IMG/VR virus record: IMGVR_UViG_2690316346_000013
Reading direction: 5' to 3' (one strand)
Source of the DNA: a virus
Lineage: Duplodnaviria; Heunggongvirae; Uroviricota; Caudoviricetes
Length of the DNA: 9,588 nt
Part shown: one piece after another, positions 1 through 9,588 of the stretch
How the letters are laid out: each line of letters opens with the position of its first letter
Numbering within the stretch: position 1 is the first letter of the stretch
Made by a program: the position numbers and the translations under genes
The notes under the pieces: model-generated
Told to the model about the DNA's origin: nothing
Database searches by the model: none
The model's input: the letters and a program-made list of their open reading frames with translations, nothing else

Positions 1-45
1 AAAAAAAGAACAAATGGTAGTGTCCGCTATTGCCAGTACACCTCA
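1..45 (+). mobile_element. IS600 (IS3 family) right-end fragment, cut by the window edge
   Basis: Bases 1..45 are identical to the last 45 bp of the complete element (3265..3309) and of the truncated copy (5939..5983), ending in the terminal ...CCTCA. A further IS copy probably lies just upstream of the window. Confidence 0.6.
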
Positions 46-172
46 GGGTATAAGGGGTTATGGCCACCGGACTACCAAACGGCTGCCAGCCCTCTTTCAG
101 TTTATGTGTCAGCTTTTCCGCAAGATCTGACGGCGGCGCCGCCCTGACAACATCATAGTGTTTAAATGCCAT
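1..172 (-). CDS. Small hypothetical protein (MAFKHYDVVRAAPPSDLAEKLTHKLKEGWQPFGSPV...), partial copy running off the window; its 3' end reads into IS600 sequence
   Basis: Same sequence as 5937..6110. The ATG at 172..170 has a GGTGGAAAG purine tract upstream. The native reading frame is interrupted at the IS boundary (45/46). Confidence 0.3.
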   Translation of the reverse strand, partial: MAFKHYDVVRAAPPSDLAEKLTHKLKEGWQPFGSPVAITPYTLRCTGNSGHYHLFFF

Positions 173-432
173 GGTTCTTTCCACCATCTGAAAAATAATT
201 CTTTAAAATACCTGACATGTAATACAGAAAAAACACAAAACCATACCTTAAATAAAAACCTGATTATCAAGCAGATATGCATGGATAAACTACAAGACGA
301 GATATAAACCACCCTGCATTTAAATAAACAATAAACAACATCAGAAAAATAATTCTGCTCTATGGTTTACATTCAAAAATATCATTTATACTTTTCAGAA
401 CATCACCAGCAAGGCATAAACAAGGAAACTAA

Positions 433-768
433 ATGAAGTGGATTGTGATTGATACAGTTATCCAGCCATCATGCGGAATATCTTTTTCAGTCATATGGAG
501 TAAAATAAAATTAATAATCTGGTATCAATCGGATGCTTTCTTACCTCCTGAAAGTATATTTACACTGACTCACACAGGCATCATGCTCAATAACAAAGTG
601 CTACCTGTAACCATTTACAACGTAGTACCATTCAATAAAACATTCTGGAATTCAATCAAAAATAGCCAGGAATGCCCTACAAATACAGATAACGTATTGA
701 ATGAATGCTTTAATAACCGTTGCACTCTGCAAATATGTCCTTATGGACTAAAACAACAAAGTCCATAA
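433..768 (+). CDS. Hypothetical 111-aa protein, Cys-containing C-terminal region, no family recognised
   Basis: ORF-track ORF with a good RBS (AAGGAA about 6 nt before the ATG). It follows a long AT-rich intergenic region and is followed by a perfect 8-bp GC hairpin. Codon usage is AT-rich, with 6 AUA codons by my count. Duplicated at 6371..6706. Confidence 0.5.
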
Positions 769-800
769 GGAGTTTACTCACATCTGACAAAATCAATATA

Positions 801-1025
801 AACAGCCCCTCCGGAGAGGGGCTGGAGAGTGGCGCTATGTGCCATTGCATGGTGCCGGGTGCCTCCCGGTGAATTCAGTACCAGCACCTGAATCCGCGAT
901 TATCCCATATACCTACTCGCTGATTGCCCCTCCGCACAGGGGGATTCACCATGCCAGTTTCTTTTAACAAACTCCCCGCAAACCAGACAACAGTCAACCG
1001 CCTGAATTGTGAAGTATTTAAAAAT
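801..1025. repeat. Hairpin-dense ~225-bp element, copy A (also 3497..3718 and 6739..6963)
   Basis: Four consecutive GC-rich stem-loops: 804..823 (agcccctc-cgga-gaggggct, perfect 8-bp stem), 855..869, 873..893 and 927..942, in otherwise AT-rich DNA. The copy at 3497..3718 differs by a handful of substitutions and a 1-nt deletion in the first stem, and has different flanks on both sides. Confidence 0.6.
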
Positions 1026-1048
1026 TTCTCCCGCTAACTGATACCCGG

Positions 1049-1135
1049 CTAACAGTCTGGCGTTTTCTTTTTCAGCAACGGGAAAGCAACAACCACCACA
1101 CCCGCCACCAGCACACCGTCAGCCAGCACTGACAT
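1049..1135 (-). CDS. Candidate small hydrophobic peptide (28 aa, MSVLADGVLVAGVVVVAFPLLKKKTPDC)
   Basis: Found by manual translation; it is below the ORF-track size cutoff. One predicted transmembrane-like helix followed by KKK. The SD is weak. An in-frame GTG upstream would give a 44-aa product. Duplicated at 6987..7073. Confidence 0.25.
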   Translation of the reverse strand: MSVLADGVLVAGVVVVAFPLLKKKTPDC

Positions 1136-1215
1136 TATCCGGCTGCTGCAATGCCATTCACAAAAACAGTAAGCAATCACTTTTTACCGTAACAGGTGAT
1201 AATCCAGATATGTAT

Positions 1216-1569
1216 CTACCCCAGATGAGTAATCCGAAGTTCATCCATACCACAGGTCCTGGCTATTCTGTTGTACTCCTGAACAAGAGCAAATAATTCT
1301 GAATTAGCAACCATGAACTCATCGCAAACCCTCTGTATAGCATCACTATTCAGAATAATAACGTCTCTTCCCGAAAGACGATCAGGAGTACAGAACAAAA
1401 CTGTCAAACGGCTGAAGGCCTTTGCTCGTGCTGCATTGACTATATCAATACGCTGCCTAAGGATGAAACACCCCGACGCCTCATCAATATTCACTCTACC
1501 CACACCATATGAATGATAAATATTTAATGCTGAAAAAACCATTAGACCGTATAACAAACACTCAATCAA
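1216..1569 (-). CDS. Hypothetical 117-aa protein, TTG start (internal ATG at codon 10 possible)
   Basis: ORF-track ORF whose translation looks protein-like (…[33 protein letters not shown]…). It is rich in rare Arg/Ile codons (AGA, AGG, AUA). Duplicated at 7154..7507. Start codon is uncertain. Confidence 0.4.
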
Positions 1570-1772
1570 TACTTAACAGAACTTTTATTAGTGCCAACTA
1601 TAAAGTGCTAGAATATTTTATCAATAATGGATTGGTTGATGTAAACAAAAAATTTCAAAAAGCAAATAGTGGGGACACTATGCTTGACAATGCAATGAAA
1701 AGCAAAGATTCAAAAATGATTGATTTTTTATTAAAAAATGGAGCAATATTAGGCAAACGATTTGAGATATGA
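1509..1772 (+). CDS. Ankyrin-repeat ORF fragment (87 aa), probably truncated or chimeric
   Basis: The translation contains ankyrin-like repeats: ...[22 protein letters not shown]... and [28 protein letters not shown] (G-x-T-x-L-x-x-A...LL-x-x-GA pattern). Only the first 81 nt lie inside the duplicated block; the repeats are encoded in unique DNA at 1590..1772. The start overlaps the 117-aa ORF on the opposite strand. Confidence 0.4.
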
Positions 1773-2109
1773 CCTAAAAGCTCGGCCAAATAATAATGTC
1801 GTCGATTATCGAAGTCATCATGAGTGATTCTGTCCCCACAGTGCAGCATCAGCATGACAGTGAATTGTCTGGCGTGGTCCATTTAATGAGATGGAGATGG
1901 TCCCTCTTTCCTAAATAGCTGTGCCTAATACCGCTACACTTTTGCCAGCCCATGTTTGCCTCCGGGGAATGGGCTGACGGTTCCTTCAAAATCCATTGCA
2001 CGCAGTTATGTCGGAGCGGGAACTTGACTCCCGTCTTTACGGGAGTGAGGTAGCCTGAGTTTAACGGACACTCCTTCCTGAAATAGAATGGCATCAGAAG
2101 GAGCCAATA

Positions 2110-2412
2110 ATGAGCAGAAAAACCCAACGTTACTCTACGGAGTTTAAAGCCGAAGCCGTCAAAACGGTTCCTGAAAATCAGCTTTCGATCAGTGAAGGCG
2201 CTTCCCGATTATCTCTTCCTGAAGGCACTTTAGGACAATGGGTTACCGCCGCAAGAAAAGGGCTCAATACACCAGGCTCCCGCACAGTGGCTGAGCTGGA
2301 ATCTGAAGTTATGCAACTGCGTAAGGCTTTAAATGAAGCACGACTTGAGCGAGATATATTAAAAAAAGCAACAGCGTATTTTGCACAGGAGTCGCTGAAA
2401 AATACGCGTTAA
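2110..2412 (+). CDS. IS600 transposase OrfA (HTH DNA-binding part), 100 aa
   Basis: RBS GAAGGAG before the ATG. N-terminal HTH followed by a leucine-zipper-like region, typical of IS3-family OrfA. Ends just after the A7G frameshift motif. Confidence 0.85.
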   Translation: MSRKTQRYSTEFKAEAVKTVPENQLSISEGASRLSLPEGTLGQWVTAARKGLNTPGSRTVAELESEVMQLRKALNEARLERDILKKATAYFAQESLKNTR

Positions 2413-2447
2413 TCGAACAATGGCGACAACAATTTCCCATTGAAGCG

Positions 2448-3266
2448 ATGTGTCAGGTATTTGGTGTATCCAGGAGCGGTTATTACAACTGGGTACAGCA
2501 TGAACCCTCAGACAGAAAACAAAGTGATGAGCGGCTAAAACTGGAGATTAAGGTGGCACATATCCGCACTCGCGAAACATATGGAACCCGGCGGCTCCAG
2601 ACGGAGCTGGCAGAGAATGGCATCATCGTTGGTCGTGACCGACTGGCACGTCTTCGTAAGGAGCTAAGGCTACGCTGTAAGCAGAAACGCAAGTTCAGAG
2701 CGACTACGAACTCGAACCACAATCTGCCAGTTGCGCCAAATCTGCTGAACCAGACGTTCGCTCCTACAGCACCAAATCAGGTCTGGGTGGCGGACCTGAC
2801 GTATGTTGCCACACAGGAGGGATGGTTGTACCTCGCTGGCATCAAAGATGTTTATACGTGCGAAATTGTCGGCTACGCCATGGGAGAGCGCATGACAAAA
2901 GAGCTGACAGGTAAAGCCCTGTTTATGGCGCTCAGGAGCCAGCGCCCACCTGCCGGGCTAATCCACCACTCTGATCGAGGTTCACAGTACTGCGCATACG
3001 ATTACCGGGTCATACAGGAGCAGTCTGGTCTGAAAACATCAATGTCGCGTAAAGGTAACTGTTACGACAACGCTCCGATGGAAAGCTTCTGGGGAACGCT
3101 GAAAAATGAGAGCCTGAGCCACTATCGTTTTAATAACCGGGATGAAGCCATCTCAGTAATACGGGAATACATTGAGATTTTCTACAATCGTCAGCGTCGT
3201 CACTCTCGTCTGGGGAATATCTCCCCGGCAGCCTTCAGGGAAAAATATCATCAGATGGCTGCTTAA
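2448..3266 (+). CDS. IS600 transposase OrfB (DDE catalytic domain), 272 aa as annotated; normally expressed as an OrfAB fusion by -1 frameshifting
   Basis: The orfB frame is open upstream to the A7G site at 2361..2368. The protein looks like an rve-type integrase core (…WVADLTYV… HHSDRGSQY… CYDNAPMESFWGTLK…). Confidence 0.85.
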   Translation: MCQVFGVSRSGYYNWVQHEPSDRKQSDERLKLEIKVAHIRTRETYGTRRLQTELAENGIIVGRDRLARLRKELRLRCKQKRKFRATTNSNHNLPVAPNLLNQTFAPTAPNQVWVADLTYVATQEGWLYLAGIKDVYTCEIVGYAMGERMTKELTGKALFMALRSQRPPAGLIHHSDRGSQYCAYDYRVIQEQSGLKTSMSRKGNCYDNAPMESFWGTLKNESLSHYRFNNRDEAISVIREYIEIFYNRQRRHSRLGNISPAAFREKYHQMAA

Positions 3267-3496
3267 AAAAAGAACAAATGGTAGTGTCCGCTATTGCCAG
3301 TACACCTCAGGATAGCGGTCATGTGATGCCGGTTTCCCGGTAACTCAGCACCGGTATCTGAGTCAACGTTTTCTCTACTGGGTCATTTCCGATACGCCCT
3401 GCCTGCTGACAGGCTTTCATCACATCTGAAAATATAGCACCCTGACTGATACTGTAGTACCTAAGGTTCCAGAAACTGTGATGTATCCGGCACAGA

Positions 3497-3718
3497 AAAG
3501 CCCCTCCGGAGAGGGCTGGAGAGTGGCGCTATGTGCCATTGCATGATGCCGGGTGCCTCCCGGTGAATTCAGTACCAGCACCTGAATCCGCGATTATCCC
3601 ATATACCTACTCGCTGATTGCCCCTCCGCACAGGGGGATTCACCATGCCAGTTTCTTTTAACAAACTCCCCGCAAAACAGACAACTGTCAACCGTCTGAA
3701 TTGTGAGACATTTAAAAA
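3497..3718. repeat. Hairpin-dense ~222-bp element, copy C (diverged copy of 801..1025)
   Basis: Alignable with 801..1025 across its whole length. Differences include gagaggggct to gagagggct, catggtg to catgatg, aaaccagacaacagtc to aaaacagacaactgtc, and gaagta to gagaca. It abuts the tRNA operon terminator. Confidence 0.6.
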
Positions 3719-3739
3719 AAAGGCCCGCAAAAGCGAGCC
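3714..3739 (-). terminator. Rho-independent terminator of the tRNA cluster (minus strand)
   Basis: On the minus strand: a 7-bp stem (ggcucgc / gcgggcc, one G.U pair) with a 4-nt loop, followed by a run of 8 U, starting 14 nt past the tRNA-Arg 3' end. Absent from the second tRNA copy. Confidence 0.55.
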
Positions 3740-3753
3740 AGGGAAAATAAGTG

Positions 3754-3830
3754 TGGCGCGTTGTACTGGATTCGAACCAGTGACCGATTGCTTAGAAGGC
3801 AATTGCTCTGTCCGGCTGAGCTAACAACGC
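3754..3830 (-). tRNA. tRNA-Arg (anticodon UCU), phage-type
   Basis: Manual cloverleaf, 77 nt: acceptor GCGTTGT/ACAACGC, D-arm GCTC...GAGC, anticodon arm ATTGC-CTTCTAA-GCAAT, T-arm ACTGG-TTCGAAT-CCAGT, then G-CCA. Confidence 0.8.
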
Positions 3831-3843
3831 ATGATGCAGATAA

Positions 3844-3920
3844 TGGACCGCCATCGGGGACTTGAACCCCGCGCAGCCAGCTTCGAAGGCTGGCGCTCTT
3901 TCCTGATGAGCTAATGGCGG
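3844..3920 (-). tRNA. tRNA-Arg (anticodon UCG), phage-type
   Basis: Manual cloverleaf, 77 nt: acceptor CCGCCAT/ATGGCGG (unusual C1-G72), D-arm GCTC...GAGC, anticodon arm CCAGC-CTTCGAA-GCTGG, T-arm CGGGG-TTCAAGT-CCCCG, then T-CCA. Confidence 0.7.
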
Positions 3921-3927
3921 TATGTGA

Positions 3928-4003
3928 TGGTGGCCCTTGCTGGATTTGAACCAGCGACCTGGCGATTATGAGTCGCTCGCTCTCACCACTGAGCTAAAGG
4001 GCC
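3928..4003 (-). tRNA. tRNA-Ile2-like (anticodon CAU, ileX/ileZ type, probably lysidine-modified to read AUA); tRNA-Met not excluded
   Basis: 76 nt. Strongly resembles E. coli ileX as I recall it (GGCCC.TTAGCTCAGTGGT.AGAGC..GCGACTCATAATCGC..GGTCGCTGGTTCAA.TCCAGCA.GGGCCACCA). Anticodon loop is CTCATAA. Confidence 0.8.
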
Positions 4004-4043
4004 GGGAGCCGCATAATAACGACGCGTAATTAATTCTTCAATA

Positions 4044-4844
4044 TCATCCGTTCTGGCTGACTAAATCCTGTACTTCCCGAACCGTCTGCTCAAAACGTTC
4101 AGTCTCCAGCTCAACGCCAATTGCACGACGCCCGAGCGCCAGTGCCGCTTTCACTGTCGAACCCAACCCCATGAAAAAATCTGCAATCAGGTCACCCGGA
4201 CGACTGCTAGCGCTGATTATCTGCTGCAGCATTTCTGCCGGTTTTTCGCACGGATGTTTCCCGGGATAGAACTGCACCGGTTTATGCGTCCACACATCGG
4301 TATACGGCACCTGCACCGTCACGCCAAAATACCGCCGCAGATGTTTATATTCACTCAGCAGCTCCGCATACTGCCGGTTCAGTGAGGTATACGTATCCAC
4401 CAGCTGGTGGTGGAGCTTTTCCAGTTCACCACGCCGATGCTTCTCTTCTGCCACCCGGGCAAACAGCGCCTGTAATTTCAGATAATCGCTTTCATTCGGC
4501 AACTGCCACTGACCGGCACTGAACCAGTGCGACACCATGTTTTTCTTTCCTGTGGCATCTGCAATCTGTTTTGCCGTTATCCCCAGGGCAGCTCGCGCAT
4601 CACGAAAGTAAGAAATCAGCGGGGCCATCACATGCTGTTTCAGTGCACTGCCCTTCGCCGCATACCCGGCATCTTTCGGACGATACGGCCCCTGATAATG
4701 TTCCGCGAACAGAATGCGCTCTGTGGCGGGGAAATACGCCCGCAGGCTTTCCTTGTTGCATCCGTTCCAGCGTCCGGACGGCTTCGCCCAGATAATATGG
4801 TTCAGCACACTGAAGCGTTCACGCATCATGATTTCGATATCAGA
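4044..4844 (-). pseudogene. 5'-truncated copy of the DNA methyltransferase (N-terminal ~87 codons including the DPPY motif replaced by IS600)
   Basis: Matches codons ~88..352 of the intact gene at 7908..8966. Homology stops at 4844, one base before IS600-derived sequence. No start codon or catalytic motif IV remains. Confidence 0.75.
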
Positions 4845-4845
4845 A

Positions 4846-5983
4846 TGAAAATCAACTTTCGATCAGTGAAGGCGCTTCCCGATTATCTCTTCCTGAAGGC
4901 ACTTTAGGACAATGGGTTACCGCCGCCAGAAAAGGGCTCGGTACTCCTGGTTCCCGCACGGTGGCTGAACTGGAATCTGAAATTCTGCAACTGCGTAAGG
5001 CGTTAAATGAAGCTCGCCTTGAGCGAGATATATTAAAAAAAGCAACAGCGTATTTTGCACAGGAGTCGCTGAAAAATACGCGTTAATCGAACAATGGCGA
5101 CAACAATTTCCCATTGAAGCGATGTGTCAGGTATTTGGTGTATCCAGGAGCGGTTATTACAACTGGGTACAGCATGAACCCTCAGACAGAAAACAAAGTG
5201 ATGAGCGGCTAAAACTGGAGATTAAGGTGGCACATATCCGCACTCGCGAAACATATGGAACCCGGCGGCTCCAGACGGAGCTGGCAGAGAATGGCATCAT
5301 CGTTGGTCGTGACCGACTGGCACGTCTTCGTAAGGAGCTAAGGCTACGCTGTAAGCAGAAACGCAAGTTCAGAGCGACTACGAACTCGAACCACAATCTG
5401 CCAGTTGCGCCAAATCTGCTGAACCAGACGTTCGCTCCTACAGCACCAAATCAGGTCTGGGTGGCGGACCTGACGTATGTTGCCACACAGGAGGGATGGT
5501 TGTACCTCGCTGGCATCAAAGATGTTTATACGTGCGAAATTGTCGGCTACGCCATGGGAGAGCGCATGACAAAAGAGCTGACAGGTAAAGCCCTGTTTAT
5601 GGCGCTCAGGAGCCAGCGCCCACCTGCCGGGCTAATCCACCACTCTGATCGAGGTTCACAGTACTGCGCATACGATTACCGGGTCATACAGGAGCAGTCT
5701 GGTCTGAAAACATCAATGTCGCGTAAAGGTAACTGTTACGACAACGCTCCGATGGAAAGCTTCTGGGGAACGCTGAAAAATGAGAGCCTGAGCCACTATC
5801 GTTTTAATAACCGGGATGAAGCCATCTCAGTAATACGGGAATACATTGAGATTTTCTACAATCGTCAGCGTCGTCACTCTCGTCTGGGGAATATCTCCCC
5901 GGCAGCCTTCAGGGAAAAATATCATCAGATGGCTGCTTAAAAAAAGAACAAATGGTAGTGTCCGCTATTGCCAGTACACCTCA
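4846..5983 (+). mobile_element. 5'-truncated IS600 (equivalent to positions ~127..1264; left inverted repeat and orfA start missing)
   Basis: From ~5030 to the end it is identical to the full copy. The first ~180 bp (4846..~5030) differ at about 14 positions from the full copy and encode the OrfA variant ...GLGTPGSRTVAELESEILQ..., i.e. a mosaic of two IS600 isoforms. Confidence 0.8.
5122..5940 (+). CDS. IS600 transposase OrfB (second copy), 272 aa; the upstream orfA is only a start-less fragment (4846..5086)
   Basis: Protein identical to the orfB product at 2448..3266. Confidence 0.8.
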   Translation: MCQVFGVSRSGYYNWVQHEPSDRKQSDERLKLEIKVAHIRTRETYGTRRLQTELAENGIIVGRDRLARLRKELRLRCKQKRKFRATTNSNHNLPVAPNLLNQTFAPTAPNQVWVADLTYVATQEGWLYLAGIKDVYTCEIVGYAMGERMTKELTGKALFMALRSQRPPAGLIHHSDRGSQYCAYDYRVIQEQSGLKTSMSRKGNCYDNAPMESFWGTLKNESLSHYRFNNRDEAISVIREYIEIFYNRQRRHSRLGNISPAAFREKYHQMAA

Positions 5984-6110
5984 GGGTATAAGGGGTTATG
6001 GCCACCGGACTACCAAACGGCTGCCAGCCCTCTTTCAGTTTATGTGTCAGCTTTTCCGCAAGATCTGACGGCGGCGCCGCCCTGACAACATCATAGTGTT
6101 TAAATGCCAT
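5937..6110 (-). CDS. Small hypothetical protein (MAFKHYDVVRAAPPSDLAEKLTHKLKEGWQPFGSPVAITPYTL...), 3' end fused to IS600 end sequence
   Basis: ATG at 6110..6108 with an upstream GGTGGAAAG tract; an alternative upstream ATG is at 6125. Native sequence ends at the IS600 boundary (5983/5984); the last ~14 codons are IS-derived. Confidence 0.3.
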   Translation of the reverse strand: MAFKHYDVVRAAPPSDLAEKLTHKLKEGWQPFGSPVAITPYTLRCTGNSGHYHLFFF

Positions 6111-6370
6111 GGTTCTTTCCACCATCTGAAAAATAATTCTTTAAAATACCTGACATGTAATACAGAAAAAACACAAAACCATACCTTAAATAAAAACCTG
6201 ATTATCAAGCAGATATGCATGGATAAACTACAAGACGAGATATAAACCACCCTGCATTTAAATAAACAATAAACAACATCAGAAAAATAATTCTGCTCTA
6301 TGGTTTACATTCAAAAATATCATTTATACTTTTCAGAACATCACCAGCAAGGCATAAACAAGGAAACTAA

Positions 6371-6706
6371 ATGAAGTGGATTGTGATTGATACAGTTATC
6401 CAGCCATCATGCGGAATATCTTTTTCAGTCATATGGAGTAAAATAAAATTAATAATCTGGTATCAATCGGATGCTTTCTTACCTCCTGAAAGTATATTTA
6501 CACTGACTCACACAGGCATCATGCTCAATAACAAAGTGCTACCTGTAACCATTTACAACGTAGTACCATTCAATAAAACATTCTGGAATTCAATCAAAAA
6601 TAGCCAGGAATGCCCTACAAATACAGATAACGTATTGAATGAATGCTTTAATAACCGTTGCACTCTGCAAATATGTCCTTATGGACTAAAACAACAAAGT
6701 CCATAA
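6371..6706 (+). CDS. Hypothetical 111-aa protein (duplicate of 433..768)
   Basis: Sequence identical to 433..768, with the same RBS and the same downstream hairpin. Confidence 0.5.
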
Positions 6707-6738
6707 GGAGTTTACTCACATCTGACAAAATCAATATA

Positions 6739-6963
6739 AACAGCCCCTCCGGAGAGGGGCTGGAGAGTGGCGCTATGTGCCATTGCATGGTGCCGGGTGC
6801 CTCCCGGTGAATTCAGTACCAGCACCTGAATCCGCGATTATCCCATATACCTACTCGCTGATTGCCCCTCCGCACAGGGGGATTCACCATGCCAGTTTCT
6901 TTTAACAAACTCCCCGCAAACCAGACAACAGTCAACCGCCTGAATTGTGAAGTATTTAAAAAT
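6739..6963. repeat. Hairpin-dense ~225-bp element, copy A' (identical to 801..1025)
   Basis: Lies inside the 1,589-bp duplication. Confidence 0.6.
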
Positions 6964-6986
6964 TTCTCCCGCTAACTGATACCCGG

Positions 6987-7073
6987 CTAACAGTCTGGCG
7001 TTTTCTTTTTCAGCAACGGGAAAGCAACAACCACCACACCCGCCACCAGCACACCGTCAGCCAGCACTGACAT
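6987..7073 (-). CDS. Candidate small hydrophobic peptide (duplicate of 1049..1135)
   Basis: Identical sequence. Confidence 0.25.
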   Translation of the reverse strand: MSVLADGVLVAGVVVVAFPLLKKKTPDC

Positions 7074-7153
7074 TATCCGGCTGCTGCAATGCCATTCACA
7101 AAAACAGTAAGCAATCACTTTTTACCGTAACAGGTGATAATCCAGATATGTAT

Positions 7154-7507
7154 CTACCCCAGATGAGTAATCCGAAGTTCATCCATACCACAGGTCCTGG
7201 CTATTCTGTTGTACTCCTGAACAAGAGCAAATAATTCTGAATTAGCAACCATGAACTCATCGCAAACCCTCTGTATAGCATCACTATTCAGAATAATAAC
7301 GTCTCTTCCCGAAAGACGATCAGGAGTACAGAACAAAACTGTCAAACGGCTGAAGGCCTTTGCTCGTGCTGCATTGACTATATCAATACGCTGCCTAAGG
7401 ATGAAACACCCCGACGCCTCATCAATATTCACTCTACCCACACCATATGAATGATAAATATTTAATGCTGAAAAAACCATTAGACCGTATAACAAACACT
7501 CAATCAA
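7154..7507 (-). CDS. Hypothetical 117-aa protein (duplicate of 1216..1569)
   Basis: Identical sequence. Here it lies about 110 bp downstream of the tRNA cluster on the same strand, with no terminator between them. Confidence 0.4.
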   Translation of the reverse strand: MIECLLYGLMVFSALNIYHSYGVGRVNIDEASGCFILRQRIDIVNAARAKAFSRLTVLFCTPDRLSGRDVIILNSDAIQRVCDEFMVANSELFALVQEYNRIARTCGMDELRITHLG

Positions 7508-7617
7508 TACTTAACAGAACTTTTATTTTTGACAAACATAAAATATTTTCAACAATATCCTGAGCCAGGTATATTTCAGTATAAGGCTCTGCCGGAAGGA
7601 ATCTGGAAGAATGAATA

Positions 7618-7694
7618 TGGCGCGCTGTACTGGATTCGAACCAGTGACCGATTGCTTAGAAGGCAATTGCTCTGTCCGGCTGAGCTAACAACGC
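7618..7694 (-). tRNA. tRNA-Arg (anticodon UCU), second copy with U4.G69 in the acceptor stem
   Basis: Same as 3754..3830 except for c at 7625 (t at 3761), which turns the U4-A69 pair into a U.G wobble. Confidence 0.75.
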
Positions 7695-7707
7695 ATGATG
7701 CAGATAA

Positions 7708-7784
7708 TGGACCGCCATCGGGGACTTGAACCCCGCGCAGCCAGCTTCGAAGGCTGGCGCTCTTTCCTGATGAGCTAATGGCGG
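7708..7784 (-). tRNA. tRNA-Arg (anticodon UCG), second copy
   Basis: Identical to 3844..3920. Confidence 0.7.
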
Positions 7785-7791
7785 TATGTGA

Positions 7792-7867
7792 TGGTGGCCC
7801 TTGCTGGATTTGAACCAGCGACCTGGCGATTATGAGTCGCTCGCTCTCACCACTGAGCTAAAGGGCC
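7792..7867 (-). tRNA. tRNA-Ile2-like (anticodon CAU), second copy
   Basis: Identical to 3928..4003. Confidence 0.8.
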
Positions 7868-7907
7868 GGGAGCCGCATAATAACGACGCGTAATTAATTC
7901 TTCAATA

Positions 7908-8966
7908 TCATCCGTTCTGGCTGACTAAATCCTGTACTTCCCGAACCGTCTGCTCAAAACGTTCAGTCTCCAGCTCAACGCCAATTGCACGACGCCCGAG
8001 CGCCAGTGCCGCTTTCACTGTCGAACCCAACCCCATGAAAAAATCTGCAATCAGGTCACCCGGACGACTGCTAGCGCTGATTATCTGCTGCAGCATTTCT
8101 GCCGGTTTTTCGCACGGATGTTTCCCGGGATAGAACTGCACCGGTTTATGCGTCCACACATCGGTATACGGCACCTGCACCGTCACGCCAAAATACCGCC
8201 GCAGATGTTTATATTCACTCAGCAGCTCCGCATACTGCCGGTTCAGTGAGGTATACGTATCCACCAGCTGGTGGTGGAGCTTTTCCAGTTCACCACGCCG
8301 ATGCTTCTCTTCTGCCACCCGGGCAAACAGCGCCTGTAATTTCAGATAATCGCTTTCATTCGGCAACTGCCACTGACCGGCACTGAACCAGTGCGACACC
8401 ATGTTTTTCTTTCCTGTGGCATCTGCAATCTGTTTTGCCGTTATCCCCAGGGCAGCTCGCGCATCACGAAAGTAAGAAATCAGCGGGGCCATCACATGCT
8501 GTTTCAGTGCACTGCCCTTCGCCGCATACCCGGCATCTTTCGGACGATACGGCCCCTGATAATGTTCCGCGAACAGAATGCGCTCTGTGGCGGGGAAATA
8601 CGCCCGCAGGCTTTCCTTGTTGCATCCGTTCCAGCGTCCGGACGGCTTCGCCCAGATAATATGGTTCAGCACACTGAAGCGTTCACGCATCATGATTTCG
8701 ATATCAGATGCCAGGCGATGACCACAGAACAGGTAAAGACTTCCGGCAGGTTTCAGCACCCGCCAGAACTGCGCCAGACACTGGTCCAGCCACTTCAGGT
8801 AATCATCGTCGCCCTTCCACTGGTTATCCCAGCCCTCAGGCTTCACTTTAAAGTACGGCGGGTCCGTGACTATCAGGTCAACAGAATTTTCGGGTAACGA
8901 CCGGATAAATTCCAGGCAGTCGGCGTTGATTAACTCACAACTGGATATTTTTACAGTATTAAGCAT
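7908..8966 (-). CDS. Beta-class amino-DNA methyltransferase (N6-adenine or N4-cytosine), 352 aa, phage-type orphan
   Basis: Motif IV DPPY (…DLIVTDPPYF…) near the N-terminus and motif I FxGxG (…DFFMGLGSTV…) near the C-terminus, which is the beta-class order. No adjacent restriction endonuclease candidate. Sits immediately upstream of the tRNA triplet on the same strand. Confidence 0.85.
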   Translation of the reverse strand: MLNTVKISSCELINADCLEFIRSLPENSVDLIVTDPPYFKVKPEGWDNQWKGDDDYLKWLDQCLAQFWRVLKPAGSLYLFCGHRLASDIEIMMRERFSVLNHIIWAKPSGRWNGCNKESLRAYFPATERILFAEHYQGPYRPKDAGYAAKGSALKQHVMAPLISYFRDARAALGITAKQIADATGKKNMVSHWFSAGQWQLPNESDYLKLQALFARVAEEKHRRGELEKLHHQLVDTYTSLNRQYAELLSEYKHLRRYFGVTVQVPYTDVWTHKPVQFYPGKHPCEKPAEMLQQIISASSRPGDLIADFFMGLGSTVKAALALGRRAIGVELETERFEQTVREVQDLVSQNG

Positions 8967-8998
8967 GGATCATTAAGCCTGTCTCTGATAGGCTCATT

Positions 8999-9017
8999 CT
9001 GCTTTTGCGCAAAGCAG
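8999..9017. promoter_or_regulatory. Near-perfect palindrome (ctgcttt-tgcgca-aagcag) 33 bp upstream of the methyltransferase start: candidate operator or RNA hairpin
   Basis: Dyad symmetry read directly from the sequence; function is inferred. Confidence 0.3.
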
Positions 9018-9058
9018 TGGGCCTGAGGTTTGCTTGTGAACCCAACGCATGAGCAGAT

Positions 9059-9089
9059 GGCTGGTGGGTGCCCCTAACACCCACCAGCC
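9059..9089 (-). other. Strong hairpin (perfect 12-bp stem ggctggtgggtg / cacccaccagcc, 7-nt loop) with no U-tract
   Basis: Perfect inverted repeat between the upstream terminator and the methyltransferase. Not followed by a T-run on either strand, so it is not a canonical intrinsic terminator. Confidence 0.4.
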
Positions 9090-9100
9090 GCCCATTTACC

Positions 9101-9130
9101 ACAAATAAAAAAGCCTTCACTGCGGAAGGC
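9101..9130 (-). terminator. Rho-independent terminator after the 65-aa gene (minus strand)
   Basis: On the minus strand: stem gccuuc / gaaggc with a 6-nt loop, followed by UUUUUUAUUU. The TGA stop of the 65-aa ORF lies inside the stem. Confidence 0.6.
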
Positions 9131-9314
9131 GTCTGTAACAACCGAACTGATAGTCTGCCAGACCCGCCATAACCAGCTGGGTCAGTATTAACTGGCAGCG
9201 TTCGCGTGAAAGGTAAGTATTCTGCGCTATCTCCCCGACTGTCGCCGGTTCGGTAACGCTTAATTCATTAAACACCACTCTGGCGGTTTCTGTCATATCC
9301 TGCTGTTTTAGCAT
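9117..9314 (-). CDS. Small HTH-like DNA-binding protein, 65 aa
   Basis: Good RBS (GGAAAAGGAAAAG before the ATG). The segment …ATVGEIAQNTYLSRERCQLILTQLVMAGLA… has the spacing of a helix-turn-helix or winged-helix motif. Bracketed by two intrinsic terminators. Confidence 0.5.
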   Translation of the reverse strand: MLKQQDMTETARVVFNELSVTEPATVGEIAQNTYLSRERCQLILTQLVMAGLADYQFGCYRRLPQ

Positions 9315-9434
9315 GTCTTTTCCTTTTCCGGTTAACGTGACACACCAATAACTCTTGTCGAAAAAGCCAGCAAGCTGAAAGACAGGTATTCACCGCCACC
9401 AGCGCGTTTACTGTACTGACGCGATTTCAGTCAT

Positions 9435-9458
9435 AAAAAACCCGCTCGGCGGCGGGTT
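9435..9458 (-). terminator. Rho-independent terminator (minus strand) downstream of a gene whose 3' end lies at the window edge
   Basis: On the minus strand: stem cccgc / gcggg, extendable by two A-U pairs, followed by a run of 6 U. An open minus-strand reading frame enters from the window end (about 9557..9588). Confidence 0.55.
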
Positions 9459-9588
9459 GTAGAAACTCTTCTAACGTCAGGCATAAAACGCCCATCGTTA
9501 TGACGAATTTACCACAGATTCCGGAAAAATCAACCTTGTTACCTAGTTACCTTTTTTAACTGCCGCTCAGCCCATGCTTCTTCAATAT

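Follow-up and report, generated by a model that had tools for sequence, protein, structure and literature searches.

Chromosomal integration of the Shigella and EIEC virulence plasmid by insertion sequences is known. In Shigella dysenteriae type 1, an IS600-flanked Shiga-toxin unit is described as undergoing amplification in tandem as well as deletion (McDonough & Butterton 1999, as cited in PMC7819885). On the side of genome assembly, SSPACE and GapFiller proceed greedily and can introduce false joins; an N is written at each join, and GapFiller is run for 120 iterations (Sanger pipeline paper, PMC5320598). GapFiller extends both edges of a gap with 30-mers and closes the gap only at an overlap of at least 10 nt (PMC3446322).

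The window, i.e., the whole stretch of 9,588 bp analyzed here, had been put forward in a preliminary description as an IS600-bounded segmental duplication, resulting either from a recent IS-mediated event or from an assembly artefact. The evidence favors the artefact over the duplication: the window is very probably a mis-scaffolded, redundantly extended short-read draft contig. This conclusion is carried by the Ns at two joins, the mosaic of sources, and the single-copy state of the modules in closed genomes. Comparison with the public record identified the window as the entire contig CXEQ01000242.1 of draft assembly GCA_001258815.1, with Shigella sonnei as the almost certain source organism. 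Only two bases differ from the record, both at the scaffold joins listed in Table 1.

Repeats and their sources

The window was painted by 31-mer comparison with closed S. sonnei replicons, namely locus 1 (a prophage remnant with tRNAs, a DNA methyltransferase, and Q), locus 2 (a prophage remnant with IS600 and an iraM-like block), and the virulence plasmid pINV. The resulting order was locus 2, N, pINV, a shared stretch of 41 bp, chromosomal IS600, locus 1, N, IS600, locus 2, a shared stretch of 69 bp, and locus 1. Every change of source coincides with an N, the generic IS600 body, or a short stretch common to the sources (41 bp of IS600, 69 bp of tRNA-Arg). In an IS-bounded duplication, the segments would be contiguous neighbors in the unduplicated ancestor; those of the window map in closed genomes to pINV and to two distant chromosomal loci, 671 kb apart in CP104423.1 and 782 kb in 53G, which leaves the headline duplication unsupported. 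Among closed E. coli genomes, plasmids, and phage records, none covered 80% or more of the window at a single place.

The repeats themselves were largely as described. The perfect 1.59-kb repeat held in its identity (positions 1-1589 and 5939-7527, 100%), but it does not lie entirely behind the IS end, as 45 of the 1,589 bp are IS600 and the identical non-IS block (block A) measures 1,544 bp. The tRNA/methyltransferase module is indeed present twice, at 3742-4844 and 7605-8708, and includes a further perfect repeat, 1,083 bp in length (3762-4844 and 7626-8708, 100%); both lengths are far above chance expectation. IS600 right ends were likewise recovered at 1-45, 3265-3309, and 5939-5983. With a blast identity of 99.55%, the two module copies were also considered as diverged paralogues, which was rejected since all differences are confined to the initial 21 bp and each copy corresponds to locus 1.

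Block A is contiguous with IS600 in closed genomes and occurs once per genome, adjoining Q'' (284 aa); copy 1 is 100% identical to the closed genomes L010-L012. In independent draft contigs of other isolates, block A is followed by Q''/RusA and not by the methyltransferase. The exact 352-aa methyltransferase is found in one copy in closed chromosomes, in a different prophage from block A. Comparison with related genomes did not bear out a duplication, each module being single-copy in every closed chromosome displayed. The cut in the methyltransferase gene at 4844 is a contig end and no real truncation, and the gene runs on uninterrupted in closed genomes. The window follows a lambdoid (Stx-phage-like) late-region order of Q, DNA methyltransferase, ileZ-argN-argO-type tRNAs, moron site, nanS-p, and holin. 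An annotated E. coli O104:H4 prophage is colinear with it at 97%, and closed S. sonnei locus 1 is arranged in the same way. Stx phages match at 93%, with stx occupying the corresponding site.

Table 1. Features of the window by position, with strand and source
Feature	Position	Strand	Remarks
IS600 right end at contig start	1..45	+	31-mers 1-47 common to chromosomal IS600 copies
Block A copy 1, locus 2	46..1589	-	100% identical to 5984-7527; locus-2 31-mers only; ends at N
nanS-p 5' fragment (DUF1737)	within 46..1589		block A copy 1
iraM-like/PmrD-family ORF	433-768	+	block A copy 1
STnc100	794-983		block A copy 1
DUF3927	about 1049-1180		block A copy 1
ORF117	1216-1569		block A copy 1
Scaffold join	1590..1590	.	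N in CXEQ01000242.1, A in window; makes spurious 87-aa ORF 1509-1772
pINV DNA: last 60 codons of T3SS effector gene ospC4 (1591-1772) and spacer to IS600	1591..2046	+	Pfam Shigella_OspC, E=2e-28
Complete IS600, orfA 2110-2412, orfB 2448-3266	2047..3309	+	Pfam HTH_Tnp_1, E=1e-18; rve, E=9e-26
Locus 1 (ompW-side lambdoid prophage remnant), first stretch	3310..4844	-	locus-1 31-mers only; 100% identical to closed genomes
STnc100, in spacer	3488-3677		Rfam/ARAGORN annotation, first locus-1 stretch
tRNA-Arg(TCT)	3754-3830		ARAGORN/Rfam
tRNA-Arg(TCG)	3844-3920		ARAGORN/Rfam
tRNA-Met/Ile2(CAT)	3928-4003		ARAGORN/Rfam
DNA methyltransferase gene, 3' 801 bp	ends 4844	-	first locus-1 stretch
Scaffold join	4845..4845	.	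N in CXEQ01000242.1, A in window
IS600 without first ~125 bp	4846..5983	+	chromosomal type from about element position 126
Block A copy 2 and native continuation to tRNA-Arg(TCT), locus 2	5984..7625	-	locus-2 31-mers
DUF1737 fragment	5937-6110		block A copy 2
iraM-like ORF	6371-6706	+	block A copy 2
STnc100	6732-6921		block A copy 2
DUF3927	within 5984..7625		block A copy 2
ORF117	7154-7507		block A copy 2
69-bp stretch within tRNA-Arg(TCT), identical in loci 1 and 2	7626..7694	-	alignment and 31-mer painting; contig changes from locus 2 to locus 1 inside it
Locus 1, second stretch	7695..9588	-	locus-1 31-mers
tRNA-Arg(TCG)	7708-7784		second locus-1 stretch
tRNA-Met/Ile2	7792-7867		second locus-1 stretch
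Full DNA methyltransferase	7908-8966	-	second locus-1 stretch
65-aa ORF	9117-9314		second locus-1 stretch
Antiterminator Q, last ~50 nt	contig end		second locus-1 stretch

IS600 copies and virulence-plasmid DNA

The complete IS600 (2047-3309), the partial IS600 (4846-5983), and the invasion-plasmid DNA (1591-2046) had been missed in the preliminary description. The plasmid segment is 100% identical to EIEC pINV records and has a further match in the ospC4-IS600 region of S. sonnei pINVs, with pSS_046 aligning to 1591-3310 at 96.2%. The complete element has the structure expected of IS600 (IS3 family; ~1.26 kb, 5'-TG...CA-3', orfA with HTH and orfB with DDE/rve), reads TGAGGTAGCC...CACCTCA, and is 98-100% identical to copies annotated as IS600. 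It is a hybrid, which follows the ospC4-adjacent pINV variant up to 2343 and the chromosomal consensus from 2385 on, the change falling within the shared 41 bp; this hybrid was not found among the pINV records compared. For the pieces that contain IS600, the match to S. sonnei pINVs is about 95% (averaged over two overlapping pieces), and the ospC4-adjacent IS600 of pSS_046 carries about 60 differences along its length. Between the two IS600 copies of the window, 14 differences were counted, all in 2181-2343. The element at 2047-3309 is not flanked by a 3-bp target duplication, its left flank being GAG and its right flank GGA. The true locus-1 insertion, with the same right junction, has GGA on both sides in CP104423.1, and the site is empty in 53G; the comparison indicates that the window copy joins the flanks of two separate insertions. 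The insertions of IS600 as such are real and unremarkable.

A real crossover between plasmid and chromosome would likewise leave a hybrid IS600, and the window could be partly real in that pINV and the chromosome recombined within IS600 at locus 1, between the copy there and the ospC4-adjacent copy of the plasmid (a cointegrate with a true junction of ospC4, hybrid IS600, and locus 1), and/or that locus 2 was converted by locus 1 past tRNA-Arg (second tRNA/methyltransferase/Q), while the N joins would still be artefacts. Neither of these junctions holds an N, and both fall where the sequences are perfectly identical, as homologous exchange requires. The crossover, however, would have taken place in a 41-bp island of identity within the most diverged IS600 of pINV (93-96% identical) and bypassed at least five near-identical IS600 copies on the plasmid. 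As for the conversion, the order of block A, tRNA, and methyltransferase in 5984-9588 is natural in the related E. coli O104:H4 prophage, so a real event in this isolate is possible, but another draft switches from locus 2 to locus 1 in a different shared stretch (see below). Neither junction occurred in the closed genomes or independent drafts examined. We regard a partly real window as very improbable.

Joins in two draft assemblies

The breakpoints at 1589/1590 and 4844/4846 had been described as sharp and, lying away from IS termini, as a sign of deletion or illegitimate recombination. The public record has an N at both 1590 and 4845; these breakpoints are thus single-N scaffold joins without a sequenced junction, and neither claim could be upheld. 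Both Ns directly terminate the first copy of a perfect non-IS repeat. To the right of each N, the sequence begins one base past a site that varies among repeat copies, which is the equivalent of IS600 site 2171 for 4846 and a G/A site distinguishing ospC paralogues in their alignment for 1591. Microhomology was absent at 1589/1591 (...AAAGATG/GTGCC in pINV, ...TTTTATT/N/GTGCC in the window), and none of the 31-mers across 1590 or 4845 was present in any reference locus (closed S. sonnei loci and pINV). The 87-aa product created at 1590, looked up as a marker of other contigs with that junction, returned no record, as is explained by the N in the record at this position. According to the 31-mer comparison, both scaffold ends consist of 45-48 bp of repeat, the contig end being a 48-bp stretch common to loci 1 and 2. 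Gaps of ~250 N are present in sister drafts.

A second draft, FTUD01000126.1, joins the same pieces and carries an N beside the same IS600 base as 4845 of the window. The methyltransferase side of this join runs 57 bp further than in the window, and the switch from locus 2 to locus 1 falls in a different shared stretch (130 bp, STnc100), as expected from assembler ambiguity. The junctions are thus neither sequenced nor the same in every assembly. Reading the Ns as mere ambiguous base calls within true junctions was rejected, since the sequences on either side come from different replicon locations and the left end point varies between drafts. As in a scaffolding artefact, undetermined bases mark the joins, the pieces are non-adjacent in finished genomes, and the source switches only in sequence common to the sources, at sites varying by draft.

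A real IS600-mediated segmental duplication or amplification would mean that both modules truly exist in two copies inside 9.6 kb and that secondary deletions occurred at 1589/1590 and 4844/4846. Although the perfect repeats are flanked by IS600 in direct orientation, and amplification of such units is known from the S. dysenteriae type 1 system cited above (McDonough & Butterton 1999, via PMC7819885), both supposed deletion junctions are Ns, and the methyltransferase end point varies between the two drafts. Rather than repeating head to tail, the unit is pieced together from three replicon locations as a mosaic. At least four rearrangements, including the capture of plasmid DNA, would be needed for it, and it was not present in any closed genome sampled. 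A real duplication is therefore highly improbable.

For the favored artefact, a scaffolder would have joined three pieces (1-1589, 1591-4844, and 4846-9588) over single-N gaps, with two of the three pieces also being chimeric internally. The real genome would hold each of the following once: locus 1 with IS600, spacer, tRNA-Arg, tRNA-Arg, tRNA-Ile2, DNA methyltransferase, and Q; locus 2 with IS600 inside nanS-p, the iraM-like block, tRNA-Arg, diverged tRNAs, and a different Q; and ospC4 followed by a diverged IS600 on the virulence plasmid. The assembly would have crossed between the loci at shared sequence, i.e., the IS600 body, the 41-bp IS600 island, and the 69-bp tRNA-Arg stretch. On either side of the false joins, the sequence would then have been extended along its own true continuation, so that block A and the tRNA/methyltransferase module were written twice in the scaffold. 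As the software route, we infer greedy scaffolding and k=30 gap filling as in a Velvet/SSPACE/GapFiller pipeline, whose description fits, although the end of piece 1 at 1589 is left unexplained.

The underlying real biology is already known from closed genomes and comprises two IS600-disrupted lambdoid prophage remnants and the plasmid ospC4-IS600 locus. Caution is needed as short-read scaffolds of IS-rich genomes such as Shigella can display perfect kilobase repeats that do not exist in the cell, along with false "truncated" genes and plasmid DNA within prophages. The replacement of N by a base conceals the sole visible warning and also produces a false ORF. If real, a cointegrate of plasmid and chromosome in S. 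sonnei would matter for the stability of the virulence plasmid; nothing here supports one.

Comparison with known systems

The S. dysenteriae type 1 Shiga-toxin unit (cited in PMC7819885) shares with the window a defective lambdoid late region (Q, tRNAs, moron site of stx, nanS-p) invaded by IS600. Unlike that unit, the window holds neither stx genes nor a head-to-tail unit, its "novel junctions" are Ns, and the copies are single in closed S. sonnei. The succession of plasmid flank, hybrid IS, and chromosomal flank in 1591-3741 resembles IS-mediated integration of the virulence plasmid, whereas the hybrid switches in the 41-bp island of the most diverged IS600, and the junction was not seen in closed genomes. 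With regards to artefacts of the Velvet/SSPACE/GapFiller type (PMC5320598, PMC3446322), the redundancy of ~1-1.5 kb is longer than could be accounted for stepwise. The window nevertheless shares with them joins of a single N, contigs that end at repeat boundaries or at polymorphic sites of repeats, chimeric paths via sequence common to paralogous loci, a redundant flank at an unclosed gap, and an IS-rich organism.

Repeats and gene content of the window

Self-comparison reproduced the repeats of the preliminary description: positions 1-1589 and 5939-7527 are identical, the right end of IS600 is present three times (1-45, 3265-3309 and 5939-5983), and the tRNA/methyltransferase module occurs twice (3742-4844 matching 7605-8708), with differences confined to the first 21 bp of the copies. 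Positions 3762-4844 and 7626-8708 are likewise identical, giving a further perfect repeat (1,083 bp), and 2172-3311 differs from 4846-5985 by 14 mismatches, every one in 2181-2343. A 225-bp block (800-1024 and 6738-6962) has a third occurrence at 3496-3718 with 96% identity. This block is a full-length Rfam STnc100 match (124-132 bits, gathering score 47). STnc100 is located downstream of the tRNA genes in each of the two lambdoid prophage remnants of the Shigella sonnei chromosome, locus 1 and locus 2, which share an identical 130-bp core.

Overlooked so far were a complete IS600 (2047-3309), an IS600 without its first ~125 bp (4846-5983), and the 60 codons at the 3' end of ospC4, a type-III effector gene (1591-1772; Pfam Shigella_OspC, E=2e-28), which show 100% identity to EIEC invasion plasmids and match the ospC4-IS600 region that S. 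sonnei plasmids carry. The remaining DNA, read on the minus strand, represents a lambdoid prophage late regulatory region, ordered Q 3' end, 65-aa ORF, N6/N4 DNA methyltransferase, three tRNAs (Met-CAT, Arg-TCG and Arg-TCT by ARAGORN), small RNA, DUF3927, iraM-like ORF and nanS-p 5' end. The tRNA at 3928-4003 and 7792-7867 (minus strand) is Met (CAT) according to ARAGORN, whereas its RefSeq homologue is tRNA-Ile; with the two tRNA-Arg genes, it makes up an ileZ-argN-argO-type cluster, as in Stx phages.

Features and sources along the window (pINV, virulence plasmid)
Feature or source	Position	Strand	Basis
Locus 2	1-1589		31-mer painting
STnc100	794-983, 3488-3677, 6732-6921	minus	Rfam
N	1590		31-mer painting
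pINV-specific	1591-2373		31-mer painting
IS600 orfA	2110-2412		Pfam HTH_Tnp_1
Common to all IS600 copies (41 bp)	2344-2384		31-mer painting
Chromosomal IS600	2355-3311		31-mer painting
IS600 orfB	2448-3266		Pfam rve
Locus 1	3282-4844		31-mer painting
N	4845		31-mer painting
Chromosomal IS600	4846-5985		31-mer painting
Locus 2	5956-7655		31-mer painting
Common to locus 1 and locus 2 (69 bp inside tRNA-Arg-TCT)	7626-7694		31-mer painting
Locus 1	7665-9588		31-mer painting

Scaffold joins and mosaic of sources

A 261-aa 'truncated methyltransferase' led to CXEQ01000242.1 (draft assembly GCA_001258815.1), which equals the window in reverse except for positions 1590 and 4845, each an 'N' in the public record and an 'A' in the window. 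The breakpoints 1589/1590 and 4844/4846, previously described as sharp and not coinciding with IS termini, therefore are not sequenced junctions but scaffold joins, and the scaffold comprises three sub-contigs (1-1589, 1591-4844 and 4846-9588). For each perfect non-IS repeat, the first copy stops exactly at one of these Ns. The substituted 'A' conceals the gaps, and a contig end then mimics a 261-aa truncated methyltransferase (ORF 4044-4829). Likewise, the 87-aa ORF at 1509-1772 is a false fusion because A replaces N at 1590, and a look-up returned no record of such a protein.

The window was painted with 31-mers from locus 1, locus 2 and pINV references, and each source switch thus falls at an N, in generic IS600 body or in a short identity stretch. 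Right of N4845, the sequence begins one base past IS600 site 2171, which varies among copies; right of N1590, it begins one base past a position where ospC4 and ospC2 differ (G/A), at most 25 bp from where a 99% ospC repeat of the plasmid ends. Besides ospC1, ospC2 and ospC4, plasmid pSS_046 carries two stray ospC fragments (L031 4777-5259 and 3457-3627; 99% and 97% identity with portions of ospC4), because of which short-read contigs break inside ospC4. Each scaffold end carries a repeat of 45-48 bp: the left one belongs to IS600, the right one is Q sequence common to both loci.

By alignment, the window follows locus 2 until tRNA-Arg(TCT) ends and locus 1 immediately afterwards, and true locus 2 beyond this tRNA is clearly different. 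A partly real structure, with gene conversion of locus 2 by locus 1, a crossover between plasmid and chromosome within IS600, or both, would place both junctions within identity stretches, as observed, and the order block A (nanS-p fragment to ORF117), tRNA, methyltransferase is known from a related E. coli O104:H4 prophage. However, the crossover would involve the most diverged IS600 of the plasmid, though at least five near-identical copies are present there, and a second draft (L002, FTUD01000126.1) passes from locus 2 into locus 1 elsewhere, inside the 130-bp STnc100 core. We consider this reading very unlikely. In L002, the N adjoins the very same IS600 base as N4845, but the methyltransferase side is 57 bp longer, ending at the equivalent of 8765 instead of 8708. 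An inherited deletion junction would match in both drafts; for contig ends and assembler ambiguity, no such agreement is required.

Location of each segment in closed genomes

The junction of the IS600 right end with the DUF1737 fragment, together with block A, is found exactly once per closed chromosome, among them CP104423.1, LR213449.1 and HE616528.1 (S. sonnei 53G). The other chromosomes were presumed to be S. sonnei because of their ~100% match to 53G and the window flanks. Block A has a single context there, locus 2 (203-aa ORF, IS600, DUF1737 fragment, iraM-like ORF, DUF3927, ORF117, tRNA-Arg, diverged tRNA stretch, Q'' of 284 aa, RusA, IS21), and in independent drafts from other isolates, too, Q''/RusA comes after block A within a single contig. 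The exact 352-aa methyltransferase has one copy, in locus 1, a separate prophage adjoining ompW (Q of 273 aa, 65-aa ORF, methyltransferase, tRNAs, STnc100, spacer, (IS600), nanS-p, holin). The two loci are separated by 671 kb in CP104423.1 and by 782 kb in 53G, and ospC4 followed by an IS600 belongs to the virulence plasmid (pSS_046). Among closed E. coli genomes, plasmids and phage records, none spans 80% of the window at a single site.

On its other flank, outside the window, the locus-2 IS600 (L010-L019) borders an unrelated segment (203-aa ORF to Dam and resolvase) and not the remaining nanS-p; therefore, the S. sonnei lineage underwent a real IS600-associated deletion or rearrangement at locus 2. 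CP046286.1 has an additional IS600 between DUF3927 and Q''. Such IS600 copies and prophage remnants are ordinary and already known in S. sonnei genomes.

The complete IS600 is a hybrid: up to 2343, its SNPs are those of the diverged plasmid copy next to ospC4 (base 2215 excepted), and from 2385 onward it has the chromosomal consensus. Over its own ospC4-adjacent copy, pSS_046 shows ~60 differences, and the identity of S. sonnei pINV records to this window segment is ~95%, as the mean of two overlapping pieces. The ospC4-adjacent element (L030 3440-4740; pSS_046 69,1xx-70,355; window 2047-2343) is a diverged variant with ~93-96% identity to the remaining plasmid and chromosomal copies, themselves 98-100% alike. 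The hybrid is flanked by GAG (left) and GGA (right). At the same right-hand junction, CP104423.1 has a clean insertion with GGA target duplication, and 53G an empty site. This locus-1 insertion (window 3309/3310; L020 and L027 versus L024, L028 and L029) is also found in LR213449.1 and missing in CP029794.1 and VFAD01000001.1, which makes it a candidate lineage marker.

Origin of the structure and comparison with stx regions

The window's structure may originate from a Velvet/SSPACE/GapFiller-type assembly. The Sanger prokaryote pipeline runs Velvet, SSPACE and GapFiller (120 iterations), and its authors describe the tools as greedy and capable of false joins, with N written at joins (PMC5320598). 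GapFiller extends both gap edges by 30-mers under a majority rule and closes gaps only at overlaps of at least 10 nt (PMC3446322). Such steps would fit several window features, the end of the first piece at 1589 not among them: extension halts at positions that vary between copies of a repeat, the source changes within the 41-bp identity island, which is ~300 bp into IS600 and thus about one insert length from its edge, and the true continuation of a flank is written up to a lone N despite the same sequence elsewhere in the scaffold. Sister drafts contain ~250-N gaps typical of such scaffolds, and the pipeline paper's supplement includes S. sonnei assemblies with neighbouring accession prefixes (PMC5320598).

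A real IS600-mediated amplification in the isolate would need at least four rearrangements, plasmid DNA capture included; two of its junctions fall on Ns, and it was seen in none of the closed genomes sampled, which makes it extremely improbable. The preliminary description had offered a recent IS-mediated duplication or an assembly artefact; given the N joins, the three-source mosaic and the single copies in closed genomes, its interpretation is partly supported, in the artefact alternative only. The repeats are present in the file, yet they are almost certainly an assembly artefact and no real genomic feature.

In S. dysenteriae 1, the stx region flanked by IS600 undergoes amplification and deletion (McDonough & Butterton 1999, as cited in PMC7819885). 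An amplification unit has sequenced novel junctions and contiguous source segments, and the window has neither. Its DNA is of the same kind as that stx region, and Stx phages carry stx at the site where the window has DUF3927 and the iraM-like/PmrD-family ORF.

Follow-up and report, generated by a model that had tools for sequence, protein, structure and literature searches.

A prophage-borne gene in an IS-riddled window is very probably iraL, an RssB anti-adaptor gene whose product carries a conserved four-cysteine tail

Organization of the locus

The window analysed here is the whole 9,588-nucleotide stretch of the virus record IMGVR_UViG_2690316346_000013. The gene under study is an open reading frame (ORF) near its left end, for which iraL is the identification that we reach below with high confidence. 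The features of the locus are as follows.

48..172, minus strand: 5' remnant of a DUF1737 gene (PF08410, E = 1.5e-15; equivalent copy at 5937..6125)
173..399, no strand: AT-rich intergenic/regulatory region separating the DUF1737 remnant and iraL
366..392, plus strand: probable sigma-70 promoter, with -35 TTTACA at 366-371, a 15-nt spacer and -10 TATACT at 387-392
400..432, plus strand: iraL 5'UTR (copy 2 at 6338-6370), transcription start at 400, placed by the 5'-RACE match
422..427, plus strand: Shine-Dalgarno sequence AAGGAA, read from the sequence, 5 nt ahead of the ATG at 433
433..768, plus strand: iraL coding sequence, copy 1, with an ATG start and 111 aa plus stop; probable RssB anti-adaptor
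673..747, plus strand: codons of the conserved C-terminal motif C81-P-x-N...C92...C97...C102-P-Y-G105, from family alignments
803..824, no strand: 9-bp GC-rich hairpin 3' of iraL, from a terminator scan and folding (z = -3.6 for 766-850)
6371..6706, plus strand: iraL coding sequence, copy 2, identical to copy 1, from the ORF list and self-BLAST

Much of the preliminary description of this DNA was confirmed. The plus-strand ORF at 433..768 is present in the ORF list with its ATG start and 111 residues, the ribosome-binding site called clear is the AAGGAA at 422-427, and the product is cytoplasmic, with no signal peptide. The AT-rich region reported upstream is also there, with a GC fraction of 0.275 over 201-400 and 0.37 over 101-300, compared with 0.47-0.57 further right. 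The divergent small ORF said to run from 172 to 1 exists as a reading frame, but it is really the 5' remnant of the DUF1737 gene cut by an insertion sequence (IS). According to self-BLAST, positions 1-47 are the end of the IS3-family element that cuts this gene, and homology of the flanking DNA to IS-free genomes (O104:H4) begins at base 43.

The self-BLAST of the window also revealed a perfect 1589-bp duplication, in which 1-1589 and 5939-7527 are 100% identical. As a result, iraL is present in the window as two copies of identical sequence, spaced 5.9 kb from each other. The duplicated unit runs in the order IS end, DUF1737 stump, iraL, hairpin, DUF3927 and a 117-aa phrog_2873 ORF, and each copy of it is preceded by an IS3-family element, which we take to be IS600-like. 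In both copies of iraL the ORF, ribosome-binding site and start site are intact, with over 350 bp of DNA retained upstream. The duplication may reflect either prophage remnants that truly lie in tandem or an artefact of assembly.

Prophage context and insertion sequences

In Escherichia coli CFT073 and 042, iraL is part of a lambdoid prophage, flanked on one side by the Q antiterminator and the tRNA genes and on the other by a DUF1737/holin/lysozyme lysis cassette. This arrangement, with iraL oriented against the late operon, is the classic "moron" position. The window shares the order DUF1737, iraL, hairpin, DUF3927, tRNAs and Q with these two genomes, and the earlier suggestion of horizontally acquired DNA agrees with a gene that sits in a lambdoid prophage.

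The prophage of the window is an IS-riddled, degraded lambdoid remnant. Two IS3-family copies with orfA and orfB, 98.8% identical, occupy 2110-3311 and 4846-5985, in addition to the further end at 1-47. The second of these interrupts a DNA methylase gene, and its orfA is truncated (41 aa at 4961..5086 versus 100 aa at 2110..2412). Two N6/N4 DNA methylase genes (PF01555, E = 8e-42) are found on the minus strand at 4044..4829 and 7908..8966; one is full length with 352 aa, whereas the other is cut to 261 aa at the IS junction. Identical prophage tRNA triplets lie on the minus strand at 3754-4003 and 7618-7867, each consisting of Arg-tct, Arg-tcg and a third tRNA with a CAT anticodon, which ARAGORN called Met and whose equivalent is annotated as tRNA-Ile in CFT073 and 042. 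The triplet would presumably correspond to the ileZ-argN-argO-type cluster that lambdoid and Stx phages carry downstream of Q.

Part of the window matches plasmid DNA. The segment 1591-2171 (ORF 1509..1772, plus strand) is 100% identical to E. coli plasmids of about 290 kb, such as NZ_CP011417.1, whose annotation there names the T3SS effector gene ospC4 (its 3' end) and an IS3-family transposase. The ORF itself matches the Shigella_OspC Pfam model at positions 235-292 of 292 only. We took these plasmids to be of the invasion type (pINV), and 1509..1772 looks like an ospC4 fragment of plasmid origin that an IS moved into the chromosomal prophage remnant.

The hairpin at 803-824 is identical in CFT073 and 042. 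In the consensus scan, an intrinsic terminator was called on the minus strand only, where TTTATATTGATTTT follows the hairpin, and no U-tract follows it on the plus (iraL) strand. The strong downstream hairpin noted previously is thus present, but its U-tract exists on the minus-strand reading only. Judged by its sequence, the minus strand of 803-824 appears to be a canonical intrinsic terminator for the late-operon direction. We speculate that, in an intact prophage, Q-modified polymerase passing this terminator would run antisense across iraL, and that such antisense transcription could work as a switch between iraL expression in lysogeny and lytic growth. The window contains three occurrences of a 225-bp segment beginning at the iraL-distal hairpin (800-1024, 3496-3718 and 6738-6962). 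The middle copy is 96% identical, follows an IS copy and has no adjoining iraL, which suggests a third prophage remnant from which iraL is missing.

With such surroundings, the two iraL copies could be decaying cargo of dead prophages, left unexpressed by the IS 350 bp upstream or inactivated by L74S, the residue at which the product departs from CFT073 IraL. The remnant state of the prophage, the truncated DUF1737 and methylase genes, the three IS copies or ends and the failure to find any holin or lysozyme/lysis gene in the window all point in that direction. However, the ORF, ribosome-binding site and start site are undamaged in both copies, and in K-12 a plasmid clone that carried the gene from -100 to its stop codon, and so 100 bp of native promoter, was sufficient to raise sigma-S (PMC4045071). 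The exact allele is present in 4016 blocks of an assembly collection and on at least 999 contigs, which suggests maintenance, and deletion of iraL in Shigella sonnei has a phenotype (PMC4045071). We therefore consider decay highly improbable; the gene is in all probability functional.

Promoter and transcript

The published 5'-RACE sequence of iraL, ACATCACCAGCAAGGCATAAACAAGGAAACCA (PMC4045071), matches 400-431 and 6338-6369 at 31 of 32 bases, with zero matches expected by chance. Reading the sequence against this mapped start, we assigned the putative -35 and -10 elements at 366..392, the -10 ending 7 nt ahead of the start site, and the original study also assigned a sigma-70 promoter to iraL (PMC4045071). 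The promoter consensus scan, which needs a spacer of 16-18 nt, did not list the mapped promoter because the best -35/-10 reading has a spacer of 15 nt; the sites that it did find were at chance level (3 found versus 3.3 expected). The view of the ORF as a real gene that is independently transcribed from its own promoter in AT-rich DNA was upheld.

The AT-rich upstream region is about 99% identical to those of CFT073 and strain 042, and no alignable similarity was found between it and the upstream region of K-12 iraM. H-NS reportedly controls iraM and iraD, with K-12 iraM being silenced. Our literature search found no test of H-NS on iraL. Silencing of iraL by H-NS, as raised in the preliminary description, is plausible, though partial at most, because transcription takes place in unstressed log phase, the growth state whose RNA served to map the start site (PMC4045071). 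Additionally, iraL is reportedly up in CFT073 lacking Fur (PMC7157518) and up by 1.6 log2 at 37 C versus 23 C (PMC12890032).

Identity of the gene

The iraL gene, formerly ycgW and c1429 in CFT073, was described as the fourth anti-adaptor gene by Hryckowian et al. in mBio in 2014 (PMC4045071). In CFT073 it lies on the potB-island prophage, and its product is 58.9% identical to IraM (PMC4045071). The protein of the window is identical to CFT073 IraL (WP_000871291.1) at 110 of 111 residues, the sole change being L74S, and the DNA is about 99% identical over a 751-bp alignment that spans the promoter, 5'UTR, coding sequence and hairpin. Counted by eye from the alignment, two differences fall in the 336-nt coding sequence and four in the 283 nt upstream. 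The published definition of iraL requires 95% identity or more to CFT073 in the coding sequence, aligned in full (100% of length), and 96% or more in the promoter (PMC4045071); the gene of the window agrees with both, in the coding sequence and in the promoter/upstream DNA. The 5'-RACE match, the CFT073 DNA identity and an upstream region unlike that of iraM identify the ORF, as far as sequence can tell, as iraL proper and not just as a member of the IraM family.

Model searches gave the family. The protein scored 162 bits against NCBIfam NF007393, "anti-adapter protein IraM" (curated cutoff 121), with protein residues 1-110 aligned to profile positions 1-113 of 114. It also matched phrog_4407 ("unknown function") over 1-111 of 111 in PHROGs; taken by itself, that label would make the protein uncharacterised, which is wrong given the iraL identity. 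In the local copy of Pfam-A no significant match was found, and a sub-threshold match to Nairovirus_NSm (E = 0.056) was set aside as chance. The exact protein is labelled "anti-adapter protein IraM [Shigella sonnei]" or "MULTISPECIES [Shigella]" in databases, and the L74S form is the Shigella allele. The same ORF carries the label "anti-adapter protein IraM" in complete E. coli genomes and phage records, and this uniform label hides a distinct IraL type that has its own promoter, induction condition and RssB-binding mode.

We conclude with great confidence that the ORF at 433..768 is iraL, a prophage-borne paralogue of K-12 iraM that encodes an RssB anti-adaptor stabilising RpoS; none of our analyses spoke against this assignment. 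Where the preliminary description had seen a novel protein that could be assigned to no family, the ORF turned out to be a known gene of the IraM/IraL/RssC anti-adaptor family, with a function shown experimentally (PMC4045071). That description had listed a confident match to a known domain with an established function among the outcomes that would speak against it, and the assignment to iraL is of that kind. Gene, product, target and physiological effect had all been published in 2014, and the structure of the paralogue in 2023.

The window gene and the CFT073 gene are the same, with the same promoter, mapped start, hairpin and prophage neighbours (DUF1737, DUF3927, tRNAs and Q); the window differs in L74S, in having two copies, each abutting an IS3-family element, and in the degraded state of its prophage. 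K-12 IraM (b1160) is a paralogue of the same length class, 61% identical over 107 aa in a gap-free alignment, with an unrelated promoter and without the four extra C-terminal residues of IraL (QQSP). That identity, the single NCBIfam model covering both types and public annotation that says "IraM" throughout would allow the ORF to be an IraM orthologue proper, induced through PhoP/PhoQ on Mg2+ starvation and clamping both RssB domains. We find this most unlikely, as the protein is 99% identical to IraL versus 61% to IraM, and the DNA upstream is the iraL promoter with its mapped start and cannot be aligned with that of iraM. Moreover, the iraL and iraM matches do not overlap and the two proteins differ in their pattern of RssB interaction (PMC4045071).

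Fold, RssB contacts and function

Residues 1-78 of the protein were modelled by AlphaFold2 with a pLDDT of 80-95. Foldseek matched the model to 8twd_A (TM 0.90, rmsd 1.2 A), with PmrD structures next, and the PDB match by sequence was the IraM chain of 8TWD (residues 1-78, RssB-bound) at E = 6e-31. The model thus indicates that residues 1-78 form an IraM/PmrD-like domain of a beta-barrel plus a helix. The structure prediction that had been recommended for what was then called an unrecognised protein returned a known fold, that of IraM (8TWD).

In the crystal structure of IraM with RssB, the beta-barrel/hairpin/helix domain (1-78) touches RssB in both of its domains and in the segmented helical linker, and keeps sigma-S off the RssB 4-5-5 face (PMC10844676). 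Ten of the 14 IraM residues listed there as contacting RssB are identical in the window protein, including five of five in cluster I, which touches the RssB N-domain. The four substitutions (T13S, L75I, H63N and I64V) are all in clusters that touch the RssB C-domain and linker, and this pattern of sequence change is consistent with N-domain-only binding by IraL. L74S adjoins contact residue 75, in helix 69-76.

The experimental work on IraL was done on the CFT073 and S. sonnei genes (PMC4045071). IraL copurifies with RssB, and in two-hybrid assays it contacts the RssB N-terminal domain only (PMC4045071). [quoted passage not shown] IraM and IraL thus differ in that the former acts on Mg2+ starvation and through both RssB domains, whereas the latter acts in log phase and, in the two-hybrid assay, through the N-domain only (PMC10844676, PMC4045071); iraM, unlike iraL, is induced by Mg2+ starvation.

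For the gene of the window we propose the same course. It would be transcribed from its own sigma-70 promoter (start at base 400) in unstressed exponential growth, and its small cytoplasmic product would bind the response-regulator-like adaptor RssB through domain 1-78. With RssB blocked, RpoS would not be delivered to the ClpXP protease, so that sigma-S would be stabilised and the general stress regulon turned on. The Shigella allele with L74S probably behaves as CFT073 IraL does, both in RssB binding and in log-phase sigma-S stabilisation, given how close the two sequences are. Two copies would be expected to raise the dose, and in a Shigella-type genome they bear on the strength of sigma-S stabilisation in growing Shigella.

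PmrD, the PhoP-activated connector protecting phospho-PmrA, has the same small beta-barrel-plus-helix fold and shares with IraL the logic of a small protein that binds a response-regulator-type protein and alters its output; it differs in its target, is 14-21% identical and has no Cys4 tail in the aligned region. A PmrD-like connector that acts on another response regulator (e.g., PmrA), instead of or besides RssB, is nonetheless very hard to credit, in spite of the resemblance to 4HN7, 2JSO and 2RQX (Foldseek probability 1.0) and of precomputed protein-collection tags that label the family PF11183 PmrD, given the low identity, the copurification with RssB and effect on sigma-S stability (PMC4045071), and the solved PmrD chains, which align over at most about 88 columns and none of which reaches the Cys tail. 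The local Pfam PmrD model matched just one of 46 family members (E = 0.003), and PF11183 gave no match to IraL at E <= 1 in local Pfam-A, which conflicts with the precomputed tags.

The C-terminal cysteine tail

The RssB anti-adaptor iraL encodes has five cysteines, four of which (C81, C92, C97 and C102) lie within the last 31 residues. This C-terminal cluster, pointed out from the sequence before any search was made, is conserved beyond chance, and its cysteines rank among the best-conserved positions of the family. A profile search that covered 1.8 billion representatives supplied 68 relatives; we left out multi-stretch proteins of 400-3000 aa that matched the profile in short beta-strand stretches only, which are probably repeat-protein noise. 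In an unselected MAFFT alignment of these relatives, the four columns are Cys in 59-63 of the 68, down to 20-30% identity, and most of the exceptions appear to be truncation or frameshift products, in which the tail diverges or ends early. By comparison, the column of C14, which contacts RssB in IraM, has Cys in no more than nine of the 68. Another alignment, in which the four Cys were the only invariant columns, was not counted as evidence because its members had been selected for having them.

Among 13 close members, C81, P82, C92, C97, I101, C102, P103 and G105 are invariant, and the residues between them vary. We describe the family by the motif C-P-x-N...C...C...C-P-[YF]-G, which is our own description and not a published criterion; the window protein contains it, and K-12 IraM has the same four C-terminal cysteines. 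The spacing of the cysteines (x10, x4 and x4) is unlike the classical CxxC knuckle. AlphaFold2 gave the Cys tail a pLDDT of 33 to below 50 with 12 sequences and of 50-57 with 46, values that neither support nor exclude an ordered metal site.

In the crystal work on IraM, residues 79-107 were removed because they were proteolysed, and the tail was called less conserved and predicted to be flexible (PMC10844676). The word "cysteine" does not occur in PMC10844676, PMC4045071 or PMC4428439, nor does "zinc" in PMC10844676 or PMC4428439, and a full-text literature search for IraM with cysteine or zinc returned irrelevant papers only. The conserved Cys4 tail is in this respect an unexamined feature of a well-studied regulatory family.

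Conservation of four cysteines in this manner is often seen in structural metal sites and redox-active clusters. We put forward, as a tentative idea that is possible but less likely than not, that residues 79-111 are no disordered and weakly conserved appendage but a Cys4 metal-binding or redox-sensitive knuckle, which would govern how stable or how active anti-adaptors of the IraL/IraM type are in vivo. If so, sigma-S stabilisation would be coupled to metal or redox status, and the knuckle would have escaped notice because the tail, being proteolytically unstable, was deleted for structural work.

Distribution

At least 80% of a 951-bp iraL segment is present in 1422 of 5426 complete E. coli genomes, roughly one in four. 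The exact sequence is found on many chromosomes, including HE616528.1, which we take to be S. sonnei 53G. According to the original survey, iraL is under-represented in EHEC/STEC (PMC4045071).

A distinct 111-aa IraL/IraM-type variant occurs in Stx2a- and Stx2c-converting phages; our literature search found no experimental work on it. The variants labelled "IraM" (1717, 2851 and the Stx2a_WGPS series) are lambdoid-borne, about 71-73% identical to IraL and a distinct sequence subtype. In most phage records the variant is unannotated, for example at 26246-26575 of NC_011357.1.

Follow-up and report, generated by a model that had tools for sequence, protein, structure and literature searches.

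The hairpin-rich element that recurs three times in the window, a 9,588-nucleotide stretch of Caudoviricetes DNA analysed here in full, represents three copies of a catalogued, already known prophage sRNA gene, STnc100/EcOnc05, and we consider it very probable that every copy forms a self-contained STnc100-family gene with its own promoter, for which we propose Hfq-linked base pairing in trans. The Rfam model RF02076 (STnc100; gathering score 47 bits) matched all three copies on the minus strand and over its full length (model positions 1-206), with copy A at 794..983 (132.4 bits, E 1e-29), its identical duplicate, copy B, at 6732..6921 (132.4 bits), and copy C, which carries two private changes, at 3488..3677 (123.6 bits). 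While the initial annotation could place the element in no known repeat family, it is thus RF02076 STnc100, described as EcOnc05 by Tree et al. 2014, and the preference voiced there for a discrete structured RNA or sRNA gene over a protein proved correct given the Rfam match and the covariation reported below. Compared with the RF02076 model, the variant in the window shares helices, terminator, strand logic and prophage location, whereas its variable P3 region is shorter by ~16 nt. Other Rfam families gave only sub-threshold noise (snoZ266, P26, Trp_leader, and Plastid-ycf2 antisense to a tRNA), and a tRNA- or tmRNA-like element was rejected as ARAGORN and the Rfam tRNA model called six neighbouring tRNA genes, none of them inside the element.

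Experimental evidence comes from close relatives. The EcOnc05 Northern probe listed in the supplement of Tree et al. 2014 (PMC4104026) has an exact plus-strand match in each copy (891-925, 3585-3619 and 6829-6863), the EcOnc06 probe matches the element with 1 mismatch, and in alignment the Sp4 locus of E. coli O157:H7 Sakai and copy A do not differ anywhere between the -35 box and the end of the terminator. In Sakai, EcOnc05 has an Hfq-CRAC peak and a Northern band of ~222 nt, and EcOnc06 a band of ~177 nt (PMC4104026), while in EDL933 11 STnc100 copies are transcribed and one is Northern-positive (PMC5331693). EcOnc05 (Sp4) lies after ileZ-argN-argO in the same position as copy C; the host genome and flanks of EcOnc05 and EcOnc06 (Sp17) nonetheless differ from those in the window, and the Sakai elements have a convergent antisense partner (EcOnc08; AgvB for EcOnc06) where copies A and B face iraM instead. 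The element is widespread, being found in 2,860 of 5,426 complete E. coli genomes with a maximum of 12 copies per genome, and STnc100 is among the sRNA families most often annotated in enterobacterial genomes (PMC9029176).

Self-repeat comparison recovered the three copies first reported from the sequence (819-1037 equals 6757-6975 at 100% and 3513-3731 at 94%), and alignment with a 1-nt deletion allowed placed the repeat module of ~225 bp at ~804-1027 (A), 3498-3721 (C) and 6742-6965 (B), in agreement with the initial coordinates. The flanks had been described as different, which holds for copy C only: those of A and B are identical, as both copies lie within an exact 1,589-bp duplication (1-1589 = 5939-7527), so that A and B are one locus copied with its flanks rather than separate insertions. 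IS3-family insertion sequences adjoin this duplication. The window holds a complete IS3-family element of 1,264 bp (2046..3309, plus strand; HTH_Tnp_1 and rve ORFs), which truncates the copy-C array, and self-comparison identified further IS3-family copies, one as a right end only (1-45) and one 5'-truncated (4846-5983). The window also contains an ospC4 fragment, which together with the IS load hints tentatively at Shigella or EIEC, and in the collections searched no complete E. coli genome or plasmid covers 80% or more of the window. The three copies would derive from one IS-associated 1.6-kb duplication (A = B) and a second prophage late-region fragment (C). GC content is 0.565 at 801-1000 against 0.28-0.36 in the left flank and ~0.46 in the right, such that the AT-rich surroundings noted earlier apply mainly to the left side.

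Copy C is slightly degraded. Its private changes in the alignment are a C>U in the 3' strand of helix P1, converting a G-C pair to G·U, and a 1-nt deletion in the 5' arm of the terminator; the harm to pairing that the initial annotation attributed to this deletion is real and falls on the sRNA's own terminator, where a 9-bp stem becomes a bulged stem. Because of these two mutations, the minimum free energy (MFE) structure of copy C leaves the family structure for a non-family fold (z = -1.4). Copy C is followed in tandem by a degenerate second STnc100-like unit (3312..3449, minus strand; 21.8 bits, E 0.22) whose 3' end was removed by the IS, and whose intact equivalent in E. coli ATCC 11775 (30.1 bits) is flanked by two strong units. 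Tandem arrays are a form in which the STnc100 family occurs.

The element folds as a single multi-helix RNA. Four GC-rich hairpins had been described, and all four exist (the terminator, P5, P4 and P2), though a fifth helix, P1 (GCAUGGUG/CACCAUGC in copy A), was missed, and it is P1 that closes the hairpins into one junction. In the resulting five-way-junction core (847..954 in copy A, 6785-6892 in copy B and 3541-3648 in copy C, all minus strand), P1 encloses P2 (CCCCU/AGGGG in copy A), a variable P3, P4 (GGAUUCAG/CUGAAUUC) and P5 (CCGGG/CCCGG). For the 162-nt transcript of copy A the MFE structure equals the centroid, and both contain the STnc100 helices CCCCU/AGGGG, GGNUUCAG-type and CCGGG-AGGCA-CCCGG together with the closing helix. 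Over 101 homologues, 66.5% of cells were paired versus 41-48% in slid controls, and the covariation score was 0.167 versus 0.105 for shuffled alignments (0/500). The initial annotation had proposed covariation as the check on its structured-RNA reading, and that reading passes: compensatory changes were found in P1, P2, the base of P3 and P4 among ~100 homologues from many Enterobacteriaceae (P1, GC 80 / AU 13; P2, CG 87 / GC 10; P4, for example GC 36 / AU 34), and RNAalifold on 56 diverse cores independently recovered P1, P2, the base of P3 and P5. Our homologue search pattern fixed P5 and part of P1, and the invariance of these parts is uninformative. We dropped the outer helix of RF02076 (5' GGGGAGU plus linker), in which 49% of cells were paired, no better than slid controls.

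These alignments also speak to strand. The functional strand is the minus strand, opposite to the one on which the initial annotation had read the element, and it is favoured by the Rfam matches, U-tail, promoter orientation, G·U asymmetry and EcOnc05 probe. In minus-strand sense, P4 in the homologue alignment has 113 G·U cells versus 22 A·C cells, an asymmetry that favours the minus strand; the sole core substitution in copy C is the G-C to G·U change on that strand; a terminator U-tail is found on the minus strand only; and, because the antisense EcOnc05 Northern probe corresponds to the plus strand, the functional RNA is read from the minus strand. Selection acting on the DNA itself, in which the element would serve lambdoid phages as a recombination or mosaic-joint module and the hairpins would be incidental, would fit the unrelated flanks of A and C, the Sp4 locus with its A-type body and C-type upstream flank, and the occurrence of tandem arrays. 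However, the compensatory changes and strand-specific G·U excess, the oriented promoter and terminator, and the transcripts detected from identical sequence (PMC4104026) make it highly improbable, and the DNA repeat or recombination site offered as an alternative in the initial annotation is not needed.

The element occupies a late-region "moron" slot of a lambdoid prophage on the minus strand. This slot has the order Q, DNA methylase, tRNA Ile/Arg/Arg, (DUF3927), sRNA, and esterase or holin, and loci of identical DNA run RusA, antiterminator, methylase, tRNAs, (DUF3927), element, esterase, holin, lysozyme; in the window itself methylase, tRNAs and element are all on the minus strand, and in 12 of 87 loci the nearest downstream ORF encodes a holin. 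Upstream of copy C, ARAGORN called a phage tRNA trio with CAT/TCG/TCT anticodons (3754..4003, minus strand; ileZ-argN-argO type, annotated ileZ1/argN1/argO1 in Sakai Sp4), with a second set at 7618-7867. The tRNA-cluster terminator (GGCTCGCTTTTGCGGGCC followed by T8; 3722..3739, minus strand) lies directly upstream of copy C in the RNA sense, where the initial annotation had located it. Copies A and B are instead directly preceded, as are PasD1 and PasD2, by a gene for a 28-aa DUF3927 micro-protein (1049..1135, minus strand, Pfam PF13064, E 7e-16; duplicate 6987-7073) that copy C lacks. The convergent feature is an iraM-like gene for A and B (433..768, plus strand, annotated "anti-adapter protein IraM" by RefSeq on identical DNA; duplicate 6371-6706), and for copy C the degenerate second unit followed by the IS.

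Several sRNAs share this slot. PasD1 and PasD2 (EPEC E2348/69, homologues of EcOnc13; Pearl Mizrahi 2021), which were verified by Northern blot and RIL-seq (PMC8550237), are syntenic, diverged relatives of the window element: they share its gene order (Q, hypothetical gene, DUF3927, sRNA, esterase or holin), its P1, P2, P4, P5 architecture and its 3' terminator, PasD scores 37.7 bits against the STnc100 model, and a preprint by Zhu, Shabalina and Storz (2026) assigns PasD and STnc100 a shared ancestry. PasD differs in having a U8 tail and a longer linker (~45 nt), and of the two variants only PasD has known targets. We did not find the PasD seed UGUGAG within CCUUGUGAGUUCUGGCUGCGCAUG anywhere in the window, even when allowing 3 mismatches, and with both the PasD probe and seed absent we rejected the element as a PasD allele; it is a relative. 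EcOnc27/sRNA103, found downstream of stx2B in Stx2 phages, likewise matches the STnc100 model, sits in the same moron slot and is Hfq-bound, but is only ~70-77% identical to the window element and is stx2-linked, while the window is without a toxin gene. Phage-database matches to the window element were mostly Stx phages. AsxR and AgvB (RF02703 / RF02702) occupy the same prophage slot and form convergent pairs with STnc100-type sRNAs, yet are 51-60 nt long, on the opposite strand and unrelated in sequence; no match to either as a convergent partner was found within the window at E<=1.

The ~225-bp repeat is a promoter-to-terminator cassette made up of sigma-70-like boxes, the core, a short unpaired linker and an intrinsic terminator. 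Read from sequence, the predicted sigma-70 promoter of copy A spans 961..997 (minus strand), with TTGTCT (990-985) or TTGACT (997-992) as candidate -35 and a TGn-extended TAAAAG (966-961) as candidate -10, for a predicted start at ~G955/G954; an alternative promoter, TTGACT-17-GAGTTT (-10 at 974-969), would start at ~962. The equivalent boxes lie at 6899-6935 in copy B, and copy C has a -35 TTGACA at 3691-3686. In 24 homologues, TTGAC lies 36-37 nt before the core and a -10 box ends 7 nt before it; RNA-seq places the 5' end of PasD1 at the equivalent G, 7 nt past the -10 box of TTGACT-N18-TAAAAA; and RpoD ChIP-exo signal has been reported at Salmonella STnc100 promoters (PMC10794520). The promoter inside the repeat would therefore, by these parallels, start the RNA at or a few nt before P1, near G955/954. 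The RF02076 model begins 29 nt upstream of this predicted 5' end, and its first 29 positions are probably promoter DNA and not RNA.

We also weighed whether the RNA has no promoter of its own and is processed from the tRNA-cluster trailer (copy C, Sp4 type) or from a Q-dependent late transcript. Copy C begins 30 nt past the tRNA terminator, the ~222 nt of EcOnc05 equal the distance from the tRNA-terminator U-tract to the sRNA terminator, and the -10 candidates here (TAAAAG or GAGTTT) are weak, all of which would fit such an origin. Yet the same boxes are present in A and B, which lie ~540 bp from the tRNAs and behind DUF3927, the homology of A and C extends ~30 nt beyond the -35 box on its upstream side, where the edge of a promoter-to-terminator cassette would be expected, and the TTGAC and -10 spacing fixed in many homologues, the PasD1 5' end and the RpoD binding reported at the Salmonella copies all point to a dedicated promoter, and we hold processing as the sole origin to be unlikely. 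The ~222-nt EcOnc05 band exceeds the 160-170 nt predicted for the transcript. Taken with a model start 29 nt upstream, this band suggests that longer read-through or tRNA-trailer species may exist, and for the ~222-nt species of the Sp4 locus the processed 3' region of the tRNA transcript offered in the initial annotation may hold.

That the element encodes a small protein, whether through the plus-strand 28-codon ORF, the RefSeq plus-strand pseudogene or a minus-strand 25-codon ORF with its AUG in P1, is scarcely credible. PGAP does annotate a partial hypothetical CDS across the element, and ribosome footprints occur on some STnc100 copies of EDL933 (RCV up to 3.2; PMC5331693). Against this, the 28-codon ORF reported initially exists (951-1037) and lies antisense to the promoter and RNA 5' end, but it lacks a Pfam match and its C-terminal part in copy C is read from unrelated sequence, for which two reasons we rejected it as a protein; the P1 AUG is GUG or missing in most homologues; indels in the variable P3 are not multiples of three; and the conservation pattern is that of a paired RNA. 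The RefSeq "hypothetical protein" pseudogene on the plus strand is spurious.

Downstream of the core, copy A has a linker between P1 and the terminator (825..846, minus strand; AAUGGCACAUAGCGCCACUCUCC) that corresponds in position to the PasD seed UGUGAG and is variable in sequence across the family, and which we infer to be the seed and Hfq-contact region. A same-strand Rho-independent terminator follows (794..824), with a 9-bp stem in the terminator scan (stem-loop 824-803, CAGCCCCUC UCCG GAGGGGCUG) and a U-rich tail (UUUAUAUUG); it is duplicated in B (6741-6762) and weakened in C (3517-3499). Across the family, a canonical terminator lies 20-40 nt past the core in 60 of 113 members versus 9 of 113 shuffles. 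Next to those of typical Hfq sRNAs and of PasD (U8), copies A and B have a poor U-tail (UGUUUAUAUU). The most likely mechanism is that of a trans-acting, Hfq-associated base-pairing sRNA: an RNA of ~160-170 nt, ending at a predicted ~797, would fold into the five-way junction supported by covariation, whose core is almost invariant across Enterobacteriaceae, followed by the variable, mostly unpaired linker and then the terminator. In a lysogen it would associate with Hfq, as crosslinking has shown for the identical Sakai sequence, and would most likely pair in trans through the linker or 3' region, with RIL-seq of the relative PasD as guide. Read-through of terminators by Q-modified polymerase is established lambdoid biology, and during lytic growth such polymerase would pass the terminator.

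An alternative, which we consider decidedly unlikely, is that the invariant junction core is the functional part, as a protein- or ligand-binding domain or as a cis leader or attenuator of the downstream genes (nanS-p esterase or holin in prophages, the kdgM porin in chromosomes), with tail pairing secondary. Loops and junction residues of the core (UGGUGAAUCCCCCU..GCGG..GGGGC) are >90% identical across genera where the search selected for the P5/P1 3' motif only, and among 19 kdgM-linked loci on chromosomes, conservation exceeds 90% in the core and is 10-50% in both flanks. Same-strand genes begin shortly after the terminator (PasD2 precedes the SASA esterase by 87 nt), the next ORF is a holin or KdgM in 22 of 87 loci, and PasD abundance is independent of Hfq, with levels that do not fall in a delta-hfq strain (PMC8550237). 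A cis role, however, sits poorly with other observations. In this variant the P2 and terminator arms are near-duplicates that can swap, as in the copy C MFE, but a conserved terminator/antiterminator alternative was not found across the family, whose terminator arms vary freely: terminator sequences in other members are unrelated and absent in about half, the canonical form being absent in 53 of 113. The kdgM group has ~130 nt of unconserved sequence between core and gene, copies A and B are followed by a gene, iraM, that is read from the other strand, and PasD has its RIL-seq seed in the tail and many trans partners. A mere sRNA scaffold would not normally be so nearly invariant, which hints at an added function of the core.

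The finding adds little that is new, as the element is real but ordinary; the work settles its strand, its boundaries and the promoter-to-terminator nature of the unit, and records both the tandem arrays of the family and its conserved chromosomal kdgM-linked branch. A statistical link to clinical outcome has been described for STnc100-type variants located downstream of stx2 (PMC12711010), and the conserved core is a reasonable target for experiments. This core is common to prophage "moron" sRNAs and to a chromosomal locus that precedes a kdgM-porin/pectate-lyase operon in Klebsiella, Enterobacter, Kosakonia and Citrobacter, and our literature search for a link between kdgM and an sRNA yielded nothing relevant. 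We put forward as a tentative and rather doubtful idea that the core specifically binds a small molecule or a conserved protein of the host or the phage, and that only the variable 3' tail diversifies as a seed. If true, the family would consist of modular "sensor or sponge plus seed" RNAs, and the Rfam entry would unite phage members with core-genome members that differ in their outputs.

Scanning the window against all Rfam families, one of the checks proposed in the initial annotation, assigned all three copies of the hairpin-dense module (copies A, B and C) to the STnc100 sRNA family (RF02076), on the minus strand and over the whole model, at 132.4, 132.4 and 123.6 bits, far over the family's gathering score of 47 bits. 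Among the orphan sRNAs that Tree et al. 2014 (PMC4104026) list as crosslinked to Hfq in E. coli O157:H7 Sakai are EcOnc05 from prophage Sp4, with a Northern band of ~222 nt, and EcOnc06 from Sp17, with a Northern band of ~177 nt. The EcOnc05 Northern probe has exact plus-strand matches at 891-925, 3585-3619 and 6829-6863 (the EcOnc06 probe matches with one mismatch) and, since probes are complementary to the RNA they detect, the RNA is transcribed from the minus strand. The Sakai Sp4 locus does not differ from copy A anywhere between the -35 box and the terminator stem, both included, such that crosslinking to Hfq and a discrete band have already been demonstrated in Sakai for an identical sequence, and its upstream context is that of copy C (the argO tRNA, then its terminator). 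Identical or near-identical DNA is found in 2,860 of 5,426 complete E. coli genomes (median 2 places per genome, maximum 12), as well as in 285 phage records at 69-99% identity, mostly Stx-converting phages. The element is thus a known family, and even a known sequence.

The existence and positions of the three copies were borne out, as a repeat search of the window recovered a ~225-bp module at 819-1037, repeated at 6757-6975 with 100% identity and at 3513-3731 with 94% identity, and a three-way alignment including the homologous Sakai locus gave essentially the limits stated initially (~804-1027 in copy A for the block common to the copies). The module has a GC content of 56.5%, with 28-36% in the left flank and ~46% in the right. 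The four hairpins described initially are real, and a fifth helix joins them into one closed junction. The initial annotation also held that the copies have different flanks, which is true of copy C but not of copies A and B: positions 1-1589 match 5939-7527 base for base, so these two copies represent a single locus whose duplication took in 1.6 kb of surrounding DNA (iraM, the element, the DUF3927 gene and more). Each duplicate segment is immediately preceded by the right end of an IS3-family element of 1,264 bp, which we take to be IS600-like, with copies at 1-45, 2046-3309 and 4846-5983, the last being 5'-truncated and fused to a truncated DNA-methylase gene (4044-4845; the full methylase gene is at 7908-8966). 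The tRNA and methylase block also occurs twice (3741-4845 versus 7605-8709, 7 mismatches over 1,105 positions). The window is a patchwork, and its organization suggests IS-mediated duplication or recombination between two prophage late regions; among the complete E. coli genomes and plasmids searched, none had this arrangement. Between the duplicate end and the IS, 455 bp (1591-2045) are 99.9% identical to the ospC4 3' end and IS junction of EIEC/Shigella pINV plasmids, and an 87-aa ORF (1509-1772, plus strand) aligns with the C-terminal end of Pfam Shigella_OspC (E 1e-28), placing an invasion-plasmid effector gene fragment within a prophage late region and hinting at Shigella or EIEC as the source.

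Read along the minus strand, copy A has candidate -35 boxes at 997-992 (TTGACT; TTGACA in copy C) and 990-985 (TTGTCT), which allow two alternative pairings with candidate -10 boxes at 966-961 (a TGn-extended TAAAAG) and 974-969 (GAGTTT), with the start predicted at ~G955/954 or ~962. The five-way-junction core (954-847) comprises P1 (GCAUGGUG/CACCAUGC), P2 (CCCCU-GUGCGG-AGGGG), a variable P3, P4 (GGAUUCAG/CUGAAUUC) and P5 (CCGGG-AGGCA-CCCGG), and is followed by a 22-nt linker (846-825) and a terminator (824-803) with a 9-bp stem and the tail UUUAUAUUG. For a transcript from G955, the minimum-energy and centroid folds both equal the family structure. The P2 hairpin (926-943, CCCCCUGUGCGGAGGGGC) and the terminator hairpin (803-824, CCCCUCUCCGGAGGGGC) are near-duplicates whose arms can swap in this E. 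coli variant, a near-duplication not kept in other genera.

Homologues were gathered via a 22-nt P5/P1 motif scan with one genome per species, yielding 110 stretches from Escherichia, Shigella, Enterobacter, Klebsiella, Kosakonia, Citrobacter, Raoultella, Trabulsiella, Buttiauxella, Pantoea, Erwinia and other genera; because P5 and part of P1 are fixed by this motif, their invariance is uninformative in either direction. Across 101 of these sequences with mutual identity below 93%, the copy A structure had 66.5% of cells paired versus 41-48% with slid partners, and a covariation score of 0.167 versus 0.105 when shuffled, with none of 500 shuffles attaining the observed value. Compensatory changes were seen in P1 (G-C 80 / A-U 13; U-A 52 / C-G 10), in P2 (C-G 87 / G-C 10) and throughout P4 (e.g., G-C 36 / A-U 34 / G-U 10), such that the structured-RNA reading, for which their absence had been named as the refutation, holds. 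RNAalifold, run on 56 diverse cores with no input structure, found P1, P2, the base of P3, and P5. Strand is likewise visible in the pairing, with P4 containing 113 G·U cells versus 22 A·C cells (73.6% paired sense, 61.9% antisense), and the one substitution that separates copies A and C within the core is a G-C to G·U change in the minus-strand RNA; on the plus strand it would give an A·C mismatch. Of 113 members, 60 have a canonical terminator 3' of the core, usually at a distance of 20-40 nt, compared with 9 of 113 shuffles and 16 of 113 on the antisense strand. The covariation, the G·U asymmetry, the oriented signals and the lack of a coding signature leave a DNA-level repeat or a small protein disfavoured. 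In RefSeq/PGAP, a plus-strand "incomplete hypothetical protein" pseudogene is drawn over the sRNA gene, with no ncRNA feature (6140-6265 in homologous locus L001, equal to window 839-964, and 5224-5349 in L112, from E. coli ATCC 11775); it is probably an annotation artefact recurring in thousands of genomes.

The predicted start is supported by PasD1, an EPEC relative whose RNA-seq-estimated 5' end (NC_011601 1060260; PMC8550237 supplement) maps to the equivalent G within GCAUGGUGAAUCC, 7 nt past TTGACT-N18-TAAAAA. An exact TTGAC lies 36-37 nt ahead of the core in 24 homologues, and a -10 box ending 7 nt before the core is the commonest position (19 of the 39 homologues with best promoter-like scores). 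The outer helix formed by the Rfam model's first positions had 49% of cells paired, no better than controls, with no covariation. From the PasD1 5' end, the fixed spacing and this unsupported helix, we infer that the first ~29 model positions (window 955-983; 1731-1760 in locus L113) are promoter DNA rather than RNA; the model's 5' end would cover the -10 box and spacer, its conserved UUAaAAaAaU equalling TAAAAA(T), with the PasD1 5' end just 3' of it. The sRNA would then be driven by its own sigma-70 promoter, as supported by an RpoD ChIP-exo signal reported at Salmonella STnc100 promoters (PMC10794520), to give a predicted transcript of ~160-170 nt, though the ~222-nt EcOnc05 band indicates that longer species may exist. 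For the arrangement shared by Sp4 and copy C, it is possible that the RNA is instead processed from the tRNA or late transcript, which would account for the 222-nt band, whereas copies A and B retain the promoter boxes in another context.

In the native context of copy C, as seen in an E. coli ATCC 11775 prophage, the post-tRNA unit is the first of three tandem STnc100-type units (136, 30 and 161 bits; L112 4691-5368), head-to-tail between the tRNAs and holin; in Enterobacter quasiroggenkampii (L022 3539 and 3759), two core motifs lie 220 nt apart. In the window this array is interrupted within its degenerate second unit (3312-3449, minus strand, 21.8 bits) by the complete IS3-family element (2046-3309). 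Relative to ATCC 11775 and Sakai, copy C has two private changes, a C>U in the P1 3' strand and one C missing from the terminator 5' arm, and its predicted minimum-energy fold pairs the P2 arms with the terminator arms (z-score down to -1.4), unlike that of copy A, which keeps the family structure. Given these changes and the predicted fold switch, copy C looks like a decaying copy.

Genomes with identical DNA share a late-strand order of RusA, antiterminator, a small ORF, DNA methylase, tRNA-Ile(CAT), two tRNA-Arg, (DUF3927) and the element, followed by a SASA (NanS-p-type) esterase, holin, lysozyme and Rz. The element sits 3' of the Q-dependent late promoter, in the position known as the "moron" slot, and during lytic growth Q-modified polymerase would read through its terminator. 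Toxin genes fill the same slot in Stx phages. Hfq-binding sRNAs occupy it in at least eight Sakai prophages (Tree et al.). The CAT-anticodon tRNA (3928-4003 and 7792-7867) is "Met" by ARAGORN and tRNA-Ile (ileZ; lysidine-modified CAU) in the RefSeq and Sakai annotations, and the phage tRNA trio ileZ-argN-argO normally begins with ileZ. Directly upstream of copies A and B is a 28-aa DUF3927 ORF (1049-1135 and 6987-7073, minus strand) with a promoter-like site at 1163-1134; the version at PasD loci is 52 aa, and the window ORF, matching only the C-terminal half of the domain (profile positions 26-53), may be truncated. Convergent with the sRNA gene is a prophage-borne iraM-like gene (433-768 and 6371-6706, plus strand), named in RefSeq for an anti-adaptor shielding RpoS from degradation and without a Pfam match. 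Its stop codon lies ~30 nt from the sRNA terminator with no plus-strand U-tract there, so the iraM transcript could enter the sRNA gene antisense.

Like copies A and B, PasD1 and PasD2 come next after a DUF3927 gene, in exactly the same position, and they score 37.7 bits against the STnc100 model, in agreement with a 2026 preprint (Zhu, Shabalina and Storz) that concludes to a common ancestry of PasD and STnc100. Identity of the window element with PasD itself was rejected, as the PasD seed and probe sequence are not in the window. Among relatives, EcOnc27/sRNA103 overexpression is reported to affect fimZ and espA, and relatives have been found in outer-membrane vesicles and statistically associated with HUS. 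PasD RIL-seq targets share CUCACA, complementary to UGUGAG in PasD's equivalent linker (PMC8550237), and by this analogy the window sRNA would act in trans by base pairing through its variable linker or 3' region. A core-centred or cis-acting function is unlikely, even though the core is conserved far beyond the needs of an sRNA scaffold and PasD levels are independent of Hfq (PMC8550237). It would also suit a chromosomal, non-prophage STnc100 branch (77.9 bits; L006 786-995 and 18 similar loci, e.g., L017, L020, L034, L063, L068, L073 and L096) in Kosakonia, Klebsiella, Enterobacter, Citrobacter and Raoultella, in which a KdgM-family porin gene follows after ~190 nt, then a periplasmic pectate lyase, and in which the core is >90% conserved while the flanks are not and the canonical terminator is mostly absent. 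Against it, no conserved terminator/antiterminator switch was found across the family, about half of members are without a canonical terminator, and the core-to-kdgM spacer is unconserved; our literature search found no kdgM-sRNA link. What still deserves attention is the unexplained core invariance, together with the chromosomal relatives linked to kdgM.

Follow-up and report, generated by a model that had tools for sequence, protein, structure and literature searches.

A 28-codon reading frame beside an STnc100 small RNA gene is probably a decayed remnant of the phage gene tciB

The stretch of viral DNA analysed here (the window, 9,588 nucleotides in full) contains on its minus strand a 28-codon open reading frame, 1049..1135, that starts with ATG at 1135-1133, ends with the stop codon TAG at 1051-1049 and encodes MSVLADGVLVAGVVVVAFPLLKKKTPDC. 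Upstream, the same frame continues without a stop as far as a GTG at 1180, which gives a 43-aa ORF (1049..1180); this is the form called by PGAP, and a TAA lies two codons ahead of its GTG. An identical copy of both forms lies on the minus strand at 6987..7073 (28 aa) and 6987..7118 (43 aa), because positions 1-1589 of the window are duplicated at 5939-7527 with 100% identity; the 28-aa ORF that an earlier note on this DNA had described is thus present, and present twice. Upstream of it is a 108-aa gene, here called geneX (1216..1542, minus strand, from an ATG at 1542; the mechanical ORF reaches to a TTG at 1569), and downstream is the gene for the small RNA STnc100, followed on the opposite strand by a 111-aa homologue of the RssB anti-adaptor iraM (433..768, plus strand, with a copy at 6371-6706), recognized from E. 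coli annotation. The surroundings of the second copy are similar, with STnc100 (6732-6921) after the ORF and geneX (7154..7480) before it, and a trio of tRNA genes (7618-7867) and the gene for a DNA methylase (7908..8966) lie upstream of this geneX. The order of the lambdoid prophage late region along the minus strand is Q, methylase and tRNA genes, then cargo, then STnc100, and then an esterase gene with lysis and holin genes. In lambdoid phages, the cargo slot holds stx, terB-tciB, geneX with a tciB relic, or nothing, depending on the phage. Given that the Q/methylase/tRNA genes and the STnc100/esterase/holin genes flank the ORF, it sits in this variable cargo slot. The neighbourhood of iraM in K-12 (ymgK, ymgL) was considered as an equivalent locus and rejected, as the neighbouring genes are unrelated.

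The window as a whole is a mosaic of duplications bounded by IS elements. In addition to the duplication that carries the ORF, positions 3742-4844 closely resemble 7605-8708 and positions 2172-3311 correspond to 4846-5985, with repeat boundaries at 1-47, 3265-3311 and 5939-5985. A Met/Arg/Arg trio of tRNA genes is found twice (3754-4003 and 7618-7867), and the N6/N4 DNA methylase gene is found once in full (7908..8966) and once truncated (4044..4829). Upstream of the first geneX lies a fragment from the 3′ end of ospC4, a type III effector gene (ORF 1509..1772, plus strand, matching positions 235-292 of the Pfam family Shigella_OspC), adjoined by an element of the IS3 family (orfA 2110..2412, orfB 2448..3266), and this arrangement (1590-3320) is collinear with Shigella sonnei virulence plasmids at 96% identity. 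The presence of pINV-like DNA abutting a prophage remnant suggests a chromosome of Shigella or EIEC that IS elements have reshaped.

The element downstream of the ORF is a full-length STnc100 gene (794..983, minus strand; Rfam RF02076, model positions 1-206, 132.4 bits against a gathering threshold of 47). STnc100 is a known prophage small RNA with kinship to PasD (Zhu, Shabalina and Storz preprint), and the gene in the window is a full-length member of that family, complete with a terminator and in the position known for the family in lambdoid phages, downstream of stx or other cargo. Its intrinsic terminator, a hairpin (CAGCCCCTCTCCGGAGGGGCTG) with a T-rich tail at 803..824 on the minus strand, faces the 3′ end of the iraM homologue, which is convergent with the unit of STnc100 and truncated tciB; the hairpin at 803-824 is common to both. 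The earlier note had placed the 3′ end of the peptide frame 11–23 bp from a structured element that could supply an antisense or cis-regulatory RNA. The shorter of these distances is correct for a repeat, D1 (819-1037), which begins 11 nucleotides from the ORF stop, but STnc100 itself begins 66 nucleotides after that stop, and because it lies on the same strand without overlap it is not antisense to the ORF. No RNA family besides STnc100 was detected between 700 and 1300, even at E≤1, and no promoter-like site was found on the plus strand between 511 and 1769. The convergent micro-ORF to which the earlier note had pointed exists as a mechanical ORF call (924..1037, plus strand, with an internal ATG at 951); it is antisense to the 5′ region of STnc100 and to the spacer, and the plus-strand ORF that PGAP places at about 839-964, overlapping the micro-ORF, is annotated as a partial pseudogene. 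STnc100 is not part of the peptide gene, and three full-length STnc100 genes occur within the one 9.6-kb window, all on the minus strand (794-983, 3488-3677 and 6732-6921). The middle copy (3488..3677) is approximately 94–96% identical over a shared 220-nucleotide repeat, and a tRNA-Arg gene (3754-3830) lies just 77 nucleotides upstream of it; hence the middle cargo slot is empty, with neither geneX nor a remnant of tciB.

The description of the peptide as a hydrophobic helix followed by a lysine cluster is accurate. The 19-residue Kyte-Doolittle mean reaches 2.47, from residue 3, and the hydrophobic helix is followed by a KKK tail. Among the ATG-initiated ORFs of 25–60 aa in the window, only the two copies of the 28-aa ORF have a value of 2.4 or more, and dinucleotide shuffles yield 0.12 ORFs of this length, start codon and hydropathy per window; since the two copies make up a single independent event, hydropathy by itself is no more than modestly unusual. 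It is homology (Pfam E=7e-16), not hydropathy, that settles what the ORF is. Specifically, PF13064 (DUF3927; gathering score 25 bits) matches the 28-aa form with 58.3 bits over HMM positions 26-53 of 53 and the 43-aa form with 95.6 bits (E=1.7e-27), and the peptide likewise matches PHROG 1470, “TciB-like” (E=7.8e-13). Its homologues are the TciB/DUF3927 proteins of P1, 434, N4-like and lambdoid phages, so that the suggested kinship to small phage membrane proteins is borne out, and the peptide agrees in every residue with the last 28 aa of a full-length homologue (P0014). The core motif MSVLADGVLV, the hydrophobic stretch, the proline and the basic tail are all present, as in the second helix of P1 TciB, of PF13064 and of PHROG 1470; like P1 TciB, the window ORF is also small, hydrophobic and part of the accessory cargo of a phage or prophage. 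The 28-aa ORF therefore corresponds to helix 2 and the basic tail of TciB, approximately residues 30-57 of the intact 57-aa protein. Nor is it missed by standard annotation, as had been supposed. PGAP labels this ORF in E. coli “DUF3927 family protein” at 43 aa (WP_000562553.1) and elsewhere calls the 28-aa form (WP_000114356.1), and the protein database contains many “DUF3927 family protein” entries from E. coli and Shigella. Judged by these matches, the window ORF belongs to a family that is already known and annotated, and offers no unannotated novelty.

It is informative to examine the ORF in light of the intact members of this family. Intact TciB homologues are 50–57 aa long, with the sequence MTVKMRLAVVALLLFLVVMV(VMV)DFSSRIMSVLADGVLVAGVVVVAFPLLKKKTPDC, and comprise two hydrophobic segments (the first being LLFLVV..) with a polar loop, DF[ST]S[RK]xM, between them; AlphaFold2 predicts the intact 57-aa TciB to be one continuous long helix (pLDDT 82.8) and not a hairpin, a model that speaks neither for nor against a hairpin of two transmembrane segments. 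The MSVLADG motif is invariant among 19 diverse family members, and the methionine encoded by ATG1135 is an internal, invariant residue of this motif in full-length TciB and not a conserved start. The dN/dS ratio of intact tciB (Nei-Gojobori, 19 diverse sequences that span Escherichia, Pantoea, Franconibacter, Enterobacter and others, with pairwise sums that are not phylogenetically independent) is 0.23 overall, 0.31 in helix 1, 0.09 in the loop and 0.22 in helix 2; hence purifying selection constrains the full-length gene, which is a genuine coding sequence. In 81 of 82 full-length loci, drawn from IMG/VR and GTDB species genomes and from Escherichia, Pantoea, Franconibacter, Enterobacter, Pseudescherichia and other genera, a TerB-domain gene ends at the start of tciB, with TerB identities ranging from 41% to 100%. 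The two genes overlap by 4 nucleotides (GTGA) in loci L003 and L011 and by 1 nucleotide in P1, whose tciA-tciB-tciC is the named prototype, tciA being the TerB-domain gene. In the intact module, then, a soluble TerB-domain TciA is encoded directly upstream of a two-segment TciB and, because the stop codon of TciA overlaps the start of tciB, TciB would be made by translational coupling. TerB has no hydrophobic segment (maximum Kyte-Doolittle value 1.01) and matches the solved structure of a soluble TerB, 2jxu, from which we infer that TciB may anchor TerB at the membrane, or be its partner there, in a module for lysogenic conversion or stress that is not essential. The name TciB is also used in the annotation of JL22 (“tciB: DUF3927 family protein”), and TciB is found in phage 434 and in N4-like podophages. 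The tci genes of P1 were named by homology only and are non-essential in a CRISPRi screen (PMC10695390). Our literature search returned only unrelated acronyms for TciB, one passing mention of DUF3927 and no occurrence of the peptide string, and it found no experiment on TciB. Phage 434 (L099, 1612-2844) is an exception to the pairing with TerB, in that its TciB comes after a putative membrane protein of 247 aa and is followed by another small membrane protein; in L015, TerB is likewise not detectable.

Comparison with the intact locus L003, in which the module order is Q, methylase, TerB, DUF3927, nanS-p esterase and holin, reveals how much of tciB is left in the window. The slot, the strand and the downstream context of STnc100 with esterase and lysis genes are shared; unlike in L003, the context downstream in the window is broken up by IS elements and by an iraM homologue, and geneX lies where TerB has been replaced or deleted. 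From CAGCAGCCGG (codons SSR..., beginning at codon S26) to beyond the stop codon the DNA is identical to that of L003, so that the 3′ 99 nucleotides of tciB, with its last 33 codons, are intact, as is the downstream spacer. Upstream of this point lie the decayed 5′ part of tciB, which encoded helix 1 (1136..1193, minus strand, from alignment to intact loci), and a relic of the last codons of TerB (tciA), including the ancestral Shine-Dalgarno (SD) sequence (1190..1208, minus strand, likewise from alignment). In the window, the SD sequence has changed from GGAG to GGAT (1205-1202), the start codon of tciB from GTG to GTT (1193-1191) and the stop codon of TerB from TGA to TTA. Furthermore, relative to the intact genes, a 15-nucleotide deletion has removed an internal ATG and a 5-nucleotide deletion has shifted the frame of tciB, and the ancestral frame runs into an in-frame TGA. 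The first 11 residues of the 43-aa ORF (MIAYCFCEWHC) are an out-of-frame reading of the former helix-1 DNA, and this ORF owes its existence solely to a fortuitous GTG, from which the shifted frame leads into the intact 3′ part. Neither the first hydrophobic segment nor the DF[ST]S[RK] loop start of intact TciB is therefore found in the window ORF, and HMM positions 26-53 alone are truly homologous. What the earlier note took for a stand-alone peptide gene is, rather, helix 2 of a two-segment protein of 50–57 aa whose 5′ half has decayed.

The coupling to TerB has been lost as well. In the window, as in all alleles of the 43-aa type, the gene upstream is geneX, which occupies the place of TerB and ends 8 nucleotides before the TerB relic. 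The product of geneX belongs to phrog_2873 (E=3.8e-70), has no Pfam domain, and has homologues that are all “hypothetical” proteins; the idea that geneX is a diverged TerB was rejected, as comparison shows no relation between the two. Every truncated tciB allele recovered has geneX upstream, and in L011 the order is geneX (1039-1317), then an intact TerB and then tciB. Together these arrangements indicate that TerB was deleted together with the 5′ end of tciB. Since homologues of geneX are found at 54–60% identity, the TerB-tciB module may have geneX as a genuine third member; PGAP mostly does not call this gene.

These observations point to an ORF that is a decayed remnant of tciB (DUF3927), hitch-hiking with STnc100 in a lambdoid cargo slot, and we put the probability of this reading at about 0.78. 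In such a history, TerB would have been lost by deletion in the lineage of the window, the ribosome-binding site, the start codon and the first-helix region of tciB would then have decayed, and the 3′ end of tciB would have survived because it travels with STnc100 just downstream. We infer that translation of the relic, if there is any, serves no function. The start signals in the window are in keeping with this. Pairing with the anti-SD sequence is predicted at -2.6 kcal/mol for ATG1135 (40th percentile of all ATG and GTG codons in the window) and at -3.0 kcal/mol for GTG1180 (35th percentile), compared with -6.4 kcal/mol for the intact tciB start of L003, so that neither candidate start beats the background and no functional start signal was found. 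In E. coli, translation can also begin without a leader or independently of an SD sequence. The junction that marks the truncated allele occurs in 1184 of 5426 complete E. coli genomes, among them those of 042 (NC_017626.1) and 97-3250 (NZ_CP027599.1), and also in the phage record mEp460_ev081, and all 16 truncated copies examined keep the 28 codons as an intact frame. Divergence among these copies is only about 0.5%, with just 3 nonsynonymous and 3 synonymous changes in the 28 codons, counts too small to speak for or against selection. An intact frame in every copy, together with the wide spread of the allele, leaves room for weak translation or a secondary role.

The alternatives differ in what they take to be maintained at the locus. 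A functional, stand-alone 28-aa membrane peptide with a single helix, either a toxin like those of type I systems or a phage effector, would account for the transmembrane-like hydropathy and basic tail and for an intact frame in so widespread an allele, and, lying on the same strand as the late operon of the phage, it would be transcribed upon induction. We nonetheless consider it very unlikely. The searches turned up neither an antisense RNA or promoter nor any RNA family of known antitoxins; the peptide matches no toxin family (in Pfam only DUF3927, and in NCBIfam nothing relevant); and PADLOC assigns TerB, TciB and geneX to no defence system. Likeness to the type I toxins (the class of Hok, Ldr, Ibs, TisB, ShoB and Zor) is confined to size and to the pattern of a hydrophobic helix with a charged tail, and unlike those toxins the window ORF lacks an antisense or overlapping small RNA, a promoter or leader of its own and a toxin-family match; nothing in these results speaks for a type I toxin. 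In addition to the poor SD match and the internal origin of its methionine, residues that do not vary among intact members have been replaced in abundant sister alleles, namely by L4P (the Shigella type, in at least 1000 contigs) and G7C (in 795 contigs, found for example in E. coli 97-3250, with no instance in an exact-pattern scan of viral contigs). The related idea that the helix-2-only fragment of TciB, which is common in prophages of E. coli and Shigella, is translated, from the late transcript or a local promoter, and acts as a stand-alone membrane micropeptide seems to us similarly improbable; were it true, the micropeptide might interfere with the TciA-TciB of co-resident or superinfecting phages or might perturb the membrane at lysis. 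That the 43-aa protein is real, as a variant of DUF3927 with a novel N-terminus rich in Cys and Trp, is extremely doubtful. Both the window and loci L001, L002, L008 and L100 have its ORF open, and its Pfam score is the higher of the two, but GTG1180 has become GTT in 8 of 14 sister loci, the Shigella-flexneri-type allele of L014 carries E8* along with L4P, and the out-of-frame origin of the 11 N-terminal residues, the weak SD match and the use of the 28-aa call by PGAP in other genomes likewise argue against it. The conservation of the frame that the earlier note had tied to a functional peptide is seen in the full-length gene, and among sister copies of the truncated allele the GTG start and invariant motif residues have been lost.

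It is also worth considering that the segment may be kept for a non-coding reason, as a leader or promoter of STnc100 or as a 3′ UTR processed to a small RNA, with the ORF being incidental. Consistent with this, the 3′ half of tciB, the 66-nucleotide spacer and the start of STnc100 are identical across loci that otherwise differ, and in uninduced EHEC many copies of STnc100 are transcribed, one of them having been confirmed by Northern blot (PMC5331693). A sigma-70-like match also lies within the segment (1163..1134; TTGTGA, an 18-nucleotide spacer, GATAAT), but its score of 9/12 is within chance expectation, with 6 such matches found against 4.5 expected, and it was rejected as a promoter of STnc100. 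Furthermore, the middle STnc100 of the window follows directly after tRNA genes with no tciB segment, and in Stx2 phages the small RNA comes after stx2B, 75 nucleotides downstream of stx2 (PMC12370729). The occurrence of STnc100 without the tciB segment shows that the segment is dispensable for carrying this RNA, and we regard a non-coding role as unlikely.

If the ORF is a decayed tciB remnant, as we favour, then the 28- and 43-aa ORFs annotated as “DUF3927 family protein” in about one-fifth of complete E. coli genomes, and in Shigella, are likely to be relics that call for a pseudogene flag. The more rewarding object of study is the intact pair, TerB (TciA) and TciB, a conserved and translationally coupled cargo module that occupies the same slot as the Shiga toxin genes, beside STnc100. 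Within it, the invariant MSVLADG, with an acidic residue inside a hydrophobic segment, presents a target for testing phage modules of the TerB type.

Two further features of these loci can be described here. The best sigma-70-like match in the region is not the one within the tciB segment but a site on the minus strand at 1597-1624 (TTGATA, a 16-nucleotide spacer, TATAGT; 10/12), which lies just upstream of the first copy of geneX, in DNA derived from ospC4 at the junction 1589/1590. If active, this site could promote transcription of geneX, of the tciB relic and of STnc100, in the first copy only. Finally, alleles of tciB vary in length in frame, by tandem units of VLVAG (15 nucleotides), VLADG and VMV (9 nucleotides) in P0005, P0044, P0094, P0097, P0098, P0102 and P0106, and the nature of these units suggests replication slippage in the GTG/GGT-rich DNA that encodes the helices.

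Follow-up and report, generated by a model that had tools for sequence, protein, structure and literature searches.

The 655-bp block that separates the phage tRNA genes from the STnc100 small RNA (sRNA) in one part of the window (the whole 9,588-nt stretch of viral DNA analyzed here, IMGVR_UViG_2690316346_000013) is probably one of several alternative cargoes of a variable accessory slot. It would have arisen by deletion from the three-gene module orf92-tciA-tciB, with orf92 left intact and probably expressed, if at all, by read-through. The features involved are as follows (positions are those of the window; the basis of each assignment is given in parentheses).

7877 to 7905, minus strand: TTGAAG-17-TATTAT, resembling a promoter, some 10 nt before the tRNA cluster (consensus match only)
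7618 to 7867, minus strand: phage tRNA cluster, tRNA(CAU), tRNA-Arg(tcg), and tRNA-Arg(tct) (tRNA calling, Rfam, PGAP)
6963 to 7617, minus strand: long-allele block, from tRNA-Arg(tct) to the STnc100 module, 655 bp, 41.5% G+C (self-BLAST, G+C content)
7508 to 7617, minus strand: AT-rich spacer, 31.8% G+C, in place of the tRNA terminator (sequence, G+C content)
7433 to 7507, minus strand: in-frame upstream extension, 25 codons from TTG (homologue and population comparison)
7154 to 7432, minus strand: orf92, 92-aa gene, GTG start at 7432 to 7430 and stop at 7156 to 7154 (homologues, dN/dS, phrog_2873)
7119 to 7150, minus strand: what is left of the 3′ end of tciA, with the tciA/tciB junction, immediately behind the orf92 stop (JLK-2012 alignment)
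6987 to 7118, minus strand: tciB′, 43-aa DUF3927 open reading frame (ORF) with a GTG start, PGAP WP_000562553.1 (Pfam, phrog_1470, JLK-2012)
6732 to 6921, minus strand: STnc100 sRNA, with its terminator at 6762 to 6741 (Rfam RF02076)
6371 to 6706, plus strand: iraM (anti-adapter protein), neighbor of the STnc100 module and context outside the block (NCBIfam, PGAP)
3719 to 3753, minus strand: intrinsic terminator of the short allele (terminator scan, folding)
1025 to 1589, minus strand: second copy of the block, upstream end cut (1 to 1589 being 100% identical to 5939 to 7527)

According to the self-BLAST matches, the window contains a single lambdoid late region in three incomplete copies, with insertion sequence (IS) copies between them. 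Two tRNA triplets, six tRNAs in total, lie on the minus strand at 3754 to 4003 and 7618 to 7867; the tRNA(CAU) is called Met by ARAGORN and Ile by PGAP. The segment spanning the tRNAs and the 3′ part of the methylase gene recurs at 99.5% identity (3742 to 4844 and 7605 to 8708), and positions 3496 to 3718 match 6738 to 6962 at 96%. This bears out the preliminary description, according to which the two tRNA modules are alike up to the 3′ end of tRNA-Arg and again from a hairpin element onward. The boundaries of these matches leave about 23 to 35 bp of allele-specific DNA in the first copy (the short allele) and 642 to 655 bp in the second (the long allele). A further match, between 2172 to 3311 and 4846 to 5985, corresponds to an IS3-family insertion sequence.

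Two points had escaped the preliminary description, namely, that the hairpin element is STnc100 and that a truncated copy of the block is present at 1025 to 1589. The latter holds orf92 at 1216 to 1494 and tciB′ at 1049 to 1180 and is joined at 1589/1590 to a 3′ fragment of ospC4, with 1591 to 2171 being 100% identical to the ospC4/IS3 junction of enteroinvasive Escherichia coli (EIEC) invasion plasmids. As a contiguous whole, the window was absent from every complete E. coli genome searched. The DNA probably stems from Shigella or EIEC.

The three STnc100-bearing stretches (800 to 1024, 3496 to 3718, and 6738 to 6962) are mutually 96 to 100% identical, and the sRNA copies score 132.4, 132.4, and 123.6 bits against RF02076 (gathering threshold, 47), covering model positions 1 to 206. 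STnc100 is a prophage sRNA whose copies are abundantly transcribed in enterohemorrhagic E. coli (EHEC) (PMC5331693). Stx2 phages have it downstream of stx2 (PMC12370729), and a relation to PasD has been described (bioRxiv 10.64898/2026.05.13.724894). In all alleles compared, the STnc100 module starts with TCACAATTCAG; just upstream of it, TTTTTAAAT is common to the short allele, the long allele, and JLK-2012. The neighboring iraM gene was identified by NCBIfam NF007393 (162 bits versus a cutoff of 121).

The two alleles differ in how the tRNA transcript would end. As the preliminary description had it, the short allele consists of a 35-bp intrinsic terminator, in which a 7-bp stem with a 4-nt loop (GGCUCGC-UUUU-GCGGGCC) is followed by U8; this good terminator folds at −13.8 kcal/mol (z = −3.76). 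Phage Nil3 and Stx2 phage VT2-Sakai have the same hairpin 3′ of tRNA-Arg, and since in VT2-Sakai it precedes stx2A, it belongs to the tRNA module. Neither the terminator scan nor folding revealed a comparable terminator within 6963 to 7617, in agreement with the 654 bp of terminator-free DNA previously described (655 bp in our delimitation, a difference of 1 bp). The block stretches that were folded are of unremarkable stability (z = −0.4 to +0.6), and the first minus-strand terminator downstream of the block is that of STnc100. In the AT-rich spacer there is a weak promoter-like site, TTGAAA-16-AAAAAT (7552 to 7525), which agrees with the consensus at 9 of 12 positions and is a consensus match only.

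Comparison with related phages places the block in a slot that takes alternative contents. Phage Nil3 carries the short allele, with tRNA-Arg and STnc100 35 bp apart, as in the first copy of the window. The order is Q, three tRNAs, stx2A, stx2B, an STnc100-like element, a yjhS-like esterase gene, and S in VT2-Sakai; it is tRNAs, tciA, tciB, and yjhS in JLK-2012. In O104:H4, the Q antiterminator, a 65-aa protein, and a DNA methyltransferase are followed by the three tRNAs, the block, and STnc100, and then by iraM (on the opposite strand), an SASA/nanS-p esterase, a holin, and a lysozyme. The slot would thus be framed by Q, a methylase in some cases, and tRNA-Ile2/Arg/Arg on one side and by the STnc100 sRNA, the nanS-p esterase, holin, and lysin on the other, and would hold stx2AB in Stx2 phages, tciA-tciB in others, and the tRNA terminator alone in the short allele. 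It is the same slot as that of Stx2 phages of the VT2-Sakai/933W type, downstream of Q and an ileZ-argN-argO-type tRNA cluster and upstream of an STnc100-like sRNA, a nanS-p/yjhS esterase, and the lysis genes, with toxin genes there and orf92 plus a tciB remnant here. VT2-Sakai shares the tRNA-Arg terminator hairpin with the short allele and keeps it before stx2A, whereas the long allele lacks it.

Among 5,426 complete E. coli genomes, 1,715 contain some or all of the long block and 1,183 contain at least 80% of it; the short form was found in 1,022 complete E. coli genomes at a query coverage of at least 80%. Copies at least 99% identical are present in 1,179 of 1,314 genomes, and 128 copies are at 60 to 80% identity; carriers whose prophage is intact include O104:H4, 55989, and enteropathogenic E. 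coli E2348/69. In the near-identical E. coli form, the tRNAs, the block, and STnc100 stay together as a fixed unit, frequently accompanied by iraM; the more diverged orf92 homologues were found without tRNAs.

In the alignments, the ends of the block coincide with the module boundaries of the stx2AB and tciA-tciB alleles. No repeated motif or target-site duplication was seen at the block ends when the junction sequences were read by eye, and the junction between the T-run and TTTTTAAAT fits equally well a loss of cargo in the short allele or a gain in the long one. We read the block as an alternative cargo at conserved module boundaries rather than as a datable insertion. Its G+C content (41.5%, compared to 53 to 56% in the flanks) is typical for accessory DNA.

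A classical phage moron is an extra gene between conserved genes, with its own promoter and terminator. The block resembles morons in that it is extra DNA of lower G+C content separating elements that adjoin each other in related phages, and the orf92 homologue of loci L008 and L009 does have its own terminator. It differs in that orf92 of the window lacks a dedicated terminator and is preceded by just the weak, 9-of-12 promoter-like match, so that expression of the window allele would need read-through. Of the earlier proposal of a moron or accessory cassette, we retain accessory, moron-type cargo of lower G+C content in a variable slot of a lambdoid late region; we do not retain a discrete insertion into an otherwise fixed backbone.

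The downstream part of the block derives from tciB. The 28-aa hydrophobic peptide described previously, MSVLADGVLVAGVVVVAFPLLKKKTPDC, is indeed encoded at 6987 to 7073 and is the ATG-initiated C-terminal part of tciB′; it is on the minus strand, like the 117-aa ORF and the tRNAs, and the arrangement is therefore tandem rather than convergent as first stated. The only plus-strand 28-aa ORF (7148 to 7234) was considered as a candidate for this peptide and discarded, as its product is not hydrophobic. tciB′ matches Pfam DUF3927 (E = 1.7e-27; 95.6 bits versus a cutoff of 25) and phrog_1470, “TciB-like” (E = 7.8e-13), and its residues 12 to 39 agree exactly with TciB of JLK-2012. When the nucleotide sequences of the window and JLK-2012 are aligned, the original GTG start of tciB proves to be GTT now, and deletions of 11, 4, and 5 nt affect the region of the first transmembrane helix, so that the N terminus of tciB′ (IAYCFCEWHC) is read from shifted sequence. 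Full-length proteins of this type have about 50 to 54 aa and two hydrophobic helices; tciB′ has the second helix only.

Of tciA, the window retains about 25 nt from the 3′ end, and there is no upstream tciA to which tciB′ could be translationally coupled. Intact tciA is present in JLK-2012, L008, and L009. In the last two loci the order is orf92, terminator, tciA (TerB; Pfam E = 3.6e-7), tciB (DUF3927, 50 aa, two helices), and holin. Relative to the JLK-2012 tciA-tciB pair, DUF3927, the 28 residues identical to TciB, and the junction DNA are recognizable in the block, while the TerB-like tciA is deleted and the tciB start and first transmembrane helix are lost. The tci designation comes from phage P1 and is based solely on the similarity of TciA to TerB (PMC9603915); a literature search for DUF3927 returned one incidental mention, and tciB′ has no PADLOC match. 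Of 76 near-identical copies of the block (viral contigs plus E. coli loci), 9 no longer have the new GTG start of tciB′ and 3 have a stop at codon 8 (12 of 76 in total), and the polymorphism density of tciB′ equals that of noncoding DNA. By these lesions tciB′ is a degraded tciB decaying under relaxed constraint. If anything is still translated from it, the likeliest product would be the 28-aa single-helix peptide.

The larger ORF tells a different story. The 117-aa TTG ORF (7154 to 7507) reported in the preliminary description exists, although the conserved protein is its 92-aa core, encoded by orf92. A search with a hidden Markov model (HMM) built from our own alignment gave 21 matches among 1.84 billion representatives, mostly of 91 to 95 aa, aligned to residues 26 to 117 at 32 to 62% identity; a word-indexed search gave 17 clusters, with 56% identity in two. 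Intact homologues occur in the independent loci L003, L008, L009, L011, and L012 (40 to 62% identity), with 62% identity in L008 and L012 and about 40% in L009, from Citrobacter braakii. The 25-residue extension is missing from the distant homologues in the family alignment, and L011 carries it out of frame, which led us to reject the 117-aa and 108-aa forms as the real protein. At the position equivalent to GTG 7432, L008 has AGGAG-N4-GTG and L009 has AGGGA-N4-ATG; in the window, the GTG is preceded by a weak Shine-Dalgarno sequence, GGG alone. Over the extension, the 76 near-identical copies show four nonsynonymous changes, one synonymous change, and a 1-nt deletion. The homologues thus indicate a protein of 92 aa with a conserved start at GTG 7432, the extension being most likely an untranslated leader.

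The content of the block had been considered unrecognized. It is not wholly so, since the peptide can be traced to DUF3927/TciB, of which it is a remnant, and the ORF falls in phrog_2873 (E = 3.8e-70; ORF residues 10 to 117 versus profile positions 1 to 108), members of which are deposited as hypothetical proteins. The exact 92-aa sequence is in the databases as such for Enterobacteriaceae (A0AAU8W454_SHISO, Shigella sonnei), and PGAP annotates the 92-aa form in L012 (ETEC4079) as WP_001017777.1; orf92 is a member of this group with no distinguishing difference. PGAP nevertheless leaves orf92 unannotated in the approximately 1,180 genomes with copies at least 99% identical. A literature search with the orf92 accession numbers and phrog_2873 found nothing.

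Substitution patterns mark orf92 as a genuine protein gene under purifying selection. Pairwise dN/dS, as estimated from four or five diverged lineages only, is 0.24 to 0.27; third-position changes are overrepresented, and the frame is free of stops in four lineages. Conservation as a protein, which the preliminary description had named as the test of the larger ORF, is thus borne out by a dN/dS of about 0.25 and the lack of stops in the diverged homologues. In four of the five other frames, pN/pS is about 1 and every lineage has stops. For the mirror antisense frame, pN/pS is 0.38 to 0.64, an expected artifact of shared third positions, and three of four lineages have stops. A plus-strand 67-aa antisense ORF (7251 to 7454) was rejected as coding, its low pN/pS being this mirror-frame artifact and three of four lineages having stops in it. 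Within the 76 copies, the orf92 core has six synonymous and five conservative nonsynonymous sites and no disruptive mutation, and its polymorphism is the lowest in the block (0.039 versus 0.083 segregating sites per nt); as these copies are nearly clonal, the evidence for within-lineage selection is thin.

AlphaFold2, run on an 11-sequence alignment, predicted two long antiparallel helices (residues 28 to 58 and 75 to 106 in the 117-aa numbering), with a pLDDT of 86 to 96 over most of residues 31 to 117, a dip to 66 in the loop at 61 to 70, about 50 for residues 1 to 25, and a mean of 78.6. The helices are joined by a conserved loop, FxTPDRxSGxxVxILN, that includes the motif TPDRxSG. The predicted fold is a generic antiparallel alpha-helical hairpin. 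The protein is acidic (pI 5.7), and when its sequence was read by eye, the 92-aa core showed neither a signal peptide nor a transmembrane segment. No significant match to orf92 was found in Pfam, NCBIfam, or PADLOC, the sole Pfam line being RHIM at an E value of 0.09; the PDB sequence profile search gave nothing below an E value of 0.05, and Foldseek searches of PDB and BFVD with the orf92 model gave nothing below 0.1. BLASTP produced no alignment between orf92 and TciA. Viral-contig scans with the distant homologues P0025 and P0027 yielded no matches; P0030, a marginal match (E = 1e-5) whose gene sits in a Mu-like baseplate module, is perhaps not truly related. A toxin, effector, or antidefense function, as suggested in the preliminary description, finds no pointer in Pfam, NCBIfam, or PADLOC. 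The orf92 product would most likely be a cytoplasmic protein that binds another host or phage protein as a small accessory factor or modulator; a secreted toxin or an enzyme is unlikely.

The reading we favor is accordingly one of deletion and read-through. From the three-gene module orf92-tciA-tciB, deletion would have left orf92 intact and tciA nearly gone, and tciB would have lost its start codon and first transmembrane helix, leaving a single-helix remnant of 43 or 28 aa. Because the tRNA-Arg terminator is missing from the long allele, transcripts could run through orf92 and tciB′. In lysogens, transcripts from the tRNA promoter would pass through both and stop at the STnc100 terminator, and after induction, Q-antiterminated late transcripts would take the same path. 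Expression by read-through in lysogens and in a Q-dependent manner after induction is plausible from the sequence, and the cotranscription with the tRNAs proposed earlier is retained in this form, as read-through that could occur where there is no tRNA terminator. Since the window itself represents a prophage remnant scrambled by IS elements, its own copy may not be expressed.

The strongest competing explanation, which we nonetheless consider unlikely, is that the whole block is a nonfunctional relic in this lineage, orf92 being a real gene elsewhere that is unexpressed here and has been kept through recent spread. The deletion of tciA and degradation of tciB, the weak Shine-Dalgarno sequence before GTG 7432, the failure of PGAP to call orf92 in near-identical copies, the scrambling of the window by IS elements, and the 1,179 of 1,314 genomes with copies at least 99% identical, which indicate recent spread, all agree with it. 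Against this, polymorphism is less dense in orf92 than anywhere else in the block, and 0 of 76 copies have a stop or frameshift in it, while the extension and tciB′ do carry such lesions in the same copies; the ratio of synonymous to nonsynonymous sites in orf92 is 6:5 compared to roughly 1:3 under neutrality. The original notion of a discrete novel cassette inserted in a conserved tRNA/hairpin backbone and encoding a toxin, effector, or antidefense function has less to recommend it and appears improbable. It draws on the block being an indel between flanks 96 to 99% identical, on its higher A+T content, on the stx2AB genes held by the slot in Stx2 phages, and on the lack of a Pfam or NCBIfam family for orf92; but the junctions read by eye show no repeat or target-site duplication, the ends are module boundaries common to the stx2 and tciAB alleles, the part from tciB′ to STnc100 is contiguous in JLK-2012, which has no orf92, and the block is visibly decaying. 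The same empty PADLOC, Pfam, and NCBIfam searches, and a 92-aa core with no signal peptide or membrane-spanning segment discernible by eye, also speak against such cargo.

A regulatory role was considered because of the company that some homologues keep. A YdeO/GadX-like AraC regulator lies immediately upstream of orf92 in L003 and L011, and regulators adjoin diverged homologues elsewhere (a GerE-type regulator in L095 and papB in L097). By this account orf92 would be a small regulatory partner, an anti-activator or coregulator, of acquired transcription factors, clustered with iraM and STnc100. Yet no regulator gene adjoins orf92 in the window lineage, L008, L009, or L012; regulators are common in acquired DNA, so that the adjacency may be due to chance; a TraM match is one of 91 generic hairpin matches, at 12% identity; and Pfam gave no match to PerC or any other regulator family, which also disposes of the PerC/Pch-like identity suggested by the AraC-like neighbor. 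The regulator neighbors of diverged homologues are thus a weak lead rather than a finding, and the chances of orf92 being such a partner are slim. The fuller version, in which orf92 is a lysogen-expressed regulator of prophage-borne YdeO/GadX-like or other acquired factors and forms a stress/virulence-regulation module with IraM and STnc100, is similarly doubtful. If it were true, the stx-equivalent slot of non-Stx prophages would be a stress-response/virulence-regulation module, and a functional small regulator would have been missed by RefSeq in more than 1,100 complete E. coli genomes. Least probable by far is that the block acts as RNA, forming either an extended 3′ trailer on the tRNAs or a 5′ precursor to STnc100, with the ORFs incidental. 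The tRNAs, the block, and STnc100 follow one another without an intervening terminator, and STnc100 copies are abundantly transcribed in EHEC (PMC5331693); the substitutions in orf92, on the other hand, are codon periodic and frame specific, STnc100 is present in phages without the block (Nil3 and VT2-Sakai), and the folded block stretches are ordinary.

Alternative cargo derived by deletion from orf92-tciA-tciB is a fairly ordinary case of phage mosaicism and leaves the view of lambdoid phages unchanged. Its practical consequences for annotation are that a conserved 92-aa gene has been missed by PGAP in about one-quarter of complete E. coli genomes and that the annotated “DUF3927 family protein” beside it is a decayed tciB remnant. 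The slot itself is medically relevant because the Shiga toxin genes sit there, and its contents in non-Stx prophages help reconstruct how toxin phages are assembled.

Three partial copies of one prophage late region make up the window, with IS3-family copies, which we take to be IS600-like, lying in between. The elements concerned are as follows.

1-47, about 2050-3311 and 4846-5985: three IS3-family copies (orfA, 100 aa; orfB, 272 aa)
1590-2171, plus strand: 3′ fragment of ospC4, which encodes a T3SS effector (Pfam Shigella_OspC, E = 1e-28), running into the beginning of an IS3-family element

The IS3-family copy at the start of the window is a tail only, and one of the others is 5′-truncated. 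The DNA methylase gene is interrupted by the IS at 4846, its 3′ part occupying 4044-4829. The ospC4 segment (1590-2171) matches the ospC4/IS junction found on EIEC invasion plasmids at 100% identity and is abutted at 1589/1590 by the upstream-truncated copy of the block, i.e., the cargo that replaces the terminator between tRNA-Arg and STnc100 in the long allele. This joint creates a chimeric 87-aa ORF (1509-1772) spanning block and ospC4 sequence.

Several further features accompany the block.

6371-6706 and 433-768, plus strand: iraM (NCBIfam score, 162 bits; cutoff, 121)
6732-6921, 3488-3677 and 794-983, minus strand: STnc100 sRNA, three copies
7877-7905, minus strand: sigma-70-like site TTGAAG-17-TATTAT (sequence match)
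9117-9314, minus strand: 65-aa ORF weakly resembling winged-helix proteins (TrmB, E = 0.003)

The iraM gene, whose product is an anti-adapter that stabilizes RpoS, lies between STnc100 and the DUF1737/nanS-p stub, on the opposite strand to the late operon. The sigma-70-like site falls in the gap that separates the methylase stop codon from tRNA(CAU) and precedes the tRNA cluster by about 10 nt. In related prophages, the 65-aa ORF, labeled a hypothetical protein by PGAP, has Q on one side and the methylase on the other. The STnc100 copy linked to the short (terminator-only) allele is about 4 to 6% divergent and scores 123.6 bits versus 132.4 for the remaining two. In the Citrobacter braakii locus L009, the orf92 homologue is preceded by an STnc100/PasD-like hairpin (CCGGGAGGAAGAACCCGGCACTGCAT) plus terminator at 3740-3940; sRNA and orf92 there stand in the opposite order to that seen in the window.

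orf92, the block's conserved 92-aa protein gene, is left unannotated by PGAP in ~1180 E. coli RefSeq genomes carrying copies at least 99% identical, whereas a 62%-identical 92-aa homologue in ETEC4079 does receive a PGAP annotation. At two other loci, 22 nt separate the end of the gene for a 241-aa YdeO/GadX-like AraC regulator (L003, 164-889; L011, 2755-3480) from the orf92 homologue that follows it. The L011 slot additionally contains a protein with a TolA C-terminal domain, as well as the remnant of a methylase. The contig JAEWMQ010000075.1, labeled as a Bacillota MAG, harbors lambdoid genes of enterobacterial type (the 3′ end of the methylase, orf92, the TerB-like gene tciA, the DUF3927 gene tciB, and holin) and is probably mis-binned or contaminant sequence.

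The block also holds a remnant of tciB. The 43-aa "DUF3927 family protein" widely annotated in E. coli (RefSeq WP_000562553.1; window 6987-7118, minus strand) is a degraded tciB: compared with the latter, its ORF has lost the start codon and sustained three deletions, and its N terminus is frameshift derived. Consequently, the training set of the DUF3927 family model may include some remnants.

Follow-up and report, generated by a model that had tools for sequence, protein, structure and literature searches.

Late Switch and Prophage Context

The window, that is, the whole stretch of 9,588 nt that was analyzed, carries on its minus strand the 3′ end of an antitermination gene Q, a late promoter, two intrinsic terminators on either side of a gene for a 65-aa protein, a structured leader, a DNA methyltransferase gene, and three tRNA genes. 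Judged from its sequence, the region controls the late operon of a lambdoid prophage that has Stx phages among its relatives. An earlier note had listed the terminators, the small ORF, a hairpin, and a palindrome in front of the methyltransferase gene, and all of these are present on the minus strand where it had placed them. Three intrinsic terminators were found in the window against 0.9 ± 1.1 expected, a weak excess when taken alone; the elements are considered real because they are conserved in related loci. Another ORF of 65 aa (4917..5114) was considered as a sign of a duplicated control region, but it is an unrelated antisense ORF inside IS600, and the control region is therefore single in the window. 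A duplicated copy of the methyltransferase gene is cut by IS600 and has no control region.

This copy of the prophage lacks stx genes and carries many IS600 insertions. In its close relatives, that is, Stx2a, Stx2d, and Stx2e phages, the same cassette is placed between Q and stx. The cassette is found in 42% of complete E. coli genomes.

The gene at the edge of the window (9588..9539, minus strand; stop codon TAA at 9541–9539) is the 3′ end of antitermination protein Q, with 15 codons and the stop, and is 98.7% identical over 156 nt to the end of the Q gene of mEp460_ev081. As the window includes no more than 16 codons of Q, its family was read from near-identical relatives: PF03589 is matched with E = 4.7e-50 in the full-length, Q-annotated relative L001, and the type is that of the lambda family, with a 273-aa protein of the quuQ/mEp460 type. 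The upstream gene is thus a Q-like antiterminator, as the lambdoid Q/pR′/tR′ logic of the earlier note would have it.

The late promoter pR′ (9506..9533, minus strand) was recognized from its homology to lambda and from the identical sequence in mEp460. It consists of a −35 element TTGATT (9533–9528), a spacer of 16 nt with TG at −15/−14, and a −10 element TAAATT (9511–9506), which is the −10 hexamer of lambda pR′. The promoter is absent from the output of a simple promoter scan of the window. The predicted transcription start, A9499, is followed in the lambda register by a −10-like pause element AACGAT and then GGG (9491..9499, minus strand), which together form a qut or sigma-70-dependent pause signature. 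The arrangement TAAATT-N6-AACGATGGG, identical in register to lambda, is matched once in the window and in none of 200 shuffles. The same pause signature follows other lambda-type Q genes (loci L005, L104, L110, and L169).

Terminator tR′ (9433..9458, minus strand), located by terminator scan and folding, has a G+C-rich stem (9458–9439) of seven pairs, five of them G–C, and then a run of six T (9438–9433). The short pR′ RNA ended by it would be ∼67 nt long, an analogue of lambda 6S RNA and of StxS. In mEp460_ev081 the same Q–pR′–tR′ module is conserved and tRNA genes come directly after it. The homology to Stx2 phages and phiP27 starts exactly at the tR′ stem, which marks a mosaic joint. A lineage-specific segment of ∼60 nt (9374..9432, minus strand) separates tR′ from the small gene’s box; it is common to Stx2 phages, phiP27, SfV, and mEp460 and missing in many of the genera compared.

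The first terminator is therefore the tR′ of a lambda-type pR′, with the −10 element and AACGATGGG in the lambda register. The pR′ promoter is known to be constitutively active yet terminated at tR′ in lysogens (PMC7547250). Because Q, pR′, and tR′ of lambda type precede them, the methyltransferase and tRNA genes are placed behind Q-dependent terminators, which upholds the proposal of the earlier note. By homology, this part of the region is ordinary, textbook lambdoid biology; the start site, the efficiency of termination, and the Q-dependent read-through are all predicted.

The Small Winged-Helix Gene, Its Box, and Terminator 2

The gene of the 65-aa protein (9117..9314, minus strand; phrog_331, labeled “TrmB family” by PGAP) runs from ATG at 9314 to TGA at 9119–9117, and AAGGA is found 9–13 nt 5′ of the ATG. 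The ORF has 334 database homologues, and its differences by codon position (0.31/0.25/0.54) show the third-position variation of a coding sequence. The AF2 model (pLDDT 90) is a confident winged helix with H1-b-H2-H3-wing topology. Its Foldseek neighbors are winged helices of the IclR, MarR, and OMT-N-terminal kinds; the TM-score reaches 0.82 for N-terminal domains of IclR type, though the E value is only about 1e-3. Among the Pfam families, TrmB (PF01978) stays below its gathering threshold (18 bits vs. a cut-off of 25.6), and MarR_2, DprA_WH, and HTH_24 are all sub-threshold. Sequence searches of the PDB gave generic matches only, and no specific literature was found on the protein or on SfV orf47 and phiP27 L23. 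A relationship to gp51 of N15 has a probability of 90% in hhalign. The small gene is followed by the methyltransferase gene in 36 of the 37 loci, at a spacing of ∼150 nt.

The earlier note had left room for a fortuitous ORF inside a 6S-like leader transcript. More generally, the ORF, the hairpin, and the palindrome could be chance features of such a noncoding transcript, since in the single sequence the terminator count and the folding of the palindrome (z = −2.2) are barely above chance. However, the predicted short pR′ RNA ends at 9433, ∼120 nt before the ORF. The third-position variation and the 334 relatives are those of a protein gene, and the leader that contains the hairpin and the palindrome occurs in about 100 loci (E down to 1e-31), with covariation. 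The conservation of the protein, together with the covariation of the leader, already refutes a chance origin. Homology and coding signature indicate that the 65-aa ORF is a real, conserved winged-helix gene, nearly always paired with the methyltransferase.

A conserved, promoter-like box precedes the small gene (9337..9373, minus strand). It is composed of TTGCTG (9373–9368), exactly 12 variable nt, AGAGTTA (9355–9349), and TGTGTCAC (9344–9337), and the rigid spacing was seen in all 33 distinct box variants found; the box is missing only at the decayed locus L108. A recognizable version of it precedes gene 50-51 of N15. Because the box has no canonical −10 hexamer, its promoter function is putative. 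It is a candidate target of the 65-aa protein. The box occurs once in the window, and a regulon of boxes was rejected because the entire SfV genome has a single one. Two further readings were dropped: an inverted repeat or operator in the spacer of the box, as the spacers have no consistent fold, and CII-type, sigma-54, LexA, DnaA, or IHF sites, none of which fits when judged by eye.

Terminator 2 (9103..9130, minus strand; terminator scan and folding) has a stem at 9130–9113, which includes the TGA stop codon of the 65-aa ORF, followed by TTTTTTATTT at 9112–9103. Bounded by a promoter-like box in front and by a terminator of its own that overlaps the stop codon, the small gene has the form of a separate unit. 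A hairpin of 6–8 bp and of varying sequence ends 13–19 nt before the leader in 47 of 57 distinct upstream sequences. The long T-run is specific to the clade of the window and the U-tract is weak outside it; in distant phages, a canonical terminator occupies the matching spot. Thus, as far as can be read from the aligned loci, terminator 2 is strong in this clade only, whereas the presence of some hairpin there is general.

The Methyltransferase and Its Leader RNA

The gene behind terminator 2 (7908..8966, minus strand) codes for an N6-adenine DNA methyltransferase of 352 aa, which belongs to the beta class and to the M.EcoGI/GII type and has an N6_N4_Mtase domain (PF01555, E = 7.9e-42). The motifs follow the beta-class order, with DPPY at residues 35–38 and FFMGLGS (FxGxG) near residue 309. 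The protein is 97% identical (336/348 residues) to a 349-aa enzyme of an O104:H4 prophage, and the control regions of the two are 98% identical. M.EcoGI and M.EcoGII are reported to be non-specific, harmful if constitutively expressed, and silent in the lysogen; the same work gives an enzyme length of 349 aa and names phage 1720a-02 as bearing a very similar enzyme (PMC5778455). Phage 1720a-02 is also a homology match of the window (H3). By sequence similarity, the O104:H4 match is an M.EcoGI/GII-type enzyme, either GI or GII, and from the 97% identity we infer that the enzyme of the window methylates adenine in any context.

Three tRNA genes lie downstream (7618..7867, minus strand), of CAU Met/Ile type, Arg-UCG, and Arg-UCU, on what would be the same late transcript. 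Their order is that of Stx phages and of the O104:H4 prophage.

The sequence before the methyltransferase ATG, CTTAATGATCC, lacks a Shine–Dalgarno (SD) motif. An upstream ORF with its stop at the TGA before the ATG, to which translation could be coupled, was rejected, because there is an in-frame stop eight codons upstream and no start codon.

The 131 nt that end at this ATG (8964..9094, minus strand) fit a covariance model of a five-helix leader (model R1, 131.9 bits). P1 pairs 9094–9090 with 9022–9018. P2 (9089–9059) is the hairpin of the earlier note, a perfect stem of 12 bp with a 7-nt loop and no U-tract (−26.5 kcal/mol, z = −4.9; none of 200 shuffles folds equally well). P3 pairs 9057–9052 with 9034–9029 and has a box GGUUCAC in its loop near 9039–9036. 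P4 (9017–8999) is the palindrome, a near-palindrome of 19 nt, CTGCTTTGCGCAAAAGCAG, located 32 nt 5′ of the ATG (8966), and P5 pairs 8996–8990 with 8980–8974. All helices are on the minus strand. The conserved unpaired blocks are GGUCAC, ACC-AAG, and GAGCCUAUCA. The model has a single match per locus, on the sense strand and immediately 5′ of the methyltransferase unit, and in every locus the 3′ end of the leader is fixed at a start codon, either that of the methyltransferase gene or that of com.

Covariation was counted on model-fitted alignments, and the raw MAFFT alignment gives the same for P1, P3, and outer P2. In 66 enterobacterial sequences, 11 pairs show changes of both partners, whereas shuffled alignments give 5.6 ± 1.4, and 0 of 500 shuffles reach 11. 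In nine distinct distant sequences, the respective values are 26 of 34 pairs and 16.3 ± 2.2. Both sets exceed both shuffled and slid controls, and the support spans enterobacterial, N15-like, Vibrio, and Aeromonas phages. For instance, all five pairs of P4 covary in N15 (GCUUU/AAAGC to GCGAU/AUCGC), and hairpins with no sequence likeness to P2 stand in its place.

As to the strand, wobble pairs in P2 (38 G·U vs. 4 A·C) and in P5 (68 vs. 3) favor the sense strand. By folding energy the two strands are equal (z = −4.07 sense vs. −4.57 on the other) and P3 points the other way (37 A·C vs. 5 G·U), so that the sense orientation is favored and not proven.

Several further ideas are not part of the model. 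P4 was initially drawn with two more outer pairs, which are paired in 26–52% and were dropped. A tertiary pairing of UGUGA, 5′ of P1, with UCACA in the P3 loop is lost in N15, PY54, and Vibrio phages. A pseudoknot of GGUCA in the P3 loop with UGAUC before the AUG is not claimed: it shows no covariation, because its 3′ side does not vary, and loci without UGAUC retain the TCAC box. The leader is also not far more conserved than coding DNA, as its conservation is about equal to that of the methyltransferase CDS. In Rfam 15, the best overlaps in the window are sub-threshold (P26, 24 bits vs. a gathering value of 36; isrK, 16 vs. 50), and the loci of N15, VHML, PY54, and phiARM81ld have no matches at E ≤ 0.1. 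The literature searched holds no description of the motif and nothing specific on the leader of N15 gene 52.

The conservation of the hairpin and the palindrome in relatives, which the earlier note had made a point to check, is found: both are kept, as helices of one leader. Its view of them as separate control sites is not sustained, since that leader also occurs in phages without the small gene. With covariation and fixed position as evidence, the element has the features of a structured cis-regulatory mRNA leader, and its effect on expression is predicted.

If the hairpin and the palindrome were instead DNA operators of a dimeric winged-helix protein, repressing or timing the transcription of the methyltransferase in the manner of C proteins, the near-perfect symmetry of P4 would be explained, with its GCGC or TGCA center and, in some genomes, a perfect 16-mer, as would the dsDNA-binding type of the fold. 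The P4 center of the main clade is also unlike that of the clade whose small proteins diverge most. A duplex operator, however, leaves the long-range covariation of P1 unexplained. The N15 pairs of P4 covary into unrelated sequence, P2 is swapped for unrelated hairpins, and the frequent wobble pairs in P2 and P5 are those of the sense strand. The elements lie 30–125 bp downstream of any plausible promoter and persist at loci without the small gene. We regard the operator reading as very improbable.

A candidate extended −10 promoter, TGTGAAAAT, could start transcription inside the leader, but an internal start there would delete the covarying 5′ arm of P1.

A role of the leader in transcription or RNA fate (put-like antitermination or anti-Rho activity in cis, which would sustain the late transcript across the long untranslated stretch, or processing and stability of the methyltransferase–tRNA segment) would suit its constant position immediately 3′ of a terminator, at a near-fixed 13–19 nt and at the head of the late transcript. 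The downstream tRNA genes of the window need processing, and terminators are found 3′ of the methyltransferase gene as well in SfV, N15, and phiKO2. Support for translational control from accessibility is weak: the start region scores 0.34 against 0.44 with a shuffled leader, a small effect, partly trivial and obtained on related sequences. On the other hand, a second antitermination device seems redundant because the Q-modified polymerase is already terminator-resistant, no likeness to put or other antitermination RNAs was found in Rfam, and the invariable junction of its 3′ end with the methyltransferase or com start codon fits a role linked to initiation. A function in transcription or RNA fate is considered unlikely.

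The 65-aa protein could also resemble Com of Mu, binding the leader RNA and being required to open the SD-less methyltransferase gene for translation. In Mu-like prophages, com sits before non-specific methyltransferases (PMC3299994), and the small gene, of a nucleic-acid-binding kind, has the position of com in Mu and FluMu-type prophages, before a harmful modification gene. Genes of the Com zinc-ribbon type precede the same methyltransferase family in phiARM81ld and Valp1; in phiARM81ld, the com gene p55 (PF10122, 27.9 bits vs. a threshold of 22.9) lies between leader and methyltransferase. The absence of an SD motif, the linkage of the two genes in 36 of the 37 loci, and one Foldseek neighbor, the RNA-binding winged helix of SelB, agree with this idea. 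Against it, 6 of 78 viral loci have leader and methyltransferase without the small gene, Xenorhabdus L117 has both genes with the leader missing, and in N15-like phages the gp51 homologue belongs to a separate unit upstream of the late promoter. The small gene’s own terminator stands between gene and leader. The 65-aa protein has no match to the Com zinc ribbon (PF10122) and only two cysteines, and its nearest folds are the dsDNA-binding IclR and MarR domains. An obligatory, Com-like activator therefore has a low probability in our estimate.

Proposed Control of the Cassette and Comparison with Known Systems

The arrangement is likely one of stacked controls in front of a harmful, non-specific methyltransferase, that is, the Q switch, the small-gene unit, terminator 2, and an SD-less leader, with silence in the lysogen as the presumed outcome. 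In the lysogen, pR′ transcripts not modified by Q would stop at tR′ after ∼67 nt and both terminators would halt transcription, so that the methyltransferase would be silent. After induction, RNA polymerase loaded with Q would pass both terminators, and the methyltransferase would be made late, hypermethylating the phage DNA against host restriction. The leader would act on the mRNA, most likely by setting or gating the initiation of translation of the SD-less methyltransferase. A precedent for post-transcriptional control in this class of enzymes is given by com, which in phiARM81ld separates leader and methyltransferase and which precedes non-specific methyltransferases in Mu-like prophages (PMC3299994). 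The winged-helix protein may be an accessory regulator of the cassette, possibly of its own box, with no need for it as an obligatory activator.

More tentatively, the leader may represent a new class of cis-regulatory RNA, very widespread among phages and dedicated to promiscuous adenine methyltransferases of the M.EcoGII type, which would control the SD-independent translation of a host-toxic enzyme in answer to a trans-acting factor or signal. This possibility is less probable than the stacked controls as such. The winged-helix protein, a Com-type protein, the methyltransferase itself, or a metabolite could be that factor or signal.

What is novel at the locus stands behind Q, pR′, and tR′, namely the hairpin and the palindrome as P2 and P4 of a leader. 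The leader is an RNA motif new to Rfam 15, with strong covariation over phages of Enterobacterales, Vibrio, and Aeromonas, and phrog_331, listed as “unknown function”, gains a genomic context and a candidate binding site. In many Stx2 phages the cassette lies between Q and the Shiga-toxin genes, so that every late stx transcript passes through it. M.EcoGII is a widely used reagent for chromatin footprinting and DamID-type work. The silence of M.EcoGI and M.EcoGII in the native host and the harm of their constitutive expression were noted without explanation (PMC5778455). Two terminators and a structured leader without a ribosome-binding site form an architecture able to account for that silence, and a dedicated leader RNA, if real, would explain it in lysogens.

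The late control of lambda is alike in the Pfam family of Q, the promoter directly after Q, the register of TAAATT and AACGATGGG, the terminator that yields a short RNA, and the late genes behind tR′. By contrast, the short RNA is 194 nt in lambda against the predicted ∼67 nt, and here tR′ is separated from the lysis genes by the small gene, terminator 2, the leader, the methyltransferase, and tRNAs. The spacer from −35 to −10, bound by Q in lambda, is unrelated in sequence here, and the specificity of Q probably differs for that reason.

In Stx phages, pR′ is constitutive and terminated in the lysogen, and the stx, tRNA, and late genes are Q-dependent (PMC7547250). StxS differs in being a 258-nt transcript processed to 74 nt, compared with the RNA of ∼67 nt predicted here, and the prophage copy of the window has no stx genes.

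The com–mom system of Mu and the com–methyltransferase pairs of FluMu/Pnme1 (PMC3299994, PMC6483171) share the principle of a harmful late anti-restriction enzyme under stacked controls. There is also a likeness, in layout only, of a small nucleic-acid-binding gene upstream and a structured mRNA around the start. Com is a Cys4 zinc ribbon whereas the protein of the window is a winged helix; com overlaps its target whereas the small gene is separated by a terminator and ∼150 nt. In addition, the leader of the window also occurs without the small gene, and any binding or activation by the 65-aa protein is putative.

Restriction–modification C proteins are similar in that a small protein of DNA-binding type is encoded just upstream of a methyltransferase gene. 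They are, however, Xre-type HTH proteins which bind C-boxes before their own gene in restriction–modification operons, while the protein of the window has a winged-helix fold, a restriction enzyme is absent, and the palindrome has the behavior of a stem in RNA.

The phages N15, phiKO2, and PY54 have a methyltransferase of the same family (56–60% identity) and the same leader between terminator and methylase gene (33–52 bits), in a late region that runs from gp51 through the late promoter, the terminator, and the methylase gene to the lysis genes. In N15, where gene 52 is the methylase gene, the winged-helix homologue gp51 (90% in hhalign) and the related box before gene 50-51 add to the likeness. 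Their organization differs in two respects: the winged-helix gene is located before the late promoter instead of being flanked by two terminators, and a single terminator precedes the leader.

Q, the late promoter and the first terminator

Transcription in the control region runs on the minus strand, where every element listed in the earlier note was located. Overall, this is a control region of a known type which carries one new RNA element, a leader for which a function may be proposed. The gene crossing the window edge (stop TAA at 9541-9539) is a Q-like antiterminator gene, as had been suspected. Over its final 156 nt, the region shows 98.7% identity to the end of the annotated Q and its downstream sequence in phage mEp460_ev081, and the entire region matches an Stx2a phage, in which the upstream gene is annotated as quuQ and its product of 273 aa is a member of the lambda Q family (PF03589, E = 4.7e-50).

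Five bases past the Q stop, the sequence reads TTGATT, 16 nt, TAAATT, CGTCAT, AACGATGGG, whereas lambda pR' reads TTGACT, 17 nt, TAAATT, TGACTC, AACGATGGG. The comparison shows that the -10 hexamer and the initially transcribed -10-like element are identical and in the same register. In lambda, the -10-like element induces a sigma-70-dependent pause where Q loads onto the polymerase. A search for the 15 specified promoter and pause bases gave one match in the window and none in 200 shuffles. By analogy, transcription would start at A9499, and tR' (stem 9458-9439, T-run 9438-9433), located by terminator scan and homology, would release an RNA of ~67 nt. With these elements in the lambda register followed by tR', the Q-antitermination reading is correct and ordinary. 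The scan recovered both tR' and the second terminator, for a total of three in the window versus 0.9 +/- 1.1 expected; as this count is weak evidence by itself, the reality of the terminators rests on the comparison with related loci.

In lysogens, pR' is known to fire constitutively, with its transcripts ending at tR', and the resulting short RNA can act as a regulator, e.g., StxS (PMC7547250). The predicted short pR'-tR' RNA of the window (9435-9506, minus strand) scored 16 bits, below the gathering score of 50, against Rfam isrK, an Hfq-binding RNA of the Salmonella Gifsy-1 prophage; the likeness is probably merely a common terminator shape. The initial transcript of the N15 late promoter (locus L241, 1300-1345: GTTGGGATTTTTACGCCTGAC) resembles the pR' transcript of the window (9499-9460: GATGGGCGTTTTATGCCTGAC), which suggests a common type of late promoter-proximal region.

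In mEp460_ev081, tRNA genes directly follow the identical Q-pR'-tR'. Stx2 phages and phiP27 carry other Q types, and their homology to the window starts exactly at the tR' stem; this point is, judged from sequence, the expected mosaic joint. In phiP27 (locus L002, 2702-3931), a GIY-YIG nuclease gene is located between an 82-type Q and the terminator preceding the cassette. A segment of ~60 nt (9374-9432, minus strand; ..CAGTACAGTAAACGCGCTGGTGGCGGTGAATAC..), placed between tR' and the box of the small gene, is common to Stx2 phages, phiP27, SfV, and mEp460 and absent from many other genera.

The winged-helix gene and its box

The 65-aa ORF extends from the ATG at 9314 to the TGA at 9119-9117, with AAGGA located 9-13 nt 5' of the ATG. 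Its protein has 334 database relatives (Escherichia, Shigella, Salmonella, Klebsiella, Citrobacter, and Buttiauxella), and relatives of ~50% identity are found in Hafnia, Morganella, and Providencia phages. Pairwise differences at codon positions 1, 2, and 3 amount to 0.31, 0.25, and 0.54 (34 sequences). The AlphaFold model is a confident winged helix (pLDDT 90), whose structural neighbors, with weak E-values, are the N-terminal winged helices of IclR, MarR, and O-methyltransferases. Every match in a Pfam search was below threshold, and therefore the PGAP label "TrmB family" is not a demonstrated membership; the PHROGs assignment is phrog_331, with no function listed.

About 35 nt 5' of the gene, a nearly invariant bipartite box was found (TTGCTG, exactly 12 variable nt, AGAGTTAyNTGTrTG; 9373-9337); the window and the complete SfV genome each contain a single copy of it. 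A canonical -10 hexamer was not found in the box, which looks like a candidate promoter or operator of the small gene. Terminator 2 (stem 9130-9113, then TTTTTTATTT), seen in the sequence and by the terminator scan, includes the stop codon of the small gene. Box and terminator 2 together make the gene a separate unit, outside the short pR' RNA. The alternative of the earlier note, a fortuitous ORF inside a 6S-like leader, is contradicted by this separation, the conservation, and the codon-position signature; the small ORF is a genuine winged-helix gene.

In N15, gp51 is a distant relative of the 65-aa protein (hhalign probability 90%). Upstream of gene 50-51, N15-like phages have the box in the form TGGATG-N12-AGAGTTAC..TGTGTC (L241 694-735, L244 85-, L247 90-). 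Since a related box precedes gp51's own operon, the comparison argues that the box, and not the leader, is the candidate partner of the winged-helix protein, which in some phages is dispensable for the leader-methyltransferase pair.

A structured leader of methyltransferase genes

Two further elements had been noted as separate, that is, a perfect 12-bp hairpin with no U-tract (9089-9059; -26.5 kcal/mol, z = -4.9) and a 19-nt near-palindrome (9017-8999), 32 nt 5' of the methyltransferase ATG at 8966. Both are real and conserved in related phages, but they are helices P2 and P4 of a single covarying RNA (9094-8964), a structured leader that is widespread in front of M.EcoGII-type methyltransferase genes. 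The spacer alignment showed long conserved blocks and five helices, in which P1 (UGGGC with GCCCA) closes a three-way junction, P3 surrounds a conserved GGUCAC loop, and P5 ends 7-8 nt 5' of the AUG.

A covariance model built from 31 sequences gave exactly one strong match in each locus; all of these matches are on the sense strand, and all end where the methyltransferase gene starts. Pairing holds in 91% of cells across the 66 distinct enterobacterial leaders, and 11 pairs changed on both sides versus 5.6 +/- 1.4 in shuffled alignments (0/500 reach 11) and 4-8 in the slid-partner control. For instance, one P3 pair is C-G in 28, U-A in 19, and A-U in 13 sequences. Among distant loci, 10 of 11 carry the leader just 5' of the methyltransferase unit (21-52 bits): N15, phiKO2, PY54, and YDC107_1, the Vibrio phages VHML, MAR, Valp1, and ST2-1pr, and the Aeromonas phages phiARM81ld and PhAER-1. 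In this set, 26 of 34 pairs changed on both sides (16.3 +/- 2.2 shuffled, 7-15 slid), including all five P4 pairs, and 85% of cells pair (60% shuffled, 31-38% slid). Fitting these alignments to the model biases them toward the structure; however, the slid controls were run on identical alignments, and a raw MAFFT alignment already shows the pairing pattern for P1, P3, and outer P2. No matching family was found in Rfam 15, nor a description in the literature searched. In comparisons with the window sequence, leader and methyltransferase coding sequence are conserved to about the same degree, with no excess for the leader.

By folding energy, the two strands are not distinguished (z = -4.07 for sense and -4.57 for antisense). 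Wobble pairs favor the sense strand in P2 (38 G.U, 4 A.C) and P5 (68 and 3), whereas P3 shows the opposite (37 A.C, 5 G.U), mostly at one recurrent C.A position. As the leader is in all cases part of the late transcript, with its end at a start codon, it is read, with moderate confidence, as a sense-strand RNA.

A G+C-rich hairpin of 6-8 bp and varying sequence ends 13-19 nt (mode 15) before P1 in 47 of 57 distinct upstream sequences, usually with the small-gene stop in its loop; the textbook run of 6-8 T is restricted to the window's clade. Where the small gene is missing, the leader directly follows tR' (L169) or another hairpin. Most of the distant phages show a canonical terminator 11-13 nt 5' of P1, and in N15 and phiKO2 the terminator before the leader is annotated as that of a putative late promoter; no clear terminator was seen 5' of P1 in Valp1 and ST2-1pr. 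In Xenorhabdus (L117, 2195-2300), small gene and methyltransferase are present and a strong 11-bp terminator hairpin replaces the leader. These arrangements indicate a common design of terminator, A-rich linker, leader, and methyltransferase, into which, as the compared loci indicate, the small-gene unit was inserted between tR' and the second terminator in the window's lineage. A decayed locus (L108, 1980-2302) has a truncated small gene, a mutated leader, and a deleted methyltransferase.

The methyltransferase and its proposed control

A ~350-aa N6_N4 methyltransferase lies behind the small gene in 36 of the 37 loci taken from phages and from bacterial genomes (one genome per species), and in most loci the spacer measures ~140-154 nt. 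The enzyme of the window is 97% identical to a 349-aa enzyme of an O104:H4 prophage with the same Q, small gene, and tRNAs, and the control region from the Q end to the ATG is 98% identical. O104:H4 has two such near-identical prophage enzymes, which methylate adenine in any context, are harmful if constitutively expressed, and are unexpressed in the lysogen (PMC5778455). Phage 1720a-02, named there as carrier of a very similar enzyme (PMC5778455), is also among the sequence matches to the window. A harmful, non-specific enzyme kept silent in the lysogen offers a functional reason for tight control. Of 5,426 complete E. coli genomes, 2,281 carry the cassette.

The window itself is a duplicated prophage remnant broken by IS600 (1-1589 = 5939-7527, 100%; 3742-4844 = 7605-8708, 99.5%), and only the copy described above keeps the control region. 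The window holds two IS600 copies (2172-3311 and 4846-5985) that share 98.8% identity with each other and 98% with IS600 of Shigella sonnei. The 5' end of the second methyltransferase copy (4044-4844, minus strand) is cut by IS600 at junction 4844/4846; Q, pR', small gene, and leader are lost, and only the tRNA triplet is intact. This triplet (CAU Met/Ile-type, Arg-UCG, Arg-UCU), typical of Stx phages, occurs at 7618-7867 and 3754-4003 (minus strand). A second 65-aa ORF (4917-5114), considered as another control region, is a coincidence located inside IS600. An 87-aa ORF (1509-1772, plus strand) matches the C-terminal part of Shigella OspC effectors with ankyrin-like repeats (PF06128, E = 9.8e-29) and looks like a gene fragment. 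A tblastn search of the interval from the tRNAs to the iraM-like ORF revealed no stx remnant (E > 1). No complete E. coli genome contains at least 80% of the window, which points to a Shigella-type or rearranged source.

From the observed order of parts, conservation, RNA structure, and enzyme identity, the following scheme may be drawn. In the lysogen, pR' transcripts would end at tR' and box transcripts at terminator 2, leaving the methyltransferase silent; upon induction, Q-modified polymerase would pass both terminators, the enzyme would be made late, and the leader would then act on the mRNA. A Shine-Dalgarno sequence before the methyltransferase AUG is absent in every member examined. 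Accessibility of the start region is modestly lower with the leader (0.34) than with a shuffled one (0.44), and lower in 66 of 71 related sequences. Given these two features and the end of P5 near the AUG, control of translation initiation is tentatively put forward as the most likely role. Directly before the AUG, at the usual Shine-Dalgarno position, the window and nearly all relatives have an invariant UGAUC that includes a GATC Dam site (8967-8972, minus strand); it would be complementary to 5'-GAUCA-3' of 16S rRNA, just upstream of the anti-Shine-Dalgarno core.

In Mu-like prophages, non-specific adenine methyltransferases replace Mom behind com, and a Com-type control of their translation has been proposed (PMC3299994). 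The winged-helix protein of the window holds a Com-like position but is not homologous to Com, whereas phiARM81ld has a true Com zinc-ribbon gene between the leader and a methyltransferase of the same family as that of the window.
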